Shown: positions 1 to 64,000 of the stretch, piece after piece | Numbering within the stretch: the first letter of the stretch is position 1 | How the letters are laid out: each line of letters begins with the position of its first letter | Virus record (IMG/VR): IMGVR_UViG_3300045988_090117 | Location: 4,812 to 68,811 of that record | DNA: 64,000 nt | Reading direction: 5' to 3' (one strand) | DNA from: a virus | Program-made: the position numbers and the translations under genes | Notes under the pieces: generated by a model | What the model was told of the DNA's origin: nothing | What the model saw: the letters and a program-made list of their open reading frames with translations, nothing else | The model's database searches: none

Positions 1-1727
1 AGTAGTATAAAGTGCGGTATATGGAATGCTCTGTTATCAGTAGCACTTGTTCTTGATAATTCATTTCCATCAATAGAGAAAACTAAGCTGCCATCTGTAT
101 TCCATTCCATAGCAAACTCATGCCAATCACCAGTTGGATAATTATCATACCATACACGTCCGCTTTCTTCTTTTTCGTTGAAGAACGTACCGCAAGTTAG
201 CTTGCCATTATAAAATTCCATTACGTCAAATTCACCACAATATGCCCACCATTCACCTAGTGTATCAGGGCTACCATTTTCTTTATATCCAAATTCAAAA
301 CTATCTCCTAAAGTCCAAAATGCTCCAAAAGAACCATTGTAATTACATGCTCTAACTCTAGCAACTATCTTACCATACATGAAAGCAAAATGACCTTTAG
401 AGATAATTGATGCAGATGTCCAAGAACCATCACTTGCTTTTTTACCTCTTAAAGCTAATATACCATTGTTAACTTCAGCATTTGTATTTGTATATTTTTG
501 AGTTTCATTATTTCTTACATAACCTAATTCATATGACCATTTATTTGAGTCTACACTACTACCTGAGAAATCATCGATTACATAAGCACCAGTAGAATCT
601 AATAATGAACTTGAACTTGAGCCATTTTCCTTCAATGTACCTGTAATAGCAGTACTTGCATCACCAGTAGCACATATTAATATTTTAGTTATATTTGCTG
701 GCACAGTAAACGTATATGATAACTCTTTATTTGACCAATCATCTGTGTTGCCTTCGACAAATGATACATAAGAATTTGATGAATTATAATAACAAACACA
801 TACATAATTAGCTTTATTAAGATTGATAGTATATGATTTACCAGCAGTTACACTTATATAATTTAATGTACTATAATATGCTCCATCTGTGGTATCTGCA
901 ATCACACCATCATTAAGTCTTTTATATTGAGTGAAAATCAATGCGTCTTTATTTACTAAAGTAACAGTAAATACATTACTTGTTTTAGTAGTACCTTTTG
1001 CAGTTGTCACTCTTATAGCCATTTGATAAGTTCCTGCATCACCCTTATTATCGTGTTTAAATCGATATCTTGTACCAGTGGATTCCACTTCGGTTGTTTT
1101 ATCGTAGAATGTATTTCCTCCATCCCATGAAACTTCGTGTTTTGTTACCGCTATATTTGTACTATATTCAATATAAAATTCAGTTTTTTCAGTTTGTGTT
1201 ATGTTTTCAATATTACTAATAGTTAGAGTTTCAGGTGTTACTGGAATTGCCTCAGTTGTAACAGTGATAGTAATGTTGCCAGTAACATTTGGTATATTAA
1301 TATTACTTCCTCTAATAACAGTATTACTTATATCAGTTCCACCCATTACAACACTAATATTTTTTACATTATAGCCTTCATTAGCGGCCACAATAGTTGA
1401 ATAACTAGAACCTTTTTTAATTGATTTAGTTGAGTTACTACTTGTTGCTTGATTTAAAGTGTATGTTATAGTGTAGTATGTATCGGTAGTTCCTCCTCCA
1501 CTCTCAGTATATACACATTTTAACTTACATTTATCATATGTACCATTATCCCAGTTACTAATATTAAAAACTGCACTAGACTTAGTAAAGGAAGTGGCAC
1601 TTATATAAGTACTACCTCCATCTTTACTAAGTAGAATGTCTGAGATATTAGTAACATCGGTTGTAAAATTCACGGTCAAAGTATCGCCGGATGTACTGGG
1701 ATTACTTGTTACAGTTATTGTTGCCAT
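1..1727 (-). CDS. Tail fibre / receptor-binding protein (3' end cut by window edge): Ig-like repeats plus a C-terminal GH16-type glucanase/lectin domain
   Basis: ATG at 1727 with GGAGGTG SD at 1733-1739. The frame stays open to nt 1, so it is absent from the ORF track. My translation of nt ~150-420 gives ..SKGHFAFMYGKIVARVRACNYNGSFGAFWTLG..YCGEFDVMEFYNGK.., which matches the GH16 ExDxxE catalytic pattern. Confidence 0.7.
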   Translation of the reverse strand, partial: MATITVTSNPSTSGDTLTVNFTTDVTNISDILLSKDGGSTYISATSFTKSSAVFNISNWDNGTYDKCKLKCVYTESGGGTTDTYYTITYTLNQATSSNSTKSIKKGSSYSTIVAANEGYNVKNISVVMGGTDISNTVIRGSNINIPNVTGNITITVTTEAIPVTPETLTISNIENITQTEKTEFYIEYSTNIAVTKHEVSWDGGNTFYDKTTEVESTGTRYRFKHDNKGDAGTYQMAIRVTTAKGTTKTSNVFTVTLVNKDALIFTQYKRLNDGVIADTTDGAYYSTLNYISVTAGKSYTINLNKANYVCVCYYNSSNSYVSFVEGNTDDWSNKELSYTFTVPANITKILICATGDASTAITGTLKENGSSSSSLLDSTGAYVIDDFSGSSVDSNKWSYELGYVRNNETQKYTNTNAEVNNGILALRGKKASDGSWTSASIISKGHFAFMYGKIVARVRACNYNGSFGAFWTLGDSFEFGYKENGSPDTLGEWWAYCGEFDVMEFYNGKLTCGTFFNEKEESGRVWYDNYPTGDWHEFAMEWNTDGSLVFSIDGNELSRTSATDNRAFHIPHFIL

Positions 1728-1741
1728 ATAAACACCTCCAT

Positions 1742-4700
1742 TTATTCACAAGTTGTTACTATACACTCTTTACTAAGTATTATAGTATATCCATCTTTAT
1801 TTTGAATTGATTCCTTAACTTCGTTTAACCCATCTATTGTTGCATAGGTATCACTAACAGTCATTTTGAATCCGTCTAAGGATTGTTCTAATTTTGCCTG
1901 TTTACTAGTTACTACTTTTACTTGTTCTGCCACTTGTTCTAGTGTTGGTGTTGTATAAGTAGTTGATGTAGGATTTTGCCATACTAATTTATATCTTAGC
2001 CATAAGTATTTATTTTCTGTTACAGCAGGCATACTCTCAACCCAACTACCTCCAGTTTGTGTTGTGTTACTAGTAGATAAATACCATTGTGGAGTTGAGT
2101 TCGTTAATGATTGTCCCTTATCACCAGGTTTACCATTATCACCTTTAAACTTACTCCATATGTAGTCAGCCTTGTTGTTACTTTCAGTAGCAGTCGTTTT
2201 GTTAGGAGCAATACCAATATACATTGTGCTATCTTTTGGAGTATCGTATAAACCAGTTCCATCAGCATTATCACTATATTTTATCCATGTATAATGAGTG
2301 ACCCCATCTTCACCTTTGATACCTTGTACGCCTTGATCCCCTTTATCTCCTTTTATCAAACTCCATACGTAGTCGGAAGGTTTATCACTTTCAGTTTGTG
2401 TAGTTTTGTTATAAGCAAGTCCAATATAAGTTTTTCCTGTTGGGTCATTACTAATACCTTCACCAGTTACACTATCAGCATATTTTATCCAAGTATAGTA
2501 GGTCTTACCATCTTCACCTTTAATTCCTTGTTCACCTTTAAATTTGCTCCATGTGTAATCAGTCTTGTTGTTGCTCTCAGTAGGTGTTGTTTTATTAACA
2601 CCAATTCCGATATATTTTGTTGTATCTTTTGGAGTATCATATAATCCTGTACCATCGGCATTATCACTGTATTTAATCCAAGTATAGTAAGTAGTACCGT
2701 CAGCACCAGTATCACCTTTTATACCAGTATCACCTTTCTCACCTTTTATTAGACTCCATGTATAATCAGTTTTATTAGTGCTTTCATTTTGTGTTTCTTT
2801 GTTATAGGCAAGACCAATATAAGGTTTACCAGTTGGATCATCGCTAATACCAGTTCCGTCAATACTATCTGCGTATTTTATCCATGTATAATATGTTTTA
2901 CCATCTTTTCCGGGAACACCTTGTAAACCTTGTTCACCTTTATCACCCTTAAACTTACTCCATATATAGTCAGCTTTGTTGGTGCTTTCAGTAGATGTTG
3001 GTTTATTTGGAGCGATCCCAATATACATTGTACTGGCTTTTGGTGTATCATATAGTCCTGTGCCATCTGAATTATCGCTGTATTTTATCCAAGTATAATA
3101 AGTTTTACCATCTTCACCTTTAACCCCCTGTACTCCGGTGTCTCCTTTTTCCCCTTTTATTAAGCTCCATGTGTAATCAGAAGGTGTATTACTTTCGGTA
3201 GATGTTTCTTTGTTGTAAGCAAAACCTATATAAATTTTACCAGTTGGATCATTACTAATTCCACTACCATCTATAGTGTCAGCATATCTAATCCATGTGT
3301 AATAAGTTTTACCGTCTGTTCCTGGTGTTCCTGGAACACCTTGTAGACCTTGGTCACCCTTATCACCTTTTGCTCCTTGCTCACCTTTTATCTTACTCCA
3401 TGTGTACGTAGTAACAGACTCACTATCTTTATTGTTTGTATCAGTATAAACTCCTATATAAGCTCCAGGAGTTTCACCTTTATTGACTGTAAAAGTTTTA
3501 CCTCCATCATCACTATATTTTATGTGTAGATAATAAGTTTTACCGTCTGTACCATTAGTTCCAGGTATACCTTGTTCACCTTGTTGACCTTCAAATCTAC
3601 TCCATGTATAAGCTTTATAATCAGTGCTATCAGTTGGATTATAATCAACATATGTACCTATATAAGTACTTGGAGTTTCACTCATTGGATTACCATTCGC
3701 ATTGGCACTATATTTTATATGAAAATATGTTGTCTTACCGTCTTTACCTGGTGTTCCTGGTGCTCCATCTTTACCAGGTGTACCATCTTTTCCTGGTGTA
3801 CCTGGTGTTCCAGGGATACCTTGCTCACCTTGCTCACCTTGTAAACCTTGTAGTCCTTGTGGACCCTGTTCACCTTGTGGACCTTGTGGCCCTTGAATAC
3901 CTTGCTCACCTTGTGGTCCTTGAATACCTTGTGAGCCTTGTTCACCTTTATCTCCTTTATCTCCCTTAGCACCTTGAATACATACTGGTGTTGAGTATGT
4001 TACACTACCATCACCTTGAGTGTATTTTATTCTTTGCCATATATATTTTCCACTTTCCCATTCAGGAGTAGTTTCTATCCAACTACCTCCAGTTTGAGTA
4101 GTATTACTTGTAGATACATAGTACTGAGATACAGTCTTTGTCAATGTTCCGTTAAAACTAGTTTCTAATTTTCCTATTGCAGTTGTATGTTTATTTACAG
4201 TATCTACAGTGCTATTATATTCATCTTTTAGTTGAGTAACAGTACCATCTGTTTTAGTGATAGTTGTATTACTAATTAATTGACTAATTTGACCTTGTGC
4301 TATACCTATATTAGTTGTATTGGTAGAGACCTGCTCAATAACACTACTTAAATCTCCGCCAATAGTTACATCTTTTATAGTTTCAACTGTCTTTTTAAGC
4401 TGATTGAATGATACATCTAATGTTTGATCAGTATCATTAAATTTTATTTGACTTGCTTTTATAGTATTAGTGTTATTATTGATACTACTGATAACACTAC
4501 TAATATCTAATTTACTACCACTTATATTGGCATTATCTGCTACTTTGCTATCAACTATTAATCCATCTTTTATCGCATCACTTGATTGAATACCATTCTG
4601 ATTAATAAGTTGACCTTTACCAGTTTCATCATATAATACAAAAGTAAAATTACCTTTAGCATCTTTTCCTATTTGAATACGTACATTACCTTTGCTATCT

Positions 4701-5671
4701 TTAAATTGTTGAAGATTACCTTGTAATAACATAGAGCCATCATCACTTTGAATATTTACATTGTTAGTATTAATTGTACCAGTATTGATTTTATTCGCAC
4801 TTACAGTATCTATCATGGCATCTTTTATAAGTGCGTCTGCTATAGTAACTTTACTAGCAGTAAGGTTTAATGATTGTATATTATCCATAGTAAGATGACC
4901 ACCAACTAATGTCTGTATTTCTGCCACTGTAGCTTTTAAGTTTGTTATAGTTGCATTAATGGCATCTAAATCACCGACTTTTAAGTTATCAATTTTAGCA
5001 TTTATAGCTGTAAAGTTATTTGTTGTAAGGTCTTTGAACTCACCATAATCTGCTTTTATCTTTTGTGCCTCTAACTCAACTACTTTTAATTTTGGAACGC
5101 TTTCTCCGTCTAATAATAGATTACCTTCATCATCTATATATAGCCATGGAGCCTTTCCATCTTTTGTAAGTGTTTCTAATAGTTCTTGTAAATTTTGTGG
5201 AATTTTAGTATCTGGGTCAGTTTCTAATACTTTAGTATCAGGGTCACCACATAAATCAGTTATTGTTTGTTTAGCAGTTTCCATATCATTAGTTGCGTCT
5301 TGTAGTTCTGCACTCATTGTTTCAGTCATTTCTTCTGTACTTAATGCCTGCATTAATACACCAACAATTCTATCCACAGCCTCGTTATAATCTTCTCCAG
5401 CCTGTTGAATATCTCCTATCTTAGCGTCCTCACATTCTTCATCTTCGATACCCTCAACTTGTACATCAATTCTATCTTGGTCATCTTCTACAGTGTCAGG
5501 TACTTCATAATACGTATCATCTTCTGTAGTATCGTCAGAAGCAGCTACAGTAGCTACTTCTGATTCCTCTGCAAATTCTTCCATATCCTCATCTAGTGTC
5601 GGCCATACAATCATCTCACCGTCATCATCATATATCGGTCTATCAACGTGTTCTCGTCCATCATCCATCAT
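1742..5671 (-). CDS. Collagen-like repeat tail fibre (1309 aa): acidic N-terminus, coiled-coil region, G-X-Y tract, eight tandem ~66-aa modules
   Basis: ORF track; AGGAGGG SD upstream of the ATG at 5671. It follows the tail lysin gene. Contains [13 protein letters not shown]...GKDGK collagen triplets and repeated [21 protein letters not shown] modules. Confidence 0.8.
2144..3730 (-). repeat. Eight tandem ~60-70-aa fibre modules separated by short G-X-Y linkers; the last six alternate between two subtypes
   Basis: Subtype A is [41 protein letters not shown]. Subtype B is TYYTWI.YAD...G.GIS.DPTGK.YIG.AYNK....ES....DY.WSLIKG. Both are read directly from the ORF translation. Confidence 0.85.
3731..3973 (-). 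repeat. Uninterrupted collagen-like G-X-Y tract (27 triplets)
   Basis: Translation reads [21 protein letters not shown] ... GTP GKD GKT. The triplet periodicity also generates the spurious + and - shadow ORFs at 3572-3972. Confidence 0.9.
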
Positions 5672-5682
5672 GTAAATCCCTC

Positions 5683-8600
5683 CTATCCTATCATAAATCT
5701 ACCTACAAATAATATATTCCTACTTGCAAGGCTTTTAACTTTTATCTTTCTAAATACACCGTTTGATAATCCATTAGTGCACTCAAGTGCCACATAATCA
5801 CCATCTTTATCTTTTTCTATTACTATGGCAGTATGTGATATCGCCATAAATTCACCATTATTCTTATCGTCAGAATCCATAAATATAATATCTCCAATTG
5901 CTAAATTCTTAAATGTTTCTAAGTCGGCTACATCTACTACCCAGTTTTTCTGTACAAAATATTTTCCTATGTTGGCTTCATTTCTAGTACTTGGAATCGC
6001 CCAGCTAACACTATTATTTCTATTATTATCAGTTTTCTTTTCATTTCCATATGGCGATTTTTCATAAGTCCAACCTGTTAATACGTAGTTAAGAAAACAA
6101 CTATCATCTATTTGATATTTATTATTGACCTTCCATTTACTGATATTTTCGGCTGGGTTTTTAAAGTCACAAGGAGTAGTGGCATTATAACTGAACTTAC
6201 TATTATTATTATAGTAACTATTAGCAATTTTAACTAGATCAGCTGAATATTTAAATAATGGTTGTGCATAATTACTACCTTTTTTCTTAGCTCCGACACT
6301 TCCTAAATATGCCTTGTCACTTATTGTAGTGTCTGGATTATAATACACAGATACAATATAAGTAGTATTTTCCTTTGGTAATAATACTCCATTCTTACAG
6401 TCCACACCTTCTAGGTATACTGTGTTAGGTTGTATTAGCTTGAATCCTTTTGCAGTAGTGAATACAATACGTGCATAGTAACTATCATTGTAATTAGTCG
6501 ATGAAGTTGATGGCACTCTAAATTGTAATTTTGTTAGTGGTTTATTGTAAGTATATACACGTTGACTATCTAACATTTTATTACTTGTAGCACTGTTACT
6601 CTCCCATTCTGCTCCTTCTCCAAAGTATAATATCTTTTCCTTATATTTCTTGTAGTAAGTCTGAGTAGATGCTTCATCCTTCATTCTATACCCGTCTGTA
6701 GTAAGACTACTAAGCCAGTAATATCTATCAGTGGTATCACACATATCCTTTGGTTTTCTTAAGAATATTACGTATTTTGTTTTATTGCAGTAATCCAACA
6801 TCATATTATTAAGTGAGTCTATTGCTTCATTCATTTGTTTGTAGTTGCCTGATTGAGAACTTCTTAAACGAGCTTCCTCACATACAAATATAGGTTTCTT
6901 TGGGTATTTAGTTAATAGTGCTTTTATGAGAGATATATAATCTTCCACAACGTTATCTACATTATCCCCTAGTGCAGGAACTCCAAATGCCAACATTACA
7001 TGACTGACAGTTTTAGGATATGGAGTTTTGTCTGTAACTCCATTTACTGTAATATTAGTAATAAGTTTTCCACCTTCTACAAAGTCTTTAGGAGCTGCAC
7101 TGTTAAGTCCTTTAAATGTAACTTCATAAGTTAGCCCGTCATCATCATCTACAATGTCTTTTGGGGGTGTTGGCTTAGTAGCTGATTGGTTTTTAACTTT
7201 GGCTTCCTTGTCCGCCCTTGCTAAGTCCCAAGGTCTAAGTATTATGCCATGTGTATACCAGTGAGTCATACTACCTCTTGAACTATATGTTATACTCATG
7301 TCTTCATATCTTATAGCTCTAGGCCATTTATAAGGTGCACTAGCATGAGCTATCATACGTTTACCATTTACTTTTCCGCAATATACTACTACGTGATGTG
7401 TGCCACCACTAGCATATTTAGAGGAACCTCCAGACTTTGATGCCCAACTAACGGTTACACTTGATGGAACTGTGGCATTACTTAGCATGATTAAGTCTCC
7501 AGGTAATAGTTCATTAATTGTTGTACTTGTTAGTTTCTTTAATGTATACCCACTGTATTTACAAGCACTTTTAACTAAAGTCCCATATGAACAGTTGGCT
7601 CCACCATATTTAGCAGTTACACTTCTAAGACCTGCATATAAATAAGCACATGAACTAAGAGAAGAACACACATAACAGTATGGATTTTTAATACCATTTA
7701 TAGTTCCACTTACTTTATGTCTTTTGCTATCATCGTAGATACAAGAGCCTGCATAGTAAGTAGCTTTTTTATACTTTTGATGTAAGTCACATATTTCTCT
7801 AGCCTTATTGACTATTTTCTTTCTTACATTTTCTGCAACGCCTTTTTTAGTAGTAGTGTTACCATCTATTTTCCATGTAGGAGCATTTTTAACACTGGCT
7901 GCTCTAGACATATCAGACTCAGTTGATACAGCAGTAGCTTCTGCACTTTTATTTGATGTACCTGGTTTTACTGCCCCATAACCCTTTTTATTACCTTTAC
8001 TATCAATACAGTATGGCAATTGACCGTCTACTACCTTATACCATCTAAGGTAACATTCAATATTAGTAGCAGTTCCGGCGTGTTTATTTTCTACATACCA
8101 TTTTCTACCACCGGCCCATGCAGCAGTACCTTTCTCTAATTCTTTGAAATATAAAGATTGTACTTTTGAACTTTGCACTGTATATCCATATTTATTGACC
8201 CAAGATAAACCATTTTTCATTGCAACGTATCTACATATCAATAAATCACATCCATATAGACCGAAGTTATAACCAACCAAGGCTGCAAATATGTTCCATT
8301 TAAAACGTTTTAATGATTTTCTAAGTTCATTACAACCAAACATTATCTGGTTACATATAGCTTTATCTACTTTTACTCCATTTATTATTTTAGTTCCACA
8401 AGATTTAGGTTTCATATTAGAGTAACTTGGTGTAAAGTATTCAACTTTACCATCTAAATATTCAATCTTTTGTTTTTTATTAAAATAAGCAGCTCTTTCG
8501 CATTGCATAAGACCGTATCCGCCGCCGCTATACTTAGTAGCATCATATGGGTTGGCACTAGACTCGGCATATATCATAGCATAAACTAGTTGTGGGTCAA

Positions 8601-10236
8601 GTCCAAACTTTTTACTATAATATTCAACTGGAGCGTATATTTTCCAATGATTAGATTTACTTCTCATATTTTTTAAATCGCTATATTTATCACTCCATTT
8701 ACCTAGTCCAAATCCTGCATAATAATCTACGGCTGCTTTGTATTGTTTTGCAGTTTTACTACTATCTTCTTTTTTATCAGGTTGTGGTTGAGTAGTAGGT
8801 GTTTTACCTTTTATTTCTCCACATTTGTATTTTATACAGTCATGAATTCTACTATCTCCTATCCATAATCCATTGTCTATTTTCTTTATATTTATTGCTC
8901 TATAATCTTCTGTGTCCTCACTTATTTTACTTGTATCATCTCCAGGTTTTACTGGGTCAGGTACTACTTTATCTGTATATTGCTTAATAAGTTTGTCTAT
9001 TAATTTTTTATCAATACCTAATTGATTTAGATAATTTCTAATAGCAAGTAAATCACTAGCGGTTAATTTACCATGTTTCTTTATAATGTCTACAACATCA
9101 TTAACTATGTCATCTTTATTTAAAGATTTCATTTTGCTACGTATTTCCTTGTAGTTACCTAGTGTTACACTGTTCTTAGTTCTATCTGTAAAACTAATTT
9201 CAAACTTTGTAATACGTGCCTCTAATTGAATTGGTGGGTTGAATTTTCTACTCACAACATAGTTAGTATCACCGACATCAATCTCCTCATAATCTCGTTC
9301 GGTCATATATACTGGTATCTCATAACTGAATTTAGTTTTATTTAATTCTTTTAGTTTTGTATATCCCTCATGAATTAACGTATATATATCTTCTGCATCA
9401 CTTTTATATTTCATTAATACATATTTACCACCATTATTCAGCATTTCATGTGCTTTTTCATCAAATATATAGTTCTGACCAATCGGTTTGTCGGTTGGGT
9501 CGCCTTGTTCTTTTTCCCATTTTACATCACTAATAGTAAGTCCATTTTTACCTACTGGAATAATACCGCTACAAAAATTTGTAATATCTCCAGTACGTTT
9601 CATACCATAACTATTTCTGTCACTCTCAAATCTTTTGTATCTTTTAGTTCCTCTCTCACCATTCGCAAAGCAGTCTACAAAGAAGTTAAATTTACCTCTT
9701 TTTATGTCTACTGGAACTGTTCTAAATTGCCATTCACATTCATATAATATTGAAGTCGCATTCTGTATGACTGAATATACACTAGTAACTTCTGTAGTCT
9801 CTACTCTAAAGGCTTCCTCATCTAATGAAGGACTTACATAACCAACTTTATAGTTAGTATCCATTAGTATAGTTTCCAATAATTTTGTCGCATTTCCGTC
9901 TGCCACAAATTTATCCACATAACTATTATATAATTCAATACCAATAAACTCTGCATAAACTGTAATAGTCACATCATCTATGTGCTCAATACTAGTGGTT
10001 TTCTTAATCTGCATAAGTTTAAAGTTATCTTGCCAATAAAATCCAATATAGTTACCTTCTAAAAATATTGGTTGGTCTTGATAACTTACTTTAAAGGAGG
10101 CAGTATAAGTCTCTGCCCCCGTTATAAGTTCACTAGTATAAGTGTCATCATACACTTTTATGTTATTGGTATTTGTGGTATTTATTAGTTTTAATAGTTT
10201 TTTCGTATTGTCAAATATATATAAGTTTTTAATCAT
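5683..10236 (-). CDS. Tail-associated lysin / tail tip protein (1517 aa) with a lytic transglycosylase domain and two NlpC/P60-like domains
   Basis: SLT-type motif AMIYAESSANPYD..GGGYGLMQ (about nt 8500-8600). NlpC/P60-like Cys/His region CSSLSSCAYLYAG...HHVVVYCG (about nt 7300-7700). A second papain-like region GDIIFMDSD..AISHTAIVIE lies at the C-terminus. The gene follows Dit. Confidence 0.75.
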   Translation of the reverse strand: MIKNLYIFDNTKKLLKLINTTNTNNIKVYDDTYTSELITGAETYTASFKVSYQDQPIFLEGNYIGFYWQDNFKLMQIKKTTSIEHIDDVTITVYAEFIGIELYNSYVDKFVADGNATKLLETILMDTNYKVGYVSPSLDEEAFRVETTEVTSVYSVIQNATSILYECEWQFRTVPVDIKRGKFNFFVDCFANGERGTKRYKRFESDRNSYGMKRTGDITNFCSGIIPVGKNGLTISDVKWEKEQGDPTDKPIGQNYIFDEKAHEMLNNGGKYVLMKYKSDAEDIYTLIHEGYTKLKELNKTKFSYEIPVYMTERDYEEIDVGDTNYVVSRKFNPPIQLEARITKFEISFTDRTKNSVTLGNYKEIRSKMKSLNKDDIVNDVVDIIKKHGKLTASDLLAIRNYLNQLGIDKKLIDKLIKQYTDKVVPDPVKPGDDTSKISEDTEDYRAINIKKIDNGLWIGDSRIHDCIKYKCGEIKGKTPTTQPQPDKKEDSSKTAKQYKAAVDYYAGFGLGKWSDKYSDLKNMRSKSNHWKIYAPVEYYSKKFGLDPQLVYAMIYAESSANPYDATKYSGGGYGLMQCERAAYFNKKQKIEYLDGKVEYFTPSYSNMKPKSCGTKIINGVKVDKAICNQIMFGCNELRKSLKRFKWNIFAALVGYNFGLYGCDLLICRYVAMKNGLSWVNKYGYTVQSSKVQSLYFKELEKGTAAWAGGRKWYVENKHAGTATNIECYLRWYKVVDGQLPYCIDSKGNKKGYGAVKPGTSNKSAEATAVSTESDMSRAASVKNAPTWKIDGNTTTKKGVAENVRKKIVNKAREICDLHQKYKKATYYAGSCIYDDSKRHKVSGTINGIKNPYCYVCSSLSSCAYLYAGLRSVTAKYGGANCSYGTLVKSACKYSGYTLKKLTSTTINELLPGDLIMLSNATVPSSVTVSWASKSGGSSKYASGGTHHVVVYCGKVNGKRMIAHASAPYKWPRAIRYEDMSITYSSRGSMTHWYTHGIILRPWDLARADKEAKVKNQSATKPTPPKDIVDDDDGLTYEVTFKGLNSAAPKDFVEGGKLITNITVNGVTDKTPYPKTVSHVMLAFGVPALGDNVDNVVEDYISLIKALLTKYPKKPIFVCEEARLRSSQSGNYKQMNEAIDSLNNMMLDYCNKTKYVIFLRKPKDMCDTTDRYYWLSSLTTDGYRMKDEASTQTYYKKYKEKILYFGEGAEWESNSATSNKMLDSQRVYTYNKPLTKLQFRVPSTSSTNYNDSYYARIVFTTAKGFKLIQPNTVYLEGVDCKNGVLLPKENTTYIVSVYYNPDTTISDKAYLGSVGAKKKGSNYAQPLFKYSADLVKIANSYYNNNSKFSYNATTPCDFKNPAENISKWKVNNKYQIDDSCFLNYVLTGWTYEKSPYGNEKKTDNNRNNSVSWAIPSTRNEANIGKYFVQKNWVVDVADLETFKNLAIGDIIFMDSDDKNNGEFMAISHTAIVIEKDKDGDYVALECTNGLSNGVFRKIKVKSLASRNILFVGRFMIG

Positions 10237-10247
10237 TTAAATACCTC

Positions 10248-12455
10248 CTATTCACTAGTTAAATTTAAATTCTCAGCTGGAGTACTTCTATCTTCATCTA
10301 CTACTCCTAACCATTTCTCTCTTATTAATACACCTAGACTCGCAGATGTATCATCACTAACTACCTGTAATGTTGTTTCACCTTCATTGACCCTAAAGTA
10401 TGAACTACCAATATCTACTAAATCATTTCTTAATTCATTATTAACATAACAATCACCATTTTCAAAATCTAAATCCACTTTATCGCCTGCTTTAAAGTAT
10501 TTTATATTAGAAATTTCTTCGCTCTCAGGATTAAGTTCATATACTCTTATATCACTAATACCGACTCCACAAGCATTTTCTAACGTATCTGCCATTGTTC
10601 CTAGATATATAGCTAAGTAACTTAATGGTTCGGTAGAGTATTCGCTACTACGTTTGTTATTAGCTGATACAGATTGTGTAAATGTCCCATCATCATTCTT
10701 TTGTACTTGAGCACTATACACATAATATTGTCCTGTCTTTTTTCGTGTTAATGTAAAATATGCATTGGCATCATTCCAACTACCATACTGACCACTCATA
10801 TAATGATTAGTAACAGTTTTACCGTCTGCATCAACTGTTTTGTCTGTCTTTTCCTTTGGATTATCATTACTTGTGATTAATATGGATTTTTTACTTACAC
10901 TTACCTCAGCTTGGTTATATTCAAAATATGGGTTAATGTCACCTAAATATAATCTAAATATTTGAGTACCATTTATATCGAAGCCATATACCTCAGCTAT
11001 TCCTGTCTTATGGTCTGCGTATGCAGGGTCATTTGTGTAATCTACACTCGTATCCATACCTGCTGCTCCTTTAAGGTTATCTACATTTATATATCCATAA
11101 TGATTTTTACCATTTTTATCTTTCCAAGGTTTATAAATTCTATAAAATTTTACTGTTTGTTTACTGTTATTAGAATCTGTATATGTGTATGTATACGTTC
11201 TTTGTATTATTCTAAGTACAGTACCATAAGGTATAGTACATTCCACTTTACTACCTAGGTCAGGCTTTGTATATACAACACAACTAGCTCCTGTTAGTGT
11301 TTTACTTGGTGTAAGCCACATATTAGCTACTGTAAATTCTTGCACAGTACTCTTTGAATTATCTTTTATTTTCTGAGTTAGGTATTTAGCGTATACATAA
11401 TATGTCTTTGTTTTGTATTTTATCTTTGCCCATCCATTTTGTATAGTAACCTCTGTTAATTTTGTTCCCTTTGGGATAATCCCCTTAGATGTGTAATTAG
11501 TTCCCGGTCCGGTTCTGTAATTAAGTCCATTGGCATTTACTTCGTAATATTTAGTCTTAGTACCAGAAACTACAGTTTCTTTTACTTTTTCTTGTTCACT
11601 AAGAAAGTTATTTGGATCACCATTTTTACCACTTGACCTACACTGCATTCTCACCATTACTTTAAAGTCATCTATGTTCTTACTTAATGCGATACGGGCA
11701 CAGGCACCCTTTATTTTTTCTGAGCTATTACCTAATTCACTAAGTATAAAACTTTCACCTCCAGATGATATAGTAAAAGAACCATCTGTGCCACGACCTG
11801 CATTAATATTAGCTCCGCTCTGAATTAAAGTTCCTACACTTGTACATGGGTCATGTAGTATTAATGTTTGTTCACTCTTTGTTGTGCTTAATTGTAGTTG
11901 TGGATAATCACCTACTAATATTTTTTCTCCAGTTTTATTATTTTGTACCTGTGCAAAATGTGCATCTGCTCCAAAGCCTATACTTACATATGGTAGAGTT
12001 GCTAATTCACCATTGTTCTCAACTACTACAGTCTGTTGGCCATCTTCGGCATTGTATGCCTGTACATTATCACTATAACTATATGGTGTATGACATATTA
12101 GTTCAATGTCAGCATACCCACTCATACTATTCTTTTTCTTTACTTTTAGTGCACCTTTCAGCATTCCATATATAGTGATATTCTCACAGAATTTTATTGG
12201 TACTTCTTGTTTAGTATTTAGTATATCATGTAAACATTGTACACGAGTTTTATAATCATCCTCAGTAGATCCTATTACTGCAAGTGATATAGGAATAGAG
12301 ATGGAGTCATATTTTGCTCCATCAAATATTTCTCCATCTCTACTAGATACATTTATAGTATCAATAGACTTCTCTGGTATATATGGTTTTTCTATACTAG
12401 TTACTATTGCTAAATCATTTATCTGATTGCCATTAAAATTAAAATAATTATACAT
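10248..12455 (-). CDS. Distal tail protein (Dit) with inserted SH3b-like domains
   Basis: Lies immediately after the tape measure. The likely start MYNYFNF at 12455 (SD GAGGTGAG) overlaps the TMP stop (ATGTATAA). The internal stretch GLNYRTGPGTNYTSKGIIPKGTKLTEV..GWAKIKY is SH3b-like. Confidence 0.65.
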   Translation of the reverse strand: MYNYFNFNGNQINDLAIVTSIEKPYIPEKSIDTINVSSRDGEIFDGAKYDSISIPISLAVIGSTEDDYKTRVQCLHDILNTKQEVPIKFCENITIYGMLKGALKVKKKNSMSGYADIELICHTPYSYSDNVQAYNAEDGQQTVVVENNGELATLPYVSIGFGADAHFAQVQNNKTGEKILVGDYPQLQLSTTKSEQTLILHDPCTSVGTLIQSGANINAGRGTDGSFTISSGGESFILSELGNSSEKIKGACARIALSKNIDDFKVMVRMQCRSSGKNGDPNNFLSEQEKVKETVVSGTKTKYYEVNANGLNYRTGPGTNYTSKGIIPKGTKLTEVTIQNGWAKIKYKTKTYYVYAKYLTQKIKDNSKSTVQEFTVANMWLTPSKTLTGASCVVYTKPDLGSKVECTIPYGTVLRIIQRTYTYTYTDSNNSKQTVKFYRIYKPWKDKNGKNHYGYINVDNLKGAAGMDTSVDYTNDPAYADHKTGIAEVYGFDINGTQIFRLYLGDINPYFEYNQAEVSVSKKSILITSNDNPKEKTDKTVDADGKTVTNHYMSGQYGSWNDANAYFTLTRKKTGQYYVYSAQVQKNDDGTFTQSVSANNKRSSEYSTEPLSYLAIYLGTMADTLENACGVGISDIRVYELNPESEEISNIKYFKAGDKVDLDFENGDCYVNNELRNDLVDIGSSYFRVNEGETTLQVVSDDTSASLGVLIREKWLGVVDEDRSTPAENLNLTSE

Positions 12456-15045
12456 AATCTCTCTCACCTCTAAATCTTTCTTTTTGGTCATTGTAGTAGT
12501 CATTGGTTTCTTGTACTGACTTAGCCACCTTTTGTCCCACCACTAATTTGTCCATAAGTATTGGAGTATTAGTATCTTGTAATGCCTTTTTATATTCTTT
12601 TCCCATTTCTTTATAGTCGAATTCTTGTTTACTATCTTGCATTGCTTGTGCCATACCTTTTATAGCATAAAGTAAATTACTATCAACTGTGTTTTCACTA
12701 TTTATATTAATACCTGCTGTACTCATATTAACTTTTCCTAGGAATTTATTTGTATCTATAGTCTCTACTAGACTACTAGCATAATCTTTAATAGCTTTTA
12801 TAGTTTTACCTGCATTCGCCTCAATACCAACAGTAACACCAGCCGGTATCATTTTCCCTACCATGTCTCTAAATACTGTTGATGGGGAATGTATACCCAA
12901 AGCATCTTTTGCAGCATTTAAGGCTCTACTTGCTATATTTTGCATTGTGCTAAATAAATTACCAGCCGCATTAGTAATACCAGTAATAATACCGTGTATG
13001 ATATTACTTCCTATAGTCACCATTCTTCCAGGTAAACTACTAATACCGTTTATAATATTATCTTTGAATCTTTGTGCAGCTTCTCTACCCTTTTGAGCAA
13101 AATTTGCGGCAAAAGATATTACTCTTGAAATTGTTGATACTAGGAAAGACCATACACGACCTGGTAATTGTCTAATAAATGTACTTACACCATTTAAGAA
13201 TCTACTACCAGCTTGTTGAGCTCTACTTGCCATTTGAACTACCCAACTTCCAACACGACTAATAGTATTTACTAGCCATGTCCATACTTTACCAGGTAAT
13301 TGTTGAATAAATGTAATGGCATTTTGTACAAATTTACTACCTGCTTCATAGGCCTTTTGAGCCATCTGTCCAACCCATAGTACCGCATAAGCTACTGCAT
13401 AACATAGCCAATACCAAATAGTTTCAGGTAAGTTACTGAACCAATTTCCTATATTACTTATCATTTCAGGCACAGTTTGAGTAAAGAAGTTTTTTAGTGA
13501 ATCTATCGCATTACTGGCTATAGTTTTTATATTCTCCCAAAGATTAATCCAAAACTCTTTGAATCCATCAATATTATTCCATGCCCATATAAAAGCAGCT
13601 ACAAGAGCCGCTATGGCTGCCACGACTAATACAATTGGATTAGCTAATAATACTGCCCATAGACTTTGTAATGCAGGTATTACAGTATCAACTATTATGG
13701 GTACAATTGTATCCAGTATAATAGATTTAAAAACTAAGAAAGATGTTCTTGCTACATTAAATGCAGTTTTTAATATTCCTATCGCCTGCTTCATTTTTAA
13801 AAATGCCTGAATACCTTTACCAATAACAAGTTGTATAGGTCCTACGGCTGCAAGTAATAGTGCCAGTGATACTATTACTTGTTTAATAGGCCCTGGTAAG
13901 TTCAAGAAGGCTTGAAGTAATTTTGTTAGCATACCTACTATCAATGATAGCGGCCCAGTTGTATTACCTATATCAAGTTGTACTGCCTCCCATGCACTAC
14001 TTAATTGTTTTAATGCTCCAGTTAAATCTGAGTTCATCATATCTGACATTTTCTTTGCAGTACCATTACTTTTTTCTAGTTCTTTTGTAAAGTTATCAAT
14101 ACTGTCTGCTCCTGTATTACAAAGTATACCCATACCCTTAATACTATCCGCAGTAAATGTTGTCATAAGAGCAGCCGTCTTCTGAGCATCTCCCATGCCT
14201 TCTGTTGCCTTATCTACATCTCGTATAATATCAGTCATACTTCTAAAGTTACCATTAGCATCTTGAACTTTTACAGATGTATTTCCTATTTGTATTGCTC
14301 CATTTTTCATCTTTTGAGTCATATCTCTTATGATTGCATTTAAGGCAGTACCACCTTCACTACCTTTTAAACCGGCATCTGCGAATTTACTAAGTATTGC
14401 AGTAGTTTCTTCCAAACTCAAGCCTGCATTATGCGCATTAACTGCACAGTTCTTAAATGCTTCACCTAACATCTCTGTTGTTGTATTTGAATTAGCTTGA
14501 GCATAAGATAACACGTCAGCCATACGTCCTGCCTGGTCGGCCTCTAACCCGAATGCAGTTAGGAAATCAGTTACCAAATCGGAAGCCTGTGCTAACTCCA
14601 TTCCAGATGCTGCCGCCAAATTAAGTACTCCGGGTAAACCTGCTGCCGATTGTTGAGCATCCCAACCCGCGAGTGCCATGTATCCTAACGCATCAGCTGC
14701 CTCACTTGCACTATATACAGTTGATGCACCCATTTGTTTTGCAGTGTCCTCTAATAATTTTAAGTCACTACCCGTAGCCCCAGATAATGCCTTAACTTTT
14801 GACATTGAATGCTCAAATGTCATTTGTGTCTTTACAACACTTGCCCCTAATGCCACCACTGGGGCAGTTACTCCGGCAGTAAGTGCAGCTCCTACACTAG
14901 ATAAACTTTCCCCTGTAGCCTTTAAGCCACTGAAACTATTTTGAGTTTGTTGTACTTGACTTACTGCTCTATTTAAGTTACTATTAAAATCACTCATTTC
15001 CAATTTTAGGTGAGCTATAATGCTCCCCAAATCTACACCAGCCAT
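12448..15045 (-). CDS. Tape measure protein
   Basis: About 865 aa, alanine/glycine-rich and helical with hydrophobic central segments. It lies between the chaperone pair and Dit. The likely start MAGVDLGS follows the SD AAAGGTGG. Confidence 0.85.
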   Translation of the reverse strand: MAGVDLGSIIAHLKLEMSDFNSNLNRAVSQVQQTQNSFSGLKATGESLSSVGAALTAGVTAPVVALGASVVKTQMTFEHSMSKVKALSGATGSDLKLLEDTAKQMGASTVYSASEAADALGYMALAGWDAQQSAAGLPGVLNLAAASGMELAQASDLVTDFLTAFGLEADQAGRMADVLSYAQANSNTTTEMLGEAFKNCAVNAHNAGLSLEETTAILSKFADAGLKGSEGGTALNAIIRDMTQKMKNGAIQIGNTSVKVQDANGNFRSMTDIIRDVDKATEGMGDAQKTAALMTTFTADSIKGMGILCNTGADSIDNFTKELEKSNGTAKKMSDMMNSDLTGALKQLSSAWEAVQLDIGNTTGPLSLIVGMLTKLLQAFLNLPGPIKQVIVSLALLLAAVGPIQLVIGKGIQAFLKMKQAIGILKTAFNVARTSFLVFKSIILDTIVPIIVDTVIPALQSLWAVLLANPIVLVVAAIAALVAAFIWAWNNIDGFKEFWINLWENIKTIASNAIDSLKNFFTQTVPEMISNIGNWFSNLPETIWYWLCYAVAYAVLWVGQMAQKAYEAGSKFVQNAITFIQQLPGKVWTWLVNTISRVGSWVVQMASRAQQAGSRFLNGVSTFIRQLPGRVWSFLVSTISRVISFAANFAQKGREAAQRFKDNIINGISSLPGRMVTIGSNIIHGIITGITNAAGNLFSTMQNIASRALNAAKDALGIHSPSTVFRDMVGKMIPAGVTVGIEANAGKTIKAIKDYASSLVETIDTNKFLGKVNMSTAGININSENTVDSNLLYAIKGMAQAMQDSKQEFDYKEMGKEYKKALQDTNTPILMDKLVVGQKVAKSVQETNDYYNDQKERFRGERDYV

Positions 15046-15066
15046 ATTATTCACCACCTTTATATA

Positions 15067-15099
15067 ATTAAAAAACAGTAGAACCTTCGTCCTACTGTT
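15067..15099 (-). terminator. Hairpin plus T-tract between the chaperone genes and the TMP gene (possible attenuator)
   Basis: Minus strand reads AACAGTAG-GACGAAGGTT-CTACTGTT followed by TTTTAATTAT. Confidence 0.4.
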
Positions 15100-15106
15100 A
15101 ATTTTA

Positions 15107-15367
15107 TTACCCTAATAGTAAATCTAAACCCGGATTTTTAGTTTTACTTTCTTTAATATCCTCTATAAACGTTGGTTTCTTTGTCTTGCCATCTTTATCA
15201 GGTTGCATCATATTATATAAATATGTTGCGGCCTCGTCTATACAATAACGACCATACACATCATCCTCATCTATACCTAATAAGTCACTAGGTCTGCATC
15301 CAAAGGTCTTAGCAGTGGATATAACATTTAATATCCTTCTACTTTGGAATAGAGGGTATGGCAGCAT
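15107..15367 (-). CDS. Tail assembly chaperone, downstream (T-like) frame
   Basis: Overlaps the 3' end of 15339..15737 in the +1 frame, at the position typical of G/GT pairs just upstream of the TMP gene. Confidence 0.5.
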   Translation of the reverse strand: MLPYPLFQSRRILNVISTAKTFGCRPSDLLGIDEDDVYGRYCIDEAATYLYNMMQPDKDGKTKKPTFIEDIKESKTKNPGLDLLLG

Positions 15368-15737
15368 TTACATTGCCTTGTGCTTCACCCATTATTTGCA
15401 TCTTTTGAGTATCCGTAATCACGTCCTTAATTTCTTCATATGTTGGCTCTACTAGACTTTGTTCACATACTAAATCTATTATTTCCATTATATCTTTTAT
15501 TTTATTATCATCTTGTTCAAATAGTTCCATTGATTGACCTTTGTTAGTTTGTTCAAATAGATCATTCACTGTACCTAAAAGATTATTTGGAAGTTTTCCA
15601 CTCATCATAAGATTTAATAGACTTGCTGGTTTTATTCTTACTGCTATTTTTTCTCCTGGCTCAAATCCATCAATCTCTATTATTCTAGTCGCCTTTTTTC
15701 TAAATTCTCTTGCACTTATTACTTTTAACTCACTCAT
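15339..15737 (-). CDS. Tail assembly chaperone (G-like)
   Basis: Acidic 132-aa protein between the major tail protein and TMP genes; SD GGAGGGAAA upstream. Confidence 0.6.
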   Translation of the reverse strand: MSELKVISAREFRKKATRIIEIDGFEPGEKIAVRIKPASLLNLMMSGKLPNNLLGTVNDLFEQTNKGQSMELFEQDDNKIKDIMEIIDLVCEQSLVEPTYEEIKDVITDTQKMQIMGEAQGNVNAAIPSIPK

Positions 15738-15763
15738 TGTATTTCCCTCCTATATACATTATA

Positions 15764-16333
15764 TTATTGTGCAGGGTCTTCTGGTAAAGTATCCACAAAT
15801 GTTATTTCTTTTATTGGTAGTTTTGCTTTAGTATTTTCTCTAGCTTTTATTTCAAATTCTGGAGCAAAGAATCCATCTCCTACTGTCATTGTAGGGAATT
15901 TACCTGTACATTTATTCAATGTAACCTTTGCGTAGTTAACAATTGAGTCTCCACTGTAGTTAGCAACATATAGGTCCAATTTAAATGGTTTTGCCACATT
16001 ACCCTCACTCATCATTGGAGTGGATAATTTTTTAGGACCAGATTCAGTTCCTTCTTCTACTTTATATCCAGCAACAAGACCTGCCATTGTATCATCAAAT
16101 TGATTATCTGTTAGTTTTATATCGTACCCATAAATTAAGTCCTCAGTTCTAACAACTGCTAAGATACTAACATCATTTCTTAATATATCTTCTTCACCTT
16201 CACTAAGCACCGGTTCTAATTCAGCCTTTTGTGCAGTTTTGATATGTGCTACAACTCCACTTGTTTTAGCTTCACCTGTAGTTGGGTCAAGCTCAGTTAT
16301 TACTGCCTTTTTAATATTATATAGTATAGCCAT
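15764..16333 (-). CDS. Major tail protein
   Basis: 189 aa with a strong SD (AGGAGGTAAG). Position is between the head-tail connectors and the chaperones. The N-terminus MAILYNIKKAVITELD is typical of phi13/TP901-like tail tube proteins. Confidence 0.7.
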   Translation of the reverse strand: MAILYNIKKAVITELDPTTGEAKTSGVVAHIKTAQKAELEPVLSEGEEDILRNDVSILAVVRTEDLIYGYDIKLTDNQFDDTMAGLVAGYKVEEGTESGPKKLSTPMMSEGNVAKPFKLDLYVANYSGDSIVNYAKVTLNKCTGKFPTMTVGDGFFAPEFEIKARENTKAKLPIKEITFVDTLPEDPAQ

Positions 16334-16347
16334 ATTATACTTACCTC

Positions 16348-16704
16348 CTATTCATTATCATCATAATTAAAAATTACTGGTGTTCTACAAGTTATAGAAC
16401 ACACATAACATCTTAAATCTTGGTCATACATATCGTCACTCATATCGTGAGTAATTTCAATACCAGCTAAATATAATGCTTTTCTGACCTTATTTCTTAA
16501 CGTATCTAATTGTAGAGGACTGTGTGGAGTATAGATATATATAATCCAGTTATCCCATCCACAAAGAGTATTATCAAAACTTTGGTTAGCACTTGTTCTC
16601 ATTATTATTGCAGTATCCTCTGTGATACGTGCGGGACGGTCATGTACTGGCACTGTTTTAATCACGTCTTTTATTACATTATATATATTAAGTCTCGCAC
16701 TCAA
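16348..16704 (-). CDS. Tail completion / tail terminator protein
   Basis: Assigned from synteny only (the gene preceding the major tail protein gene). Confidence 0.4.
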   Translation of the reverse strand: MSARLNIYNVIKDVIKTVPVHDRPARITEDTAIIMRTSANQSFDNTLCGWDNWIIYIYTPHSPLQLDTLRNKVRKALYLAGIEITHDMSDDMYDQDLRCYVCSITCRTPVIFNYDDNE

Positions 16705-16718
16705 TTTTTAACCCTCCT

Positions 16719-17069
16719 TTAAAACAAGTTACGTATCATGCCTTTAAAATTGTCTATCTCACTGTCTCTTGCTTTTTCTAATATCTGATATTTACCATCA
16801 AAGTCGGCTCTTGTTTCTAAGTAGTAACCATAGTAAACACCATGTTTAATACTAATATCTAAGTCGTTCTCAGTTACTTTATATTCACCTTTCAATTTAT
16901 TTTGTGCTGTCTTAGTTCTATTTGTCCAAGGGTGATTAGCTTTTGCGTATGTCTGCATATTCTTGCTAATAGTACTACCTACTACCTTTAACTCAGCCTG
17001 CATTGTTTTGTCAAAGTTTTTTATTTTGTCATTGAATTCTTTAGTATCGAATGTTATTGTATTAGCCAT
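16719..17069 (-). CDS. HK97 gp10-like head-tail joining protein
   Basis: Size and synteny; overlaps the upstream gene by 8 nt. Confidence 0.4.
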   Translation of the reverse strand: MANTITFDTKEFNDKIKNFDKTMQAELKVVGSTISKNMQTYAKANHPWTNRTKTAQNKLKGEYKVTENDLDISIKHGVYYGYYLETRADFDGKYQILEKARDSEIDNFKGMIRNLF

Positions 17070-17463
17070 CTAAATCAACCCTTTCCAATGAAACTTGGTA
17101 TAGTAGATTATAATGCACTACATCAATTATCTCCAGTACTTTGTAATAAGCATTTTCATGAACTATAAAGTCATCTTCTTGTAATGGAAAATCTTTTACA
17201 TATGTTGCATATAGTGTGGCATATGAGTAACCTTTTATAATACCTTGGTCATTATTAGTTATACTTTTACTTCTGCCACTGGAGCTGTTATCTATTACAC
17301 ATTGTAAGTCTTGTACATAAGACATTTCTTCTTTTAATACTTTACATCCCATTGCATCCACTTCATATATATCCCTATATATTGGTACTTGATAACCATA
17401 ATTATTTATGGCACTCTGTACCTTCTTAATTACTCCAGCCTGTATTGTTTGCCTATTGCTCAT
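17062..17463 (-). CDS. Head closure / head-tail adaptor protein
   Basis: Synteny and size (133 aa). Confidence 0.4.
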   Translation of the reverse strand: MSNRQTIQAGVIKKVQSAINNYGYQVPIYRDIYEVDAMGCKVLKEEMSYVQDLQCVIDNSSSGRSKSITNNDQGIIKGYSYATLYATYVKDFPLQEDDFIVHENAYYKVLEIIDVVHYNLLYQVSLERVDLDG

Positions 17464-17752
17464 CTACTCTACGGGGCACCTTTCCTGTTATGGAGGTTGC
17501 TTTGCCGCCGTTCATGTCTTTGTTGTATTGGTCTAAAAACATTTTGGCCATATTATTCCACATATCAGCACTATTTTTTATTTTAATAGCACCTATGGTA
17601 ATCTCGTCAGCACTTGCTTTAGCCAAACAACATATATAGGCCAATTGGTATATATTATCATACATAACCGCCATTGCCATTAGTTGTTCATCTGTAAATG
17701 TAGGATACTGGTCTTCCATTATTAATACTTTTAATTGGTCAATATTTACCAT
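17453..17752 (-). CDS. gp6-like head-tail connector (DNA packaging) protein
   Basis: First gene after the major capsid protein terminator; 99 aa and helical. Confidence 0.45.
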   Translation of the reverse strand: MVNIDQLKVLIMEDQYPTFTDEQLMAMAVMYDNIYQLAYICCLAKASADEITIGAIKIKNSADMWNNMAKMFLDQYNKDMNGGKATSITGKVPRRVDEQ

Positions 17753-17766
17753 GTAACCACCTCCTA

Positions 17767-17809
17767 TAAAAAAATTGGTTAGGCTAAGCCGTGTTAGCCT
17801 CGCCTAACC
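17767..17809 (-). terminator. Rho-independent terminator after the major capsid gene
   Basis: Minus strand reads GGTTAGGC..GCCTAACC, a GC-rich hairpin, followed by AATTTTTTTAT. Confidence 0.7.
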
Positions 17810-17842
17810 TGTATATATAAGGGAATACAATGAGCTATTTAA

Positions 17843-18943
17843 TTATGCACCTATTTCAGCTTTATCACTTACATCTATTACTGCACAATTGTCTATTGCT
17901 TCAAATGAAGGTATCATAACACATGATACAACAGTTACAACTTGCACTGGATGTTTTTCCTTGAATGTAGTAACAGTAGTACCATAAGCAGCTTGAGCAA
18001 CTTGTGCATCTGTTCCTGACATTAAGTCAGATGCTTCTGGTGTAGTACCATATACAGTATTACCAAGGTTTCCACTAGGCATTAATACAACTTTGTTATC
18101 TGGTATTAATGTTACTTGTTCTGTAGCATGAGCTAAACCTGTTCCATGATCTAATTTACCGAATTTTTTACTGTATACGTATATTGATACACCAGTTACT
18201 TGTTCTATGAATGCTTGCTTTTGTTGTTCACTTACAAAGTAATGCATTGTAGAATCATCTGGATACATCATTTTTTGAACTGTATCGCAATTTATCATAT
18301 TTAAGAATGTGTTTCTATTCATAACTGCTCTTGAAGGTCTTATACCTGTTTTTAATTCCATATCATCACATATGTCTATAAGGTCTCTAACTGGGTCAGC
18401 AGTAGTTTTACTTGCTGGCAACCATGCAGCTCTAACTGCTTTGTATAAGTTAGTCATACCATAATCATATACATAACGTGCTCTACCATCTGCACTAGCA
18501 ACATCTATTTTACCATCTACCATTAATTGACATCTCATTATCTCAGCTTGAACTCTAGCACCTTCTATTAATCTAGCAGCTTCATCAAATATTTTTCTAA
18601 TAAGTGGTAGTGCCACTGTATTATCAGGATGAGCTAATAATAAGTTTAATTGTTGTCTATCTTTTTCACCAATTCTCATTGCTTCTCTAAAGAATGCCAT
18701 TTCAGTAGCAACTGCTTCGAAGCCTTCTTTTTCTCTCATACGAGCTTTAACGTCGTATTCACTTGGTTGTAATGCTACTGGAAGTCCATTAGCACCTTTT
18801 AACCAGCTTATATCAGTTCCCATACTAGTTCTTGAAGGGAATAATGTTTCAGCAAAGTATGGTTCTTTATTTATAGGGTTTTCTTTCACATATGCAGCAA
18901 TTTCTTTTGCATTTATATAATCAAATAAGTTTACGTTTGCCAT
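17843..18943 (-). CDS. Major capsid protein (lambda gpE-like family)
   Basis: 366 aa with SD AGGAGGTG. It is preceded by decoration-like and scaffold genes. The N-terminus MANVNLFDYINAKEIAAYV..LFPSR resembles the Phage_cap_E type. Confidence 0.8.
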   Translation of the reverse strand: MANVNLFDYINAKEIAAYVKENPINKEPYFAETLFPSRTSMGTDISWLKGANGLPVALQPSEYDVKARMREKEGFEAVATEMAFFREAMRIGEKDRQQLNLLLAHPDNTVALPLIRKIFDEAARLIEGARVQAEIMRCQLMVDGKIDVASADGRARYVYDYGMTNLYKAVRAAWLPASKTTADPVRDLIDICDDMELKTGIRPSRAVMNRNTFLNMINCDTVQKMMYPDDSTMHYFVSEQQKQAFIEQVTGVSIYVYSKKFGKLDHGTGLAHATEQVTLIPDNKVVLMPSGNLGNTVYGTTPEASDLMSGTDAQVAQAAYGTTVTTFKEKHPVQVVTVVSCVMIPSFEAIDNCAVIDVSDKAEIGA

Positions 18944-18956
18944 TATCTCGCACCTC

Positions 18957-19364
18957 CTATTTATTTACCACGTGGATTAAAGTATTTTTAGTGTCTAAGT
19001 TATCAGCTCCAACTAGTCTATCTTTTCTTACGAAACCATGTACTAATACTGCCACGTTTATAGCCGCGTCAGTTTCATCGAAATCGTCTAATTTTATAGT
19101 ATTGAATACTATAGCGTTTCCAGTAGCAGCTGCAGTTGTTGAGCCGGCAGCAGCTTTAGTTACATTTCCCTTTTCATCGAATGCTATTACTGTTCCTTTT
19201 TTAAGTGTTTTTGCTCCCTCAAAATCATCATCAGCCACTGCCATTGCTTTTAAGTTAGCATAAGTTATTGTTCCCGGTAAATTTACATAATGGTCAGGGA
19301 ATGCTAATATTTCTTTTTCAGGTGCTAGTATTTTCTTACTTCTTAACTTTGGCATAAATGCCAC
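18957..19364 (-). CDS. Head decoration protein (gpD-like)
   Basis: 135 aa and Ala/Gly-rich, with ..AINVAVLVHGFV.. near the C-terminus. Lies between the scaffold and capsid genes. Confidence 0.55.
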   Translation of the reverse strand: MAFMPKLRSKKILAPEKEILAFPDHYVNLPGTITYANLKAMAVADDDFEGAKTLKKGTVIAFDEKGNVTKAAAGSTTAAATGNAIVFNTIKLDDFDETDAAINVAVLVHGFVRKDRLVGADNLDTKNTLIHVVNK

Positions 19365-19375
19365 CTCCTAATTTA

Positions 19376-20023
19376 TTATTTATTATTGTTACCAAAGAAA
19401 TAATTACTATCAACTTGTTGTGCTTGTTCACTACATTGTTTACCTAAAAGTGCACCGAAGTCACCTTCATGTGTAGTTTTACTACCAAAGGCATTTAGAT
19501 TACTTGGTTTTCCTGGAGAACCAAGATTTAAAAAACCCTTACCAGGTTGTGATTCCACATTATCAAATAGGTAGGCCTTGTCCTTTTGTAATGCAGCTAA
19601 CTGGTCAGTTAATCCTTCAACAGTGCCATCTTCTTTTAATACGACTTTTTCCATGTCTAGGAATTTCATTAAGTCGTTAACATCTTTTGGCTTAGCTTCT
19701 GCTAATTCCTTATTTATGGCAGTACTTAATTTTTCCTTTTTAGCAGCTTCCTCCATGCCGGCAATTTTTTCCTCTAAGGCTTTTACTTGTTTTTCTGCTT
19801 CTGTAGGGTCTTTTACTTGCTTTTGTAAGGACTCAATTTCCTCGTTAGCCTCTGCTAACTCCGCTATTTTGGCATCTAAACGGTTTTTAGGTACATATCT
19901 ATTATCCTTATCATCTATTAATATTTTGCATCCCTGCTCCTCTAGGGCTTTTGTTATAGCTAATTCCACTTCGGCAGCATTATCAAGTGCAGCTAAAAAT
20001 TCTCTTAATTTTCTTTTTGCCAT
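19376..20023 (-). CDS. Scaffolding protein
   Basis: Highly charged coiled-coil protein (AEANEEIESLQKQVKD...). The likely start MAKRKLREF follows the SD ACAGGAGGTAAG. Confidence 0.7.
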   Translation of the reverse strand: MAKRKLREFLAALDNAAEVELAITKALEEQGCKILIDDKDNRYVPKNRLDAKIAELAEANEEIESLQKQVKDPTEAEKQVKALEEKIAGMEEAAKKEKLSTAINKELAEAKPKDVNDLMKFLDMEKVVLKEDGTVEGLTDQLAALQKDKAYLFDNVESQPGKGFLNLGSPGKPSNLNAFGSKTTHEGDFGALLGKQCSEQAQQVDSNYFFGNNNK

Positions 20024-20177
20024 ACTTACCTCCTGTTTTACGTGCATCCACGATAATATACAATGTTTTTAAAAACAAAGAAAATCTTACCAATACAAGG
20101 TTTTATGGATATCCTAGAACCCTTTGTCATATCTATATATTAATTTTCTAGGAAAAATATTAACTAAAATTGGACAA

Positions 20178-20209
20178 TAAAAAACACCCAACTGTTAAGT
20201 TGAGTGTTT
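20178..20209 (-). terminator. Rho-independent terminator
   Basis: Minus strand reads AACACTCAACT-TAAC-AGTTGGGTGTT followed by TTTTTAT. Confidence 0.65.
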
Positions 20210-20215
20210 AATAAT

Positions 20216-20587
20216 TTATTTAGCTTGTTCTTCCTCAGGTGGATATTTCTTATCATATTCTTCCGGTGTTAGTGTTAGGTCGGGATTATCTAGTAATACC
20301 TGGTGCATCATCATTCCTATCCCGTCTATAACATTTTCAAAGTCATCATAGCTAAGTCCTAATACTTGTAAATCTATACCACGCTCAAACATCATTGCAT
20401 GAGCTAGTTCGTGATAAAATGTTTGTATTAAACTTTGGTCATCTTGTAGTGAAGGGTCTAGTTGTATTGTGTGTATATTTTTATCACATATTCCCAAACA
20501 CTGTCTACCATTCATTAGTATTGGTCTATCATTTATTTCCACTTTATAATATGCACTTCCAACTCTTACTTCTTCAGGTATTATCAT
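20216..20587 (-). CDS. Small HExxH (zinc metallopeptidase-like) protein
   Basis: Motif TFYHELAHAMMFERG; 123 aa. Confidence 0.5.
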   Translation of the reverse strand: MIIPEEVRVGSAYYKVEINDRPILMNGRQCLGICDKNIHTIQLDPSLQDDQSLIQTFYHELAHAMMFERGIDLQVLGLSYDDFENVIDGIGMMMHQVLLDNPDLTLTPEEYDKKYPPEEEQAK

Positions 20588-20599
20588 ATAAATCCCTCC

Positions 20600-20785
20600 C
20601 TATTTTATTATATCTTCATTTTTACCATCTGCATAAAATATTTCTCCATAAGTTTTATTGGTATTAATACATCTATCAATTATGTCTATTATCTCCTGCT
20701 CAGTAAGTCCTTCTACCTCCATTAATGGAAAGTATTGTTCAAATTTGTCTAAATAGTTTTGTAATTTTTCTCTCATTCTTATCAA
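20600..20785 (-). CDS. Hypothetical protein (61 aa)
   Basis: ORF with SD AAGGAG, directly downstream of the promoter motif at 20800-20828. Confidence 0.5.
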   Translation of the reverse strand: MIRMREKLQNYLDKFEQYFPLMEVEGLTEQEIIDIIDRCINTNKTYGEIFYADGKNEDIIK

Positions 20786-20799
20786 CTCCTTACATATAT

Positions 20800-20828
20800 A
20801 GTATAGTAAATCTTATCTATTTACTAAC
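20800..20828 (-). promoter_or_regulatory. Phage promoter motif GTTAGT-17-TATACT
   Basis: Minus strand reads GTTAGTAAATAGATAAGATTTACTATACT. Confidence 0.55.
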
Positions 20829-22729
20829 TACTTTTTAAATTGTTTTAATGTATCTTTTACTAGTTTATCATATGACTTCATCATCTCAGGGAAGTTGTCA
20901 TATAAGAATTTCCTTGTCTCTGGTTGTGTCATACTAGAACTAATTTCTGCCCATAGTTCACTAGATACTTCTATACAAGCTGACTCATATGCAGTAATAT
21001 TTCCATCTTGTCTACGTGTATAGTACTTAGCGTCATGACCCCATTTAGTCTTCACTGCCCCTGCCGACATCCCTCTAGCTGCATCTTGTAGTGCTATTGT
21101 ATGTACTTCATTAGCATGTAAGAAGTCAGCAAACTTACCGTTAACTAAAGGAGCAGGAGTATTATCTAAAGTCTTCTTGCCATGAAATTTTTCTTCTACC
21201 CATTTAGTTTTCCAATTATTCATATCTCGCTCAAAAGCTTGTGCTAATCCAGTAGGTTTAATGGCATTCTTCAATGTTATCCTAGCATACATAGGCTCAC
21301 TACCTCCGGAGAACTCATACATCCTAGGCTCATCGGGAGTACCTTGGTCATCTATTAAATGTCCCCATTCATGAAATAATACATTATATCTATATTTTTC
21401 CTCAAAGTATCTCAATCTTAAGTTCTTGTCATCACTTAAAGACATATGAATTTGTTTATCACTAGGTTGATAATAAGCACCGCCAGTTGAAGCTGTACGC
21501 TTGAATTCACCTACAGTTAAATATAAATCTTGTATTTCTTCGGGAGCTTGTTTTAATTTATCTAATACACCATCTACAGTGTATTTTTTATTTCTTGATT
21601 TTAATTCTGTATGTAGTGTTTGTTTCATTTCAACATATTTAGCTGCACGCTCTTCCTCAGTATAAATACCACGTTGTTTAACTGCTCTTTTCTTAGTAGT
21701 TTTAGGTTTAACGACTTTAGATTTAGCAGTACCTCCAAGTCCTTTATACTCAGGTATTTTATCCATAGCACCACTATTCTTCTCGCCATTCGCCCATGCT
21801 CTCATATCTTTAGCTATGTCTTCAGGAGTTGCTTTCTTACCATTTATCATCCATACTGGTTCTAGCCAACACGCTCCATTTGGGTGGTCAAGTGGTATAT
21901 CTTCTTTGTCTATTATAAATAGACGTCCATCCAGTGCGTTACATGCATCACAAGTTCTACCTGCCTCATGATTACTATGCCACTGTACTCCACCCATATA
22001 AGGATTAACTCTTTTAGTGTTGATTGTCTCTATCTGAGCTTGATGTGTGATTGTAGTTCGTGCTAATCTCAATGACTCATAGTCTAATCCGCCACTATAT
22101 TTTCTAGCATAACCACTACCTAGTTTTTCTCTTATCTTATTTCTACTCCATGTATGATGGCCACCCATAGCAAATTGTTTTAAGTTCTCAGCCATATCAG
22201 CAGCTCCCATACCTTCTGCCATACAACTAGCTACTGCATCTTCTATTTTTTCTCCGCTTTTACTAGTAGCATTCCATAACGTTTTATCTAAACCTTTTCT
22301 TCCTTCGTATAACTTCCCTTGTATTATTTGCTCTACAGTATCAGCATTAACAATATCAACTAGTTTATCCACTTGGTCTTTAATTTGTTTATAGCCATCT
22401 CCCATTAATAGCTGCATCATCTGTTTATTTATATCAGATAAATCTTTAGCAGCTTGGCTATTATATTTCATAACCACTTTTAGTAACTCATCATATATTT
22501 GTTGACTATATGCTGCCGTCAAATTCTTTACTGCTTTGTTATCTCCATAAGCATTTTTAATTCCTCTATTAATTGTATCCATATAAGCCTTTTTATAGAC
22601 TTGTATTATCTGTTGTTGTTGCTTTTTAGTTAGTTCTCTTGGTTTATTTCTCAACTGTTTATTTAATGTATCTAAATACTCTAGCCCGTTCTCCGATTGT
22701 GTATTGCTAGTAAATCTCGTCTTAGCCAT
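20828..22729 (-). CDS. Minor head protein, SPP1 gp7 / Mu F family, with a ~340-aa C-terminal extension carrying HExxH
   Basis: MuF signature WHSNHEAGRTCDACNALDGRLF..PLDHPNGAC. A basic linker KSKVVKPKTTKKRAVKQRG follows, then the motif LFHEWGHLID. The likely start MAKTRF follows the SD GGAGGTGGAGG. Confidence 0.75.
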   Translation of the reverse strand: MAKTRFTSNTQSENGLEYLDTLNKQLRNKPRELTKKQQQQIIQVYKKAYMDTINRGIKNAYGDNKAVKNLTAAYSQQIYDELLKVVMKYNSQAAKDLSDINKQMMQLLMGDGYKQIKDQVDKLVDIVNADTVEQIIQGKLYEGRKGLDKTLWNATSKSGEKIEDAVASCMAEGMGAADMAENLKQFAMGGHHTWSRNKIREKLGSGYARKYSGGLDYESLRLARTTITHQAQIETINTKRVNPYMGGVQWHSNHEAGRTCDACNALDGRLFIIDKEDIPLDHPNGACWLEPVWMINGKKATPEDIAKDMRAWANGEKNSGAMDKIPEYKGLGGTAKSKVVKPKTTKKRAVKQRGIYTEEERAAKYVEMKQTLHTELKSRNKKYTVDGVLDKLKQAPEEIQDLYLTVGEFKRTASTGGAYYQPSDKQIHMSLSDDKNLRLRYFEEKYRYNVLFHEWGHLIDDQGTPDEPRMYEFSGGSEPMYARITLKNAIKPTGLAQAFERDMNNWKTKWVEEKFHGKKTLDNTPAPLVNGKFADFLHANEVHTIALQDAARGMSAGAVKTKWGHDAKYYTRRQDGNITAYESACIEVSSELWAEISSSMTQPETRKFLYDNFPEMMKSYDKLVKDTLKQFKK

Positions 22730-22791
22730 ACCTCCACCTCCTATACAATTCATTCTATTAAAAAGGGAGGCTTAATTAACCTCCCTTAGTG

Positions 22792-23223
22792 CTACTTGAT
22801 ATATCCCTTGTATTTTTCTTTTAGTTGTTTACCTCTCTCAGCTATATCTCGTCTAAGTTCAGTTATTGTGTCTAAATAACTTTGTTCCTTCTTATTTGCT
22901 CTGTCCTGTATTTCTTGTGGTACAAAACCACGTATTTTAATCTGTTCATTTAGGTCATATCTATTCTTATATTGTATTTTAGTTAATTCCTCTAATAAAT
23001 CTTGTAGTTGTGACATCTCTCTACGTAGTTGGTTATCAGTTACTACAGTTACATATTGAGCACCACATCTACATTCAAACCCTCTAATAATTATACATCC
23101 TTTTAGTAGCATTAATTCCTTTTCTCTAGGATAAAACTCTCTACCACATTTATCACATTTAGCTTTAAATTTCAATTGTTTTTCCCCTCTACGTCCTTTA
23201 GTCCATCCACCTTGTTTACTCAT
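22792..23223 (-). CDS. Zinc-ribbon / coiled-coil protein
   Basis: CDKCG..(x)..CRCG cysteine pairs followed by a charged helical tail. Confidence 0.45.
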   Translation of the reverse strand: MSKQGGWTKGRRGEKQLKFKAKCDKCGREFYPREKELMLLKGCIIIRGFECRCGAQYVTVVTDNQLRREMSQLQDLLEELTKIQYKNRYDLNEQIKIRGFVPQEIQDRANKKEQSYLDTITELRRDIAERGKQLKEKYKGYIK

Positions 23224-23258
23224 ATCAATCAACCTCCCAAATTTTTTATTCTATATAT

Positions 23259-23287
23259 AGTATAGAAAATTATTCAGTTTTGCTAAT
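23259..23287 (-). promoter_or_regulatory. Phage promoter motif (variant -35 ATTAGC)-17-TATACT
   Basis: Minus strand reads ATTAGCAAAACTGAATAATTTTCTATACT; overlaps the 3' end of the portal gene. Confidence 0.45.
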
Positions 23288-24862
23288 TGATCCTTTAAAA
23301 TCGGTCATACTATTTTGAGTCATGTTGACTTTATCCATCTCATCTAGTATCTCGTCAAACTCTTTATCTGCTTCTTCAGCACTACCAAACTCTCTAATAT
23401 AACTTTGTTTACTACGTACATTAGCTTCTACTTCTTTTATTGCTATTGTCTTAGTATCAACTTCATCATCTGGAATTGGATAGTTATGATCTAAATCTAA
23501 GCTGACTTTATATTGCATAGCTTGATTGATAGATGGGTCATCTGGATATAAATTACTCTTTAGTACAATCTCCTCAATTAATTTTAATAGCCATATAATA
23601 GCTTCGTCCCATGCTGCCCACTTTTCTTCACAACGTGTAATAAGGTCATCATATAACATACGTAGAGCCTTACCACTGGCCACATTAACTAAACTCTCTG
23701 GTAGTGGTTGCTCCATACATTCATACATATCCTTTTTTAATCTCTCTAAATAAGCATCGGCAGCTCCTTGGAAAGTAAACTCACTACCAACCTTTTGTAT
23801 ACTAGCTTGTTTATAACTACCATTAGTGCTACCCATTCCTAAAGATGTATCAGTTTTAATATCTAATATTGACCCAGGTGCCACTACTATTCCCTCAATA
23901 GAAGCACTATCTGCATCTATAAATGCAGTCTGGTCAAACATTGCAAATCTAAGACTATCTCTATAATCACTAACAGTTTTGTTATAATCTTCCTGCATAT
24001 CCATAAGGTCCTTTACATCACTACGTCCTCTAATATCTCCTGTAAGCCCATCGTTGAATATAACTGTACAAGGTATGCAGCTTAATCCAGTATTCCATTC
24101 ACTACGTATTTCTACTTGTTGCATTTGTTGTTCGTCTTGTTGTTCTCCTGCAATACTACTATTAAGTACATTTGGTACTTCTGCATAAGCTATTGTATTA
24201 GTACCATCTACTACCATGTATGTACACCAACATTCTTCGCCTCTCATCTCATAGATCCATTTATGCCATCTCTGCTCGTTTTGTAGTTTGCCTACTGTGC
24301 TCTCATCTTGATAAGCTATCTGAACTTTAATTAGTTTATCACAGTCATTTGGGTCATATTCATATAAGAACTCAGGCATTGTATAAAATCTAAACTTTAT
24401 AGGTGCATTGTCTATAGGGTTGCCATAGTCATCTACATCTAACATTAAGGCTAATAAAACACGCTTACCTATAACACAGTCCATAAACGCCTTACTAAAT
24501 TTATTCCAAAACTTTCCATCCTCTAATATTTTTTCATATGCAATACGTTTATCGTCTACTAATGTAGGGTCTGTACCGTCTACACTCTTCACCACTATTG
24601 TAGGTGGCACACTTGTCATAAATCTACCTTGTTTTTTAAGTAGCTTCTTTGTTAAGTTTCTTATCTCTCTTGTTGGTCTATAATCTCTGTCTTTTACTGG
24701 CCATAGTTGTCCAGTTCCATCTTCTAAGTCGTCTTCTAATTGTTCAGGTCTACCTTCGTAGAATTCATAGTAGGTTTTTACTTGCTGCAATTCTTCTAAG
24801 AATCTTCTGTCTGTACTGTATAACCCTACTAAGGCTCTATCTATACTGTTATACAAACTCAT
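23270..24862 (-). CDS. Portal protein
   Basis: 530 aa, immediately after TerL; acidic C-terminus. Confidence 0.8.
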   Translation of the reverse strand: MSLYNSIDRALVGLYSTDRRFLEELQQVKTYYEFYEGRPEQLEDDLEDGTGQLWPVKDRDYRPTREIRNLTKKLLKKQGRFMTSVPPTIVVKSVDGTDPTLVDDKRIAYEKILEDGKFWNKFSKAFMDCVIGKRVLLALMLDVDDYGNPIDNAPIKFRFYTMPEFLYEYDPNDCDKLIKVQIAYQDESTVGKLQNEQRWHKWIYEMRGEECWCTYMVVDGTNTIAYAEVPNVLNSSIAGEQQDEQQMQQVEIRSEWNTGLSCIPCTVIFNDGLTGDIRGRSDVKDLMDMQEDYNKTVSDYRDSLRFAMFDQTAFIDADSASIEGIVVAPGSILDIKTDTSLGMGSTNGSYKQASIQKVGSEFTFQGAADAYLERLKKDMYECMEQPLPESLVNVASGKALRMLYDDLITRCEEKWAAWDEAIIWLLKLIEEIVLKSNLYPDDPSINQAMQYKVSLDLDHNYPIPDDEVDTKTIAIKEVEANVRSKQSYIREFGSAEEADKEFDEILDEMDKVNMTQNSMTDFKGSISKTE

Positions 24863-24878
24863 TTATATCATCCTCCTT

Positions 24879-26228
24879 TTAATATATGGCACCTTTACCA
24901 CTCAGTATTTTTAGTGCATCATCTAACGTTCTGTAATTAATACTATCTGTCATTACTGCATAACGTATTTTATCCATAGCATGGTCATTCATTTTTAGTA
25001 TTTCCTCCACGCCTTTGTCCAGTTTGTCTTCATCCCAACAATATGAACCAAACTCCTCTATATCACTTCTACAGCTTGGGTCTAGTGTAAATCTATCTTG
25101 ATTTAATAGATAACTCACTAGTTGAATTCCAAGCTCAACATTATTCTTAGCTGGTACTACTTTGATATTATGTCTTTGGAAGAACTTATTCTTCTTAACC
25201 TCTACTATCAGTGGAGCTGCACTCGGGTCAATTGTTATGTATTCTGGCATTACATTATTCTCCTGTATAAAAGCAATTAAGTCTGTCACGTACTCAGCAA
25301 CAGTCTTTTGTCCTTCTTTTCTACCATTATGATAGTAACTTGCTATTTGGTGATATCTCTTTGTAGGAGCATAGTATCCAAATATTCCAAAGGTAGTAGC
25401 ATTCTGAATACCAAAGTCAGCGCTAATAAATATTCTCGTCCAATTAAGACTTAGTCTCTTTGCATGTCTATCAGGGTCAAACATTGGATATATAACTCCA
25501 TCTGCCATAACCCACAGTCCTAAAATAAATCTCTTGTAGAATACCCCACTGTACATTGATTTATAACGTTCTATTACCTCTTGACTTAGACTTAAATTAT
25601 CTTCCATTGTAAAGTGTATATGTAATGCTTTTCTATCTGCACACTTTTGTATCCACTCTTGATTAAACCAGTGGAAAGGACTATGAGGGTTACAGTTGAA
25701 CCAAAACTTAGCACCTGTTACTGAGCAACGAGCAGTCGCTTGATTGACAAAAGACTGTGGCATTAATGCTACTTCATCAAAGAATACTCCTGCTAATGTT
25801 ATCCCTTGGATTAAATCTTGTGAACTCTCATCCTTTCCACCAAATATATAAAAGTAGTTTATTGCTTTTCTAATATTGCCATTCTTTGTCTTCCATGTTC
25901 TGCTAATAGTTAATAGGTTCTCACTTCTATTGTCATGTACCATATAGCCTCTACTCATTAACATTTGTTTTAATGGCTGAACTACGTTTCTTCTACAAGA
26001 TGCTATTGTCTTACCACACAATGCAAAGTTCATTCCATTGTATCTCTCTGTAGCCCAGTTTACGTAGCTGAAACTCATACAGACTGTCTTACCACTACGT
26101 ACTGCCCCATCACATATCAATGCAGTGTTGTTTTTATATCTAGGATCTAGCCACCATGATAGTACTTGTATCTGTTTTGCACTAAATGGTTTCCATCCAA
26201 AAGGTACTACCTTATTAATCTTGCTCAT
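24879..26228 (-). CDS. terL: Terminase large subunit
   Basis: Walker A CDGAVRSGKT, Walker B-like GVFFDE, and a C-terminal nuclease region. Overlaps TerS by 14 nt. Confidence 0.85.
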   Translation of the reverse strand: MSKINKVVPFGWKPFSAKQIQVLSWWLDPRYKNNTALICDGAVRSGKTVCMSFSYVNWATERYNGMNFALCGKTIASCRRNVVQPLKQMLMSRGYMVHDNRSENLLTISRTWKTKNGNIRKAINYFYIFGGKDESSQDLIQGITLAGVFFDEVALMPQSFVNQATARCSVTGAKFWFNCNPHSPFHWFNQEWIQKCADRKALHIHFTMEDNLSLSQEVIERYKSMYSGVFYKRFILGLWVMADGVIYPMFDPDRHAKRLSLNWTRIFISADFGIQNATTFGIFGYYAPTKRYHQIASYYHNGRKEGQKTVAEYVTDLIAFIQENNVMPEYITIDPSAAPLIVEVKKNKFFQRHNIKVVPAKNNVELGIQLVSYLLNQDRFTLDPSCRSDIEEFGSYCWDEDKLDKGVEEILKMNDHAMDKIRYAVMTDSINYRTLDDALKILSGKGAIY

Positions 26229-26778
26229 CTACATCACCTTCATTGATACGTTTTAAAGAGTCAGCTAATATTGCTACGAAGTCATCTTGTACGCTTTCAT
26301 CACCACCAAGTCCTGCAATAGCTCTTTTAAGTTCCATTTGTTCATATTTCATTTTAAGTTCCATTGCTTCTTTAAATGGAATAGTACCAGTACACTCATC
26401 TAAGAATGTCTTAATAGCTACCATATTCTGTATTGCCTGAGCTAATTTAAAATGAGATATCTTTCCTTCCTTGTCTAATATACTACTACTGTTATCTACC
26501 ATTGATTGTTCCCATAGACATAGTAGTTTATAGCCTGCTTGGTAATATCTATCTACTAATTCTTTATTAGCATCTACATACACTGCTTGGCACTTATCTA
26601 ATGCTAATTGTTTTGTTGCTTTTCTTTTCTCCGCCCAACCTTCACTATGTATTAATTTACTTAATGTGCTATTACTGATATTCCATTTATCACACAATTG
26701 TTTATGGGTCATATTAGCACAATAATCAAGGAATAATTGGTCAATCTCATCTCCTGTTAGTTTTGCTTTTCTAGCCAT
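26215..26778 (-). CDS. terS: Terminase small subunit
   Basis: N-terminal HTH-like stretch THKQLCDKWNISNSTLSKLI; position upstream of TerL. Confidence 0.6.
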   Translation of the reverse strand: MARKAKLTGDEIDQLFLDYCANMTHKQLCDKWNISNSTLSKLIHSEGWAEKRKATKQLALDKCQAVYVDANKELVDRYYQAGYKLLCLWEQSMVDNSSSILDKEGKISHFKLAQAIQNMVAIKTFLDECTGTIPFKEAMELKMKYEQMELKRAIAGLGGDESVQDDFVAILADSLKRINEGDVDEQD

Positions 26779-26786
26779 CTAATCAC

Positions 26787-27095
26787 CTACTTTCTAAAAT
26801 GTTTTGGAGTATTATGGTAATGGCTCAATTCTACCTCCCCATCTATTCTCCTTTGTATTTGCTCTCTATATTTCTTACTATTACTTAATCTTACTAGGCT
26901 AACTAAAAAGTACTTGTTTACCTTCTTAGGTATCTTATTGTTTATTATGCAGTCAACTAAATACATTGCTTGTTTATAACTGTGTATGTGTGTATGTCCT
27001 TCATCCCACTCCTTCTTTGTATTATACACTACAAATTCATCATGTTCCTCTCTTTGAAATACTACCATATATTTTTTAGCAAATACTTTTTTCAT
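26787..27095 (-). CDS. Hypothetical protein, first gene of the late block
   Basis: ORF; the likely start MKKVFAKKY follows the SD AGGAGG. Confidence 0.45.
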   Translation of the reverse strand: MKKVFAKKYMVVFQREEHDEFVVYNTKKEWDEGHTHIHSYKQAMYLVDCIINNKIPKKVNKYFLVSLVRLSNSKKYREQIQRRIDGEVELSHYHNTPKHFRK

Positions 27096-27234
27096 ATGGA
27101 CCATCCTCCTATCACAAATTTATATTAGTTATTATCACTAATTATTAATGCAAGAATTAGTAATTTAAGACTTATTTTAGTACAATTAAAAGTTATTTGG
27201 GACTTAATTATATAGGTTTATTGTGTTATTTATA

Positions 27235-27270
27235 TTAAAAAAGAGTGATTAATGTACTATTAACCACTCT
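27235..27270 (-). terminator. Rho-independent terminator separating the early/middle and late blocks
   Basis: Minus strand reads AGAGTGGTTAAT-AGTAC-ATTAATCACTCT followed by TTTTTTAAT. Confidence 0.7.
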
Positions 27271-27299
27271 ATTTGATTGTTATTTAGTTGTATTTCTTA

Positions 27300-27851
27300 T
27301 TATTTATCCTCCATCTTTTCATATTTATCTATCATTACATTTAATAAGTCATCCATACTAACTCCTACTTGTTTTGCTTCTTTTTTAAGTTGTTTCATTT
27401 CTTCATTAGTCATTATATGGTCATTCATTATTGGCCACCATTTATCTACTAATTCATTAGTTGCATATATTTCCCATGTTAATTTATCCATATCTATTCC
27501 TAATCCTCCTTTTATTATATCATTTACAGTTATTTCTTCCGCCGCCACTTTTGGCTCCTCTTGTGGAGCTGCTATATGTTGTACTGTAGTTGATGTATCA
27601 CTAGTATATTTATGATTACATTCTATAGCTACTTTAGTTGTTTGAGCTATTGTCTCTATCATGTCAAACTTAGCATTTAATGTATTAGCACCTAGTTTTA
27701 ATTCACTTTTATATTTATCCACAATAGCATTCACTACTGTAGATTGTAATGCAGTTAGTTCAAATAATAGATCTTGTAATTCACCTTTTACTAATGCTCC
27801 TCTTTCCACTATTTGTACTCCATCTTTAGTATCCACTGTTATTTTAATCAT
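27300..27851 (-). CDS. Hypothetical protein (183 aa)
   Basis: ORF track; SD GGAGGGC upstream. Confidence 0.5.
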   Translation of the reverse strand: MIKITVDTKDGVQIVERGALVKGELQDLLFELTALQSTVVNAIVDKYKSELKLGANTLNAKFDMIETIAQTTKVAIECNHKYTSDTSTTVQHIAAPQEEPKVAAEEITVNDIIKGGLGIDMDKLTWEIYATNELVDKWWPIMNDHIMTNEEMKQLKKEAKQVGVSMDDLLNVMIDKYEKMEDK

Positions 27852-27863
27852 ATATAGCCCTCC

Positions 27864-28064
27864 TTAATTATTTAAATTATTTTTTACTTGTTGTGCAAAT
27901 TCGTCTATAAAATCATTTATATGCTCTTTATCTAAATTATCCCTTTCTACTAATGTCATTATTATACTTATTGTGGCATTTAATAATTGCTCCAATACAT
28001 CTTTTACTTCTCCTTTAACTCTTGTTTGTACAGTTCCGTTTTTAGTTCTTTTTACTTCAATCAT
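27864..28064 (-). CDS. Hypothetical protein
   Basis: ORF; the likely start MIEVKRTKNG follows the SD GAGGAGGAG. Confidence 0.45.
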   Translation of the reverse strand: MIEVKRTKNGTVQTRVKGEVKDVLEQLLNATISIIMTLVERDNLDKEHINDFIDEFAQQVKNNLNN

Positions 28065-28065
28065 A

Positions 28066-28224
28066 TTATTTCTCCTCCTCATTTTTAATATCAATAAAAT
28101 ATTTAGTTGTATCTAAATTACTTAAACTTAGTAATATGTATTTTAAATCTTCTATTGTAGAATGTCTATATATAAAACAATTCATGCCATTCTCTTTATT
28201 TACTACTCTTACTGTATACTTCAC
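28066..28224 (-). CDS. Small hypothetical protein (52 aa, GTG start), below the ORF-track size cut-off
   Basis: My translation is (M)KYTVRVVNKENGMNCFIYRHSTIEDLKYILLSLSNLDTTKYFIDIKNEEEK. SD AAGGAGG lies 7 nt upstream. The TAGTG start overlaps the upstream stop. Confidence 0.35.
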   Translation of the reverse strand: MKYTVRVVNKENGMNCFIYRHSTIEDLKYILLSLSNLDTTKYFIDIKNEEEK

Positions 28225-28457
28225 TATTTAGCCTCCTTACTATTTAGTTCTTTTTCCATTGCCTCTACAGCCTCTTTAATATGTTGTACTGCTGCGAAGT
28301 CTGAGTAGTCCTTTAAGACTACATCTCTGTAGCCCATTAGTAGGGCTACTAATTCATATTGAGATATTAATGGTTCTTGATGTGGTGTTACTTTCATCTT
28401 TACAAACGCTTGAACCTTTCCATTAATTGGTTTTAATTTACTCTTTACTTTTAACAT
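28224..28457 (-). CDS. Hypothetical protein (77 aa)
   Basis: ORF with SD GGGAGGTAC, downstream of the promoter motif at 28499-28527. Confidence 0.5.
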   Translation of the reverse strand: MLKVKSKLKPINGKVQAFVKMKVTPHQEPLISQYELVALLMGYRDVVLKDYSDFAAVQHIKEAVEAMEKELNSKEAK

Positions 28458-28498
28458 ATTGTACCTCCCGTTATTTTCTTCATTTATCTTACATATAT

Positions 28499-28527
28499 AG
28501 TATAGAAATAATGCTCTATTTACTAAG
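28499..28527 (-). promoter_or_regulatory. Phage promoter motif (CTTAGT)-17-TATACT
   Basis: Minus strand reads CTTAGTAAATAGAGCATTATTTCTATACT. Confidence 0.5.
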
Positions 28528-28534
28528 TAGATAT

Positions 28535-29149
28535 TTAATTATTTTCTATTGTTTCACTTGGAGATTCCTCAACATCGTTGTCTGTATTAGTTGTATCTTC
28601 AGGGTCTATACAGCTATCATGTACGTCCTTATTAGGATAATCTTCGTCTTCATCATAATATTGTTGGTGTTTTTCTTGTTCTTCTTTTTTATGTTCGTAT
28701 TCAGGTGTATAGTTACCATATTCATCATTTATTTGAGTACCATCTTCATCATAGCAAATAGGATATTTACCTTGTTGTTCTTGTTGTTCTTGGTCTTCTT
28801 GTTCATGTATTTTTTCTTGTTTCTTAGCTTCATCTTCTAGATGTCCACCATTTTTCTTAATTAATCCTTTTTCTTGCATTTCGTCGTCGGTCATTTCGTC
28901 TTCGTCTTTAGGTTGTTCTTTTGTAGTTTGTTCTTTTTTAGTTGTGCCACTATCTTTTGTAGTTTGTTGTTTTTGCTCTATTTGTTTTGCTTCTTCTTTA
29001 GTTACTTTTTCTCTTTTAACATTACCTTGGTCGTCCACGTATTTAATTGTTACTGTGTCGTCTTTATCGTTGTTATTGCTATTACATCCAACCATTAAAC
29101 TTGCACTTAAAATACCAGCTAATCCTAAACTCATTAATTTTTTCATCAT
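28535..29149 (-). CDS. Secreted lipoprotein, very Q/E/D/K-rich
   Basis: Start MMKKLMSLGLAGILSASLMVGC gives a signal peptide with an LMVG|C lipobox. SD GGAGGT lies 8 nt upstream. Confidence 0.7.
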   Translation of the reverse strand: MMKKLMSLGLAGILSASLMVGCNSNNNDKDDTVTIKYVDDQGNVKREKVTKEEAKQIEQKQQTTKDSGTTKKEQTTKEQPKDEDEMTDDEMQEKGLIKKNGGHLEDEAKKQEKIHEQEDQEQQEQQGKYPICYDEDGTQINDEYGNYTPEYEHKKEEQEKHQQYYDEDEDYPNKDVHDSCIDPEDTTNTDNDVEESPSETIENN

Positions 29150-29150
29150 A

Positions 29151-29417
29151 TTACTTACCTCCATTTATACTTTTTATTTTTTTAGTACTATATTGTGATT
29201 CACTTGTTTTGTAAGCAGTTAAAAAATTGTTATCTTTGTCTACTATTATTGTAGTCAAGTTCATTGTGTATATTAAATTGTTGCTTTGTTTACCAGTTAC
29301 TACATCTTTGATGCCAGTTTCTAATGCTTCTAATATCTTAGATTTGTTAAGGCCATGCTTTTGATAACTATGAAGTAATTCCATCTTACCAAATTTTATA
29401 TCTAACATTTTACTCAA
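29151..29417 (-). CDS. Hypothetical protein (88 aa)
   Basis: ORF track. Confidence 0.45.
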   Translation of the reverse strand: MSKMLDIKFGKMELLHSYQKHGLNKSKILEALETGIKDVVTGKQSNNLIYTMNLTTIIVDKDNNFLTAYKTSESQYSTKKIKSINGGK

Positions 29418-29436
29418 CCCCTTTTATAGGGAGCTA

Positions 29437-29775
29437 CTATCTAGTAGCTCTATTTATTTGGTTCCAAGTTTCTCCAAATACATCTTCTCCAACTTTACTA
29501 ATCCAAAATGTTCTAAATGGTTTGTAGCTATTTTCTAACCAATTATTTATTCTGTTACAATCTTTACTGTCATATACTCTTTGACATTCATTAACCATTG
29601 TATATATTTCTTGTTCTAATCTTCTCATGTCCCCCAATTGTTGTCTTAGTTCAACGTTTTCTAATCTTAGGCTTTTTAATGCTTCCATGTTTTGTTGTTT
29701 TTTAGCTTCTCTTATTTGAGCTTCCACTTTAAATATTCTTCCTTCTATTTGGTTTGTCTTTAACATACTATCCAA
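29437..29775 (-). CDS. Hypothetical coiled-coil protein (112 aa)
   Basis: ORF with SD AAAGGAG; first gene after the sigma-A-type promoter at 29811-29839. Confidence 0.5.
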   Translation of the reverse strand: MDSMLKTNQIEGRIFKVEAQIREAKKQQNMEALKSLRLENVELRQQLGDMRRLEQEIYTMVNECQRVYDSKDCNRINNWLENSYKPFRTFWISKVGEDVFGETWNQINRATR

Positions 29776-29810
29776 CTCCTTTTTCTCTTTTCTTATCTTT
29801 TATTAACTTA

Positions 29811-29839
29811 ATTATACTACCTCCTATATAATTAATCAA
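29811..29839 (-). promoter_or_regulatory. Canonical sigma-A-type promoter TTGATT-17-TATAAT
   Basis: Minus strand reads TTGATTAATTATATAGGAGGTAGTATAAT, with -35 at 29839-29834 and -10 at 29816-29811. Near-identical to the copies at 52130 and 62295. Confidence 0.65.
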
Positions 29840-29849
29840 GTGTTTTTTG

Positions 29850-29888
29850 AAAAAAAATAAAAAAAAAATCCCACATTTTTATGTGGGA
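29850..29888 (-). terminator. Strong rho-independent terminator
   Basis: Minus strand reads TCCCACAT-AAAA-ATGTGGGA followed by T10AT8. Confidence 0.8.
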
Positions 29889-29907
29889 CTGTATTTATAT
29901 ACATCTT

Positions 29908-30039
29908 TTACACCGCCATAAGTACTAAAAGAAATCCTAATATTATCATTCCCATACCTAATAGTATTTCGCCACACATTAACTCTATTATTCCTATTCC
30001 TATATCTATACCAGCTATAATAAGGGTAGTTTTATCCAT
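29908..30039 (-). CDS. Small hydrophobic membrane peptide (43 aa), not in the ORF track
   Basis: My translation is MDKTTLIIAGIDIGIGIIELMCGEILLGMGMIILGFLLVLMAV; SD GGAGGAATG upstream. Confidence 0.45.
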   Translation of the reverse strand: MDKTTLIIAGIDIGIGIIELMCGEILLGMGMIILGFLLVLMAV

Positions 30040-30052
30040 TTTACATTCCTCC

Positions 30053-30559
30053 TTATTGATTTTTATATTCTCTTTCAACTAACCATAACAAGCAATAATT
30101 TGCTAAGTCCAATATCGTATCATCAATTTTTTCATCTTTTACTTTTTGTTCCGGTGCATTTGGATTACATAATGTCATTAATCTATTGTATTTGTCTGTA
30201 ATTCTTACTAAGAATGATACACAACCGAACTTCTCATAAGTATCTGCTACACTATTTCCATAGTCATTGTTCTTAGCTTTATAAGTTTCAGCTAAATTAT
30301 TTAGTAAGTAATCGTATATAGTTTGTCTATCTATTTTAGTTTGGTTTACTGTTAGTGCCGGTTCTAACATATCTTTATTCCATACATAAGGGTTATTATC
30401 ATTTGCTAAATAGTAATCACCCTCTCCATCTATATATTCTATAATATCAATTGTTCCTCTAAATGGTAACATGTCATTTATAACATTACATCCCCCATAT
30501 TTTTCACCTTCTTGTATACTATCTTTTATTTTAACAACATCACCTATTTTATATTCCAT
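30053..30559 (-). CDS. DUF1599-like (nucleotide-modification-associated) domain protein with an SH3-like N-terminus
   Basis: C-terminal pattern KNNDYGNSVADTYEKFG..FLVRITDKYNRLMTL. The likely start is MEYKIGDVVKIKD. Confidence 0.45.
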   Translation of the reverse strand: MEYKIGDVVKIKDSIQEGEKYGGCNVINDMLPFRGTIDIIEYIDGEGDYYLANDNNPYVWNKDMLEPALTVNQTKIDRQTIYDYLLNNLAETYKAKNNDYGNSVADTYEKFGCVSFLVRITDKYNRLMTLCNPNAPEQKVKDEKIDDTILDLANYCLLWLVEREYKNQ

Positions 30560-30589
30560 ACTATTTCCCTCCATATTATTTTTTTTTCA

Positions 30590-31075
30590 TTATCTAACTA
30601 CAACTAATGTACCGATACGTTTCAGCAAATCCTCTTGATTATTAGTTAACTCACCACTAAATACTACAACTGCACTTGGAAAAGGTGCCGAATCTTTACT
30701 GCCACCAAATTTTAATCTACCTTTTATAAAACATATACCTTTAGCATTTGGGAATATTATATTTTGCCATACTCTCGTATCTGGTCTAGCAGGGATTAAA
30801 CATACAATTGTAGCACCCTTTAAACTTTCTTTTGCAGCCTTCTCTATCCACTTAACCTGTTCTCTCCCATATGGTGGATTCATCCAACATATATTATCGC
30901 TCCAGCTTTGTGCCAATCCATCTATTTCTGGAGTAAAATACTTATCGCACTTAGCCGTTTCAGGAACTGCGCATACATCCAATGTAAAACTAAACACGCT
31001 ATTTAAATTATCAAAGAACTCCTTCGGTGTTTCCCATGTTTGGCCCTTACTACTAAATAAACTTTTATTAATCAT
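30590..31075 (-). CDS. dam: DNA N6-adenine methyltransferase (small phage Dam type)
   Basis: TPKEFFD..FTLDVCA..CWMNPPYG gives an NPPY catalytic motif in the phage Dam (T1-like) arrangement. Confidence 0.7.
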   Translation of the reverse strand: MINKSLFSSKGQTWETPKEFFDNLNSVFSFTLDVCAVPETAKCDKYFTPEIDGLAQSWSDNICWMNPPYGREQVKWIEKAAKESLKGATIVCLIPARPDTRVWQNIIFPNAKGICFIKGRLKFGGSKDSAPFPSAVVVFSGELTNNQEDLLKRIGTLVVVR

Positions 31076-31076
31076 A

Positions 31077-31265
31077 CTATTTTTTCTCCTTTAAATAATT
31101 ATCTAAGAATTGACATAAATTAATTTTATTTCTATCCTTATACACAATACAGTCAAAACATAAATGACAAAATTCACATTGTCTATGCTCTTTTAATCTT
31201 TCAATGTTGCAGGGTGCTAAGACCCTGCTCTCTATTTGTTCATTAGTGTAATAATATTCGTCCAT
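31077..31265 (-). CDS. Small Cys-rich protein (62 aa)
   Basis: Contains CNIERLKEHRQCEFCHLCFDC. Confidence 0.4.
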   Translation of the reverse strand: MDEYYYTNEQIESRVLAPCNIERLKEHRQCEFCHLCFDCIVYKDRNKINLCQFLDNYLKEKK

Positions 31266-31444
31266 TATTTACCCTCCTCAATAACTTCAACTTCCTCATC
31301 ATTTATACATTTCTCATGTTTTCCATCAAAATAATACTCACATTCTTTAAATTCTTTTGGCATACCTTTACATCTATCTTCACATTCTTTTTCACATTCA
31401 AAACAACAAACAGTCCCAAAGGGATTCCCAAATTTACAAGCCAT
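31265..31444 (-). CDS. Small Cys-rich protein (59 aa), not in the ORF track
   Basis: My translation is MACKFGNPFGTVCCFECEKECEDRCKGMPKEFKECEYYFDGKHEKCINDEEVEVIEEGK. The TAATG overlaps the next start. Confidence 0.4.
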   Translation of the reverse strand: MACKFGNPFGTVCCFECEKECEDRCKGMPKEFKECEYYFDGKHEKCINDEEVEVIEEGK

Positions 31445-31445
31445 A

Positions 31446-31598
31446 TTATTTCCCCTCCGTATAAGTTAAATACGCACATCCAGCTGTTGTTACTCCTAGT
31501 ATTGCTAAACTTATTGGTAAACTAAATCCAGCTATACCTAACATTAAAGTCACACCTCCTATAGTAGCTAAGTTTGCAACTGTTGTATTATTCATCAT
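31446..31598 (-). CDS. Small membrane peptide (50 aa), not in the ORF track
   Basis: My translation is MMNNTTVANLATIGGVTLMLGIAGFSLPISLAILGVTTAGCAYLTYTEGK; SD GGAGGAAG upstream. Confidence 0.4.
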   Translation of the reverse strand: MMNNTTVANLATIGGVTLMLGIAGFSLPISLAILGVTTAGCAYLTYTEGK

Positions 31599-31794
31599 TT
31601 CTTCCTCCTTTTTCTAATATATATTGCATATATGCTAATCTACAATCAGATGTCTCATACTGAGCTAGAGGACAATCTTTACATCCTCTAACTTTTTCAT
31701 CATATATACTATCACAAAATAATTTTACTCTATCAGTTAGATCAGCTATTAACTCTCTATCACTTTTACTTTTTCTTCGGCTCATACAATCCAC
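31588..31794 (-). CDS. Small Cys-rich protein (68 aa)
   Basis: ORF track; contains C..GCKDCP..C. Confidence 0.4.
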   Translation of the reverse strand: MDCMSRRKSKSDRELIADLTDRVKLFCDSIYDEKVRGCKDCPLAQYETSDCRLAYMQYILEKGGRNDE

Positions 31795-32458
31795 ACCCTT
31801 TCATTTCTGGACAATAACCTAACTTCTTACATTGAGATACTAATAACTCTTTATATCTTGGCTCAACTGCTACTACTTCTTTTACCATTAGTGATACTAA
31901 ATAAAATATTGGTATTTCTGCTCTATTACATAATCTTACATTCGCTAAATGTATAAGACCTTCAATGTTTACTGCAAAACTACAAGCACTTGCTATTCCT
32001 ATTGGTACAAAAGTTCTTGCTATCTCGTTTGCACGTTCTTTACTAACTCCTGTCTGTTTCATTTTTTCAACTGTTAATTGATAACAAGTTGCTGCATATT
32101 CTTCAGTAAAATAATGGTCTCTAACTAGTAGAGGGTTTTTTCTTATTTCTGGGGCTGCATATACGTCCATTTTACCTTTTGTTACATATCTTAAACTTTG
32201 TACATTTTTTACTACTCCTACTTCATGTCTTACTAGTTGGTCAATTGTAAAACGTGGTATTCTTTGTAAATCAAATACAAAATATAAATGTCTACTACCA
32301 CTTAAATGTCCACTCTTTAAACAATGTAGTCCTACTTTTTCCGCTTGTTCTTTTGGTGTATCATAACATACACAAGCAAATTCTCCATGTTTCTTAATAA
32401 ACTGTGATACTTCATCTTTATTAACAAGTGTTACTTTAAAATCTCTCTCTCCAAACAT
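31766..32458 (-). CDS. thyX: Flavin-dependent thymidylate synthase ThyX
   Basis: ThyX signature LVRHEVGVVKNVQSLRYV (RHR..S..SQRY-like) and the SGH.SGSRH region. Confidence 0.75.
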   Translation of the reverse strand: MFGERDFKVTLVNKDEVSQFIKKHGEFACVCYDTPKEQAEKVGLHCLKSGHLSGSRHLYFVFDLQRIPRFTIDQLVRHEVGVVKNVQSLRYVTKGKMDVYAAPEIRKNPLLVRDHYFTEEYAATCYQLTVEKMKQTGVSKERANEIARTFVPIGIASACSFAVNIEGLIHLANVRLCNRAEIPIFYLVSLMVKEVVAVEPRYKELLVSQCKKLGYCPEMKGCGLYEPKKK

Positions 32459-32712
32459 TATCTAGTTACCTCCTCATATTCTTCTTTTGTTATATTAACA
32501 ACATCACCACATCTAACACATCTTACAAAGTAATGTGTTGGTACTAATAACATTAATATAGCTAATATAAAACATATTGGAGCACCTATCCATCCTATTA
32601 TTGGAATCCACATCATACAACCTCCTATTAGGAAGAATATAAAACTATAACTACCCCTGCCCATCTTACAATACTCTACATCACCGTTACATTTTTTACA
32701 TCTTCTTCTCAT
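32458..32712 (-). CDS. LITAF-like membrane zinc-ribbon protein
   Basis: CKKC..(hydrophobic ~35 aa)..CVRCG: two CxxC knuckles split by a membrane-inserting stretch. Confidence 0.45.
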   Translation of the reverse strand: MRRRCKKCNGDVEYCKMGRGSYSFIFFLIGGCMMWIPIIGWIGAPICFILAILMLLVPTHYFVRCVRCGDVVNITKEEYEEVTR

Positions 32713-32962
32713 ACCACTTTACCTCCTTTAAACTTTTCTTAATATCTTTTTCTAGTTTATTTAATGTATCTAATGTAGTTTTTAGATCTTTTAATTCTGT
32801 CTGTAATATACCCAATCTTAAACAGTCAACTAATGCCTTTTCTAATGTCGGATAATATCTTTCTTTTGTTGTATATGTGCCAACCTTAGTCTTATAAGTT
32901 TGAATTAATACATAATTTTTATCCTTATCAGTAGTAATTTCAAATTCTTTGTTTATTTTCAT
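32696..32962 (-). CDS. Hypothetical protein
   Basis: ORF; the likely start MKINKEF follows the SD AAGGAG. Downstream of the promoter motif at 32984-33012. Confidence 0.45.
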   Translation of the reverse strand: MKINKEFEITTDKDKNYVLIQTYKTKVGTYTTKERYYPTLEKALVDCLRLGILQTELKDLKTTLDTLNKLEKDIKKSLKEVKWYEKKM

Positions 32963-32983
32963 TACTATCATCTCCTTGTATAT

Positions 32984-33012
32984 AGTATAGAAAAATTTAC
33001 CATTTTGCTAAC
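32984..33012 (-). promoter_or_regulatory. Phage promoter motif GTTAGC-17-TATACT
   Basis: Minus strand reads GTTAGCAAAATGGTAAATTTTTCTATACT. Confidence 0.55.
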
Positions 33013-33907
33013 AACAACTTAAAATTTCTATTATTAAACTATAACAAGCTACTACACCATCGTATTTACCAGTTTTAATCCCCTTGTCATACTTTTGTAT
33101 CAAACGTAGTGCAGTAAGTAATTTAGCAGGCTCTATACGGTTATAACGTAGTATATTATTACATATCCAACTATTAACACCTGTTATTTTAGCTATATCT
33201 TTTTCTCCTCGATACCCTTCTACTAATACACATTTATGTAACTGAGAGTATATGGCGTATATAATACCCATTACATTATTTTTATCTTCTAGTAGTTGAT
33301 CTAATAGTCTAAATGTTAATTGTTCATCTTTTTGCATTACTGCATCCGCTAGGTGAAATACAGTTACTTCTTCTTTTGTTGGTATATACTCATCTACTAT
33401 CTTTTTATTCAGCTCTTTTATTCCTGCTCTCTTGAATATATCAAGATAATTATTTATTGTATTTAAGTCATTATTACACGCTTCAATGAAATATTGTTTA
33501 TTACTCACACTACAGTCCATATTGACCACATTTAATAATTGTTTTGTTGTCATATGATTGAATTCTACTACACAATCATTTAAGTCCTTTATAAATTTCT
33601 TACACTTATTCGGTGTTGTAACTTGTATCACCAATACAGCATTTCTAATTTTACTGCTTATACTGGCCCACGTTTTCTCACTCTTGATAAAATCCATATC
33701 ATCTCTAACTACATATACTGCAAATTTACCACTTATTAGTTTACTTGTTATTTTGTTATATATATCTGCCACTCTATCTATACGCACTATATTACCCATT
33801 TGTTTTAAGTATATATTTTGCAGCTCAATTTCTTCTCCAGTAAAAATATAAAAGGGAAGTAAATTACCTTCCCTTATTTGCCCCTGTAAGTCTAATAAAC
33901 CTAACAT
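33008..33907 (-). CDS. Clamp-loader delta-like subunit (HolA-like)
   Basis: 299 aa from MLGLLDLQGQIREGNLLPFYIFTGEEIEL (SD AGGAGGAAT). Lies next to the delta-prime-like and gamma/tau-like genes. Confidence 0.45.
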   Translation of the reverse strand: MLGLLDLQGQIREGNLLPFYIFTGEEIELQNIYLKQMGNIVRIDRVADIYNKITSKLISGKFAVYVVRDDMDFIKSEKTWASISSKIRNAVLVIQVTTPNKCKKFIKDLNDCVVEFNHMTTKQLLNVVNMDCSVSNKQYFIEACNNDLNTINNYLDIFKRAGIKELNKKIVDEYIPTKEEVTVFHLADAVMQKDEQLTFRLLDQLLEDKNNVMGIIYAIYSQLHKCVLVEGYRGEKDIAKITGVNSWICNNILRYNRIEPAKLLTALRLIQKYDKGIKTGKYDGVVACYSLIIEILSCC

Positions 33908-34065
33908 AATTTTATTCCTCCTACTATTTGTACTAAGTACCATATTGCTATTGAAATTACTATTGCACTCATACCGTCAATGTCTCTATCTCCTATTGTT
34001 TGTGTTATCCAATCAATTACAATGCTCATCGCCATTATTAAACACATAAAATTAAATATTACCAT
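33901..34065 (-). CDS. Small membrane protein (54 aa), not in the ORF track
   Basis: My translation is MVIFNFMCLIMAMSIVIDWITQTIGDRDIDGMSAIVISIAIWYLVQIVGGIKLC; SD GGGAGGAAA upstream. Confidence 0.35.
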   Translation of the reverse strand: MVIFNFMCLIMAMSIVIDWITQTIGDRDIDGMSAIVISIAIWYLVQIVGGIKLC

Positions 34066-34066
34066 A

Positions 34067-34390
34067 CTATTTTCCTCCCTTTTGTTTTTTTCTTTTTACT
34101 CCATGTTTCTTGATATCTTGTTTTTCCCTTTGGTTGTGTTCTTGTTTCATATATAATATATTATTTAATGTTATTTTACTAAATTCATCTACAAATAATT
34201 TTTTATTTTTCTTACTTATGATAATTCCATTCTCATCTTCATTGATAGCACATACAGTTTCAAAATGTCTAGTGGCAAATCCACGCACATATTTCTCCTC
34301 ACTATACCATGCAAAACAATCTTTATAGGCTTCTGCAAATTGTTTGGCAAATTTCTTAATTTCTCTAGCATCATTTTTTAGTGGTAACAT
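34067..34390 (-). CDS. Hypothetical protein with a basic C-terminal tail
   Basis: ORF track; ends ..KKHGVKRKKQKGGK. Confidence 0.45.
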   Translation of the reverse strand: MLPLKNDAREIKKFAKQFAEAYKDCFAWYSEEKYVRGFATRHFETVCAINEDENGIIISKKNKKLFVDEFSKITLNNILYMKQEHNQREKQDIKKHGVKRKKQKGGK

Positions 34391-34391
34391 A

Positions 34392-35195
34392 TTATTTCCC
34401 CCTTAAAGTTCTAATATTTAATACAAATATATCGAATATCAACTGTTTATTTGCTCCTCTTATTCTTAAGTCTCTTAATGCTAAACTAGTATACTCTATC
34501 ATCTTATAGTCAACATAACTACTGTGTTTCTGCTCATCTATTACTACTTGTTTAAATAGTTCTAAAAATAGTTCCACTGGATAGCCATCATTCTCTTTGA
34601 ATCCTATTGGATTACATATCTTAAAAGCATTGCCAGTACTGACCTTCAATATATTGTTGTATACCTTTAATGCATACTGATACATATTTATGAAATCCTT
34701 ATTTACATATTCCAACATTTGCCCCGGTGTTGTGGCTACCTTACATAGTATATCCCTTGGCACTTCACCCAGATCGTATAAATCAAATACATCATTTAGC
34801 TCGTGTACACTGTAATTATCCATTATTAGCAGTTTGGCTCTACTACGTATTGTTGCTAATAAGTTATCTATATTTCTTACTCCAATCATTATGTAGCCTT
34901 TACTAGGTGGCTCCTCAGCTAATTTAAGTAATGCATTTTGTGCTGGTATAGATAACTCATCTCCCTTTATATAAAATAATGTCGGTGTAGATATGGCAGT
35001 GCAGTCCTCTATTAACTGTCTAATACCTTCGATATTATTATCTACTAATACATAATTGTAATGGTTATTATTGGCTATTTGTTTACTCATTAGGTGTTTC
35101 CCAGAACCCCTATCACCCCACAAGATAAAAAAGTGGGGTATAGGTTGACCATCCAACTTAGCTTGTAATTTACATTGTCCTATTATTTTAGACAT
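34392..35195 (-). CDS. holB: Clamp-loader delta-prime-like AAA+ subunit
   Basis: Degenerate P-loop GDRGSGKH, plus NALLKLAEEPP and ATIRSRA (sensor) motifs. Confidence 0.65.
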   Translation of the reverse strand: MSKIIGQCKLQAKLDGQPIPHFFILWGDRGSGKHLMSKQIANNNHYNYVLVDNNIEGIRQLIEDCTAISTPTLFYIKGDELSIPAQNALLKLAEEPPSKGYIMIGVRNIDNLLATIRSRAKLLIMDNYSVHELNDVFDLYDLGEVPRDILCKVATTPGQMLEYVNKDFINMYQYALKVYNNILKVSTGNAFKICNPIGFKENDGYPVELFLELFKQVVIDEQKHSSYVDYKMIEYTSLALRDLRIRGANKQLIFDIFVLNIRTLRGK

Positions 35196-36196
35196 AAGAG
35201 TATCAACTCGCTTTCAATCAAATTTTTAGGATTCTGCTCATATTTTATCTTGTCCAATAAATTATTTACTCCGTCTAATATATCTACTAAGTCGTACTTT
35301 GAAGTATTAGTTGCTATATGGATACATTGTCTCATCATATCAGTTGGTATCATTGTTAACTCTTTATTTCTTGTGATGTTCAATTTACATAAATCTAATA
35401 CAAATTTATTTAAATCTTTTACAAATAGTTTTAAGTCCTTGCCGTCTCTGTATATCTTATCTATTATTTGTATTGGCTCATCTGGTTGTTGATCTATGAT
35501 ACCCTGTACTATACCTAATAGATGTTCATAATTAGTAATTCCTAAGCAATCTAATACTGCTTGTAATGTAATTTCAGTTGTGTAACCTAATACTGTATCT
35601 AATTTCATTATGGCATCTCTCATACCCCCGTCAGCTAATTTTGCAATATATTCTATTGCCTCTACGTTGTATGTTAGTATACCTTCCTGTTTTAGTATAT
35701 ACTCTAATCTATTTACTATATCGAATTGTGGTATACGTTTAAAGTCAAAACGTTGTAGTCTACTTAATATAGTTGCGGGTATTTTATGTGGATCTGTGGT
35801 GCATAATATAAATATTACTCCTTTAGGTGGTTCCTCTAATACTTTTAATAGGGCATTAAATGCACCAATACTTAACATATGAACTTCATCAATTATATAT
35901 ACCTTATACTTACTATCCAGGCTCTTCATTCTACAGTCATCAATTATACTACGTATATTATCAACACCATTATTACTGGCTCCATCTATCTCAATTGGTT
36001 TTCCTTTACCACCATTTACCTCGTTTGCAAAGATTCTAGCACTGGTAGTTTTTCCAGTTCCTGCACTGCCACAGAATAAATACGCTTGTTTTATCTCTCC
36101 AGTTTCCAATTGGTTAGTTAATACCTTTTTTATATTGTCCTGACATACAACATCACTAAATGTTCTTGGTCTGTATTTAGTTGCTAATGCTTCCAT
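35183..36196 (-). CDS. dnaX: Clamp-loader gamma/tau-like ATPase
   Basis: KYRPRTFSDVVCQ, GSAGTGKTT, IIDEVHML, ALLKVLEEPP and TILSRLQRF motifs. Confidence 0.85.
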   Translation of the reverse strand: MEALATKYRPRTFSDVVCQDNIKKVLTNQLETGEIKQAYLFCGSAGTGKTTSARIFANEVNGGKGKPIEIDGASNNGVDNIRSIIDDCRMKSLDSKYKVYIIDEVHMLSIGAFNALLKVLEEPPKGVIFILCTTDPHKIPATILSRLQRFDFKRIPQFDIVNRLEYILKQEGILTYNVEAIEYIAKLADGGMRDAIMKLDTVLGYTTEITLQAVLDCLGITNYEHLLGIVQGIIDQQPDEPIQIIDKIYRDGKDLKLFVKDLNKFVLDLCKLNITRNKELTMIPTDMMRQCIHIATNTSKYDLVDILDGVNNLLDKIKYEQNPKNLIESELILLCLK

Positions 36197-36197
36197 A

Positions 36198-36863
36198 TTA
36201 TATCAACTCCTCACAAATATTTACTATATGTTCACATAATAGCCCAGGTATTCTACTTCTTTCCTTAGCATCCTTTAATCCCTGTGTACCTGTTTTACTT
36301 CTTCTAGGAGCTCGTTCGTGGCATGGAGCCCCATTTTTACACATAGGTTTAAAATGAGGATCAGGATAGTTAGTCCATATATCAGTTGGTTTCATTCTTT
36401 TGTCCCCACATTGACAATATGTAACGGTATATCTTGGTAGTTCTTGCATAAAATTCATTTTTCTCATTCCGCCTCTAGGATTCTCTATGAAGTAAATCAT
36501 ATTAGGATTAATTTGTAATAACTCTTTTATTATATTTAACATATGTGTATTTACTTTATCGCAAAATTTAGCATAATCACTCTTAGGAGCTAAATTTCCA
36601 TTAGCTTCTTTTATCCTATGATGAGATATTGCAGCTATACTATATGATGTACAATCAGGTGATGCCCATACTACATCGGGGACACCAAATCTTTCTATAA
36701 TATCGTTAACTGTTATTGTCCCTATATCGGTGTACCAATTAATATCGGGGTGTTGTTTATCCCACTCTATAGAAAAAGTATTATGCCCTCTAGCTTCAAA
36801 CGCTTTACTTATACTTCTTGTACCTGCAAATAATTCTAAAATCTTTAATTGTTTTTTACCCAT
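36198..36863 (-). CDS. Short C5-cytosine DNA methyltransferase-like protein (221 aa)
   Basis: Motif I LELFAGTRS, motif IV-like ASPDCTSYS and motif VI-like FIENPRGG. It is unusually short and has D-C rather than P-C at the catalytic Cys. Confidence 0.5.
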   Translation of the reverse strand: MGKKQLKILELFAGTRSISKAFEARGHNTFSIEWDKQHPDINWYTDIGTITVNDIIERFGVPDVVWASPDCTSYSIAAISHHRIKEANGNLAPKSDYAKFCDKVNTHMLNIIKELLQINPNMIYFIENPRGGMRKMNFMQELPRYTVTYCQCGDKRMKPTDIWTNYPDPHFKPMCKNGAPCHERAPRRSKTGTQGLKDAKERSRIPGLLCEHIVNICEELI

Positions 36864-37195
36864 TATAATTCCTCCTTTAATTTTTCTATGTAATCCTTAA
36901 GGTCTTGTAAGGGTATCACTGCATATTCTTCCCCTACTTTTCCAAAGTCAAATACTAATGCAGTATAAGGTCTATGCATTGCTAATGATTGTTGTTGTAG
37001 TTTTGTCAGCCATTCCTTTTTTATTGTGAACTGTGTTGCAGGTTGCATTTTAGTCTTACATTCCACTAAATAGAAGTTATCAACTAACACATCACCTTTT
37101 TTAGTATGGCCTGCTCCACTATTTGGTGTAACTTCTCCATCCAAGTAATTTGCTACATATTGTTCTTGTTCATCACTTTTACTTCTTGTACTCAT
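36863..37195 (-). CDS. PD-(D/E)XK nuclease, putative Holliday-junction resolvase
   Basis: GDVLVDNFYLVECKTK gives a D..E.K core. The likely start MSTRSKSD follows the SD GGGAGGTG. Confidence 0.5.
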   Translation of the reverse strand: MSTRSKSDEQEQYVANYLDGEVTPNSGAGHTKKGDVLVDNFYLVECKTKMQPATQFTIKKEWLTKLQQQSLAMHRPYTALVFDFGKVGEEYAVIPLQDLKDYIEKLKEEL

Positions 37196-37209
37196 AAAAG
37201 AACACCTCC

Positions 37210-37725
37210 CTAAATATAAATCCAATGAAATCCTTTATACAATGTATTATTTTTACAAGCTATACAAACACCCGATGTAGTACCATTGCACCATTTACTC
37301 GCCTCCGTTAATGTGTCAAACATGCAATTAAGTTCTACACATAATACTGCTCTAGCCCTAGGATTACCTTTTCCCTGTTTAATTTCACTATCACGCTTAT
37401 TTCTACTACCATAACTATTATTATATTTTCGTGTACACCATTCTAAATTTTTATAATAGTTATTTGTTTTGTCTTCATCTTTGTGGTTAACTTCTGGTAA
37501 ATTGTCTGGATTGGGAATAAATGCTTGTGCAACTAATCTATGTACATAATATGAATGTTGAATGCTTTTATGAGATAATCTAACAAGCATATACCCATCA
37601 GTTGTTTTACTTCCTTTAAAATATTTCCATCGTTTAAATCCATATATTAACCCTATACGAGTTACTCCATATAAATGTTCATAATGTTTAATAAATTTTG
37701 GTTTATAAATTAATGGTATATTCAT
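37210..37725 (-). CDS. Free-standing HNH homing endonuclease
   Basis: YVHRLVAQAF..PEVNHKDEDKTNNYYKNLEW (HNH_3-like) with a NUMOD-like C-terminus. Preceded by its own promoter motif. Confidence 0.7.
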   Translation of the reverse strand: MNIPLIYKPKFIKHYEHLYGVTRIGLIYGFKRWKYFKGSKTTDGYMLVRLSHKSIQHSYYVHRLVAQAFIPNPDNLPEVNHKDEDKTNNYYKNLEWCTRKYNNSYGSRNKRDSEIKQGKGNPRARAVLCVELNCMFDTLTEASKWCNGTTSGVCIACKNNTLYKGFHWIYI

Positions 37726-37744
37726 ATTAAAACCTCCTATATAT

Positions 37745-37773
37745 AGTATAGGAGGTATCTCTTATTCGCTAAC
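37745..37773 (-). promoter_or_regulatory. Phage promoter motif GTTAGC-17-TATACT
   Basis: Minus strand reads GTTAGCGAATAAGAGATACCTCCTATACT; lies upstream of the HNH gene. Confidence 0.5.
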
Positions 37774-38388
37774 TTGGGCTTTAACTTTTTTAAAAAAATC
37801 TTTTACTACTCTTGATACATAAGCAGGTGATACACTGTACTGATATGCTATGTATGTACCTTTTATGCCACAGAGATAGTCAGCTATTATAGCACGTTGT
37901 TTGTCATTCTTCACGTTCTTTAGTTCTTCTCTAATAATCTCTTTTAACTCACGTACTAAAGCACTAAGCTCTACATCTTCTTTACTTTTCAAATAATTCT
38001 CTAATGAAGTGTATCTAATATGGCCATGATGTTTGAGTTGTATGTATCCATCTATAGATAATATCTTATATATATTTTGTTCACCATCTGTAGTATATCT
38101 ATTATGTTTGTCTATTCTATTTCTGTACTGTCTTAATTCTCTTTTTATTGAAGGATATGCAAAAGTTGTGAATAGTGTGCCATATGAAGGGTCATAATGG
38201 TCTACACACTTCATTATACACTGCCATGCGACCTGGTACATCTCATCTCTATCATTATATAATTTATATGGTTTTAATAGGGAATATACCATATTGTTTA
38301 TGTACTGTGGCAATTCATTTATCGCCTCCTTATCTCCATTTTTATACCTCATAACAATTTCCTGGCACTTATTTCCATTATTACTCAT
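37762..38388 (-). CDS. Phage sigma-70-family factor (regions 2 and 4)
   Basis: Region 2-like YQVAWQCIMKCVDHYDPSYGTLFTTFAYPSIKRELRQY. Region 4 HTH is YIAYQYSVSPAYVSRVV. Confidence 0.7.
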   Translation of the reverse strand: MSNNGNKCQEIVMRYKNGDKEAINELPQYINNMVYSLLKPYKLYNDRDEMYQVAWQCIMKCVDHYDPSYGTLFTTFAYPSIKRELRQYRNRIDKHNRYTTDGEQNIYKILSIDGYIQLKHHGHIRYTSLENYLKSKEDVELSALVRELKEIIREELKNVKNDKQRAIIADYLCGIKGTYIAYQYSVSPAYVSRVVKDFFKKVKAQVSE

Positions 38389-39547
38389 CTAACATCACCT
38401 CATTAAGTCTGACTAATAATTCATATACTACTTCCTCATGTCCATGTAAATAATTTAAAAATCTAGTCATACCTTGGAAGTTTAGTTCATTACCTTCTTT
38501 ATCTAATACTATATTTCCTTGCTCATCTATTACTCTATACCAAGAACCTGCTTGTTGTACTATTTTATAAAACATGCAAACATTTATCATGTCATATAAA
38601 GTATCTACACCCTCTAAATATTTAAGTGTGTAGTAACCTAGTCGTCTATTTGGTTTACATACTTTTGTTTTTATAATCTCCATGCCAACTCTATTGCCGG
38701 CTGGATTTTCAGCTTTACTGCTAAGTTCCTTGTTATTCTCATCCAATAAAGTATCTTTTCTAAATCTAATTCTTAAACTGCAAGCATGCTTAAATCCCTT
38801 TCCACCAGGTGTGCTTATAGTATTATACATGCTACTTAAGTCCTCACGTATTTGATTAATTCCTATAAAGGCACATTGATTAACTGTTAAATGAGGTAAA
38901 ATTTTACTACAAAAGATAGTTAAAGGTTGTGATATTCCCCCATAGGCTTTCTTCTCCATACTCTCATCAAATATCTGTTGTGGCACTAAGCATGGTATAC
39001 TGTCTAATACACATAAACCTACATTACCTGTACTAATTAATTCAATTATTATTTGTAGCACCTGTTCTGCAGTCTGTTCTTGTGGTCTTACTAATATCAT
39101 TTTCTCTGTATCTACGCCTAATAACTTAGCCCATTCAGTATCCAAAGTTTGTTCTGTGTCTACATATAGTACTAATTTTTCACCCTTCTCCTGCACTTTA
39201 TCTAATTCTGCACTTAATTTTGTAAGTTCCTTTTGTGCTTGTTTTGTATTACTCTGTTGTAATAGTTCGATTTGTTGTGTCAATTCACCAACTTTTTTAT
39301 CATAAACCTCTTGAAATTTCTTTTGCGCATTACCACAAATATCAAGAGCAGAGGTTGTTTTTCCTCCACCTTCACCCCCAAAGAACTCAGTTATTTTTCC
39401 AATGGGAACTCCACCATAAGTCATGTAGTTTGCCATTGGTGAACTAAATGGTATTTTATCAACTTCTATTATGTCAGTTCCTTGTTGTATTATATCAGCA
39501 CCAAATTTTTTATTTAGTGCAGCCATTTTTAGATCAATCTCCCTCAT
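38381..39547 (-). CDS. recA: RecA-like recombinase with a ~45-aa coiled-coil insertion after the P-loop
   Basis: FGGEGGGKTT (Walker A) and LVLYVDTEQTLD (the AFIDAEHALD equivalent). The likely start MREIDLKMAALNKKFG follows the SD AAGGAG. Confidence 0.75.
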   Translation of the reverse strand: MREIDLKMAALNKKFGADIIQQGTDIIEVDKIPFSSPMANYMTYGGVPIGKITEFFGGEGGGKTTSALDICGNAQKKFQEVYDKKVGELTQQIELLQQSNTKQAQKELTKLSAELDKVQEKGEKLVLYVDTEQTLDTEWAKLLGVDTEKMILVRPQEQTAEQVLQIIIELISTGNVGLCVLDSIPCLVPQQIFDESMEKKAYGGISQPLTIFCSKILPHLTVNQCAFIGINQIREDLSSMYNTISTPGGKGFKHACSLRIRFRKDTLLDENNKELSSKAENPAGNRVGMEIIKTKVCKPNRRLGYYTLKYLEGVDTLYDMINVCMFYKIVQQAGSWYRVIDEQGNIVLDKEGNELNFQGMTRFLNYLHGHEEVVYELLVRLNEVMLDE

Positions 39548-39560
39548 CAAATACATCTCC

Positions 39561-39776
39561 TTATTTAAATAAATTTCTAAATATTGCCTCCAATACATTA
39601 ACAACTATACTATTACCAGCCAGTTTGTATTGTTGTGTGTTGCTTATCCCTGCTTGTTGTATCTTGTCTATTTCACTTATAGCAACAACTTCATACGGTA
39701 CATCTATATTCCTCAATGCTATAGATTGTGATCCTATTCCTGCGAATGCTTCAAATACTTTAAGTCTACTCATCAA
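39561..39776 (-). CDS. 71-aa mini-Dcm: C5-methyltransferase motif I joined directly to motif X
   Basis: KVFEAFAGIGSQS (motif I) ... QQYKLAGNSIVVNVLEAIF (motif X). No PCQ or ENV motifs. Intact ORF in operon context. Confidence 0.55.
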   Translation of the reverse strand: MMSRLKVFEAFAGIGSQSIALRNIDVPYEVVAISEIDKIQQAGISNTQQYKLAGNSIVVNVLEAIFRNLFK

Positions 39777-39803
39777 ATCACTCCTTTATTTTATTCTATA
39801 TAT

Positions 39804-39832
39804 AGTATAGAAAAAGTGGGTGATTTACTAAC
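39804..39832 (-). promoter_or_regulatory. Phage promoter motif GTTAGT-17-TATACT
   Basis: Minus strand reads GTTAGTAAATCACCCACTTTTTCTATACT. Confidence 0.55.
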
Positions 39833-39840
39833 CACCCACT
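39815..39840 (-). terminator. Terminator hairpin whose loop is the -35 element of the next promoter
   Basis: Minus strand reads AGTGGGTG-GTTAGTAAAT-CACCCACT followed by TTTTTC. Confidence 0.55.
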
Positions 39841-39845
39841 CTGTT

Positions 39846-40304
39846 TTATTTCCCTGTAGTACCATATGACCCTCTATCTTCATTGCCTAATATATCAACT
39901 TCGTCTATATCTAAAGGAGTACTCTTTTTAACACTTATTTGTACTAATCTATCACCCTTTTTAAAGGCTCCATATCTAGTACTATAAAACATTGCTAACC
40001 ATTCATCATTATCACCACAATACGTATCATCTACTAATCCCATGCTATTAGTTAGTAGTAGACCAGTATGCTTAAAAGTACTACTACGAGGTAATATATA
40101 TCCCTCGTAGCCTTTTCCCATGTCCATTGAAAATCCTAAATGTACTACTACTATATCCCCTGGGGCAAACCTTACTATATTACTAGAAGGTTCTACACCA
40201 TTTACATTAGCAGTACGTACATAACAATCATACCAATTACCATTATTACTTTGTGGTGCTTTACCACCTTCAAATACTCTTACTTTTACTTTTTTATTAG
40301 CCAT
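39846..40304 (-). CDS. dut: dUTPase
   Basis: PRSSTFKHTGLLLTNSMGLVDDTYCGDNDEW (dUTPase motifs 2-3) and C-terminal DRGSYGTTGK (motif 5). Confidence 0.75.
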   Translation of the reverse strand: MANKKVKVRVFEGGKAPQSNNGNWYDCYVRTANVNGVEPSSNIVRFAPGDIVVVHLGFSMDMGKGYEGYILPRSSTFKHTGLLLTNSMGLVDDTYCGDNDEWLAMFYSTRYGAFKKGDRLVQISVKKSTPLDIDEVDILGNEDRGSYGTTGK

Positions 40305-40813
40305 TAATATTCCCTCCCATTCGCTAACATATTATTTCTTGTTACATTGAATTCATTAAGTCTTAAGTTCATTAATTTCTTCAAGCTACTGTGTAGCATA
40401 TCTGCTATATCTAATTTCTTCTCACATTGTTTATATACTCTTATATATATGTCCTCGATAAATTGTTCTTCCTCTACCATTAATTGTGCATCACTTGTTT
40501 TAGCCGCTACTGTATTCTCATCACTATGCATATAGGCTGTATTAAAACGTGTTTTCTTTTGAGTCTTAGCTGCATCAACTCTAACTCCTAGTACCTGCAT
40601 TTTATCTATTAGTTCATACATTAACACTGGTAATAATGCTATATACTTCTCCAAGTCATCATTACTTAATGTAGATGTATTTTGCAATAGATCCTTTACC
40701 TCGTAGATGCAATCATCTAATGTACTTGTATATTTTTCACTAATGGTTAAGGCGGTATTAACTACGTCAGTACATTGTTTATTAAACTCTTTTATAAGAT
40801 CTAATTTACTCAT
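40304..40813 (-). CDS. Hypothetical helical protein
   Basis: ORF; the likely start is MSKLDLIKEF. Confidence 0.45.
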   Translation of the reverse strand: MSKLDLIKEFNKQCTDVVNTALTISEKYTSTLDDCIYEVKDLLQNTSTLSNDDLEKYIALLPVLMYELIDKMQVLGVRVDAAKTQKKTRFNTAYMHSDENTVAAKTSDAQLMVEEEQFIEDIYIRVYKQCEKKLDIADMLHSSLKKLMNLRLNEFNVTRNNMLANGREY

Positions 40814-41291
40814 TATCTGCACACTCCTTTAATTGTGCCATTAAAAATAATCTACTATCAAAAGTTTGTTTATTCAAAGTAAAATTGATCCTTTGATACG
40901 TAACCGGTAATTTGGAAATAGCTACTATAATCTCACAATCATCTACAGTTAAACTTTGTCTATTATTTTGCATTGTTCTTTTTATAGTACTCCATGGTAT
41001 CATATATACTTGTTTATGCTCTCTGAACTCTACTACTACCATTGGATTACAACCTTGTATATGGCTATAAAAGTCTAACTGTTCCTTTTGATTATCTGTT
41101 ATGTTACTAAAATCAAATCTACTACCTTTTACACTTTTTAACTCAAATAAATACTGATATGGATATTTGTAGTAGATAAAATCACAGGGGTTTTTTACCC
41201 CTGCATACCCATTAGTGGTATCATATAATCTTACCAATTCTTTTCCGACACCCTTCTTAAAGTTATTCTCAAATTTCTTACCATAGTTCAT
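40806..41291 (-). CDS. recU: RecU-type Holliday-junction resolvase
   Basis: GKKFENNF..NPCDFIYY..YLFELKS. The likely start MNYGKKF follows the SD GGGAGG and overlaps the upstream gene. Confidence 0.65.
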   Translation of the reverse strand: MNYGKKFENNFKKGVGKELVRLYDTTNGYAGVKNPCDFIYYKYPYQYLFELKSVKGSRFDFSNITDNQKEQLDFYSHIQGCNPMVVVEFREHKQVYMIPWSTIKRTMQNNRQSLTVDDCEIIVAISKLPVTYQRINFTLNKQTFDSRLFLMAQLKECADNE

Positions 41292-42057
41292 TGGCATCCT
41301 CCCTAGCACAAGTATTCTTATAGTTACAATAGTTACATTTAGGTTCCTTTGGTGGCACCACATCAAATTTTACACAGTCATTCACATACTGAATAGTATC
41401 CTCTATATTATCAATCATCTCTTGTGGAACTTCAAATAAATAACCCTTTTTACTGCAATTGTCTCTATTTTCATAAATAAATATTACTTTTGGAACTCCT
41501 ATGCACATAGAATAGCAAGCCACTTGTAGTTTGTGCGCTTGATGTGGTTGATCATGTGAGTTGTATTTATGGGTACTTTCAGTTTTAATCTCTATTATAT
41601 AATACTCACCTTTGTACTGCACCAACCCATCACACATAAATCTCATATTATATTTCTTACTAAATAATTTAGTCTCATTGCCTTCTTGAGATACCACCTC
41701 AGGGTCAGTAGTTCCTTGTGAGTGAAAATACTCAGCTACATTAATCCATTTACAATTATTAGTGTATTTTGCCATTTGTTGTATATAATCTTGTATTGTC
41801 GCATGTCGGTCAGTTCCACTCTCACAGATGCCGATTAAATTTAGACCACTACTTTGTTCATCTGGTTGAGCTCCTATCATTTGATAATATAGACCTCTTT
41901 TACATCCAGCTATCCCACTAGGTTTATAAGACCTAGTTGGAATATAATCACTCTCATTTTCCTTCTCTATTGTGTATATTAAGTCGTGCACAAATTGTTG
42001 TGCTATCTCATTACTCTTTTCAGCTCTAACCATTTTAGCTATTTTATTTAACTTCAT
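41278..42057 (-). CDS. Cas4/RecB-like PD-(D/E)XK exonuclease with an Fe-S cysteine cluster
   Basis: N-terminal GCKRGLYY, core DGLV..YYIIEIKT, QVACY, and C-terminal CNYCNYKNTC. Confidence 0.75.
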   Translation of the reverse strand: MKLNKIAKMVRAEKSNEIAQQFVHDLIYTIEKENESDYIPTRSYKPSGIAGCKRGLYYQMIGAQPDEQSSGLNLIGICESGTDRHATIQDYIQQMAKYTNNCKWINVAEYFHSQGTTDPEVVSQEGNETKLFSKKYNMRFMCDGLVQYKGEYYIIEIKTESTHKYNSHDQPHQAHKLQVACYSMCIGVPKVIFIYENRDNCSKKGYLFEVPQEMIDNIEDTIQYVNDCVKFDVVPPKEPKCNYCNYKNTCAREDANELW

Positions 42058-42069
42058 ATAAGCACCCCC

Positions 42070-43128
42070 CTATTCTTCGTCGGCAGTTGCCAACATCATT
42101 ATACTATCCATAGTACATAGCTTAATAGTTTCATCTGTACCGAATTGTATTGTAACATTCGGTTCTTCTACTGCACTGAATAAGTCCTTTAAATAAACCC
42201 CATTTACGCTTATCATAAATGGTTCTGGTAAATCTATCCCTTTAGTATATTCAATCACCTCTACGGACTTGCTAGAGGTTGCTATGGTCATATTACTGTC
42301 ACTAAATACTAAATCTATAATACCTTTATCGTATAAGCCTAGGAATAAATTTAATCTGTCCACTGCTTGTAGAACTTCTTTAACATTTACTTCACAAGTA
42401 TGTGGATATTCACTATTTAATAGTGGTATTACATTTGGATATTCAGATGCTCCTTCTTGTAATGCTCCTGTAATAGTTACATTTTGTCCTACTGCTCTTA
42501 ATAATGTACAATCCTTATTTACTGTAAATATTACTTTCTCTGTATCTATAGATTGTAATAAGGTTGCTAAAGTTGGAGGTATTAATAATTCCATGTCATC
42601 CAAATACTCACCATCCAACTCAGTACTATATACTTTTATGGCATCAGCAGTAATAATTTGATTATCTCGTAGTAAGTAACTATACAATACACCGTCATTA
42701 GGTGATGCACTTTTGGCTTTTGCACCATCAACTATTGCATTACTCAAAGTTGTATATGTTATCATAAACTCTTTATCAGCATCTATATCTAAAGTCGGAT
42801 AAACTTCATCACTAACTATTTCTACTTTATATGTACCATTGCCCTTTACCTCTAAATAATTGTCCATTAGTTTAAGTCCTACTGTATCCTTAGTGGTTTT
42901 ATTTATCAACTTGCTAAATTGATCGGCTTTTACTATAACTGACATATCTTCATCACATTTCATTGGATGATTAATTGTTATGAAGTTAACTCCATCTGTA
43001 GCTCTAAGAGATATACCCTCAACACTAAAATCTAATTCATAATAATTAGTTATTTCTAATAATTTAGAAGGCTTACATCTACTTGCTGCACTTAACATAT
43101 TCTTTAATATACTTGTATCTAATTTCAT
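42070..43128 (-). CDS. dnaN: DNA sliding clamp (DnaN/beta-like)
   Basis: 352 aa with the pattern L..ML..A......LLEITNYYEL....GISLRATDG typical of beta clamps. Confidence 0.6.
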   Translation of the reverse strand: MKLDTSILKNMLSAASRCKPSKLLEITNYYELDFSVEGISLRATDGVNFITINHPMKCDEDMSVIVKADQFSKLINKTTKDTVGLKLMDNYLEVKGNGTYKVEIVSDEVYPTLDIDADKEFMITYTTLSNAIVDGAKAKSASPNDGVLYSYLLRDNQIITADAIKVYSTELDGEYLDDMELLIPPTLATLLQSIDTEKVIFTVNKDCTLLRAVGQNVTITGALQEGASEYPNVIPLLNSEYPHTCEVNVKEVLQAVDRLNLFLGLYDKGIIDLVFSDSNMTIATSSKSVEVIEYTKGIDLPEPFMISVNGVYLKDLFSAVEEPNVTIQFGTDETIKLCTMDSIMMLATADEE

Positions 43129-43144
43129 TATAAAACAACTCCTT

Positions 43145-43984
43145 TTAAAATAATTTTTTCTGTTTCTTAGATGTGTTATTTTCCACGATTACTTTATCAT
43201 CCACATCATTCAATTTGTTATTTCCTATTCTATTGCTAGCTATGTTGAAATATTTTTCATCTTTTTCAATCCCGATGAAATCTCTATTAATATTTAAACA
43301 AGCAACGCCAGTTGAACCACTACCCATTGTAAAATCCAATACTAGTTCACCTTCTCTGGTATATGTTTTTATGAGATATTCAAGTAGTGCTACTGGTTTT
43401 TGTGTTGGATGTACTCTTTTAGAATTAGCGCACTCTGTTGCTTGTGTGGAAATATTTATGATGTTTTTAGGATAACGTTCAGTTCCTTTTTTATTTTTTT
43501 CCGTTTTATAAAATTCTTCACTTTTTATTCCACTGAACAAATCAGTTTGTTTAATGGTTGGTTTCTCCTTAGTCAAATCTCTTTTGTTGTCTACAGTAAG
43601 TATAGGATAATAGTTTACTCGTTCCCCATTTCCAGTAAAAACTAATATTTCTTCCTCTACCTTAAGGGGTTGATATTTTGCGACTAATATATTTCCTGCA
43701 CTACTTTTATTCCATATCCATTGGTGTTTAAAATGTTTTATATTACTATAAATCAAACTTGTTGTAAAAGGCTGTGAGCCAAATAATATTATACCTCCAT
43801 TAGGTTTTATTAATTTGTTTAAGCTGCACCACATTTCATCTAAGGGTATAATAGAATCCCATTTGCAGCTAGTAGTGCCATATGGTGGGTCGGTTATTAT
43901 GGCATCTACCTTTACTCCAGCTGCAATTAATTTGTCCATAATTTCCAGACAATCCCCATTGTATAATTTATAACTCACATACAT
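43145..43984 (-). CDS. Beta-class DNA methyltransferase (N6A/N4C, DPPY), paralogue 1
   Basis: DAIITDPPYGTT near the N-terminus, and HPTQKPVALLEYLIK, DFTMGSGSTGVAC near the C-terminus. The track start (TTG at 44011) is probably too long; an ATG at 43984 follows the SD AAAGGAGGG. Confidence 0.8.
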   Translation of the reverse strand: MYVSYKLYNGDCLEIMDKLIAAGVKVDAIITDPPYGTTSCKWDSIIPLDEMWCSLNKLIKPNGGIILFGSQPFTTSLIYSNIKHFKHQWIWNKSSAGNILVAKYQPLKVEEEILVFTGNGERVNYYPILTVDNKRDLTKEKPTIKQTDLFSGIKSEEFYKTEKNKKGTERYPKNIINISTQATECANSKRVHPTQKPVALLEYLIKTYTREGELVLDFTMGSGSTGVACLNINRDFIGIEKDEKYFNIASNRIGNNKLNDVDDKVIVENNTSKKQKKLF

Positions 43985-44015
43985 CCCTCCTTTATTTTTT
44001 CTTCCATACAATTAT

Positions 44016-44044
44016 AGTATAGAAAAAACCCGGTATTTACTAAC
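44016..44044 (-). promoter_or_regulatory. Phage promoter motif GTTAGT-17-TATACT
   Basis: Minus strand reads GTTAGTAAATACCGGGTTTTTTCTATACT. Confidence 0.55.
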
Positions 44045-44049
44045 CGGGT
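44028..44049 (-). terminator. Terminator hairpin with the -35 element of the next promoter in its loop
   Basis: Minus strand reads ACCCGGT-TAGTAAAT-ACCGGGT followed by TTTTTTC. Confidence 0.5.
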
Positions 44050-44060
44050 CTTCAATATTT

Positions 44061-44768
44061 TTATATTTCTATTCCTTCTCCATACCATCTATATGTACAT
44101 TCTATATCAGTCTTCATTGGTATTTCAAATTTTCCGTCTACTACGTGTACCATAATGTACTCTAATATATCTCTCACCTCTTTGGCATTCTCTTTTGGAC
44201 ATACTCCCAATACTTCATCATGCACCGGTATGATTAATTTATATCCCAACTCTTGTAGTCTTTTATTGTCATGAATTCTTATCATTGCTATCTTTGTCAT
44301 GTCGGCTGCACTACCTTGAATTATACTGTTAACACATTGTCTTTGAGCGTCGGCTATATATCCACCATTATCCACTAATTTATATCCCTCATCCTTGGCC
44401 ATTTGTTTTATTTTTTCTTTTGCCTCCTTACCAAAGGCTCTATTCATTAATTTAAGATATTTGAAGTAAACCTCATCGCTCACCTCTGTAGTGGACCCAC
44501 CAGTAAAATCTAATGGATTAAAGGTATCAGCTAAATTAGGGTTTTCCACTGTTATCTCTATTGGATCTAGTTGCATATTTGGTAATCTTCTTTTTCTACC
44601 CCATGCAGTCTCTACAAAACCATACTCTCTTGCATTCTCTTGAGCAAATTCTACAAACTCTTTTACTCTTGGAAATTGTTTATAAAAGTCATTTATAACC
44701 TGTTGTGCTTCCTCTTTACTGATATTCATCTGCTCGGCTATACTTGTTACACCTCTACCATACATAAT
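44061..44768 (-). CDS. polA: Family A DNA polymerase, exon 3
   Basis: Begins IMYGRGVTSIAEQ (completing motif B, K..LLGIMYG) and contains VHDEV (motif C). The junction follows the intron-terminal G at 44769. Confidence 0.8.
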   Translation of the reverse strand: MMYGRGVTSIAEQMNISKEEAQQVINDFYKQFPRVKEFVEFAQENAREYGFVETAWGRKRRLPNMQLDPIEITVENPNLADTFNPLDFTGGSTTEVSDEVYFKYLKLMNRAFGKEAKEKIKQMAKDEGYKLVDNGGYIADAQRQCVNSIIQGSAADMTKIAMIRIHDNKRLQELGYKLIIPVHDEVLGVCPKENAKEVRDILEYIMVHVVDGKFEIPMKTDIECTYRWYGEGIEI

Positions 44769-45823
44769 CAGTTTATACCGCCCCTTTCGGGGTACTTTAA
44801 CACTTGTTATGCCAAGTCGGCTTAGACTATATCATCCCTCTTACGAGGGGAGCGCTTCGTATATCGTACCAATAGATACACTACTCCATAAAGGATAGTC
44901 GTTACACTTCTTCCCAATGGTAGCCGTATGCTCTTATATTTCTTTTCATACTCTCTTTTATTTGAGTATTACAACTTTGTGACGTTTTAGTTTTACATAA
45001 ACCTTGTGCAACTAACCATTTCCATGCCTCAGTATAACTACTAAATGTTTTATCAAGTTCTATAAGTTTTACCGGTTTACGACATTTACTTATTCTACCA
45101 GTATTACATTTACTTATAATATCTTTTGTTTCTTGTGTATGGTGTTTACCATAAAATGCATTATCTTTACCAGTATATTTACCTTGTCTAGCTTTACTTA
45201 GCGCTAATTTATGTTCCGGTGATTTTGCTACTCCTTTTAACTTAGATGCTCTTTGTTGTATGAAAAGTTGTCTATCAGTATCAGATAATGTACTCCAAAA
45301 TTGTCTACTGGCTTGAGACATTTTTAGTTTATCTTCATCCGTATGTTTATAACCAGGTACGCCAGCTCCACCTGGAGTCATATTATAACCATCTTTATAA
45401 CTATTAAATATTGATATATAATATACTTCTCTCTCATTTAATTTGTCTATTGAGCATTCCTCTAATAAATACATATGAAATTTATCAACACCATATTTAA
45501 GTAGTGCATTATGAAAATGTGTACCGTTATTTATATCAGAACTAGTATGTTCATACCATCTTTGTTTTAATGATGTACTTGTTTGTCCTACATATACTTT
45601 ATGATTAATATCGTCAATTACAATATAAATATATCCCATAATCTCACCCCCTTCACGGCTATCATTGTTGGTTAGCACGGTCTAACCATATGAGATATAA
45701 AATTATATTGGTTTATATATAATATTATAGCACACTTAGGCTTTAACCGTTAGCATAAAATAAAAAATTTTATACACCCCTGGTAGGGTTCACTTTCTTT
45801 TATTTGGGCTATACTTGTGGTTT
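44769..45823 (-). mobile_element. Group I intron 2 of polA (1055 nt) carrying a GIY-YIG endonuclease ORF
   Basis: The upstream exon ends in U (GGT at 45826-45824) and the intron ends in G (44769). GC-rich structured ends include a CCCCGAAAGGGG tetraloop hairpin and GATATAGTCTAAGCC, which resembles the group I S element. Confidence 0.75.
44902..45639 (-). CDS. GIY-YIG homing endonuclease (intron-encoded)
   Basis: MGYIYIVIDDINHKVYVGQT...N..Y gives a GIY-YIG core. NUMOD-like repeats (HK.ALSKA.QGK) follow. SD GAAGGGGGTGAG upstream. Confidence 0.8.
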   Translation of the reverse strand: MGYIYIVIDDINHKVYVGQTSTSLKQRWYEHTSSDINNGTHFHNALLKYGVDKFHMYLLEECSIDKLNEREVYYISIFNSYKDGYNMTPGGAGVPGYKHTDEDKLKMSQASRQFWSTLSDTDRQLFIQQRASKLKGVAKSPEHKLALSKARQGKYTGKDNAFYGKHHTQETKDIISKCNTGRISKCRKPVKLIELDKTFSSYTEAWKWLVAQGLCKTKTSQSCNTQIKESMKRNIRAYGYHWEEV

Positions 45824-46153
45824 ACCCAATAATATAGGCTTAACGGAGCTTCTACGTTGTTTTCCTTCTGGGTTAACTGTACCGTCAGGTCTAAACTCCT
45901 TACATTCTTCATATGGTTGATTGTACAATTTACTTGCTATCGTGGCATATAGGTCCTTTCCATCTAAATACGCTTGTATCATATGTTTATCGCCACTCAT
46001 ATGTGCTAAACATCTCGGCTCCTGCTGCGAAAAATCTCCACCTATTATTACATTGCCTTCTCCTGCAATAAACATTTGTCTTATATCATGTCCAGCATCT
46101 ATTACAGTCCCATCACTTAATTTCTTTGTTTTACTGGGTATATTTTGTAAATT
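45824..46153 (-). CDS. polA: Family A DNA polymerase, exon 2
   Basis: NLQNIPSK...GGDFSQQEPRCLAH (motif A, DYSQIELR-like) ...QRRSSVKPILLG. 330 nt, in frame with exons 1 and 3. Confidence 0.8.
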
Positions 46154-46882
46154 CACATTGTTAGCGTAGAGGCTCTTTATCCTCTACCTCTTATGGTTCG
46201 TATTCCCATAAGGTCAGACTATATCTCAAACTTATAAAAAGCGACCTGTCTCTTTATCTCGACGATTATTTAAATCGGTACTATGATATTTTTCTTGATG
46301 TTCTGCACGTGTAGTCAAAACTAAATTTTCTATTCGATTATCCAACTTATTCCCATTCTTATGGTGAACTATCTCATCCGATGTTAACTTACGTCCTAAA
46401 TAATCTTCCATAACTTTACGATGTACAAAATATCTATTATTCAACTCTGAAACAACTAAATAACCATCGTATAAATAAACACGTGGTTTTCGTCCTTCTC
46501 CACGTCTTTTAAGTTGTAATCGACTAGCTTTATGCAGAATACTACCCTCACTGCGATTTAAATATTCACTACATTGTTTAAGTCCTAATTTCTCATAATT
46601 TTTAACAAGCCATTCTAATTCCGTTTTTGTCCATTGTTTTCTCATATACATTACCTCCTCCATTTACATAATAGTAACATATATGGAATATTTTGTAAAC
46701 ACTTTTTATAAGTCCAGGGGCGCTCGTGGATGGGTTATTGGTGTGCTCCTCACCATCTAGTCGTTAGACTTTCACGGTACATTTTTACACTTCCCGTGCT
46801 TAGTACGGTATTAGCATCGCAGCCTTCACCGTTTCACCCCTGTATGCATCTATCATATCACTATGATAGCGCCCAATTATTT
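46154..46882 (-). mobile_element. Group I intron 1 of polA (729 nt) carrying an HNH endonuclease ORF
   Basis: Exon 1 ends ..AAT CCT (U at 46883) and the intron ends GTG (G at 46154). A GC-rich core at 46664-46882 and GATATAGTCTGACC near the 3' end resemble the group I S element. Confidence 0.75.
46232..46663 (-). CDS. HNH homing endonuclease (intron-encoded)
   Basis: [34 protein letters not shown]. The probable start MRKQW at 46645 follows the SD GGAGGAGG. Confidence 0.8.
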
Positions 46883-48199
46883 AGGATTACTACTACTAAA
46901 ACGTCCTGTCTTTGCGCCATACTGGTTGAAGTTCGCGTGTAACTTACCAGTTCTTTTGCTTATATGGTCAGGAATGGCATCAATATAAGTACTTAATAGT
47001 TTACTCATACCTCTATACTCTAATATACTATTCACTAATGGGTGGTTTAATTGTTTCAGTTGTTCTTCTCCCACGCTACGTTGACCTTTTGGTGGCTCTA
47101 ATTTTAAGACATCATAGAATAATATTACTAACTGTTGATTACTTCCTATATTAATTTTCACATCTCCAAATTCACTTATTTTGCCATACTTGTCTGGATG
47201 CTTAACTCGTAGGTCATTAAATGCGCCCTGCTTATCCAGCTTCTCTACTTCGGTATTAAATTCATTAAGAGCATTATCCATATACGTAGTATATCGTTGT
47301 TTTAACTCTTGAGCTAAGTTTGTATCTATATCTACTCCTTGTGCCTCCATATCGAATACTACTTCTATTAATGGCATTTCTATATTCCTGAATACATCTG
47401 CCACCCTTTCAAGTCCTTTTTTATAACAGTATTTTCCATCTCTGTCCAAATACTCACGTTGAAATTCATATAATTCAAAAGTCATTATAGGGTCAAAGGC
47501 TGCGTACATATAGCCAACATCTGGAGGTATTTTATTGAACTCAATGCCATTAAATAATTCACCAAATTTACCTACCTCAGCACTTTCACCAGTACAATAC
47601 TTTTGCCATAATACTTTTAAGCCATGTGGTTCATTTTCATTAAGTAAATACCCTCCAATTAATGTGTCCCAGTATGGTACTATTTTTACTCCTACCATCC
47701 AATATAATATATGCATATCGAACTTAGCGTTATGTAGCACAAATCTAATATTATTATCTGACCAAGATTGTATTAATTTCCTAACTACTTCAATAGATAC
47801 ATTACTTTGTAATTCCGTATTTGTCATATAACTTATATGTCCTACTGGAATATAAATACCTTTTTCATATGGTGTATAAAGACATATACCAGCTACTTTT
47901 CCGTCTATTCTATCAAGTCCGTTTGTCTCAGTATCTAGTGCTACTATGCCATTGGCTACTACTTTTTTATCGAACTGTTTTAACCTATCTTCACTAGTTA
48001 CTAATTCCATTCTATCTAGTCTATCAGCAAATATTTTAGTAGACATCATCTTTGCATATTCTACTTTATCCTTCATTGTCTTAGGTACTATTGATGTTAC
48101 TGGCGCTCTTTTATTTTTCTTTTTACTCAACACTTCTAACGCTTTTTTATTCGCCTCTTTGTTATTACAACGACTAAATGTATCTTTAAACAAACTCAT
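46883..48199 (-). CDS. polA: Family A DNA polymerase, exon 1 (3'-5' exonuclease domain plus N-terminal polymerase domain)
   Basis: Exo motifs VALDTETNGLD and LHNAKFDMHIL. Ends ..GAKTGRFSSSNP, which continues as NLQNIP in exon 2. Confidence 0.85.
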
Positions 48200-48211
48200 T
48201 ATATCCCTCCT

Positions 48212-48244
48212 ATAAAAAATACCAGGTAATTACTACCTGGTATT
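48212..48244 (-). terminator. Hairpin plus T-tract between the SSB-like gene and polA (leaky terminator/attenuator)
   Basis: Minus strand reads AATACCAGGTA-GTAAT-TACCTGGTATT followed by TTTTTAT, then the polA SD AGGAGGGAT. Confidence 0.5.
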
Positions 48245-48264
48245 CACTTGTTATTTATTTGTTA

Positions 48265-48948
48265 TTAAAATTCATCATCTACAACTCTACGTCTTCTGCT
48301 CTCCCTTCTTGGTGTTTCATCACGTCTACTTGGAGCAGGTTCATTATCAGTATGAGCTTTATTTCCGCCCCAGTCATATATACCATCTACTACATCTATC
48401 ATGTCAGCTTTACTCATCTTTGTCACATAAGTTCCTTCTATATCGACCTTTTCAGGGAAGTCATCTAAACATTTACCATCTTTTTCTAATGCAAACATTT
48501 CATAAGTAGTATTAGTATCACCTTTTTTTCCTTTTCTCTCAATCTCGATAGGACGCTCAACTAAGCTACCGTATCTATTCAAGAAACTTACTATTTTACC
48601 TACAAAGTTTTTACCTCTCTCCCAAACTTTAAGTTTACCATCTGTCTCATCATATAACTGTAGGAATAGTTTTTCTTGTGTTCTATATCCAGCTTTACAT
48701 AATGGACAATCATCTTTATGAACATGACCATCTTCATCAACTGCATTACAACTTATATATTTTCTTACCTTTTTACCATTAATTTCAACTTCTATTTGGT
48801 GGACTAAATAGAAGTCCATATCTTCACCGTTTGGATCTTCATATAACATTCTTACTTGTGCTATATCTCCATCATCTTTTAATGTGAAGTATTCACTTGT
48901 ACCTACACTTGTAAATTTACCTGCATCTTTAATATTTATTTTAGCCAT
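48265..48948 (-). CDS. Putative single-stranded DNA-binding protein
   Basis: Lies upstream of polA. Has a possible Zn site H.H..DCPLC, and a basic R-rich stretch ending in the acidic tip VVDDEF, as in SSB C-termini. Confidence 0.45.
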   Translation of the reverse strand: MAKINIKDAGKFTSVGTSEYFTLKDDGDIAQVRMLYEDPNGEDMDFYLVHQIEVEINGKKVRKYISCNAVDEDGHVHKDDCPLCKAGYRTQEKLFLQLYDETDGKLKVWERGKNFVGKIVSFLNRYGSLVERPIEIERKGKKGDTNTTYEMFALEKDGKCLDDFPEKVDIEGTYVTKMSKADMIDVVDGIYDWGGNKAHTDNEPAPSRRDETPRRESRRRRVVDDEF

Positions 48949-48986
48949 TTAAAACCAACTCCTTTATTTTTATTTATTACATATAT

Positions 48987-49015
48987 AGTATAGAAAACTT
49001 TTAAAGTTTACTAAC
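48987..49015 (-). promoter_or_regulatory. Phage promoter motif GTTAGT-17-TATACT
   Basis: Minus strand reads GTTAGTAAACTTTAAAAGTTTTCTATACT. Confidence 0.55.
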
Positions 49016-49030
49016 CTACTTTTATATTTT

Positions 49031-49070
49031 TTTTCAAATAAAAAGATAGGTCATTTTACTGACCTATCCT
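49031..49070 (-). terminator. Rho-independent terminator
   Basis: Minus strand reads GGATAGGTCA-GTAAAA-TGACCTATC followed by TTTTTATTT. Confidence 0.65.
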
Positions 49071-49074
49071 TTTT

Positions 49075-49152
49075 TTATTTATAATATAATTTATAAAACA
49101 TTAACATTGACATTCTTAGTCTTGTTATACTCTTAAACATTTGTTCATTCAT
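49075..49152 (-). CDS. 25-aa micro-ORF in an isolated transcription unit
   Basis: MNEQMFKSITRLRMSMLMFYKLYYK with SD AAAGGAG. Flanked by a degenerate promoter motif (49186-49191) and the terminator at 49031-49070. Confidence 0.25.
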   Translation of the reverse strand: MNEQMFKSITRLRMSMLMFYKLYYK

Positions 49153-49263
49153 ATAATCATCTCCTTTATTTTCTATTCTATATATAGAATAGAAAACTTT
49201 TAAATAAAATATTTGTGATTAAATTCTAATCTACGGTACATTAATACCATTTTATCACCCTTC

Positions 49264-51414
49264 CTAACTACAACGACTCCATCCACATTCAGGACAACTA
49301 TTACATCCTCCAGTGAAGTTTAATTTATATCCACATTCAGGACAAGTGCTTACAGTAACTTCCTCTTGGTTAACTTCCGCTGTACTCATCTCAATATGGT
49401 CTGTGATATATCTTTGGTTTAGTTCTAATAGTGCTTTCCCTATAGCACTTGGACAACACTTACCTGAACTAGTATCACCTTTTACAGCATTTCTAACAGT
49501 ATAAGAAGGACAAGCTGGCACACTATTTAATTGATCTACTATCTCTTGTACAGATGCTCCTTTTTTACCAGCTAATGATATTAATCTACTAAGTCCTACC
49601 ATAAAACTATTGCATCCACCTGTGCTACCTTTGTCTAAGAATATATGGCATAAATTACCAGTTTTCTTATGGAAGTATACTGACATCCATAAGCTGCCAC
49701 ATCCAGTAGTTAATTGAGTACCATATGCTACACAATTATCAATTGAAGTATCACATAATGGTATGTGTATTGGATCTTCTTTTGGTTGTTCTTTTGGTTT
49801 ATCTACTACTAATATTCCTTCCTTCTTACATCCAGCTCTATACACTGTCAATCCTTTACATCCTTCCTCCCATGCGGCTTGATATAAATCTCTTATAGTT
49901 TCAACACTAGTATCATTAGTTACATTTACTGTACTACTTATACTAGCATCAATATATCTTTGCCATCTAGCTTGTATTGTAACTCTATCGAATGGATCTA
50001 TATTCTGAGCAGTGGCTATGTTGCCCACTTCTTCTTCTGAAATTAACTCCATATCAATCATCTTTTGTATTATTGGAGTATATACATTGTAATATACATC
50101 TTCTCCATGTAGGGATTCAGTTTTTCTTGTATAGTGTGTAGCAAATATCGGTTCTACGCCACCACTAACTCCTAACATTGTACTAATACTTCCAGTTGGT
50201 GCAATAGTAAATAATTGGCTATTTCTAAGACCATATTGTTTTATTAGTTCGATAGTATTACCTTCAATAACATTATGGTTTCTTAATACGGATATAAAAT
50301 CACTTGATAATAATAATTTTGTATCACATTGTGGAAAACATTCAGTTTCCTTAGCTAATAAGGCACTCTCTTTAAGTCCTGTGTTAACCAATGTACTACC
50401 AACTGTGTGGATTATATCAAGAGCACGTGCTGAATCATATTGACAACTCATTTTTAATAGCATATCTGCAAATCCCATTATGCCAAGTCCTATTTGTCGC
50501 CAATCACGTACACTTTTTCTTTGTTCTTCCAATGGATGTAATTCTAATCCTTCATCTAATACATTATTTAAGGCTCTTATAGCTATTCTTACTGCACTTT
50601 TGAACTCAGGGATATTAAATGCAGCTTGTGGAGTAAATGGGTTTTCTACAAATTCACTTAAGTTTAATGCACCTAATAAACAGCTACCACCTGCGGGAAG
50701 TGGCTCCTCGGCGCAGGGATTAACTCCCGCATACTCAAAGTTATCAAAGTTATTTAAAAGATTATAACTCTTTATTGTATCCCAGTATAACATTCCTGGC
50801 TCAGCCCAATCATAATTATTTTGAGCAATGTGATCTAGTATATCTCCTCTATTTGCCATGTCCTCATCACTCATTTGTACTGAGATATTACATTTTTCTA
50901 GTTTGTTATCTAGTTTAGCGTCGATAAAATCATGTACGTCAGGGTGACTACTATCTATACTAATCATTAATGCACCGCGGCGGCCATTCTGTCCAATAAC
51001 TCTTGCAGTCTGTTCCAAAACATCCATAAATGATACAGCTCCACTAGTTGTAAGGGATGCATTGTGTACTTCTGCTCCTTTTGGTCTTAATGTACTGATA
51101 TTCACGCCGCAGCCTCCTCCATAGCTAAATGTACGGGCTAACTTCATTGCGGCTGTATATATACCTTCGATACTATCTTCTGGTGGTTCTATTACATAAC
51201 AGTTACTGTAAGTAACTCCTCTATCTGTAATACCTCTATTACTAAGTATTCTACCACCAAATAAGAACTTCTTATCTACTATTAATTGTGCTACTTGTTT
51301 ATCTCCACCTGATACTCTATCTAGCCATTGGTCAAAACTTTCATCATTACGTTGATATTTTTTCTTCCAAATATCTTCTCCTAGCTCACTTAATTTCCAA
51401 TCTTTTAAATCCAT
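49264..51414 (-). CDS. nrdJ: Class II (B12-dependent) ribonucleotide reductase
   Basis: Single 716-aa chain with NPCAEEPLPAGGSC (NPCxE active-site loop) and a C-terminal zinc ribbon CPECG..CNSCPECG. No NrdB-like partner gene was seen. Confidence 0.7.
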   Translation of the reverse strand: MDLKDWKLSELGEDIWKKKYQRNDESFDQWLDRVSGGDKQVAQLIVDKKFLFGGRILSNRGITDRGVTYSNCYVIEPPEDSIEGIYTAAMKLARTFSYGGGCGVNISTLRPKGAEVHNASLTTSGAVSFMDVLEQTARVIGQNGRRGALMISIDSSHPDVHDFIDAKLDNKLEKCNISVQMSDEDMANRGDILDHIAQNNYDWAEPGMLYWDTIKSYNLLNNFDNFEYAGVNPCAEEPLPAGGSCLLGALNLSEFVENPFTPQAAFNIPEFKSAVRIAIRALNNVLDEGLELHPLEEQRKSVRDWRQIGLGIMGFADMLLKMSCQYDSARALDIIHTVGSTLVNTGLKESALLAKETECFPQCDTKLLLSSDFISVLRNHNVIEGNTIELIKQYGLRNSQLFTIAPTGSISTMLGVSGGVEPIFATHYTRKTESLHGEDVYYNVYTPIIQKMIDMELISEEEVGNIATAQNIDPFDRVTIQARWQRYIDASISSTVNVTNDTSVETIRDLYQAAWEEGCKGLTVYRAGCKKEGILVVDKPKEQPKEDPIHIPLCDTSIDNCVAYGTQLTTGCGSLWMSVYFHKKTGNLCHIFLDKGSTGGCNSFMVGLSRLISLAGKKGASVQEIVDQLNSVPACPSYTVRNAVKGDTSSGKCCPSAIGKALLELNQRYITDHIEMSTAEVNQEEVTVSTCPECGYKLNFTGGCNSCPECGWSRCS

Positions 51415-51453
51415 ACAACTGCCTCCTTTATATTTATAAGTCTTACTATATAT

Positions 51454-51482
51454 AGTATAGTAAGACTTTATTTTTTACTAAC
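51454..51482 (-). promoter_or_regulatory. Phage promoter motif GTTAGT-17-TATACT (upstream of nrdJ)
   Basis: Minus strand reads GTTAGTAAAAAATAAAGTCTTACTATACT. The -10 is embedded in a 13-bp perfect inverted repeat (51438-51468). Confidence 0.55.
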
Positions 51483-52080
51483 TCAATAAATAATTTAATT
51501 TCTTTTGAAGTGCACGTCTAATTCCAACAACACCTGCAGTACTAACTCCAATTTCCCTTGCCATGTGAGATTGTTGTAAGTCACACATATGGTCAAGTGC
51601 TACCATACAGTATTGTAATTGTTTTTCAGATAAATCTTCCTTATGTACTAAGTCAGATAATTCAACTTTGTCATACTCATCTTCAACACTTGCTTCCTCC
51701 CATCTATCTTCAGTTGTTTCATAACAACTCATTGGAGTACATTGGTCACCGTTGTTGGCTTTACGTTTATTACTCGCATTACTTTGTGTTAGAGTTCTAA
51801 GAGCATTCTTGATATAAACACATATCATAGAAGTAAGTTTACCACTAGTACTCTTTTCAGCATCAAAGTTTTCAAAACATTTCCATATTTGTTCTAATAT
51901 AACACTTGTAACTTCATCATCACTTACACCAACATATTTTTTACTCACTTGATAGAATAAACTTTTATTTGTTTCAAATACATATGCAATAACTTCATCA
52001 TGAAAACCTGCTTGATAATCTTTTATTAATTCCTCATCAGTGTGTTTTAAACCATAAACTTTTACAACATCGTTAAACAT
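51478..52080 (-). CDS. Phage sigma-70-family factor (ECF-like size)
   Basis: Region 2-like DEVTSVILEQIWKCFENFD and region 4 HTH MAREIGVSTAGVVGIRRALQKKL. Directly downstream of the sigma-A-type promoter at 52130-52158. Confidence 0.6.
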   Translation of the reverse strand: MFNDVVKVYGLKHTDEELIKDYQAGFHDEVIAYVFETNKSLFYQVSKKYVGVSDDEVTSVILEQIWKCFENFDAEKSTSGKLTSMICVYIKNALRTLTQSNASNKRKANNGDQCTPMSCYETTEDRWEEASVEDEYDKVELSDLVHKEDLSEKQLQYCMVALDHMCDLQQSHMAREIGVSTAGVVGIRRALQKKLNYLLS

Positions 52081-52129
52081 ACATCATTCCCCCTGAACTG
52101 TATTTTTTTATTTACTTTCTATATTTATA

Positions 52130-52158
52130 ATTATATAAAGGTTTATATAATTAATCAA
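52130..52158 (-). promoter_or_regulatory. Canonical sigma-A-type promoter TTGATT-17-TATAAT
   Basis: Minus strand reads TTGATTAATTATATAAACCTTTATATAAT, with -35 at 52158-52153 and -10 at 52135-52130. Confidence 0.65.
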
Positions 52159-52165
52159 CACTTTT

Positions 52166-53164
52166 TTATAAATTTATTGAAGAAATTTCTAATTTATCAA
52201 ATTCAGTGTCTAAATCGTTGATGTCTCTACTATCTAAATAGTTTACTTTACTCAATAACTTAGTCTTTCCTAAATGATGTAATAATTTTCTACTACCATT
52301 CTTGCCAGCTTCGTCTGGGTCTAGTGCTATTATATAATGTCTTATAGGTAATTTATTCAACATAGAATACTGATTTCCTCCTCCAGTACCAAATATACAT
52401 ATAGCGGGATGACCTAACTTCCAAAGAGTTAACATATTAAATGGAGATTCCACTATATATACTGGTTGTTTATATAACTTTAGTCTCAGTACCTCACTTG
52501 CACCTAATAAATAATCAGTTTTATTTACGCCACTTGGTATATAGTAAGTTTTACCCACTATACTTCTACGTTGTATCCATTTTACCTCACCTTTTAAGTT
52601 TGCTACTGGTATAGTTATGCAGTCATCTCTACGGTCATATCCAATATCAAACTGTTCAATAATGTCGTCGGTCAAACCTCTACTATACATATAACCAACA
52701 GTGTATCTATAAGCCTCTAGGACGTCATAGGGGACGGTCGGTAGCTCCTCTTGAGTAATTCTTCGTCTACTTAAATTTAACTCCACCTTACGGGTTTTAA
52801 GAGTTAGACCTGTATTATATTGAGCCTTAATCCATTTATTCCCAAATACTCCGCCATCGTTATAGCCAAAGCAAGAACTAATAAAACTTATCAGTGACGC
52901 AGTATAACCACAAGTAAAACAATGTACTGTGCCAGGCTCTATTATTTTACTCCCTTGATATTTTGGAACAATAGAAACCCCACAAGAGGGCTTTCGTTCA
53001 TGTCCATCTTTATGTACTGGACAAGTTATCATGATGTTATCTCCTGTGGGTTTTATATCATTCAATAAAAATATTCCATTACTCATCAAACTACCTTTTA
53101 AATCAATTAATAACTGTTGATACGTTGTATCAAGTTCCATGCCATTTACATTAATCATCTTCAC
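52166..53164 (-). CDS. dnaG: DNA primase (DnaG-like: zinc finger plus TOPRIM)
   Basis: CPVHKDGHERKPSC...HCFTCG zinc finger; YIVESPFNMLTLW and IIALDPDEAG (TOPRIM). Confidence 0.75.
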   Translation of the reverse strand: MKMINVNGMELDTTYQQLLIDLKGSLMSNGIFLLNDIKPTGDNIMITCPVHKDGHERKPSCGVSIVPKYQGSKIIEPGTVHCFTCGYTASLISFISSCFGYNDGGVFGNKWIKAQYNTGLTLKTRKVELNLSRRRITQEELPTVPYDVLEAYRYTVGYMYSRGLTDDIIEQFDIGYDRRDDCITIPVANLKGEVKWIQRRSIVGKTYYIPSGVNKTDYLLGASEVLRLKLYKQPVYIVESPFNMLTLWKLGHPAICIFGTGGGNQYSMLNKLPIRHYIIALDPDEAGKNGSRKLLHHLGKTKLLSKVNYLDSRDINDLDTEFDKLEISSINL

Positions 53165-53310
53165 ATAACTCCCATCTACTATGGTCTTCTATCCACTCAT
53201 CTAGGCACTCAGTACTGCAAAACTTAAGTTCCTTATAACTACAATAATCAGGTAATTCTAAAACTATATAATCATAGTCTAATTTTTCTTCACAATGTTC
53301 ACATCTCATA
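53151..53310 (-). pseudogene. Small CxxC...FCSxxC zinc-ribbon ORF interrupted by a +1 frame change at 53280
   Basis: ATG at 53310 (SD ACAGGAGGG) gives MRCEHCEEKLRL*. The +1 frame from 53279 reads DYDYIVLELPDYCSYKELKFCSTECLDEWIEDHSRWELCEDD* and has no start codon of its own. Confidence 0.4.
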
Positions 53311-53467
53311 ATTATCCCTCCTGTATTTTATATAATAAATCAAATAGTGGGTCTAGGTGCTCAAATACTAAATCACCTTCATCCACTGCTTTATTTATCA
53401 GCCATTTTAATTCTCGTACTAAATCTTTTTCTATTTCCATTTCTCTTATTTTTCTACCAGTTAACAT
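53300..53467 (-). CDS. Small hypothetical protein (55 aa), not in the ORF track
   Basis: My translation is MLTGRKIREMEIEKDLVRELKWLINKAVDEGDLVFEHLDPLFVYYIKYRRDNYEM; SD AAAGGAG upstream. Confidence 0.4.
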
Positions 53468-53488
53468 ATAATCAACTCCTTTAAATAT

Positions 53489-53517
53489 ATTATATTAAAT
53501 TTATTAAAATTACTAAC
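53489..53517 (-). promoter_or_regulatory. Phage promoter motif GTTAGT-17-TATAAT
   Basis: Minus strand reads GTTAGTAATTTTAATAAATTTAATATAAT. Confidence 0.5.
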
Positions 53518-53526
53518 TAACAAATT

Positions 53527-53625
53527 AAAAAAATAAAAACCCCTGACACTGTCCGCTCCAATGCCAGGGTAAAAAAAGGGGAGTTATATTATGAGTAGAA
53601 GAATGTGCCTCCACATTTCCTCTAC
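53527..53625 (-). ncRNA. Candidate small RNA A (~97 nt): promoter motif, 5' hairpin, AUAUAACUCCCC, terminator
   Basis: Starts ~7 nt after the TATACT at 53637-53632. 5' hairpin is GUAGAGGAAAUGUG-GAGG-CACAUUCUUCUAC. Terminator is CCCUGGCA..UGUCAGGG plus U5AU7; it contains a G-U pair, which on the plus strand would be an A-C mismatch. No ORF with usable SD spacing. Confidence 0.4.
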
Positions 53626-53631
53626 ATATAT

Positions 53632-53660
53632 AGTATAGAAAAAAATGCCATTTTACTAAC
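53632..53660 (-). promoter_or_regulatory. Phage promoter motif GTTAGT-17-TATACT (drives candidate sRNA A)
   Basis: Minus strand reads GTTAGTAAAATGGCATTTTTTTCTATACT. Confidence 0.55.
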
Positions 53661-54955
53661 TAAAAAACATCAGTAACATCAATTATTTTATTATTATTTC
53701 TAAGTGGTAATTGTGGCTCAATCTCAGCTCCATCTTCCAATTGTTCAGTCACAAATGAGAAAATACCGTTGTCTATGTCCCACACATATAATAATTGCTT
53801 ATTATTTTCTCCATATCTATTCTTAGTTATTTTAAGACTCAATCCCGCTTTAGTCTGCACAAGAGATATAACCCTACTACTATTCTGAGCAATACCATCA
53901 CTCTCACCTATATCTGCTAGTTCGGGATTCTCAGGTTTGTCGATATCAGCTTTATTTCTATTTGCTTGTGCATCTACTATAATTGGGATGCTGAATTCTA
54001 TACTGATATTAAATAAATCTTGAGCAATATGTGTGTACTGAGTTCTTGTTTGGTCTCCCTTTCCTCGTCTCTCATCTTCCATTAATGATATTTGGTCTAT
54101 GCCAACTATGTCTGGTTTATACTCTTTTATAAGTGCTCTTAGTTTACTAACTGTTAACATTTTACCTCCAAAGTCTACTGGTGTTACTACTATATATGGA
54201 GGTAATTCTTTATTAGTTTCCAGATCATTAATGTATTGCTTATAATCTCCATCTGCTATTGTACCTCTCATTAATTGAGAGTTTGTGTAGTTCATACCTA
54301 ATGTATCATTTCTATATGCCACTTGTAATACACCCATCTCACCACTGTAATGGAGTACTTTTTTATATTGTCTATTTGCCTCTGTTAGAAACTTTTGTAA
54401 CAGCCAAGATTTACCTTGGTTTACTCTACCAACTATAGTTACTAGTTCTTCACCTGGTAGCCATCCATTAAGTATCTTGTCTAATTCAGGTAAGCCACTA
54501 CCAATTCCTAACATACCACCTTTAGCACGTTTATTCTCTAAGTCCTTTATTTTCTCATCAACCATATTGTTAATATTTACTCCATTACTCTGAACAGTTT
54601 GGTCAAGTAAACGTTGTGCCCTTGTGACTATATGTTGTAAGCCATCAAAAGCATTCTGTTCTAATACATCACCACTAGCTTGAAATAGTGCCACTCCTTG
54701 GTCAAATAGATAGTTTTCTTTTAGATTATAGATAATATATTTTAGTGGCTCTAATACTTCAACAACATCAAAGTCAGGAAATTTTCCCATGAATGTTTCC
54801 CAGTCAGGTACTTTTCCATAAGTTCTAAAGTGAGTACATATAAAATCAAACTCATCTTGATAGTCTTTAAAATACTCTTTTGTTATCCCTTGACTCGTAT
54901 ACGCATCTAAATTATTATTATTTAATATATCATTAATTGCTTGTAGTTGTACCAT
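53660..54955 (-). CDS. dnaB: Replicative DNA helicase (DnaB family)
   Basis: GIGSGLPELDKILNGWLPGEELVTIVGRVNQGKSWLL (Walker A), DIVGIDQISLM and QANR motifs. Confidence 0.85.
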   Translation of the reverse strand: MVQLQAINDILNNNNLDAYTSQGITKEYFKDYQDEFDFICTHFRTYGKVPDWETFMGKFPDFDVVEVLEPLKYIIYNLKENYLFDQGVALFQASGDVLEQNAFDGLQHIVTRAQRLLDQTVQSNGVNINNMVDEKIKDLENKRAKGGMLGIGSGLPELDKILNGWLPGEELVTIVGRVNQGKSWLLQKFLTEANRQYKKVLHYSGEMGVLQVAYRNDTLGMNYTNSQLMRGTIADGDYKQYINDLETNKELPPYIVVTPVDFGGKMLTVSKLRALIKEYKPDIVGIDQISLMEDERRGKGDQTRTQYTHIAQDLFNISIEFSIPIIVDAQANRNKADIDKPENPELADIGESDGIAQNSSRVISLVQTKAGLSLKITKNRYGENNKQLLYVWDIDNGIFSFVTEQLEDGAEIEPQLPLRNNNKIIDVTDVF

Positions 54956-55668
54956 TATATTCTCACCCCTTTTGGTTTCCTTTGTGGCTTGTTAATAAAT
55001 TCTACTATTGTACTTGTATCTAATATTCTACTCGCCAACCTACCACCAATATTATCATCTAACTGTTCATCAATAACATTACTAGTAAATATATTAGCTT
55101 TATTATTTACTATACGTGGGTTAATAAGACTAAATAATATTTGGTGGTCATATTCTTTTAACTTAGTTACTCCTATGTCGTCCCAAATTACAAGATCTAC
55201 TGTTGGTATTAATTTTTCCATTTCTTCTAGTCTCAAGTCAGGTCGTTTTATGGCATTTCTTTTAGCCATTAAGAACTCATCTACATTGATGAATAGACCT
55301 CTACAACGTGTGCCATTGCCATTCCAAATATTACTAAAATATTTACTCATTAACTTTATTGCCCACGTAGTTTTACCATTACCAAAATATGGGCTATATA
55401 AATATAAGTTACATCCATCTTGTACAAATTCATTGATATTATTCTTTACACCATTAAGATACTCGTACTTTTTAAGATCATCACCCGCACTCAACTTCAA
55501 GTCCTCAGGTTGCTGCTTATTCGGTGGAATATTTGCCAAGTTAACCAAATAATAATATTGAAAATATACACTACAACTACAATTGCAGTCCTTTGTATTA
55601 TACATAGGACAGTTAGTCCTAAACCAACATTTATCTTTATTAAATTTAAATTCTTTTACATCATACAT
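54955..55668 (-). CDS. DnaC/IstB-like AAA+ helicase loader with a Cys-rich N-terminus
   Basis: LYLYSPYFGNGKTTWAI (Walker A), LVIWDDIG (Walker B), and N-terminal CWFRTNCP..CNCSC. Confidence 0.6.
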   Translation of the reverse strand: MYDVKEFKFNKDKCWFRTNCPMYNTKDCNCSCSVYFQYYYLVNLANIPPNKQQPEDLKLSAGDDLKKYEYLNGVKNNINEFVQDGCNLYLYSPYFGNGKTTWAIKLMSKYFSNIWNGNGTRCRGLFINVDEFLMAKRNAIKRPDLRLEEMEKLIPTVDLVIWDDIGVTKLKEYDHQILFSLINPRIVNNKANIFTSNVIDEQLDDNIGGRLASRILDTSTIVEFINKPQRKPKGVRI

Positions 55669-55691
55669 ACTAAAAACCTCCCTTTATTTAT

Positions 55692-55720
55692 AGTATAGTA
55701 AAAAATCTACTTTTACTAAC
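55692..55720 (-). promoter_or_regulatory. Phage promoter motif GTTAGT-17-TATACT
   Basis: Minus strand reads GTTAGTAAAAGTAGATTTTTTACTATACT. Confidence 0.55.
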
Positions 55721-55723
55721 AAG

Positions 55724-55821
55724 AAAAAACCCCCGATACCAAAGGGGGGGGGTAGATATCGGGGTAAAAAATAAATATTAAGGGGTTATATATGTAAGGG
55801 GCTGAATACCATATTCCTTAC
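55724..55821 (-). ncRNA. Candidate small RNA B (~98 nt), paralogue of A
   Basis: Starts after the TATACT at 55833-55828. 5' hairpin is GUAAGG..CCUUAC, followed by AUAUAACCCCUU. Terminator is CCCCGAUAUC-(loop containing C9)-GGUAUCGGGG plus U6. The U-G wobble is only possible in the minus-strand RNA. Confidence 0.4.
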
Positions 55822-55827
55822 ATATAT

Positions 55828-55856
55828 AGTATAGAAAAAATCCCCATTTTGCTAAC
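55828..55856 (-). promoter_or_regulatory. Phage promoter motif GTTAGC-17-TATACT (drives candidate sRNA B)
   Basis: Minus strand reads GTTAGCAAAATGGGGATTTTTTCTATACT. Confidence 0.55.
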
Positions 55857-55858
55857 TA

Positions 55859-56614
55859 CTAAAATAATTTTCTTTGTCTACTAATCGTCTCTAATCTATC
55901 TTTAGTTATATTAAAATATTTTTTATCTAACTCAATTCCGATAAACCTTCTATTTAAATTCAAACAAGCCACTCCGGTACTACCTGAACCCATTGTAAAG
56001 TCAAGAATTACATCACCTTCATTTGTATATGTTTTAACTAAATATTCAAGCAATGCGACTGGCTTTTGTGTTGGATGATATCTATTTTTAACATCTCTAT
56101 TAAATTTAATAATTGAAACAGGGTATCTTTTGCCATCATTCTTAGATATATAGCCATCAATCGTCCCTACGCCTCTATATACACCACGCACACGAGGTCT
56201 TTTTACTACATATGGTTCCCCCTCTGTAAATTGTGGATTATATGTGGGTAACTTTTTATAAAACACCAATATATTCTCATGTTTCTTTAGTGGCATTCTT
56301 TTAGCATTAAGCCCACCTGTTCCCTGTTCTTTTTCCCATATCCATTCATATCTAAGCATCTCTAAATTACTAACTCCAAGAACTTTATCAAATGGAGTTT
56401 GAGCAAATAAACATATAACTGCATTATCTTTTATTAATTTATTTAGTCTCTCCCACATACCATCTAATGGGATTATTGAATCCCATTTACAGGCAGTTGT
56501 CCCGTATGGGGGATCTGTAATTATAGCATCGACTTTTACACCCCCCTTAATCAACTTATCCATTATTTCCAGGCAATCACCATTATATAATTTATAGTTT
56601 TCATTATTATTCAT
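55859..56614 (-). CDS. Beta-class DNA methyltransferase (DPPY), paralogue 2
   Basis: DAIITDPPYGTTACKWDSIIPLD, HPTQKPVALLEYLVK and DFTMGSGSTGVAC. The ends are near-identical to 43145..43984 while the central ~100 aa differ. Confidence 0.8.
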   Translation of the reverse strand: MNNNENYKLYNGDCLEIMDKLIKGGVKVDAIITDPPYGTTACKWDSIIPLDGMWERLNKLIKDNAVICLFAQTPFDKVLGVSNLEMLRYEWIWEKEQGTGGLNAKRMPLKKHENILVFYKKLPTYNPQFTEGEPYVVKRPRVRGVYRGVGTIDGYISKNDGKRYPVSIIKFNRDVKNRYHPTQKPVALLEYLVKTYTNEGDVILDFTMGSGSTGVACLNLNRRFIGIELDKKYFNITKDRLETISRQRKLF

Positions 56615-56648
56615 ACAGACTCATCTCCTTATTTTTATTTACAAATAA

Positions 56649-56677
56649 AGTATATAAAAATGTAAAAATTTGCTAAC
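56649..56677 (-). promoter_or_regulatory. Phage promoter motif GTTAGC-17-TATACT
   Basis: Minus strand reads GTTAGCAAATTTTTACATTTTTATATACT. Confidence 0.5.
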
Positions 56678-56701
56678 TAAAATAAAAAAAACTCTTGAAT
56701 G

Positions 56702-57520
56702 TTATCTAAATCTTTTGTTTCTAGTAGAAACTTTATCATCTACTATTTCTCTTTTACATCTCCATTTTTCAAATTTTTTAATTTCATCTTTATCACCAAT
56801 ATATTTTTTCTTTAATGCTGCTATAGTGTTCCCCATAAAATGTTCCTCATCTTCCATCATATATAACTCTACCCATTTTTCGGCAGTTTCTTTTATATCT
56901 AAATATAATTGCCAAGGGTATTTATTGTCTGTATCCATAAATAAGTTAAATAATGGTTGTTTCATGTATATTTTTTTCAAACCACCTTTATAAGAAGCTA
57001 TTTGAGCCATGACTTTACTTAAAGCTATACATTTTTTACTATCACCTATTATTTCATAAAAATCATATGTTTCATGTGCTTCTTGTCGTCTAAATGATAA
57101 TAACTGTTCTTTTAAATGTTCTGCTACTATAAATTTCTCACAATCAACAAAGTATTTTCTTAATTCCTTACTTATTCGTTTTGTTTCTTTATTTACTCTA
57201 GGTTTAGCTCCTATTGTCATCACTATTTCATTCGCTATATCCAATGATATAAAATAATCTGTGTGTGGTCGACCTCCAGTACTTTTTCGTTTTAAAACGA
57301 TAAAGTCTATTCCTTCTTCAGCATCTATTTCTTTTAATACCTTTGGCATCCAATCAGCAAAATGTGTAGTAGTTTTATTTAATCGTATACCCTTAAATAA
57401 TTCAAAACCATCAATTCCTAATAACGGTTTCCCTTCTGTACCTAAATATTCTACATCTTCATATATAGGTACTATTTCACTTAGTGCGAAGTCTTTAATA
57501 CGCCATTTTTTATTTCTCAT
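56702..57520 (-). CDS. AntA/KilAC-like antirepressor-family DNA-binding protein
   Basis: STGGRPHTDYFISLDIANEIVM matches the AntA/AntB core pattern. The likely start MRNKKW follows the SD GAGGAG. Confidence 0.45.
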   Translation of the reverse strand: MRNKKWRIKDFALSEIVPIYEDVEYLGTEGKPLLGIDGFELFKGIRLNKTTTHFADWMPKVLKEIDAEEGIDFIVLKRKSTGGRPHTDYFISLDIANEIVMTIGAKPRVNKETKRISKELRKYFVDCEKFIVAEHLKEQLLSFRRQEAHETYDFYEIIGDSKKCIALSKVMAQIASYKGGLKKIYMKQPLFNLFMDTDNKYPWQLYLDIKETAEKWVELYMMEDEEHFMGNTIAALKKKYIGDKDEIKKFEKWRCKREIVDDKVSTRNKRFR

Positions 57521-57559
57521 GTTCCCCATCTCCTCAAATTTTATTTATCCTACACATAT

Positions 57560-57588
57560 AGTATATAAAAATGTTAAAATTTGCTAAC
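57560..57588 (-). promoter_or_regulatory. Phage promoter motif GTTAGC-17-TATACT
   Basis: Minus strand reads GTTAGCAAATTTTAACATTTTTATATACT. Confidence 0.5.
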
Positions 57589-57599
57589 TAAAATAAATA

Positions 57600-57775
57600 A
57601 AAAAAAATTCCAGTGGGTTACCAAGCCACTGGAATGTATATGGGGATTGTTAATAATTTCTTATTAGTTGGTTATATGAAGTTAATCACCTACTCTCTTA
57701 TTATACACTATTGGGTCATATAAGAAAATAATAAAAATTAAAATAATATAAAAATAATTTAATAAAATAAGTTAC
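57600..57775 (-). ncRNA. Candidate non-coding RNA C (~175 nt)
   Basis: The promoter motif at 57782-57810 is followed by ~140 nt of AT-rich sequence with no SD or ORF. Then come AAUCCCCAUAUA and the terminator AUUCCAGUGG-..-CCACUGGAAU plus U9. Confidence 0.35.
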
Positions 57776-57781
57776 ATATAT

Positions 57782-57810
57782 AATATAGAAATTTTGGTCA
57801 ATTTACTAAC
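57782..57810 (-). promoter_or_regulatory. Phage promoter motif GTTAGT-17-TATATT (drives candidate ncRNA C)
   Basis: Minus strand reads GTTAGTAAATTGACCAAAATTTCTATATT. Confidence 0.5.
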
Positions 57811-57812
57811 TA

Positions 57813-58508
57813 CTAAAATAATTTTTTCTGTCTATTATTCAACTTAACATTTTCAAGTCGTTCTTTAGATATATTAAAGTAATTTTCATTTAATTCAATT
57901 CCTATGAATCTTCTATTAGTATTTAAACAAGCAACACCTGTGCTGCCACTACCCATAAATGAGTCTAAAATTAAGTCATTTTCATTTGTTGATTGTTTTA
58001 TAAAGATCTCTAATAAATCAACAGGTTTTTGTGTTGGATGCAATTTATTTCCAGTTCTTTTAGCTTGTATGACATCTGGTAATCTTTTACCGTTTCTTAA
58101 TCTTCGTCCTTTATGTCCAAATAATATAAATTCATGCTTAGGGGCATATGATCCCTTTAAATCGCCCATAGATATATTATTCTTTTCCCATACTATTATA
58201 TTTTTTAATGTGAAGTATTTTTCAAATGCAATTTTAAATTTATCTATATGATGCCAACTACAAAAGCAATATATATGAGTATTATCTTTTAACAATTTAT
58301 CACATTTTTGAAAATATTCATCTAAAAATGATAAATCATCATCATTACTAATTTGCTTATATTTTTCTTTTCTACGATTACTTTTAAACTCCATACCATA
58401 GGGTGGATCGGATATTACTGCATCCACTTTTACTCCATCTTTAATTAATTTATCCATAATTTCTAAGCAGTCACCTTGATATAATTTATACCTTTCATTA
58501 TTATTCAT
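57813..58508 (-). CDS. Beta-class DNA methyltransferase (DPPY), paralogue 3
   Basis: DAVISDPPYGMEF, HPTQKPVDLLEIFIK and DSFMGSGSTGVAC. Confidence 0.8.
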   Translation of the reverse strand: MNNNERYKLYQGDCLEIMDKLIKDGVKVDAVISDPPYGMEFKSNRRKEKYKQISNDDDLSFLDEYFQKCDKLLKDNTHIYCFCSWHHIDKFKIAFEKYFTLKNIIVWEKNNISMGDLKGSYAPKHEFILFGHKGRRLRNGKRLPDVIQAKRTGNKLHPTQKPVDLLEIFIKQSTNENDLILDSFMGSGSTGVACLNTNRRFIGIELNENYFNISKERLENVKLNNRQKKLF

Positions 58509-58529
58509 AAAAACTCATCTCCCCTTCAT

Positions 58530-58769
58530 TTAAATAGAATATGAAACATTTTTAATATCATTAGAATATGTTAAATAGGCCACAAAGTTATAACCAGCTA
58601 TTTTCTGACTAATATAATTATCCTTTCCCTGTACAGTGAAAAATGTCTTAATCTCCACTATATCTTCTAAATAATTTAGTTTAAAACATACCCAAATAGG
58701 AAAACCTTGTCGTTTTCCATATTTAGCTATTTCCTCTTGTCGTTTCTTAGTTAATTCTATATCATTCAT
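58530..58769 (-). CDS. Hypothetical protein (79 aa)
   Basis: ORF track; SD GAGGTGAG upstream. Confidence 0.45.
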   Translation of the reverse strand: MNDIELTKKRQEEIAKYGKRQGFPIWVCFKLNYLEDIVEIKTFFTVQGKDNYISQKIAGYNFVAYLTYSNDIKNVSYSI

Positions 58770-58779
58770 AATCTCACCT

Positions 58780-59049
58780 CTAATAAAATAATCTTATTTC
58801 TTCTTTATCTAATTTTATTACATAGATATCAGCATTGATGATAAATTTATTTCTAGTGCCACCCTTTTTAAGTGGTTCTCTAAAATTGTTATTTTTAATA
58901 TGTGTTCTAATGCAACTATTAAAACTTTTTAACTGAGTAGCATTAAGTCTATAACAACTATGTTTTATACTATTAATAATGTGTCTAATATCATTGCATA
59001 AATAATAGTTGTCTGGAGTCACCACCAAATAATTATTAGTACTTATCAT
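58780..59049 (-). CDS. Hypothetical protein (89 aa)
   Basis: The likely start MISTNNYLVV follows the SD AAAGGAGG. The longer track ORF would run through the leader hairpin. Confidence 0.45.
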   Translation of the reverse strand: MISTNNYLVVTPDNYYLCNDIRHIINSIKHSCYRLNATQLKSFNSCIRTHIKNNNFREPLKKGGTRNKFIINADIYVIKLDKEEIRLFY

Positions 59050-59076
59050 AATATTCCTCCTTTTTAGTTGAAAAGA

Positions 59077-59099
59077 ATTATGCAACTTTGTTGCATAAT
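59077..59099 (-). terminator. Perfect 10-bp leader hairpin (possible attenuator)
   Basis: Minus strand reads ATTATGCAAC-AAA-GTTGCATAAT followed by TCTTTTC. Lies between the promoter at 59161-59189 and the start at 59049. Confidence 0.3.
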
Positions 59100-59160
59100 A
59101 ATGTCCCACCGACCGATTCTTTATTTATTTTCAGTCTAACTAATTTTATTATCTAAATAT

Positions 59161-59189
59161 AATATAGGAAAAATCGCCGTTTTACTAAC
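59161..59189 (-). promoter_or_regulatory. Phage promoter motif GTTAGT-17-TATATT
   Basis: Minus strand reads GTTAGTAAAACGGCGATTTTTCCTATATT. Confidence 0.5.
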
Positions 59190-59243
59190 TACAAATTTAA
59201 AAAAGTTAAAAAAATTTTCACCTTAAAAAAGGTTTTTTTATAT

Positions 59244-59272
59244 AGTATAGAAATTTTTCCCGTTTTACTAAC
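59244..59272 (-). promoter_or_regulatory. Phage promoter motif GTTAGT-17-TATACT
   Basis: Minus strand reads GTTAGTAAAACGGGAAAAATTTCTATACT; in tandem with the copy 83 nt downstream. Confidence 0.5.
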
Positions 59273-59280
59273 TTATATAT

Positions 59281-59307
59281 AAAAAAAATAGAAGGATTAA
59301 ATCCTTC
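59281..59307 (-). terminator. Rho-independent terminator
   Basis: Minus strand reads GAAGGAT-TTA-ATCCTTC followed by TATTTTTTTT. The stop codon of 59297..59656 lies in the loop. Confidence 0.55.
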
Positions 59308-59656
59308 TATTAGTTGTGTTGTGTTTATAATCATTTTCAACTTGATAACTAGCACGATTACTACGTGGCATTGGTTGATTGACATAGTTTTCCATTTTAT
59401 TACTGAATAGAGTTTGTGGTCTAATATACATTTCCATATTAGTTCCACCCCATTCAGCTATTTTTACATCAATAACATATTTAAAATCTTCTAATGTATA
59501 ACCTTCTTTTAGTCGAGCTGAGATGTATTTAACAGTATTTTTAGCATCATATTTATATTTAGTTCCTGCTCTATTATTTAAATAGTCTACAATTTCTTCT
59601 ATTAATTTAGTTTGTACAGTTGGTACTTTATTAACATTAAATCCAGGAAGTGCCAT
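59297..59656 (-). CDS. Phage conserved C-terminal domain protein (Phg_2220_C / DnaD-like)
   Basis: YLNNRAGTKYKYDAKNTVKYISARLKEGYTLEDFKYVID.K...W.......YIRPQTLF. Confidence 0.5.
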   Translation of the reverse strand: MALPGFNVNKVPTVQTKLIEEIVDYLNNRAGTKYKYDAKNTVKYISARLKEGYTLEDFKYVIDVKIAEWGGTNMEMYIRPQTLFSNKMENYVNQPMPRSNRASYQVENDYKHNTTNRRI

Positions 59657-60039
59657 TATTTCACCTTCTTTACTCTTAAAGTTTTATATTGTTTCTCTCT
59701 ATAAGCTGGAGCTATGTCATCTGTACTTATTATCCCACCATACATTAATTCTTCTAATTTATCCTCATCTACAGTATAAGTTTTAATTAGACAGTCCATT
59801 ATTTCAGGTTTTTCTTGTGCCATATTTAGTAATATCTGAATAAGTGTATCATCATCTAATTCACTCTTAGTATTAGTAGTATAAGAAACTTTTATGCCAC
59901 CATATTCTCCTTTAGTAATACCCTGTTCATCTAACATAGTTTTAGTGTCTTTAATCAGGTTGTTTTCAATCTCTTTATTCTTTTTATTGATATCTTTTAT
60001 CTCAGCTAAGTCACTCAATAAAACCCCTAATTCCTTCAT
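59656..60039 (-). CDS. Hypothetical protein (127 aa)
   Basis: ORF track; SD AAGGAGGC upstream. Confidence 0.45.
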   Translation of the reverse strand: MKELGVLLSDLAEIKDINKKNKEIENNLIKDTKTMLDEQGITKGEYGGIKVSYTTNTKSELDDDTLIQILLNMAQEKPEIMDCLIKTYTVDEDKLEELMYGGIISTDDIAPAYREKQYKTLRVKKVK

Positions 60040-60112
60040 TTTTTAGCCTCCTTAAGTAATTAATCTATGAACCCCATAAAACCTATTATAGGTAGGTCAT
60101 ATCACTATATAT

Positions 60113-60141
60113 AGTATAGAATTTATCTATTATTTACTAAG
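60113..60141 (-). promoter_or_regulatory. Phage promoter motif (CTTAGT)-17-TATACT
   Basis: Minus strand reads CTTAGTAAATAATAGATAAATTCTATACT; overlaps the 3' end of the HTH gene. Confidence 0.45.
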
Positions 60142-60401
60142 TTGCCGTTGTACTTATCACTAACAGTTTTCATAGTGCCTCTTTTGTTTGTTTTCATAAA
60201 TTCTTGGAAAGCATCAATGTCATGTGCTGCAAAATATTTAGCATGTTGTTGACCTAGTGTTATGTATTCAGGTAATCTACGTTGTTCTGTTGGTAACATT
60301 TGTTCGTACTCATACCATCTTAGTATGGTAGCTTTAGTTCTACCAATAATGGCTCCAATCTCAGTAAGACTATAATACATATTTCCATCTATCATTTTCA
60401 T
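60123..60401 (-). CDS. MerR/excisionase-like HTH DNA-binding protein
   Basis: YYSLTEIGAIIGRTKATILRWYEY. Confidence 0.5.
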   Translation of the reverse strand: MKMIDGNMYYSLTEIGAIIGRTKATILRWYEYEQMLPTEQRRLPEYITLGQQHAKYFAAHDIDAFQEFMKTNKRGTMKTVSDKYNGNLVNNR

Positions 60402-60403
60402 AG

Positions 60404-61696
60404 TTATCCCTCCATTATATCCATAAATAATTTTTTATTATCCACTACCTCACTTGATAGTGCTTGTTTACTTTTTACTATATTATGTACTTTTTCGTCT
60501 ATAGTATCCTTGCACATAAGAGTGATAATATTAACTGTACCCTTTGTTCCTATCCTGTGGCATCTGTCCTCAGCCTGTTGTTTATCGGCACTACTCCACG
60601 GCTCATCCAGGAAGATTACAGTATTAGCTTCATTGAGAGTAAACCCTGTACCCAGACAGCCGATTGTACCTAATATAACATGACAATCAGCGTTTTCTTT
60701 GAACTCCCTTAGTACTTCATCCTTGTTCTTGACCTCAGACGTTATACAAGCTGGATTGTACTTTTGTAGTAGTTTGGCGGCAGGTTCAATCACTTTTGCC
60801 CAGTTACTAAAAATGATAACTTTACCTCCATTGTTAACTACTTCCTCAACTAATTCTTGCATACGTTTATATTTGACATTGTTTACTTTATGTGTGGTCA
60901 GAATATCTGGATTACCAGTAACTTGTCGTAAACGTGTTAGGGCGGTTAATGGATTTGGCAGTAAAAGTATCTTATCAATGTTCTCTTGTATAGTCTGTTC
61001 TACTTCTTTATATATTCTAGTCTGACCATTATCCATCTCCAGTAATTCATTAGTATAAATTTTAGGCGGTAGATCTAATACATCCTCTTTTCTACGTCTT
61101 AACATATATTTGTCCAATCTACTTTGTAATTCATCCAGATGTTTATAGCCAACAATCTGATAACCACCAAATCCACCCATAATACAGTAATGGTTTTTAA
61201 ACTGGGTTAAACTGTGGTTCTCAACTTCTAGCCATTTTAATACATTGTACAGGTCTATAGCAGCATTCATTATTGGTGTTCCTGTAAGCGCCAACTTGTA
61301 ATAAGAACAACAACAATGAATGGCTTTTCCTTGCATACTCGTGGAGTTTTTACATTTATGTATCTCGTCTATAATGGTCATACCTATTACACCACACGTA
61401 CAAAGTATTTTTATGTATTCTTGTATTTTAGTATCTCGTAGTGTTTCAATATTAGTAACTAGGAAAAATTCATCATGTTTATTTTGTAAATCTAATAATC
61501 TATCATGTACACTACCAATTTTACCATCCTTAAATCCTAATATATGAGCGTGTTCATTAGTATGTACCGCTACCTCATTTACCCAGTTCCACTTCAATTC
61601 ATTGACTCCACATACTATGAGGCAATGTTTCATTTGTCCTTTTTTACTTACTGCAATGTCCAAGGCTTGCTTTGTTTTGCCTGAGTCCCTGCTCAT
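60404..61696 (-). CDS. SNF2-family helicase, C-terminal frame (from mid Walker A)
   Basis: ..SGKTKQALD (rest of GxGKT), IIDEIHKCKN (DEAH-like), LALTGTPIMN, and helicase C motifs LGTIGCLGTGFTLNEANTVIFLDEPWS..QAEDRCHRIG. Confidence 0.75.
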   Translation of the reverse strand: MSRDSGKTKQALDIAVSKKGQMKHCLIVCGVNELKWNWVNEVAVHTNEHAHILGFKDGKIGSVHDRLLDLQNKHDEFFLVTNIETLRDTKIQEYIKILCTCGVIGMTIIDEIHKCKNSTSMQGKAIHCCCSYYKLALTGTPIMNAAIDLYNVLKWLEVENHSLTQFKNHYCIMGGFGGYQIVGYKHLDELQSRLDKYMLRRRKEDVLDLPPKIYTNELLEMDNGQTRIYKEVEQTIQENIDKILLLPNPLTALTRLRQVTGNPDILTTHKVNNVKYKRMQELVEEVVNNGGKVIIFSNWAKVIEPAAKLLQKYNPACITSEVKNKDEVLREFKENADCHVILGTIGCLGTGFTLNEANTVIFLDEPWSSADKQQAEDRCHRIGTKGTVNIITLMCKDTIDEKVHNIVKSKQALSSEVVDNKKLFMDIMEG

Positions 61697-62048
61697 CCGC
61701 GAGTAGAAATTTAGTATGATCTTTGGAGTATAGAAAACTGTCCATTTGGTAACTATAGGGTGTAGTTTTACTTTTATATTCTCCTAATGGTTTATCATAG
61801 TTGTCCAGTAACTTTAGATAATTCTCAAATTCTTTGGGTATTTTACCAACTATATCAATATTACAATCCCTGCATTTATCTAATATAGTCTTAAATGCCC
61901 CTTTTGGAAGTTCCCACATATTATTATTTTTATGATAGTAACAGTTGAATGATTTAATAATATTTAAATATTCCAACTCATCACCGACCATTTTCACAAA
62001 TAGAGAACTACCTCTAAATTTTATACCTTTGTCTATTTTTATTCTCAT
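61644..62048 (-). CDS. SNF2-family helicase, N-terminal frame (ends inside Walker A)
   Basis: ..PYSYQMDSFLYS..FLLADEQGL then an out-of-frame tail RQNKASLGHCSK*. The +1 frame continues GKTKQ. Confidence 0.7.
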   Translation of the reverse strand: MRIKIDKGIKFRGSSLFVKMVGDELEYLNIIKSFNCYYHKNNNMWELPKGAFKTILDKCRDCNIDIVGKIPKEFENYLKLLDNYDKPLGEYKSKTTPYSYQMDSFLYSKDHTKFLLADEQGLRQNKASLGHCSK

Positions 62049-62071
62049 TTTATCCCTCCAATTGTTGTAGG

Positions 62072-62260
62072 TTAGTGTCTTGTATATTCCTTATACATTC
62101 TAAACCAACCTTGAATTAGTGACGTAGGATATATAGCACTAATTCCATCTTCATTAATTAATACAATAGAATCACCACAAGCATATCCTACTGTGTATAT
62201 TTTATTACTTATAATATGAATTAATTTATCCCCTTCTCTACATTCTGCACTTGTTCTCAT
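62072..62260 (-). CDS. Hypothetical protein, first early gene
   Basis: ORF; the likely start MRTSAECREG follows the SD AAGGGAG. About 35 nt downstream of the -10 at 62295-62300. Confidence 0.45.
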   Translation of the reverse strand: MRTSAECREGDKLIHIISNKIYTVGYACGDSIVLINEDGISAIYPTSLIQGWFRMYKEYTRH

Positions 62261-62294
62261 TAATACCAACTCCCTTTATCTTTTTATTAACATA

Positions 62295-62323
62295 ATTATA
62301 ACACTACTTACATAATTAATCAA
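62295..62323 (-). promoter_or_regulatory. Canonical sigma-A-type promoter TTGATT-17-TATAAT
   Basis: Minus strand reads TTGATTAATTATGTAAGTAGTGTTATAAT, with -35 at 62323-62318 and -10 at 62300-62295. Confidence 0.65.
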
Positions 62324-62330
62324 CTATTCT

Positions 62331-62375
62331 AAATAAAAAAATAAAAAAAAATTCCTACACATATTATGTAGGAAT
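62331..62375 (-). terminator. Strong rho-independent terminator after the endolysin gene
   Basis: Minus strand reads ATTCCTACA-TAATATG-TGTAGGAAT followed by T9AT7. Confidence 0.8.
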
Positions 62376-62384
62376 TTTATTTAT

Positions 62385-63260
62385 CTATACATATCTAACA
62401 AATTCTAAATATTTTTTATTTACCCAATAACCGGCTTTGCCTTTGCACCAAGTACCTCCATCAACTTCTTTTTCTTCTATTATTGTTATGGCTACACCTT
62501 TATTTATAACATCCACTACAGGATATTTTACGCCAGCACCTTTTCTACAATTAAGTCCGTCAGTGGTACAACGTGCTATATATTGTTTAAATTCTTTAGG
62601 TTTTTCCTCTTTAGGTTCTTCCTTTTTACCTTCTACATAATTCTTAACATCTTTAATGAAGTGACTGAAGCCATCTGGAGAACATCCATATCCCCAGAAT
62701 GCAGTACCTGGACAAGTTTTAGCACTTCTACTACTATCATATTTTCCTAAATAAGTTCCTCCAGCAGTAAACCAACAATGTGGTCTTATATGAGAAGTGT
62801 TAACTGGGATATCAAATCTCTTACACAACTCACCATAAAGATATATTACTGCCTTCTTTTGTGCAGATGTCATTTTATCGTGGCCTTTATCAAAACAACC
62901 ATATATTTCTATACATATAGCATTTGTGTTCCATTTTCTAATTCCTATTGGAGTAGAATTAAGATTTCTTCCTGTAGTGATTTTGCCGTCTGGGAATACA
63001 TTGAAGTGCTGAGCTATAAAATGTCCATGCCCGTCACTATCATGCCATGTAGATTTTCCATAACTATCTAATGATTGAGTTCTGCCAAAATGTGGCTCTG
63101 AAAATACTTTTTTATCTGTCTTTTCCCAAGTACTGTAGTTAGGTAAGTCCATATGATGTACTTGTAGTTTTGTTATTGTTCTAGTTACCTTTTGTTTATT
63201 AAGCCAATTTTTTACATCTTTAGCATTTTCTAAAAGTGTAAATCCATTTTGAGTTTTCAT
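62385..63260 (-). CDS. Endolysin: N-acetylmuramoyl-L-alanine amidase (Amidase_2/PGRP-like) plus a C-terminal SH3b domain
   Basis: LQVHHMD.., HF.AQHFNVFPDGKITTGR, NTNAICIEIYG. C-terminus is YIARCTTDGLNCRKGAGVKYPVVDVINKGVAITI..GGTWCKG..GYWVNKKYL. Confidence 0.75.
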   Translation of the reverse strand: MKTQNGFTLLENAKDVKNWLNKQKVTRTITKLQVHHMDLPNYSTWEKTDKKVFSEPHFGRTQSLDSYGKSTWHDSDGHGHFIAQHFNVFPDGKITTGRNLNSTPIGIRKWNTNAICIEIYGCFDKGHDKMTSAQKKAVIYLYGELCKRFDIPVNTSHIRPHCWFTAGGTYLGKYDSSRSAKTCPGTAFWGYGCSPDGFSHFIKDVKNYVEGKKEEPKEEKPKEFKQYIARCTTDGLNCRKGAGVKYPVVDVINKGVAITIIEEKEVDGGTWCKGKAGYWVNKKYLEFVRYV

Positions 63261-63349
63261 TATTTTACCACCTCGTTTATAAATTATAACTCATATCAAC
63301 ACCCTAAAGTATTAGTATGAGTTTATTTGCATGTCATATTTATTTTTTT

Positions 63350-64000
63350 TTATTCAGCTTTAGGTACAAATGTTTTACTAACTCCATTTATAGTTACAAC
63401 TAATTCACCAGCTTCATTAAAGGATAGTTGAGGTAAACTAGTAACTTTATCATCTACATATTTTTTAGTAGCTGGATTATAATTTTCTGTTGGTGCATAT
63501 TCTTGTGTATTTCCTATTTTTAAATATCCATATAAACCTTTTTCTAGTGTTTTAGTACTTTTAGTATATGTGTATCTATTTGTGCCACCTAATATAAGTA
63601 TAAATGAAGTATCAGTATTTCTTGCACACAATATAAAATCATCTCTAGTCATAGCACCACCAACAAGGGCTATTTCTGTTTCGCTACTATCTTCATTTGT
63701 ATAAATAAATGAGAATCCATATACATTAGCATATTTATTTGGTACAAAGTATTTTTTATATGTTCCCATATTATTACAATTAACATATATACGTTTATTA
63801 GTTTCATCAATTCTTAATATAGGTAGTTGTTCAAGTAATATATTATCATCAACATATTTCTTAGTAACTAGGTCTTTATCTTCAGTAGGTGTACCTTCTT
63901 GAGATAATTTACCTGCATACCAAGCATTACCTTGCCAGTCTAAAGTGTGTGCATTTGACCTTTTAGCATCACCAGCACCATTACCTACTATATGAGCATA
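63350..64000 (-). CDS. Tail-fibre-like structural protein (5' end beyond the window)
   Basis: The frame is open from 64000. My translation is YAHIVGNGAGDAKRSNAHTLDWQGNAWYAGKLSQEGTPTEDKDLVTKKYVDDNIL..., joining the track ORF, which has a second ..PATKKYVDDKVTS motif. Confidence 0.55.
   Translation of the reverse strand, partial: YAHIVGNGAGDAKRSNAHTLDWQGNAWYAGKLSQEGTPTEDKDLVTKKYVDDNILLEQLPILRIDETNKRIYVNCNNMGTYKKYFVPNKYANVYGFSFIYTNEDSSETEIALVGGAMTRDDFILCARNTDTSFILILGGTNRYTYTKSTKTLEKGLYGYLKIGNTQEYAPTENYNPATKKYVDDKVTSLPQLSFNEAGELVVTINGVSKTFVPKAE

Follow-up and report, generated by a model that had tools for sequence, protein, structure and literature searches.

A td-like group I intron with a GIY-YIG endonuclease gene is predicted to split motif B of DNA polymerase in an uncultured phage

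What interrupts the family A DNA polymerase gene (polA) of an uncultured phage inside its motif B codons, and how might an intact polymerase still be made? The question is raised by a 64,000-nt stretch of viral DNA (IMG/VR record IMGVR_UViG_3300045988_090117, positions 4,812 to 68,811; hereafter the window), in which positions 45823..44769 on the minus strand form a precise 1,055-nt insert in polA. A first-pass annotation, made from the letters alone, had proposed a second group I intron of this gene here. The predicted group I intron, splitting motif B at LLG/IMYG and carrying a GIY-YIG homing endonuclease, is supported by intron-less alleles, covariation among orthologues, two covariance models, the family of the open reading frame (ORF) and ORF-less relatives scored with Rfam. 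The reading can be refined: the element belongs to the td-like IA2 introns, and its ORF occupies the P6 loop. The gene parts are:

46153..45824, minus strand (45824..46153 in ascending order): polA exon 2, 330 nt (NLQNIP...KPILLG), from alignment to Klenow and intron-less alleles
44769..45823, minus strand: group I intron of 1,055 nt (td-like, IA2), opening with A45823 and closing with G44769 (omega-G), from break points, covariation and covariance models
44061..44768, minus strand: polA exon 3, 708 nt including the stop codon (IMYGRG...GEGIEI-stop)

The boundaries that had been proposed by eye held throughout. Exon 2 ends in ...RRSSVKPILLG with a GGT codon whose T lies at 45824, and reading on past the junction gives KPQV-stop; exon 3 starts with ATT ATG TAT GGT at 44768, immediately 3' of G44769, and continues in frame for its 708 nt. 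Removal of the insert restores motif B (...KPILLG/IMYGRG..., E. coli G763/L764), as had been claimed, and the spliced product of 784 aa aligns without gaps to the Klenow fragment over the junction (qrrssvkpillgimygrg versus EQRR-SAKAINFGLIYGMS). In DNA letters, the predicted ligated exon junction reads ...TTATTGGGT/ATTATGTATGG, and the intron-less allele of contig L002 reads ...CCTATATTACTAGGA/ATTATGTATGG around the insertion site. An uninterrupted 2,352-nt polA is found in 19 related viral contigs (protein identity 91-96%, two at 64%), and the DNA alignment to these 19 alleles breaks exactly at 45824/45823 and 44769/44768. The insert is far beyond chance. Megablast of the polA gene against deposited phages gave no match; the nearest cultured relatives of the phage lineage are Dp-1 and phiCTP1, at 46% identity. 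The annotation was also right that this is the second intron of polA, the companion intron 1 bearing an HNH ORF (Pfam HNH_3). Two other kinds of insert were considered and set aside: in-frame stops follow directly after the junction and intein motifs are absent, contrary to an intein, and neither a reverse transcriptase ORF nor an Rfam match to a group II intron was found.

In group I chemistry, the last exon base is a U held in a U-G wobble pair and the last intron base is a G. By DNA comparison alone, the junction is ambiguous, as a one-base shift (TTGGG/...CT/G) also yields Gly-Ile; the group I rules favour the junction of the first-pass annotation, which places a U before the 5' splice site and a G at the end of the intron. 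The terminal G44769 abuts exon 3, and a terminal G is likewise present in all orthologues. The elements read at the 5' splice site are:

45829..45824, minus strand: exon strand of P1, UUGGGU, the last six bases of exon 2
45804..45809, minus strand: internal guide sequence GCCCAA, read from the sequence, pairing with UUGGGU and invariant in eight orthologous introns

The resulting P1 has 6 bp, with U45824 opposite G45809 as the wobble pair at the 5' splice site. At the junction, GGGT is read in each of the 12 distinct alleles with the intron that were compared (TTGGGT, with CTGGGT in two), whereas the intron-less alleles read TTAGGA or TTAGGG in 18 of 19 cases and TTGGGA in L014. The changes in those 18 alleles are synonymous and leave them unable to form P1.

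The remainder of the insert can be assigned almost end to end to a group I ribozyme, as follows:

45672..45792, minus strand: 5' ribozyme domain, matched by covariance model R2, with compensatory changes in the hairpin, P5 and P5a
45788..45778, minus strand: P2 (CGCU/AGCG in L171)
45777..45774, minus strand: 5' strand of P3, GUGU, followed by a hairpin at 45773..45755 and GC at 45754..45753
45750..45746 and 45681..45677, minus strand: P4, ACGGU with ACCGU (ACGAU/AUCGU in L171)
45741..45685, minus strand: P5 and an AU-rich P5a/b extension, with P5 and P5a compensated
45657..45667, minus strand: 5' strand of P6, CAAUGAUAGCC, pairing with 44925..44915 and closing the loop that holds the ORF (10 of 11 positions paired)
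44915..44925, minus strand: 3' strand of P6, GGCUACCAUUG, within the last ORF codons (..GYHWEEV-stop)
44818..44910, minus strand: 3' domain of the catalytic core including J6/7, matched by covariance model R1
44900..44895 and 44830..44825, minus strand: P7, GACUAU with AUAGUC, in the R1 match
44894..44886, minus strand: P7.1, 2 bp in the window, 3 bp and a GCGA loop in L166
44881..44859, minus strand: P7.2, 7 bp, six of them compensated in L166 (CCUCGCC/GGCGGGG)
44855..44850, minus strand: 3' strand of P3, GCGCUC
44849..44836, minus strand: P8, CCCUC-GUAA-GAGGG, compensated
44769..44821, minus strand: P9 domain, GCCG (44821..44818) with CGGU (44780..44777), enclosing P9a and P9.1
44816..44803, minus strand: P9a, with compensatory changes
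44792..44781, minus strand: P9.1, CCCC-GAAA-GGGG (CCCCGAAAGGGG), with compensatory changes
3' end of the intron, minus strand: AUAAACUG after P9, ending in the omega-G at 44769

Two sequence elements picked out earlier near the 3' end find their place in this fold. The hairpin with a GAAA tetraloop, CCCCGAAAGGGG, lies where it had been reported and is P9.1, and GAUAUAGUCUAAGCC, said to resemble the S element, was found at about 44832..44818; GAUAUAGUC is J8/7 together with the 3' strand of P7, the classical S element. The presence of P7.1 and P7.2 between P7 and the 3' strand of P3 is a trait of subgroup IA2. The weakest helix is P3: a hairpin interrupts it, one of its positions is a U/U mismatch, and its support comes mostly from invariant bases. 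A pairing of GUGUAUC with GAUAUAC, tried as P3, was dropped after comparison with Rfam-aligned introns, which led to P7.2 instead; for P10, only a weak pairing offset by 2 nt can be drawn (GUAUA with exon 3 bases 3-7), and it is not relied on. The P9 stretch is about 80% identical to Bacillus and Staphylococcus phage sequences, some of them lying under terminase large-subunit annotations.

Comparison of eight distinct orthologous introns showed that 98.3% of cells pair, and pairs with double changes numbered 18, compared to 4.2 +/- 1.7 in shuffles (none of 500 reached 18) and 1-6 in slid controls, although the alignment behind these counts was trimmed from hairpin ends and leans towards the structure. 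P7.2 is almost wholly rebuilt in L166, and P4, P2 and P6 in L171, where an unrelated 15-bp helix stands in place of P6. In L166, an A-U pair of P6 has become a G-U wobble and an A/C mismatch a G-C pair, and one P6 pair is broken in L165; the ORF-less introns of L119 and L075 have a short hairpin at this position. P1, P3, P4, the 3' strand of P6 and P7 are invariant in the close family, their support coming from one distant orthologue and the class-wide models. The first of these models, R1, derives from 76 unrelated IA2 cores, of which five lie within introns that pass the Rfam group I model RF00028 (L059, L072, L076, L077 and L121), and pairs P7.2 in 94.7% of cells; its sole significant match in the window is 44910..44818 (59.7 bits, E 4.6e-10). 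Similarly, R2, built from 25 unrelated 5' domains (98.3% of cells paired), has its sole significant match in the 64 kb at 45792..45672 (51.6 bits, E 9.3e-12). These two matches bear out two group I hallmarks, a P3-P7-P8 core whose R and S elements form the guanosine-binding helix P7, and a P4-P5-P6 domain with an A-rich J4/5.

RF00028 itself gave no match at any threshold, whether applied to the entire window, to the 2.4 kb surrounding the introns or to the 3' part by itself, the same scans returning chance-level sRNA matches only. The first-pass annotation had made its reading hinge on the detection of a group I fold; Rfam is empty in the window, whereas the fold was found via covariation, R1, R2 and the ORF-less relatives, and we therefore attribute the Rfam miss to the 738-nt ORF that splits the core. 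An ORF-less intron at the identical site in L119 (4481..4731) scores 42.3 bits (E 1e-9) with RF00028, below the gathering score of 50, and a further ORF-less intron occupies the identical site in L075. An ORF-less relative about 8 nt upstream, in L121, reaches 52.7 bits, above the gathering score, and the threshold is passed by the introns of L059, L072, L076, L077 and L121, which share the core signature or the architecture of the 5' domain.

The ORF held in the P6 loop was confirmed as the GIY-YIG gene that had been recognised in intron 2:

44902..45639, minus strand: GIY-YIG/NUMOD3 homing endonuclease ORF, 245 aa, from Pfam, TIGR01453 and the I-TevI domain
45651..45644, minus strand: Shine-Dalgarno sequence GGGGGUGA of the endonuclease ORF

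Pfam matches were obtained to GIY-YIG (PF01541, 9.6e-11) and to NUMOD3 (1.3e-10), the C-terminal DNA-binding module, and TIGR01453, 'group I intron endonuclease', scored 111.2 bits against a cut-off of 56.05. The ORF aligns to the I-TevI catalytic domain 1LN0/1MK0, and the catalytic residues Y5, Y16, R27, H31, E71 and N86 are invariant in nine homologues. Its stop codon UAA (44904..44902) falls within J6/7. Together with HNH_3 in intron 1, the GIY-YIG and NUMOD3 domains in intron 2 bear out the claim that two endonuclease families occupy the two introns of one polA.

The annotation had further suggested that an extended -10 element inside the intron may give the endonuclease a promoter of its own:

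45724..45732, minus strand: TGCTATAAT, proposed extended -10, inside the P5a/b extension

The motif is present at this position, but its role as a promoter found no support: it occurs three times in the window, compared to 1.85 expected by chance, and a -35/-10 promoter scan called none at TGCTATAAT, its 19 sites in the region not exceeding the 20.6 expected in shuffles. The P5 extension that holds TGCTATAAT is optional, being wholly absent from the orthologous introns in L165, L166 and L175. An internal promoter for the endonuclease is possible but putative.

The endonuclease has homologues at 82-92%, 63% and 42% identity, every one of them in polA at the identical LLG/IMYG site. Each of the 14 copies retrieved (L162-L175) has an intact ORF of 244-266 codons, and these 14 intron-bearing contigs compare with the 19 intron-less alleles; the ORF-less copies are those of L119 and L075. 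More distant GIY-YIG relatives (28-44% identity; L023-L042 and MT838406) were found, none of which adjoins polA, and deposited phage records held no endonuclease relative above 40% identity. The orthologous introns were retrieved via protein search only. A scan of JGI metagenomes and IMG/VR for the exact pattern of the intron core (TAACGACTATCC..GAAGCGCTC..ATGATATAGTC) returned zero in each, and BLAST of the non-coding parts of the intron against pattern-matched loci gave core-level similarity only. Phages that share only 74-88% identity in the flanking exons have introns about 90% identical, which fits transfer, and the closest relatives of the window (about 92% exon identity) are without it. 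This patchy distribution, together with an intron that is more conserved than its exons, suggests mobility. The exon segments beside intron 2 are not closer to intron-bearing than to intron-less phages, and beyond the last four bases of the exon (positions -1 and -4) no clear tract of co-conversion was detected. Among uncultured phages, introns have repeatedly targeted the motif B region.

Combining these lines of evidence, the insert is very probably a mobile self-splicing IA2 group I intron of the T4 td type in polA of an uncultured low-GC phage; we infer its splicing, the activity and cut site of its endonuclease and its current mobility from the sequence. In the pre-mRNA, the guide GCCCAA would pair with the exon bases UUGGGU to form P1, with the U-G wobble at the splice site, and the core (P3-P8, P4-P6, P7 with P7.1 and P7.2, and P9) would fold around it. 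Free guanosine bound at P7 would then attack after U45824, and the freed exon end would attack after G44769, joining GGU to AUU, a ligation predicted to restore the O-helix (motif B) K-P-I-L-L-G-I-M-Y-G of the 784-aa polymerase. The loop of P6 would supply the gene of the 245-aa I-TevI-like endonuclease, which has a ribosome-binding site to itself. If it acts as I-TevI does, the enzyme may bind the motif B codons of intron-less relatives, where they are uninterrupted, and cut nearby. During co-infection, an intron-bearing genome would then serve as the template for repair, and the cut allele would gain the intron along with a few adjacent exon bases (homing).

Three other explanations were weighed against this one. 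It is quite improbable that the intron has decayed, splicing inefficiently or needing a host or phage factor, with an endonuclease that may be inactive and vertical inheritance only. The U/U mismatch in P3, a P7.1 of only 2 bp in the window and the lack of a visible co-conversion tract would suit decay, but polA is essential for such phages and, with two inserts in this gene, no other polA copy was found in the window. Moreover, the core is nearly invariant over phages whose exons differ by 12-26%, the ORF is intact with all catalytic residues in 14 of 14 copies, and distant polymerases (L171, L119 and L075) carry an intron at this very site.

A second alternative is a split polymerase, in which a free-standing endonuclease gene with RNA remnants would separate two polypeptides (...LLGKPQV-stop, and exon 3 starting from the ATG of IMYG) that assemble unspliced. 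The second codon of exon 3 is indeed an in-frame ATG, from which the ORF finder lists 44765..44061, and a G-rich GGGGCGG lies 12 nt upstream of it. However, the Met is a conserved motif residue in intron-less relatives also, GGGGCGG consists of the 3' strands of P9.1 and P9 and is not kept as a ribosome-binding site in L075 and L119, and the break would fall within motif B, the O-helix of the fingers domain. Selection clearly acts on the structure of the flanking non-coding RNA, something an unspliced spacer would not call for, and we consider a split polymerase highly improbable. Least credible of all is a splice one base to the left, with exon 2 ending at G45825, an intron of 45824..44770 and G44769 opening exon 3, so that the Gly codon would be GGG instead of GGU. 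The comparison with intron-less DNA fits both placements, and L017 and L018 read GGG at this codon, but the rule of U as last exon base and G as last intron base is satisfied only by 45824/45823 and 44769/44768, and T at -1 is found in every intron-bearing allele and in no intron-less one.

If the reading as a mobile td-type intron is taken further, a more speculative picture can be drawn, which we regard as possible but doubtful. The endonuclease may home, with a specificity as yet uncharacterised, to the motif B (O-helix) codons of family A polymerase genes and be active among co-circulating uncultured phages, some of them gut-derived; the 19 intron-less relatives come from public viromes. 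It would cut intron-less polA in co-infection and so serve both as spreader of the intron and as a weapon of interference, with a cut upstream of the insertion site by which the P1-compatible TTGGGT would always be co-converted. A role as an interference weapon was shown for the intron endonuclease of PhiPA3 (PMC11620839).

Annotation is affected: gene callers cut the polymerase of the window into three fragments plus two 'hypothetical' ORFs, and in the related contigs fetched polA is called as separate fragments flanking the endonuclease gene. Since Rfam misses the intron, annotations of such polA genes in the genomes of gut phages are probably wrong. A GIY-YIG enzyme directed at a near-universal polymerase motif could also serve I-TevI-type engineered nucleases as a new specificity. 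Intron 2 leaves the understanding of how such elements work unchanged; it is an ordinary, well-known kind of selfish element, at a site in the polymerase gene that is apparently undescribed.

The closest known system is T4 td with I-TevI. The core blocks UAACGACUAUCC...GGAGUA...GAUAUAGUCU and ACCGUGCUAA are, we assume, those of td, whose 5' exon presumably also ends in UUGGGU, as exon 2 does here. Both have P7.1 and P7.2 between P7 and the 3' strand of P3 and loop the ORF out of P6, and at its N-terminus the endonuclease of intron 2 bears a GIY-YIG domain alignable to the catalytic domain of I-TevI, in addition to NUMOD3 repeats. They differ in the host gene, polA here and thymidylate synthase in T4, in the weakness of the protein match (E 1e-4, catalytic domain only) and in the extra hairpin that splits the 5' strand of P3 in intron 2.

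Introns in phage polA have been described in SPO1 (I-HmuI), SP82 (I-HmuII), Bastille (I-BasI), Pf-WMP3 (I-PfoP3I), phiL7 and PhiI/W31 (I-TslI), all of them IA2, lying in highly conserved parts of the essential gene and each with an intron-encoded endonuclease (PMC3428280); intron 2 shares these properties. The insertion sites given there are 674, 676 and 881, and the endonucleases named are all HNH nickases (PMC3428280). Intron 1 of the window lies at the site of SPO1 and Bastille (after P674, E. coli numbering), whereas intron 2 lies at G763/L764 in motif B, a fourth insertion site in polA, and its endonuclease is GIY-YIG. A survey of Bastillevirinae placed GIY-YIG endonucleases in introns of ribonucleotide reductase and thymidylate synthase, not in polymerase introns (PMC11878797), and the type is undescribed for polymerase introns in the literature compared (PMC3428280, PMC11878797), where all are HNH. 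The DNA polymerase of phiNIT1 has two introns with different nucleases (PMC11878797), and the window polA likewise carries two introns with endonucleases of different families, but in another phage lineage, at other sites and with the pairing of HNH and GIY-YIG.

In the window, polA is a minus-strand gene for a family A DNA polymerase, and the ORF finder splits it into three pieces, with two further ORFs between them. Pfam assigned the five segments as follows.

48199..46877, minus strand: polA piece with the 3'-5' exonuclease and the start of DNA_pol_A
46648..46232, minus strand: ORF between polA pieces with an HNH_3 match (intron 1)
46156..45809, minus strand: polA piece covering DNA_pol_A profile positions 127-203
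45639..44902, minus strand: ORF between polA pieces with GIY-YIG and NUMOD3 matches (intron 2)
44768..44061, minus strand: polA piece with the end of DNA_pol_A

Joining 48199..46883, 46153..45824 and 44768..44061 gave a 784-aa polymerase that aligns with the Klenow fragment without gaps at either junction. The first junction, SSSNP|NLQNIP, falls after P674 and the second, KPILLG|IMYG, aligned with KAINFG|LIYG, at G763|L764 in motif B (E. coli numbering). The sequence statements of the first-pass annotation all proved correct on rechecking: exon 2 ends in ...KPILLG with GGT at 45824 and would read through into KPQV-stop, the 708-nt exon 3 follows G44769 and opens at 44768 with ATT ATG TAT GGT, and the CCCCGAAAGGGG hairpin, the GAUAUAGUCUAAGCC block and TGCTATAAT are all present at their assigned places.

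Scanning IMG/VR with the spliced polymerase protein returned 19 contigs encoding 91-96% identical polymerases (two at 64%), all with an uninterrupted polA of 2,352 nt. At the DNA level, the window polA aligned with these contigs as exactly three separate blocks (48260..46881, 46153..45825 and 44768..44007), which delimits intron 2 as 45823..44769, 1,055 nt in length. Every relative codes for the same KPILLGIMYGRG at the junction. Before ATT, 18 of the 19 intron-less alleles carry TTA GGA or TTA GGG and the remaining one (L014) TTG GGA, whereas the window and all other retrieved intron-bearing alleles read GGG T (TTG GGT, or CTG GGT in the loci L171 and L075); the bases that differ between these synonymous codons are those that P1 requires. 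The closest deposited polymerases, those of Dp-1, MS1 and phiCTP1 (46% identity), are all without interruption, and a DNA-level search for close deposited phages found none. The nearest intron-less relatives match exon 2 (46153..45824) at about 85% identity, but the last part of exon 1 and the first part of exon 3 at about 92%; the first half of exon 2 is closest to L017 and L019 (92-93%). Judged from these identities, the polA of the window has a mosaic appearance, for which earlier recombination around both introns is a possible cause.

No group I intron was matched by Rfam in the window at the gathering threshold, at E values up to 10 on 2.4 kb, or on the 3' part alone, which we ascribe to the interruption of the core by the 738-nt ORF. 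The last 70 nt of intron 2 are about 80% identical to sequences in records of Bacillus SPO1-like and Staphylococcus Twort-like phages, some of which lie under terminase large-subunit annotations, and at least 119 viral contigs contain the signature TAACGACTATCC-N50-80-GATATAGTCT. When 20 signature-bearing loci were scanned with Rfam, four (L059, L072, L076 and L077) gave a total of five matches to the group I family RF00028 at 59.6-75.5 bits, in which the aligned blocks are the same as those of the window.

Two covariance models were built from introns unrelated to the family of intron 2. R1, comprising J6/7, P7, P7.1, P7.2 and P7', was derived from 76 cores, a class in which P7.2 is paired in 94.7% of cells and compensatory changes are abundant. 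In the 64-kb window it gave one significant match, at 44910..44818 on the minus strand (59.7 bits, E 4.6e-10; next 11.9 bits). R2, comprising P2, a hairpin and P4, was derived from 25 introns (98.3% of cells paired) with the architecture GUGAAC-P2-GGUGU-hairpin-GCUAACGG...CCGUGCYAA, and likewise gave one significant match, at 45792..45672 on the minus strand (51.6 bits, E 9.3e-12); its runner-up was the 5' part of intron 1 (46889..46800, 14.7 bits, E 0.07, sub-threshold). Thus, models naive to this intron family recognised both halves of the ribozyme, each at its correct position and strand. The hairpin inserted in the P3 5' strand (GGUGU-hairpin-GCUAACGG) marks a subclass of IA2 introns; it is present in the window (45773..45755) and in the 25 introns of the R2 alignment, and it covaries strongly (97% of cells paired).

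Homologues of the endonuclease were found at 82-92% (P0001-P0011), 63% (P0012) and 42% (P0013) identity, and in every context fetched (L162-L175) polA is split at LLG|IMYG, as in the window. Intron 1 is absent from all of those contexts whose upstream polA region is covered. Comparison of the copies points to a consistent td-like IA2 structure.

Predicted helices of intron 2 (minus strand) and their variation in other introns
P1: UUGGGU / GCCCAA; invariant in orthologues
P2: CCCU / AGGG; CGCU / AGCG in L171
P3: 5' strand GUGU...GC split by a hairpin, 3' strand GCGCUC; 3' strand varies
Hairpin in P3: AUAAAAU / AUUUUAU; GCGGAA / UUCCGU in L165, GUAGA / UCUAU in L166, GGGAU / AUCCC in L175
P4: ACGGU / ACCGU; ACGAU / AUCGU in L171
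P5: GCC / GGU; UUC / GAA in L166
P5a: variable stem; compensated in orthologues
P6, closing the ORF loop: CAAUGAUAGCC / GGCUACCAUUG; unrelated 15-bp helix in L171, short hairpin in L119 and L075
P7: GACUAU / AUAGUC; invariant in orthologues
P7.1: 2 bp; 3 bp with GCGA loop in L166
P7.2: GUGUAUC / GAUAUAC; CCUCGCC / GGCGGGG in L166
P8: CCCUC-GUAA-GAGGG; ACC / GGU in L166
P9: GCCG / CGGU around P9a and P9.1 (CCCC-GAAA-GGGG); P9a and P9.1 compensated

In an alignment of eight distinct close copies, 98.3% of cells are paired and both-sided changes occur in 18 pairs, compared with 4.2 ± 1.7 in shuffles (0 of 500 reaching 18) and 1-6 in slid controls, a count biased toward structure by the trimming of variable hairpins from their ends for ungapped alignment. 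P1, P3, P4 and P7 show no variation within these eight copies. Confidence is lowest for P3. The 5' strand of this helix (GUGU, hairpin, GC) does not vary in any of the copies or among the 25 unrelated introns, and its 3' partner reads GCGCUC in the window, GUGCAC in L171, GUGCGC in L075 and GCGCAAC in L121, with four core pairs possible in every case and one U/U mismatch in the window.

ORF-less introns were also found in motif B. L119 carries one of 271 nt with the same architecture exactly at KSILLG|IMYGRG, which Rfam aligned over its full length at 42.3 bits (E 1e-9), short of the gathering score of 50; L075 carries one at KPIVLG|VMYGRG, and that of L121, inserted about 8 nt upstream, passed at 52.7 bits. 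These introns indicate that motif B is repeatedly occupied by introns in uncultured phages, and the L119 and L121 scores that Rfam has only marginal sensitivity for this subclass. The Rfam alignment of L119 has low posterior probability over the extra P3 hairpin, which may explain the sub-threshold scores. The 10-kb locus of L119 (IMGVR_UViG_3300035498_000553) is itself extraordinarily intron-dense, with 10 group I catalytic cores found by R1, three of them passing RF00028 at 88-92 bits, and its polA is cut at several places, including LLG|IMYG.

The assignment of the intron 2 ORF to the GIY-YIG endonucleases was borne out by the Pfam GIY-YIG and NUMOD3 matches, by TIGR01453 ('group I intron endonuclease', 111 bits against a cut-off of 56) and by alignment with the catalytic domain of I-TevI. 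Residues Y5, Y16, R27, H31, E71 and N86 are invariant in nine homologues, down to 42% identity, and the close homologues are all 244-245 residues long. Translation would start at ATG 45639, 4 nt past the Shine-Dalgarno sequence GGGGGUGA, and the last codons (GYHWEEV*) also form the P6 3' strand, with the stop codon in J6/7. T4 intron ORFs have promoters of their own, a precedent for the internal promoter proposed at TGCTATAAT. This proposal found no support: the sequence occurs in three copies in the window against 1.85 expected at 32% G+C, a hexamer promoter scan did not call it, and promoter-like sites are not enriched in the region. Its position is the AU-rich P5a/b extension; TG(C/T)TATAAT is kept in all six close copies with that extension, the whole of which is missing from L165, L166 and L175.

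Between the window and phages with flanking exons of only 74-88% identity, intron 2 reaches about 90% identity, and the nearest relatives of the window (about 92% exon identity) are without it. Such patchiness, together with the same site being filled in distant polymerases (L171, L119 and L075), is the footprint that homing is expected to leave. An extended co-conversion tract was looked for in the flanking exons and none was found, the fixed exon difference being only at positions -1 and -4. Since P1 could not form in intron-less alleles, the donor TTGGGT would have to travel with the intron; if the enzyme, as I-TevI does, cuts on the upstream side of the insertion site, co-transfer of these bases would follow automatically.

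Further inserts were observed in the window and in other phages. Intron 1 (46882..46154) lies at the SPO1/Bastille site after P674, and its HNH_3 ORF is preceded by an R-like element, GUCUAACGACUAGAU, and followed by an S-like element, GAGAUAUAGUCUG, placing it in a different loop from the ORF of intron 2. L018, a close relative without either intron, has a polA insert of about 760 nt (2495..3255) at the equivalent of window position ~46030, between DFS and QQEPR in motif A (E. coli S707|Q708), with a 170-aa ORF (HHIDADRLNN...) that is HNH-like by eye and no match to Rfam or R1. The polA of the faecal phage L001 (MT839691.1), and also L022, contains an ORF-less group I intron (1060..1293, RF00028 76.5 bits) after SSSNPNL, the phiL7-type site 676, and a second insert of about 1.3 kb (around 1600..2700) near motif A (DFS|QQEPR), either intron or intein, with ORFs LAGLIDADG-like by eye. 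In L017, a relative, a group I core (259..357, R1 41.3 bits, E 3e-6) lies about 3.6 kb upstream of an intron-less polA, and hence a gene other than polA carries an intron in this phage group as well. Just downstream of polA, the intron-bearing relatives L165 (5478..5975) and L166 (5474..6735) encode QueT-, QueF- and QueC-like proteins, reminiscent of the queuosine/7-deazaguanine genes of Dp-1-like phages.

Taken together, the observation of a second polA intron was confirmed and its interpretation, apart from the promoter, supported: intron 2 is very probably an IA2 group I intron that is competent to splice and carries a homing endonuclease of the I-TevI type. Phage polA has been a known host of group I introns since the SPO1 example. 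Sites at 674 (SPO1, SP82, Bastille and Pf-WMP3), 676 (phiL7) and 881 (PhiI and W31) are described, with HNH as the endonucleases named (PMC3428280), and Bastillevirinae polymerase introns carry HNH, LAGLIDADG or unclassified nucleases, with GIY-YIG enzymes in introns of ribonucleotide reductase and thymidylate synthase (PMC11878797). Intron 1 shares site 674 with SPO1, SP82, Bastille and Pf-WMP3, whereas intron 2 pairs the site G763|L764 with a GIY-YIG enzyme, a combination that is new relative to both papers, although its kind is thoroughly known.

Follow-up and report, generated by a model that had tools for sequence, protein, structure and literature searches.

Three ORFs listed as polymerase fragments and two listed as endonucleases lie between positions 44061 and 48199 of the phage DNA analyzed here (a stretch of 64 kb, hereafter the window). 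Does this phage encode its DNA polymerase in pieces, or is one gene interrupted by elements that are removed from its RNA? Together, these ORFs form a single polymerase gene of 784 amino acids with two introns. The initial annotation of the locus had all coordinates and lengths of the first insertion right; the gene runs along the minus strand (Table 1). The segment 46882..46154 is an exact insertion whose fold is backed by covariation; it is homologous to validated group I introns, its endonuclease motif is intact, and it has the population signature of a mobile element. We assign it with high confidence to the mobile group I introns, of a phage IA-like type, in a family A polymerase gene, between P and N of the motif TGR(F/L)SSxxP/NLQNIP (slashes mark splice junctions throughout).

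Table 1. Polymerase locus, exons and predicted RNA elements of intron 1, in window coordinates.
Feature	Position	Strand	Description
Polymerase gene	44061-48199	minus	locus with two introns
polA exon 1	46883..48199	minus	1317 nt, 439 codons; from ORF list, Pfam and lengths
Group I intron 1	46154..46882	minus	729 nt; 5' end AAAUAAUUGGG, 3' end ...AACAAUGUG; omega-G at 46154
P1	46872..46885	minus	exon CCU 46885-46883 and intron AA 46882-46881 with guide UUGGG 46876-46872; read from the sequence
P2 hairpin	46850..46869	minus	CUAUCAUA-GUGA-UAUGAUAG; MFE fold
5' catalytic domain	46715..46842	minus	R1 match; covariation in P3, P4, P6, P7.1
P3	46842-46837 with 46720-46715	minus	
P4	46832-46827 with 46810-46805	minus	
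P5	46824-46822 with 46815-46813	minus	
P6	46798-46794 with 46777-46773	minus	
R element and P7 5' strand	46764-46758	minus	R element GUCUAACGACUAGA; P7 5' strand A[C]GACUA
P7.1	46757-46753 with 46733-46729	minus	GAUGG/CCAUC (strands separated by the slash), two covarying pairs
P8	46229..46714	minus	13-bp stem, GACUUAUAAAAAG 46714-46702 with CUUUUUAUAAGUU 46241-46229; MFE folds of ORF-deleted RNA
HNH ORF	46232..46663	minus	143 aa from first ATG; in P8 loop
3' domain	46154..46228	minus	J8/7 with S element GAGAUAUAGUCU
P7 3' strand	46221-46216	minus	UAGUCU
P9	46212-46206 with 46196-46190	minus	6/7 pairs covary
P9.1	46187-46181 with 46172-46166	minus	7/7 pairs covary
3' tail	46165-46154	minus	GCUAACAAUGUG
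polA exon 2	45824..46153	minus	330 nt; 5' end AAT TTA CAA AAT ATA CCC (NLQNIP)

An exact insertion in a conserved polymerase motif

In exon 1, Pfam detects the 3'-5' exonuclease domain (DNA_pol_A_exo1) and, with DNA_pol_A profile positions 21-126, the first part of the polymerase domain; the exon ends in ACA GGA CGT TTT AGT AGT AGT AAT CCT. Without splicing, its ORF closes as ...SSSNP-K-stop, with one extra codon followed by UAA (AAA UAA), and the next ORF starts at a GTG that consists of the last three intron bases (46156) before continuing as NLQNIPSK. The segment is thus inserted exactly between ...TGRFSSSNP and NLQNIP..., at the junction CCU/...GUG/AAU. The Pfam DNA_pol_A profile breaks off at its position 126, on residue 439 of ORF 1, and continues at 127 with residue 2 of ORF 2. 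The spliced product of 784 residues, for which the initial annotation had proposed an alignment to Pol I family proteins, aligns with the Klenow fragment free of gaps at either junction, and SSSNP/NLQNIP lies on SSTDP/NLQNIP. In E. coli numbering, this alignment puts the insertion between P674 and N675.

Relatives that lack the insertion give the same boundaries. Eighteen IMG/VR relatives (listed as L008-L026) encode an uninterrupted polymerase of 781-792 aa that is contiguous at the insertion point; identity to the window polymerase is 91-96% at the amino-acid level, with two more distant at 64%. These intronless alleles read ...AGTAGTGACCCA AACTTACAA..., and the site region of L008 is AGTAGTGACCCAAACTTACAA; the window reads ...AGTAATCCT/729 nt/AATTTACAA.... 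The intronless alleles, the Pfam profile and the Klenow alignment all bear out the junction proposed in the initial annotation. Chance cannot explain the insertion, because 18 relatives are uninterrupted at this exact point and because the covariance model R1, described below, matches one place in 64 kb.

In group I introns, a U precedes the 5' splice site and forms a U•G pair with the internal guide (P1), and the last intron base is a G. Both bases are read in the sequence, as the initial annotation had it: the 5' junction is preceded by U, and the intron ends in G (...AAUGUG/AAU). In members of the intron family described below, a G likewise stands directly before exon 2. The base at position -1 is T in the window and in the eight intron-plus alleles read, and A in 16 of the 17 intronless alleles read. 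The two halves of the ribozyme core are richer in G+C (5' core 40.6%, 3' core 41.0%) than exon 1 (33.0%), the ORF (31.9%) and the window (32.3%), a modest difference that had been overstated as 'much more' GC-rich.

The closest polymerases, at 46% identity, are those of Streptococcus phage Dp-1 and Clostridium phage phiCTP1. When 50,697 phage records were searched with the 4.3-kb locus by Megablast, no match came back, and the phage itself is therefore absent from those records. The spliced polymerase found only distant relatives among genome contigs (27-32% identity), which gave no host assignment. A scan for promoters and terminators yielded no more sites than shuffled sequence.

Predicted fold of the intron RNA

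The group I core spans P3-P9 and is organized into the P4-P6 and P3-P7-P8-P9 domains, with a P3/P7 pseudoknot, a guanosine site in P7 made of a G-C pair beside a bulged nucleotide, and the consensus R and S elements. The phage-type subgroups IA2 and IA3 have extra pairing (P7.1/P7.2) between P7 and P3'. Our predicted fold for intron 1 runs from P1 to P9.1 (Table 1). P1 is built from only three exon-guide pairs and two intron pairs, and U(-1)•G would mark the 5' splice site. Bacillus phage Eyuki and a second phage lineage (L068) have the identical UUGGG guide, with its U•G, at this site; because P1 is short and invariant among these same-site copies, covariation lends it no support. In an alternative pairing (P10), the intron bases AAUU (46878-46875) could pair with the first exon-2 bases, AAUU. 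The closest ORF-less relative of the intron, L044, reads CAUAAGU...AUUUAUG at the position of P2. Read at the level of sequence, the A[C]GACUA strand of P7 would pair with UAGUCU, leaving the C bulged. P8 closes a 460-nt loop that contains the HNH ORF, and the last four sense codons of the ORF and its stop codon fall within the 3' strand of P8. At the same position, L044 has a plain hairpin, GACUUGC-AAUA-GCAAGUU, and five other family members carry ORF-size P8-loop insertions of 640-760 nt. In 94 phage records, split genes contain intervening sequences whose 3' ends are 80-85% identical to the 3' domain. Folding of the ORF-deleted RNA gave z = -6.3 and a structure containing P2, P3, P4, P5, P6, P8, P9 and P9.1.

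An Infernal search against Rfam, the check proposed in the initial annotation, found nothing at gathering score (50 bits for RF00028, Intron_gpI) in the intact window. At E<=10 on the 4.3 kb from 44000 to 48300, it returned no Intron_gpI and only chance matches to YenS (20 bits) and astro_FSE (14 bits). The intact sequence stays below the threshold because the 460-nt P8 loop with its ORF splits the core. Searched separately, the 5' half gives a 3'-truncated match to RF00028 positions 1-183 (24.4 bits, E=1.6e-4), and the 3' piece matches positions 203-253 (8.7 bits, E=4) with the S element and P9 aligned. The latter match includes AGAUAUAGUCU, and Rfam places GAGAUAUAGUCUGACC on the S-element consensus AAGAUAUAGUCu, in agreement with the S-like motif noted near the 3' end in the initial annotation. 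Aligned relatives exceed the Rfam threshold (L003 with 51.0, L004 with 58.6, L036 with 65.1, L042 with 55.8, L048 with 74.9, L060 with 54.7 and L064 with 77.6 bits), and L044 scores below it.

Two further analyses support the group I fold. First, R1 is a covariance model of the 135-position 5' domain, built from seven sequences of five Rfam-validated lineages with the window sequence left out. In the 64-kb window, it has a single match above background, at 46846-46713, with 76.4 bits and E about 1e-19; the next match scores 12 bits. RNAalifold run on the relatives alone recovers P3, P4, P5, P6 and P7.1. Second, in an alignment of 16 sequences comprising the window intron and its relatives (A1), 87.4% of cells are paired, versus 35-41% when the partners are slid, and the covariation score is 0.46, versus 0.06-0.10 for slid partners, a comparison in which the tested structure is favored since it was derived from the window's own sequence. 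None of 500 shuffles reaches the observed values, and 42 of the 58 pairs show changes on both sides. Five of the relatives in A1 score above the Rfam Intron_gpI threshold. Covariation is found in P3, P4, P6, P7.1, P8, P9 and P9.1; P7 is invariant in A1 and is therefore neither supported nor contradicted. The group I character proposed in the initial annotation is thus upheld by the partial RF00028 match, the S element and P9, the covariation from P3 to P9.1, and the R1 score.

Across the 64-kb window, judged at the level of sequence, an R-like motif followed downstream on the same strand by an S-like motif occurs only at the two polymerase insertions. An S-like motif at 23961-23952, considered as a third intron, was rejected, as it lies inside an intact portal ORF of 530 aa. 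Intron 2 belongs to another RNA family than intron 1, because Rfam on its 3' piece and R1 were both negative.

An HNH endonuclease in the P8 loop

The initial annotation identified the ORF as an HNH endonuclease, and this identity is supported by a Pfam HNH_3 match of 54.4 bits (E=9.3e-15, cutoff 24.8 bits) and by matches to PHROG families of HNH endonucleases, with E-values as low as 1.4e-15; its location is the P8 loop rather than simply the middle of the intron. Translation probably begins at the ATG at 46645, 8 nt after AGGAGG, which gives a protein of 137 aa (MRKQW...); most homologues have 137-140 aa. The N-terminal domain of the protein is helical (residues 7-42 of the 137-aa form), and HNH_3 forms its C-terminal domain (residues 78-123 of the 143-aa form). 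Across 28 sequences, H94, H95, N103, N107 and H121 do not vary, and H116 is nearly invariant. The AlphaFold model has a pLDDT of 90.6.

Enzymes of the I-HmuI and I-BasI type have an N-terminal HNH domain followed by DNA-binding modules of the NUMOD/IENR1 type. The window enzyme does not have this architecture, as its HNH domain is C-terminal, Pfam detects no NUMOD or IENR1 in the ORF, and no significant fold match was obtained. A phmmer search against PDB gave no match, and Foldseek against PDB gave nothing significant, with I-HmuI (1u3e) at probability 0.92, E=0.3 and TM 0.39 over 79 columns. We tentatively suggest, as a possibility short of an even chance, that this endonuclease of 137 aa (Myb/HTH-like N-terminal part and HNH_3) is a separate, uncharacterized homing lineage that came to target site 674 independently. 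If so, endonucleases of unrelated architecture would have converged on site 674 as a hot spot, since I-HmuI, I-BasI and I-PfoP3I also target it.

A signature of mobility in two phage lineages

A second phage lineage (L068-L075) has this intron in the same position. Between the lineages, the intron is 90% identical in nucleotide sequence and the exons are 68-73% identical (65% in amino acids). A divergent exon tract begins about 45 nt 5' of the insertion site. Both lineages are polymorphic for presence and absence of the intron. Intron-plus and intron-minus alleles, together with the gap between intron and exon identity, are the population signature of mobility and, with the divergent exon tract, speak indirectly for homing. 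In the tentative reading of a separate homing lineage, the endonuclease also appears to be spreading between gut-phage lineages with polymerases only 65% identical.

The same comparison bears on whether the element still functions. A group I intron by descent that is no longer self-sufficient, with poor or cofactor-dependent splicing or an inactive endonuclease, would be a resident passenger of the polymerase gene. The very short P1, the low Rfam score of the 5' half and the position of L044 under the Rfam threshold would fit such a passenger, which we nevertheless consider improbable. Between the lineages, the RNA core is better conserved (5' core, 96.6%) than the ORF (89%) and the loop spacer (80%), and the differences in P3 (CAGGGG/CCCCUG to CAAGGG/CCCUUG, the slash here separating the strands) and in P9.1 are compensatory. 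The catalytic His/Asn/His of the ORF is invariant. Finally, the polymerase is essential, and the intron-plus gene is present on at least 21 contigs.

Proposed splicing and homing of intron 1

For a functional mobile intron, we infer self-splicing, endonuclease activity and a target of the enzyme, in the following order. The pre-mRNA would fold into P1-P9.1, and exogenous guanosine bound in P7 would attack after the U of CCU, with the U•G held by the guide UUGGG. Exon 1, once released, would then attack after the terminal G and join CCU to AAU, so that the intact 784-aa polymerase can be made. Joined at these predicted sites, the exons encode a polymerase free of gaps, which supports splicing indirectly. 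If the intron were retained, exon 1 would terminate one codon on, at the UAA that follows AAA. By analogy with I-HmuI, I-BasI and I-PfoP3I, the HNH enzyme encoded in the P8 loop would nick or cleave the polymerase gene close to the insertion site in alleles that lack the intron, and repair would copy the intron into them.

RNA splicing would be dispensable if the polymerase were truly split, with a free-standing HNH gene inserted between two halves that are made as separate polypeptides, of which the second would start with the GTG at 46156, and that then assemble. Gene callers would indeed give three ORFs, with a GTG start present for ORF 2, and public annotations list related split genes as separate CDSs. 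We regard such a split as very improbable. The 295 non-coding bases around the ORF show a conserved group I fold with covariation, for which a free-standing gene would have no use. The break interrupts the TGRxSSxxPNLQNIP motif itself, no Shine-Dalgarno sequence precedes the GTG, the boundaries follow the U and G rule, and the reading frame is restored exactly. Other intervening elements, for which only the insertion in a conserved motif itself could speak, are effectively refuted by the sequence: the segment cannot be an intein because UAA closes the reading frame two codons in, a group II intron is contradicted by the lack of a reverse transcriptase and of any Rfam group II match, and an insertion sequence by a length of 729 nt with no transposase and no target-site duplication at the ends as read.

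Relation to known polymerase introns

As a group I intron, the window element is a familiar kind of mobile element at a known site, the conserved point at which Bacillus phages gave the first descriptions of these introns. Phages SPO1, SP82, Bastille and Pf-WMP3 share a polymerase intron site at position 674 (PMC3428280), the position occupied in the window. The finding is less novel than the initial annotation implied, because this classic SPO1/Bastille site went unmentioned there. The Bastille-type and SPO1 introns share with the window the family A polymerase as host gene and the identical P/N site of ...SSxxP/NLQNxP. In Eyuki, a Bastille-like Bacillus phage, the boundary between exons 1 and 2 lies at the same codons (...SSAGP/NLQNLP), and its intron, like intron 1 of the window, uses the guide UUGGG with the U•G and has an ORF of the HNH family in the region of the P8 loop. 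Over the last ~68 nt (S element, P9 and P9.1), the Eyuki/Megatron-type intron is 84% identical to intron 1, whereas the 5' core of intron 1 shows no BLAST similarity to the Bastille-type intron. The enzymes differ as well: the I-BasI-like protein of Eyuki has 188 aa and an N-terminal HNH domain, compared to 137 aa and a C-terminal HNH_3 in the window, with 33% identity over 61 residues. The host phages also differ, the window polymerase being nearest to those of Dp-1 and phiCTP1 rather than to Herelleviridae.

The Pf-WMP3 intron, compared by its description, is a group IA2 intron at the same site 674 with a small HNH nicking endonuclease, I-PfoP3I (PMC3428280). In Pf-WMP3, as in the window, the stop codon that would end exon 1 in an unspliced message is reached as soon as the intron begins; Pf-WMP3 is a T7-like cyanophage, and the host group of the window phage is different. 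In the Bastillevirinae, polymerase genes contain multiple introns, mostly IA2/IA3-like, and the homing-nuclease loop breaks the ribozyme into two partial model matches (PMC11878797). The window polymerase, from a different phage group, resembles them in having two introns and only partial Rfam matches.

The intron also belongs to a wider family of phage introns, several of them Rfam-validated, with which it aligns end to end and shares P3-P9.1. Common motifs are AACGACUAGAUGGUGAG...CCAUCCACGA (P7-P7.1-J) and GAUAUAGUCUGA...GGAUAAAGAGCC...GAUAACA. Members are found in capsid, portal, terminase, tail and other genes of uncultivated phages (L036-L067) and of Streptococcus, Clostridium and Bacillus phages. 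They differ from the window intron in their host genes, and their guides match the exons of those genes; in L036, the exon GAACGCU faces the guide GGUGUUC.

No new kind of element or mechanism is revealed at this locus. For annotation, dozens of related metagenomic phage contigs need the same correction, from fragments to one intron-bearing polymerase gene, and the range of the SPO1/Bastille polymerase intron site now includes a group of uncultivated phages with Dp-1 and phiCTP1 as relatives. The intron endonuclease of PhiPA3 has a role in competition between co-infecting phages (PMC11620839), and the window endonuclease might act in a similar way. The natural set of intron-plus and intron-minus alleles of this well-characterized target, combined with a small HNH enzyme of different layout, could be used for studies of homing.

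Split polymerase gene and limits of the insertion

The family A DNA polymerase gene (polA) of the window is divided among three exons (see the table). The 440-residue N-terminal ORF contains a 3'-5' exonuclease domain and matches the Pfam family A polymerase profile from position 21 to 126, and the profile is picked up again at position 127 by a 115-residue ORF on the minus strand that starts with GTG at 46156 and begins (M)NLQNIPSK. The profile thus runs from 126 to 127 across the junction proposed in the initial annotation, CCT|...GTG|AAT, with the frame restored; the coordinates and the exon and insertion lengths given there were all correct. The spliced exons encode 784 residues, and the alignment of this product that had been suggested as a check, carried out with the E. 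coli Klenow fragment, is gap-free at both junctions, with TGRFSSSNPNLQNIPSKT aligned on TGRLSSTDPNLQNIPVRN.

The insertion is genuine, and its limits are exact. IMG/VR was scanned with the spliced polymerase protein, yielding 21 loci, 18 of which carry the polymerase as a single unbroken ORF of 781-792 residues (amino acid identity of 91-96% in 16 and 64% in two). The intronless site reads AGT AGT GAC CCA AAC TTA CAA, and the window reads AGT AAT CCT | 729 nt | AAT TTA CAA. Because AA opens both the intron and exon 2, three boundary placements are possible from sequence alone; as previously noticed, U precedes the insertion and G ends it under the CCU| and G| placement, the only one that obeys the rule for group I introns, with U preceding the 5' site and G last in the intron. 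This choice is supported by the base at -1, which is T in all intron-plus copies read (eight and the window) and A in 16 of the 17 intronless copies read.

Features of the window's polymerase gene and predicted RNA elements of intron 1, all on the minus strand (exons 1 and 2 and intron 1 with the junction taken as CCT|...GTG|AAT)
Feature	Position	Description
N-terminal polymerase ORF	48199..46877	440 aa; ends ...TGRFSSSNP-K-stop
Exon 1		1317 nt
Intron 1	46882..46154	729 nt
Exon 2		330 nt
Second insertion	45823..44769	between exons 2 and 3
Exon 3	44768..44061	third polymerase exon
P1	46876-46872 (guide)	guide UUGGG; pairs with CCU|AA, U•G at splice site
P2		8-bp hairpin
P3		CAGGGG/CCCCUG
P4		ACGGUG/UACCGU
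P5		GGC/GCU
P6		CACGG/CCGUG
R element		GUCUAACGACUAGA
P7		A[C]GACUA/UAGUCU
P7.1		GAUGG/CCAUC
P8		13-bp stem GACUUAUAAAAAG/CUUUUUAUAAGUU; ORF within its 460-nt loop
S element		GAGAUAUAGUCU
P9		CUUAUGG/CCAUAAG
P9.1		GUAGAGG/CCUCUAC
Intron 1 tail		GCUAACAAUGUG
P10 (possible)		first four bases of exon 2, AAUU, with intron AAUU directly 5' of guide
GIY-YIG + NUMOD3 ORF	45678..44902	within second insertion
R-like motif	44903-44896	AACGACUA; second insertion
S-like motif	44833-44824	GAUAUAGUCU; second insertion

Predicted group I fold and covariation

With the P8 loop deleted, the intron RNA has a folding energy of -91.3 kcal/mol (z = -6.3 versus shuffles), and its minimum-energy structure includes the nested helices P2, P3, P4, P5, P6, P8, P9, and P9.1, with an overlapping hairpin (GGUG/CACC) in place of the proposed P7.1. 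Covariation gives no support to P1, a short helix. Covariation was evaluated in a 16-sequence alignment containing the window's intron and four others, all with P8 loops removed, and 11 ORF-less relatives. Paired cells amount to 87.4%, versus 35-41% with the 3' partners slid by 1-3 columns; both sides have changed in 42 of the 58 pairs, the covariation score reaches 0.46, compared with 0.06-0.10 in the slid versions, and none of 500 shuffles matched these values. Covarying pairs fall in P6 (5/5), P9 (6/7), P9.1 (7/7), and P3 (4/6), and P4 and P8 also covary. The lower pairing of P4 is due to a UUGCUG/CAGCAG subgroup offset by one column in the MAFFT alignment and presents no conflict, while P7 is invariant and therefore neither supports nor contradicts the fold. 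Since the window's own sequence supplied the tested structure, that structure has an advantage over the slid-partner controls; the checks free of this bias are an RNAalifold run on the relatives alone and a search with R1, a covariance model built here from seven sequences of Rfam-validated lineages only, the window excluded. R1 describes the 5' domain from P3 to P3' (135 positions, 27 pairs). Against the 64-kb window with filters off, its sole match is full length, at 46846-46713 on the minus strand, with 76.4 bits (E about 1e-19) and a runner-up of 12 bits.

The Rfam search advised in the initial annotation gave no match on the intact sequence and partial matches on fragments. In a search confined to the 5' part (46690-46900), the group I model RF00028 (gathering threshold 50 bits) aligns over positions 1-183, 3'-truncated, at 24.4 bits (E = 1.6e-4), beginning 10 nt inside exon 1, as fits the model's P1 requirement. 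For the 3' piece, the match spans positions 203-253 and includes AGAUAUAGUCU, the S-like element already noticed near the 3' end, at a score that is weak alone (8.7 bits, E = 4). By BLAST, the final ~70 nt of the intron are 80-85% identical to sequence in 94 phage records. In all seven records examined the match falls in a gap, and in five the gap separates the parts of a split gene, encoding the polymerase in Bacillus phage Eyuki, terminase in S. thermophilus phages, portal in S. suis and C. difficile phages, and a tail protein in C. perfringens phages. Pattern searches of IMG/VR found 32 loci with AACGACUAGAUGGUGAG, most of them introns without an ORF that have the same architecture. Many relatives pass the Rfam threshold exactly where they align with the window's intron (bits: L036, 65.1; L042, 55.8; L048, 74.9; L060, 54.7; L064, 77.6; L003, 51.0; L004, 58.6).

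The ORF-less intron closest to the window's RNA core (L044:4760-5020) interrupts a structural gene (...SYPDIGGAP|DLIDMTT...) and, unlike other family members, scores below the Rfam gathering score; its sub-lineage seems under-detected by RF00028. Three stretches, on viral contigs retrieved as relatives, are unusually intron-dense, with Rfam-level group I introns packed in 2-3 kb: five in L060:3793-6248, four in L048:911-3711, and three in L036:4050-6183. A third S-like motif in the window (GAGAUAGUCU, 23952-23961, minus strand) was rejected as an intron and attributed to chance, as it lies inside an intact portal ORF of 530 residues and no R element is close by.

Comparison with known polymerase introns

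The introns encoding I-HmuI (SPO1), I-HmuII (SP82), I-BasI (Bastille), and I-PfoP3I (Pf-WMP3) all occupy the position of intron 1, which is site 674 by the E. coli numbering, and further polymerase introns lie at sites 676 and 881 (PMC3428280). One to three group I introns, mostly IA2/IA3-like, split nearly half of Bastillevirinae polymerase genes, and the nuclease-coding loop often leaves partial model matches only (PMC11878797). By these comparisons, the window's element is a member of a well-described class. In the Bastillevirinae member Eyuki, exon 1 ends ...SSAGP (GGT CCT) and exon 2 starts NLQNLP (AAT TTA CAA), so the interrupted codon boundary is identical to the window's; the intron begins AAACAUGUAAAUUGGGACC, which lets its guide pair with GGUCCU and form U•G at the splice site. 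The Eyuki I-BasI-like protein and the window's HNH protein share only 33% identity over the 61-residue HNH core, and their domain order differs. What is new here is the host, an uncultivated phage with a polymerase closest to those of Streptococcus phage Dp-1 and Clostridium phage phiCTP1 (46%), and the endonuclease layout. Intron 1 presumably splices, and its ORF product presumably acts as an endonuclease.

HNH endonuclease ORF

Sequence profiles bear out the HNH endonuclease that had been placed in the intron: Pfam HNH_3 covers residues 78-123 (E = 9e-15), and PHROGs assigns the ORF to HNH endonuclease families. Homologues are mostly 137-140 residues long, so the ATG at 46645, preceded 8 nt upstream by AGGAGG, is probably the translation start. 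Across 28 homologues, H94, H95, N103, N107, and H121 do not vary. In the AlphaFold model (pLDDT 90.6), the HNH motif is held by strands and helices that follow two N-terminal helices (7-29 and 33-42). The protein has no significant similarity to any solved structure; the likeliest Foldseek match is I-HmuI (1u3e), with a probability of 0.92 but E = 0.3. In the P8 loop directly before the ORF, positions 46671-46699 (minus strand) contain a promoter-like TTTACA-17 nt-TACTAT preceded by TG; in a promoter scan such sites were no commoner than in shuffled sequence, leaving it only a lead for independent endonuclease expression.

Occurrence in a second lineage and mobility

A homologue of the ORF product, P0003 (88% identity), is carried by at least 21 contigs, and in all eight places inspected its ORF lies between a 444-residue polymerase N-terminal ORF and the polymerase remainder. 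In this second phage lineage (L068-L075), the intron is 730 nt long, bounded by GACCCT| and GTG|AAT, and shows compensatory changes relative to the window's intron in P3 (G-C to A-U) and P9.1. Between the two introns, the 5' core is 96.6% identical, the 3' core 91%, the ORF 89%, and the loop spacer 80%; the ribozyme parts are therefore the most constrained. The introns are 90% identical overall, versus 68-73% for exon DNA and 65% for exon protein, and both lineages have intronless alleles (L008-L026, with L020 in the second), which is the expected pattern for a homing intron. Exon mismatches with the nearest intronless relative are few up to 46 nt before the site and dense thereafter, from -45 into and across exon 2. 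Over 45824-46930, nucleotide identity to the nearest intronless relatives (L008, L009) is 99% in the 90-nt bin immediately upstream, drops to ~80% beginning 45 nt before the site, and remains at 78-89% across exon 2. This divergent tract may reflect recombination or co-conversion associated with the introns; it is compatible with co-conversion but no proof of it.

Second insertion and variable intron occupancy

The second insertion (1055 nt) separates ...KPILLG from IMYGRG... (motif B), has U before it and G at its end, and is probably a group I intron from a different lineage. Relatives without an intron read straight through this site. Rfam found no match in its 3' piece at E<=10, nor did R1 match it in the 64-kb search; only its last 63 nt resemble (83%) Bacillus phage sequences, e.g., SIOphi. 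A weak Rfam match to the YenS sRNA, antisense to its 5' end (45692-45843, plus strand; 20.3 bits versus a gathering score of 80, E=0.24; AT-rich) was treated as chance.

In related phages the polymerase gene is interrupted elsewhere: in L024:1053-4165 by ~760 nt inserted between GGDFS and QQEPR (motif A) and containing a different HNH ORF, in L069:4297-5280 by a GIY-YIG ORF further 3', and in L071:3846-4105 by a ~260-nt gap without an ORF at the window's second insertion site. Which polymerase introns are present thus varies greatly within this phage group. The neighbouring ribonucleotide reductase gene has precomputed Pfam intein and faint HNH matches in two related contigs (L071:1-485 and L072:1-472), where its product is 968 residues long, against 716 for the window's ORF (49264-51414).

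Follow-up and report, generated by a model that had tools for sequence, protein, structure and literature searches.

The window (the whole 64,000-nt stretch of viral DNA that was analysed) contains a short intergenic unit, unit A, on the minus strand between a DnaB_C helicase gene (dnaB) upstream and two small ORFs followed by a Toprim primase gene downstream. It opens with a promoter, P1 (53660-53632; GTTAGTAAAATGGCATTTTTTTCTATACT, of the form GTTAGTAAA-N14-TATACT), which overlaps the dnaB stop codon by one base, its first G being the final base of that codon. From the spacing to the -10 element, and because leaders at the gene promoters are very short, transcription would start at the G at 53625, within 2 nt either way. 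The predicted transcript, RNA A, would begin with a hairpin of 13 pairs, GUAGAGGAAAUGUG-GAGG-CACAUUCUUCUAC (53625-53595), found in both the MFE and the centroid fold, and continue into a 25-nt unpaired linker, the putative seed (UCAUAAUAUAACUCCCCUUUUUUUA; 53594-53570). A C-run at 53581-53578, part of a CUCCCC tract at 53583-53578, has a probability of being unpaired of 0.99 in the predicted fold; together with the U-run that follows it reads CUCCCCUUUUUUU, and CAUAAUAU stands 5' of both. A terminator scan places an intrinsic terminator at 53569-53527, with a stem-loop (53569-53541) of 11 pairs, 6 of them G-C, a 7-nt loop GAGCGGA and a U5AU7 tail (GUUUUUAUUUUUUU) reaching 53527. Another match to the promoter motif, P2 (53517-53489), lies ahead of the small-ORF/primase operon. 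The first-pass annotation had described a self-contained non-coding unit running from promoter to terminator between dnaB and the primase operon, with a promoter at 53632-53660, a long 5' hairpin around GAGG, a single-stranded linker, a terminator ending in U5AU7 and a second promoter at 53489-53517 just downstream; every one of these elements was recovered.

RNA A, 99-100 nt long, has a folding energy of -34.6 kcal/mol (z = -4.3), and none of 200 shuffled sequences folds equally well. The structure is strand-specific, as had been argued from a G-U pair in the terminator: G-U pairs occur at two positions, and both would be mismatched on the other strand. The terminator is the only one between the dnaB stop codon and the 3' end of RNA A and also serves the loader-dnaB operon, so the sequence of RNA A is at the same time the 3' end of that mRNA.

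No conserved ORF was found in unit A on either strand across the relatives. The 10-codon sense ORF MWRHILLLII lies inside the 5' hairpin, and its ATG, 1 nt past a GAGGA, had already been judged too close to that motif to be usable; we rejected the peptide because a 1-nt insertion shifts the frame in six relatives and the ATG is lost in two. The reverse complement of the linker resembles a full ribosome-binding region, with AAAGGGG, an AU-rich spacer (4-13 nt across lineages, 7-9 nt in the window) and AUG. A gene on the opposite strand, with this good Shine-Dalgarno (SD) sequence and ATG mirroring the seed, was rejected because its ORF spans 1-15 codons and is not conserved, and it is also ruled out by the fact that every gene in the window lies on one strand. 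A pseudoknot between the C-run and a GGAGG hairpin loop was likewise discarded, given that the loop is GGCGG in many relatives. No antiterminator structure rivals the terminator, which, like the unpaired linker, is kept in the MFE as well as the centroid fold.

P1 matches the phage promoter consensus in full, and motifs of its type stand before about 15 genes in the window. The motif GTTAGYAAA-N14-TAYAMT occurs 21 times at up to one mismatch, against 6.6 +/- 2.3 expected copies, a number reached by none of 100 shuffles. The minus strand carries all 17 good copies, and each stands ahead of a gene or an sRNA-like unit. Cytosine makes up 12.3% of the sense strand, and runs of four or more Cs number 23 in 64 kb. 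Six of these 23 fall inside the roughly 370 nt occupied by unit A and two further units, B and C; five others lie outside the called genes and these units, three of them in probable intron cores. C-runs of at least three are found in linkers or loops in 17 of 18 A and B homologs, with probabilities of being unpaired of 0.88-1.0 in the predicted folds.

Unit B (RNA at 55821-55724; promoters at 55856-55828 and 55720-55692; minus strand) is flanked by a DNA methylase gene and the helicase-loader gene. It has an unpaired AACCCCUUAAU and a terminator loop CUACCCCCCCCCUUUGG, and folds with z = -5.3, its C-runs unpaired. A covariance model built from A alone matches B end to end (32.8 bits, E about 5e-4 to 8e-4), which bears out the second locus and the covariance comparison put forward in the first-pass annotation. 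In B, pairing holds for 100% of the stem cells across 13 variants; compensatory exchanges are of the C-G/U-A and G-C/A-U types, and none of 500 shuffles matches the covariation score. From their sequences, A and B are homologous and B is a true paralog. The third promoter-to-terminator unit, C (RNA at 57775-57599; promoters at 57810-57782 and 57588-57560; minus strand), follows the same design. Its AT-rich 5' part, a long tract with ATTATTTT repeats, gives way to an unpaired AAUCCCCAUAU directly before the terminator, where the C-run has a predicted probability of being unpaired of 1.00, and its terminator stem varies among relatives as CCAGTGG/CCACTGG, CCAACGG/CCGTTGG and CCGGTGG/CCACCGG. Unit D (59272 to 59189) consists of tandem promoters with almost nothing, 44-55 nt, between them. 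Genomes carry two to four such sRNA units, the window at least three (A, B and C), and units of the A type also adjoin methylase, antirepressor and Bro-N genes.

Unit A occupies the same slot in 17 of 17 close IMG/VR relatives, and also in 10 gut-phage lineages further off (within L097-L110), whose DnaB identities are 78-55%. It is absent at 50% DnaB identity, where the primase gene abuts dnaB, and from the cultured relatives phiCTP1 and Flasso, which have the same loader-dnaB-primase order. Human gut metagenomes often contain this phage clade; in the collection, 146 blocks are indexed for a single DnaB variant. Copies of unit A are on average 0.86-0.90 identical in pairwise comparison, versus 0.755 for dnaB third codon positions, and by its pattern of substitution we take unit A to be under purifying selection. 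As far as 55% DnaB identity, all lineages have P1 directly after the dnaB stop; among the relatives it takes the form GTTAGTAAA, GTTAACAAA or GTAAACA variants. P2 is present in 9 of 11 lineages, missing in L098 and degenerate in L108.

Within the unit, the linker core CAUAAUAUAACUCCC is invariant in the 18 close sequences, six of which have a 1-nt insertion just 5' of it, and the unpaired core CAUAAUAU..CCCCUUU can still be recognised in lineages down to 60% DnaB identity. In distant lineages the C-run core is the only recognisable block: the stem sequences are entirely different, and terminators of unrelated sequence stand at the same place. Among the relatives the hairpin varies by G-C/G-U swaps and an ATTGTG/CACAAT compensatory variant, and in 10 variants of the terminator pairing extends to 110 of 110 stem cells, one pair being G-U, A-U or G-C. 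All homologs fold with z between -3.3 and -6.8, and most A and B homologs have the 5' hairpin. The window, L109 and L108 have a GAGCGG/GAACGG apical loop in common despite differing stems. The stems are evidently kept by structure-preserving changes, and the G-U pairs indicate that selection acts on the RNA strand. The unit-B slot of L102, L104 and L106 contains a promoter, a short RNA, a terminator and a promoter with no C-run, so that the architecture there is better conserved than the motif.

Database searches returned little. The unit A locus had no blastn match among 50,697 phage records, and no Rfam family was found in the whole window at gathering scores. At E values up to 10, the region 53400-56000 gave no RsaE match and no cis-regulatory family; the only Rsa-type Rfam match was a weak one, of unit B to RsaOG (E = 3.9). 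A pattern scan of metagenomes for transcript-like fragments recovered genomic phage contigs only, as full genomes; the samples behind ERZ772812, ERZ779799 and SRR27755818 are among those in which this phage occurs. Searches bearing on the host yielded a best DnaB match of 39% in a MAG among reference genomes, weak Bacteroidales-phage matches only for the endolysin, and no tRNA in the phage.

The candidate target of seed A within the phage is the dnaB translation initiation region (54975-54952, minus strand; CCAAAAGGGGUGAGAAUAUAAUGG), which falls within the loader gene, at its 3' end. Pairing is predicted as an interrupted 19-bp duplex running from SD to AUG (-15.6 kcal/mol), and the dnaB start site is among the top 4 seed targets at 7 of 11 loci. 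The dnaB SD is a G-run in most lineages and of the GGAGG or GGCGG type in L098, L106 and L108. In the clade with seed CCCUUUCUU, the dnaB SD AAGAGAGG replaces AAAAGGGG and the duplex architecture is kept, the natural seed/SD pairs being CCCCUUUU/AAAAGGGG versus CCCUUUCUU/AAGAGAGG. A clade swap test with seed A gave a gain of 7.6 kcal/mol at dnaB versus at most 1.7 at 21 other start sites; with unit B it gave no consistent target, and gains of 4.5-6.5 kcal/mol were scattered over unrelated genes. The dnaB covariation amounts to one evolutionary event, with exceptions: L014 and L118 combine the derived seed with the ancestral dnaB SD, and L115 has an uncompensated SD change.

Broader target tests were less favourable. 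Across 80 phage start sites, the minimum duplex energy of the seed is equalled by 22 of 100 shuffled seeds and the mean by 7 of 100, so that the target prediction put forward as a check on the first-pass annotation came out no better than shuffled seeds. Cognate seeds pair no better than non-cognate ones with the dnaB start across 12 lineages (p = 0.24), and the same matrix test gives p values of 0.08 for the loader, 0.16 for the primase, 0.46 for RNR and 0.39 for the ~200-aa gene after the primase (52080-51478). For the gene just downstream of unit A the uncorrected p value is 0.019, which fails correction for six tests; in the window, pairing of the linker with the start site of this gene is predicted at -11.0 kcal/mol. 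The dnaB start site is thus no more than suggested as a target of seed A. The first-pass annotation had compared the C-rich tract with tracts that pair with SD regions. The part of that idea that concerns the RNA itself stood, in that the unpaired C-rich tract survives the divergence of the rest of the unit, as pairing between a C-rich seed and SDs predicts, and fits the signature of the known class; for the part that concerns targets, predictions on the phage start sites did not exceed shuffles.

From the conserved sequence features we regard unit A as a real non-coding RNA gene of about 99 nt with its own predicted promoter and terminator; the C-rich stretch that it exposes probably base-pairs with ribosome-binding sites. 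The reading we favour, at somewhat better than an even chance, is that of a stable sRNA that acts by base-pairing at G-rich SD sites and so keeps translation from starting there. We infer that RNA A would be transcribed from the standard phage promoter starting at the dnaB stop codon and be protected from both ends by its 5' hairpin and terminator hairpin. The linker would base-pair with the region from SD to start codon of one or more mRNAs having a G-run SD, and this pairing would block 30S binding, which is the mode of action of RsaE, RNAIII and phage-borne SprX. The best candidate within the phage is dnaB, which comes second in the loader-dnaB mRNA, so that the RNA would feed back on the synthesis of the helicase; host mRNAs are equally possible as targets, and units B and C would be more members of the same design. 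A bolder version, to which we give only a slim chance, is a multi-copy 'start-site mirror' family in which CAU-(4-13 nt)-CCCCUUU mimics the initiator anticodon and the 16S anti-SD and silences mRNAs with G-run SDs (GGGG, not GGAGG), with A autoregulating dnaB. If it holds, blockage of the dnaB start by unit A, whether in cis or in trans, would determine how much helicase is made relative to loader, and the paralogs would act likewise on other phage or host genes with a G-run SD.

Other explanations account for parts of the evidence. Unit A may chiefly be a cis-acting leader or attenuator that controls whether transcription from P1 and the operon upstream continues into the primase operon. RNA polymerase would pass the terminator in certain conditions, or when helped by a phage antiterminator; in these longer transcripts the linker would silence the next gene by pairing with its start site, and the short RNA would be a by-product. 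This is unlikely in our judgement, but it stays a live rival because of L098, where no promoter separates terminator A from the next gene; the downstream genes of that lineage have none of their own, and unit A there would also be a leader needing read-through. The degenerate P2 of L108 points the same way, as does the fact that, of six genes, only the next downstream start gives cognate pairing an advantage (p = 0.019, uncorrected), although that value is lost on six-test correction and the pairing in the window, at -11.0 kcal/mol, is weak. The hairpin sits right at the transcription start, where put and nut elements also have theirs. Nonetheless, 9 of 11 lineages have a full-consensus P2 after the terminator, and so do units B and C, which would make attenuation largely redundant; moreover, no fold rivals the terminator, and the linker remains unpaired (0.99). 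RNA A might instead act on protein, as a sponge or decoy for an RNA-binding protein of host or phage or for a defence system, with the C-run/U-run and the GAGCGG loop as binding sites. Target searches that yield no convincing mRNA, several copies per genome with repeated C-rich loops, and a GAGCGG/GAACGG apical loop kept on differing stems in the window, L109 and L108 would all fit. The U-rich tract before the terminator and the poly-U tail also resemble the usual Hfq-binding module, which is made up of just these two parts. We still find a decoy improbable: no candidate protein was found, the motif is close to the anti-SD-like seeds of known pairing sRNAs, and pairing is the better account of a conserved CAU that is spaced from the C-run as a start codon would be.

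Two further readings deny the RNA a regulatory role. The terminator may simply end the loader-dnaB operon and, with P2, form a boundary like the PeSL cassettes that offer a precedent (PMC4122927), P1 being a duplicated passenger and the repeated promoters serving recombination and module shuffling. Near-empty tandem promoters do exist (unit D, 59272 to 59189), and the genes between promoter copies vary among relatives. Such a functionless RNA is very improbable given that P1 is retained after the dnaB stop in every lineage to 55% DnaB identity and that the linker core is invariant when synonymous sites are only 75% identical. The P1/P2 direct repeats should promote loss of a useless insert, yet the insert persists, and the C-run enrichment and constant unpaired position would be left unexplained. 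At T7 and T4 origins short transcripts serve as R-loops or primers, and transcripts flanking loader-dnaB could form an origin or primer element of this kind. A and B do flank the helicase-loader/helicase operon, beside the primase gene, and the long AT-rich tract of unit C carries ATTATTTT repeats. We give this reading hardly any weight, because the transcripts would stop at strong terminators and not enter an unwinding element, units of the same type adjoin methylase, antirepressor and Bro-N genes, iterons are missing from unit A, and its G-U pairs are a sign of selection on the RNA strand.

To our knowledge, regulatory RNAs of phages on Gram-positive gut bacteria are almost unknown, and unit A would be a concrete case of putative RNA-level control within a phage replication module. 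Almost all phage sRNAs described in print belong to prophages of enterobacteria or Staphylococcus (review table, PMC12197685). By its sequence, unit A is an sRNA family new to Rfam and of a known, C-rich anti-SD-type design, so that a seed design known from Bacillales would also have been adopted by lytic-type phages. Its conserved promoter, terminator and sRNA parts are possible regulatory elements for engineering phages of low-GC Firmicutes.

Among known systems, DapZ and MicL are 3'-UTR-derived, Hfq-dependent enterobacterial sRNAs with a promoter of their own. Unit A is like them in having a predicted promoter at the end of the upstream ORF and a terminator in common with the upstream mRNA, so that the same sequence would exist both as 3' UTR and as free sRNA, but its promoter starts exactly at the stop codon, whereas promoters of the DapZ/MicL type lie inside the ORF. 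In the PeSL cassettes of T4-type phages, a terminator stem-loop and then a conserved early promoter recur genome-wide at module boundaries (PMC4122927). Unit A likewise has a terminator directly followed by a promoter at a gene-module boundary, but PeSL cassettes have no extra promoter before the terminator and no conserved structured RNA with an exposed motif, where unit A has P1 and the predicted RNA. PreS/LPR1 of phage lambda, a trans-acting sRNA of ~88 nt, works in a Gram-negative, Hfq-dependent system, where it activates translation of host dnaN (bioRxiv 10.1101/2024.10.31.621285; review PMC12197685); it resembles unit A in being phage-encoded and linked to the replication machinery, but is unrelated in sequence and architecture. 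In SprX (RsaOR), an sRNA of S. aureus converting phages, a C-rich loop pairs with the RBS of spoVG, so that the second cistron of yabJ-spoVG is selectively blocked (PMC4005690). The role proposed for unit A has the same outline of a phage-encoded, C-rich RNA pairing with the RBS of a second cistron in a bicistronic mRNA (dnaB in loader-dnaB). The two have no sequence relation, and SprX comes from temperate converting phages and targets a host gene, whereas for unit A the weakly supported candidate is the phage's own helicase.

A close parallel is the UCCC-motif class of Firmicute sRNAs (S. aureus RsaA/C/D/E/G/H and RNAIII; RsaE is RoxS in Bacillus), in which a 5' hairpin and a terminator accompany an unpaired UCCC in the most conserved region, and the motif binds the SD and prevents formation of the initiation complex (Geissmann et al. 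2009, PMC2790875). Unit A has all three structural features, namely a 5' hairpin, a classical Rho-independent terminator and an unpaired UCCC(C) in its most conserved part, at a similar length of ~100 nt, and A-type units, like members of the class, often carry several C-rich copies in loops. Homology in sequence or structure is absent, and unit A is not an RsaE homolog (no match, E up to 10); it is encoded by uncultured lytic-type gut phages, whereas the class is encoded by the bacterial chromosome. The seed of unit A also has an extra conserved CAUAAUAU block that the UCCC class lacks, so that it would mirror the entire start region and not the SD alone.

The 64-kb window has all its long ORFs on the minus strand, a G+C content of ~32% and the gene content of a tailed phage. 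Unit A, a putative small RNA gene on this strand, comprises promoter P1 (53660-53632; GTTAGTAAAATGGCATTTTTTTCTATACT), a spacer (53631-53626; ATATAT), a 5' hairpin (53625-53595; GUAGAGGAAAUGUG-GAGG-CACAUUCUUCUAC), a linker (53594-53570; UCAUAAUAUAACUCCCCUUUUUUUA), a terminator stem-loop (53569-53541; CCCUGGCAUUG-GAGCGGA-CAGUGUCAGGG) that the terminator scan resolves into 11 pairs, six of them G-C, and a U tract (53540-53527; GUUUUUAUUUUUUU). After a 9-nt gap (53526-53518) come a second copy of the promoter motif, P2 (53517-53489), and a 51-codon ORF with a Shine-Dalgarno site (SD) 5' of its ATG at 53467, all on the minus strand. The upstream neighbour is a DnaB_C helicase gene (53660-54955, minus), itself preceded by an IstB/DnaC-like loader gene; two small ORFs and a Toprim primase lie downstream (all Pfam). 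The first-pass annotation, made from the sequence alone, had described unit A correctly throughout, as re-reading each element on the minus strand and checking its coordinates showed. RNA A (100 nt) folds at -34.6 kcal/mol (z = -4.3), which none of 200 shuffles equals. Because P1 begins at the dnaB stop codon and no terminator intervenes, the loader-dnaB mRNA carries the sequence of RNA A at its 3' end as well.

A DnaB-based IMG/VR search gave 17 close relatives (DnaB identity 94-98%, contigs of 41-72 kb, numbered with the prefix L), and unit A follows the dnaB stop in all of them. Across the 18 sequences, mean pairwise identity is 0.755 at dnaB third codon positions and 0.863, 0.878 and 0.903 in the 5' hairpin, linker and terminator of unit A; a 15-nt linker core, CAUAAUAUAACUCCC, is invariant. 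The stem changes preserve structure: the hairpin shows one ATTGTG/CACAAT variant besides G-C/G-U swaps, and pair 6 of the terminator is G-U, A-U or G-C. For unit A alone the covariation shuffle control is modest (23-40 of 500). The unit had been said to hold no usable ORF, and the relatives bear this out: the sense ORF MWRHILLLII, inside the hairpin and 1 nt after GAGGA, was rejected as coding, its frame being shifted by a 1-nt insertion in six relatives (L002, L003, L004, L007, L016 and L017) and its ATG replaced by ATT in two (L011 and L015). The reverse complement of the linker resembles a perfect SD with ATG, but a gene there is ruled out by the ORF lengths behind it (15, 2, 9, 15, 12, 3 and 8 codons by lineage; 1 codon in unit B), and the 64-kb window has no genes on the strand opposite to unit A.

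Searching the window for promoter pairs 50-260 nt apart yielded four promoter/short insert/promoter arrangements, A to D. Unit B (RNA 55821-55724, minus), which separates a methylase gene from the loader gene, has the plan of unit A, with a hairpin GUAAGG...CCUUAC at +1, an unpaired stretch CAUAUAUAACCCCUUAAUAUUU and a terminator loop CUACCCCCCCCCUUUGG, and the promoter-pair scan finds it in 16 of the 17 close relatives. Its stems are paired in 100% of cells in 13 variants, with double changes C-G/U-A (five sequences) and G-C/A-U, and none of 500 shuffles reaches its covariation score. The covariance comparison of A with B that had been suggested earlier proved informative: a covariance model drawn from unit A variants alone matches unit B at full length (32.8 bits, E ~5e-4 to 8e-4), both here in the window and in each close relative, and on this basis the two are paralogs. 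Unit C (RNA 57775-57599; 57599-57810 with promoter, minus), flanked by an AntA-like gene and a different methylase gene, carries an unpaired AAUCCCCAUAU directly 5' of its terminator. Its RNA is ~177 nt long, with an extremely AT-rich 5' half that contains ATTATTTT repeats, an SD-like AGGUGAU without an ORF and three compensatory variants of the terminator stem among relatives. Unit D (59161-59272, 59272 to 59189, minus) is a tandem pair of full-consensus promoters, spaced by 83 nt here and by 73-84 nt in relatives, with a trivial, A/U-rich spacer of 44-55 nt, at most a weak ACCUU/AAGGU hairpin and no evident RNA product. In L104 and L106, Bro-N genes adjoin one more such unit, AAUCUCCCC(C)UUUAUU with a terminator. 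The window has three separate N6/N4 DNA methyltransferase genes (43145-44011, 55859-56614 and 57813-58508, minus), two of which directly precede units B and C, one each.

The promoter motif, GTTAGYAAA-N14-TAYAMT, occurs 21 times at ≤1 mismatch versus 6.6 expected, a count reached in none of 100 shuffles. All 17 good copies sit on the coding strand and precede either a short-leader gene or one of the units. Since the gene promoters have very short leaders, transcription of RNA A would start ~7 nt past the -10 element, at the G opening the hairpin. The upstream block of more distant relatives is GTTAACAAA (TTAACA, near the sigma-A -35 element), so the promoter is probably read by the host polymerase. 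At 51438-51482, the promoter before the ribonucleotide reductase gene overlaps an inverted repeat (AAGTCTTACTATAT / ATATAGTAAGACTT; 14-bp arms, 3-nt loop) covering the -10 element and start site; its GTCTTAC arm is kept in relatives, and a repressor may use the repeat as its operator.

Graded DnaB homologs, from 78% to 50% identity, led to human-gut metagenome contigs. Down to 55% identity, in every one the dnaB stop runs straight into a promoter, a short RNA and a strong terminator, in this order. The terminator stems of these lineages are unrelated in sequence, while the unpaired core is still recognisable: UCAUAAUAUACCCCCUUUAAUAAU (L108), UCAUAAUAAAUCCCCUUUAUAAU (L102), CCAUAAUAUUAUUCCCUUUAAUAAU (L110), CCAUAAAUUAUCCCCUUAAAUCC (L100), UCAUAAAACCCCCUUUUUUAAU (L098), UCAUAAUAUAAUACAAUCCCCUUUUAUAAU (L097), AAAAUCCCCCUUUAAAUUUU (L109) and GAACCCCUUUUCUUUUU (L099). 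Unit A is gone in L111 (50% identity), where the primase gene abuts dnaB, and is absent from the cultured phages phiCTP1 and Flasso, which have the gene order in common. L105 has an IS605-type OrfB/Cas12f-like TnpB gene (1538-2680), followed by three copies of short direct repeats ATATTTCAATTAAACAAGGATTAAAAC (2670-3200) upstream of the loader gene, a slot otherwise occupied by Bro-N genes, and in L097 (78% identity) an HNH/NUMOD4 endonuclease ORF (3609-4022) lies between the loader gene and dnaB, overlapping the dnaB start.

Folding of 18 A and B homologs gave z between -3.3 and -6.8 throughout, and in 17 of them C-runs of at least 3, whether they lie in the linker or in the loop of a hairpin or terminator, are predicted to be unpaired (P = 0.88-1.0); the exception is the unit-B homolog of L110, with CUCCUUUU in place of the C-run. 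The sense strand is only 12.3% C, and units A, B and C together (~370 nt) hold six of its 23 C4+ runs. In the predicted folds the C-run is the conserved, exposed feature of the units. CUCCUUU, the core of the 16S anti-SD, is also present in several homologs, and since a CAU sits 4-13 nt upstream of the C-run in seven of the nine unit-A lineages with a recognisable core, the linker would mirror SD, spacer and AUG together. Three of the five other C4+ runs outside called genes fall in the non-coding cores of two probable DNA polymerase introns. This family-A polymerase gene (44061-48199, minus) is in three pieces (46877-48199, 45809-46156 and 44061-44765), which align to successive stretches of the Pfam profile, and the two insertions each carry a homing endonuclease ORF (HNH_3, 46232-46663; GIY-YIG with NUMOD3, 44902-45678) with GC-richer non-coding flanks; they are probably group I introns, and no Rfam intron model was reported at 44061-48199.

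The most serious rival to an sRNA makes unit A a cis leader or attenuator. In L098 terminator A and the next gene have no promoter between them, and P2 is degenerate in L108, so the primase operon of these lineages must depend on read-through; against this, 9 of 11 lineages have P2, which also follows units B and C, and the predicted folds contain no alternative structure that competes with the terminator. The two roles are compatible. The conserved GAGCGG terminator loop would suit a protein-binding decoy, which is possible. A terminator/promoter boundary of the PeSL type (PMC4122927) that carries a passenger promoter leaves the invariant exposed core unexplained. An origin or primer element is a poor fit, at odds with both the strong terminators and the positions of the other units.

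By analogy with the Rsa/RNAIII class and SprX, the linker of RNA A, here called the seed, would probably pair with G-rich start regions. The target prediction proposed earlier gave no signal on the phage side, seed duplex energies against 80 phage start sites being no better than those of shuffled seeds. In a 12-lineage matrix of cognate versus non-cognate seeds and start sites, dnaB was not significant (p = 0.24) and the gene just downstream of unit A was only nominally so (p = 0.019, six tests). In favour of dnaB, most lineages give it a G-run as SD (AAAAGGGG, AAAGGGGG), most genes using GGAGG, and dnaB is among the top four predicted seed partners in 7 of 11 loci; the ~200-aa gene after primase (52080) has a conserved GGGGG SD too. 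The observation on these GGGG/GGGGG SDs, of dnaB (54975-54952) and the ~200-aa gene, covers the window and L098, L102, L104, L106, L108 and L109; only ~8 of 80 window start sites have a G4 run. Also in its favour, the dnaB SD of the clade L011-L013/L015 is (A/G)AGAGAGG and the seed CUCCCUUUCUUUUUU, and the pair still forms the same predicted interrupted duplex of 19 bp, reaching from SD to AUG. Cognate seed/dnaB duplexes reach -15.6 and -16.3 kcal/mol versus -13.6 to -13.8 and -10.5 when swapped, a gain of 7.6 kcal/mol versus ≤1.7 for 21 other start sites. This co-change is one evolutionary event, L014 and L118 combine the derived seed with the ancestral dnaB SD, the SD change in L115 is uncompensated, and the swap test on unit B gave scattered tops (4.5-6.5 kcal/mol); for these reasons we consider the dnaB start site a doubtful, though possible, target of RNA A.

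Unit A has no Rfam family and no similar DNA among 50,697 phage records, and nothing in a review table of phage sRNAs resembles it; the sole Gram-positive phage sRNA of that table is SprY, from an S. aureus prophage. RNAs of the S. aureus/Bacillus Rsa/RNAIII class have as their signature a hairpin at the 5' end, a terminator, and a UCCC left unpaired where conservation is highest (PMC2790875), and RNA A is like them in all three. For RsaE, SD pairing and loss of the initiation complex were demonstrated experimentally (PMC2790875), and SprX, carried by converting phages, likewise has a C-rich loop that acts on a bicistronic mRNA, at its second cistron (PMC4005690). The first-pass annotation had likened RNA A to such RNAs, an interpretation that is partly supported: unit A and the conserved C-rich seed that it exposes are real, and SD pairing stands as an analogy. 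By that analogy, unit A is a new family of putative C-rich sRNA of the SD-targeting type, phage-borne as SprX is, and partly embedded in a 3' UTR.
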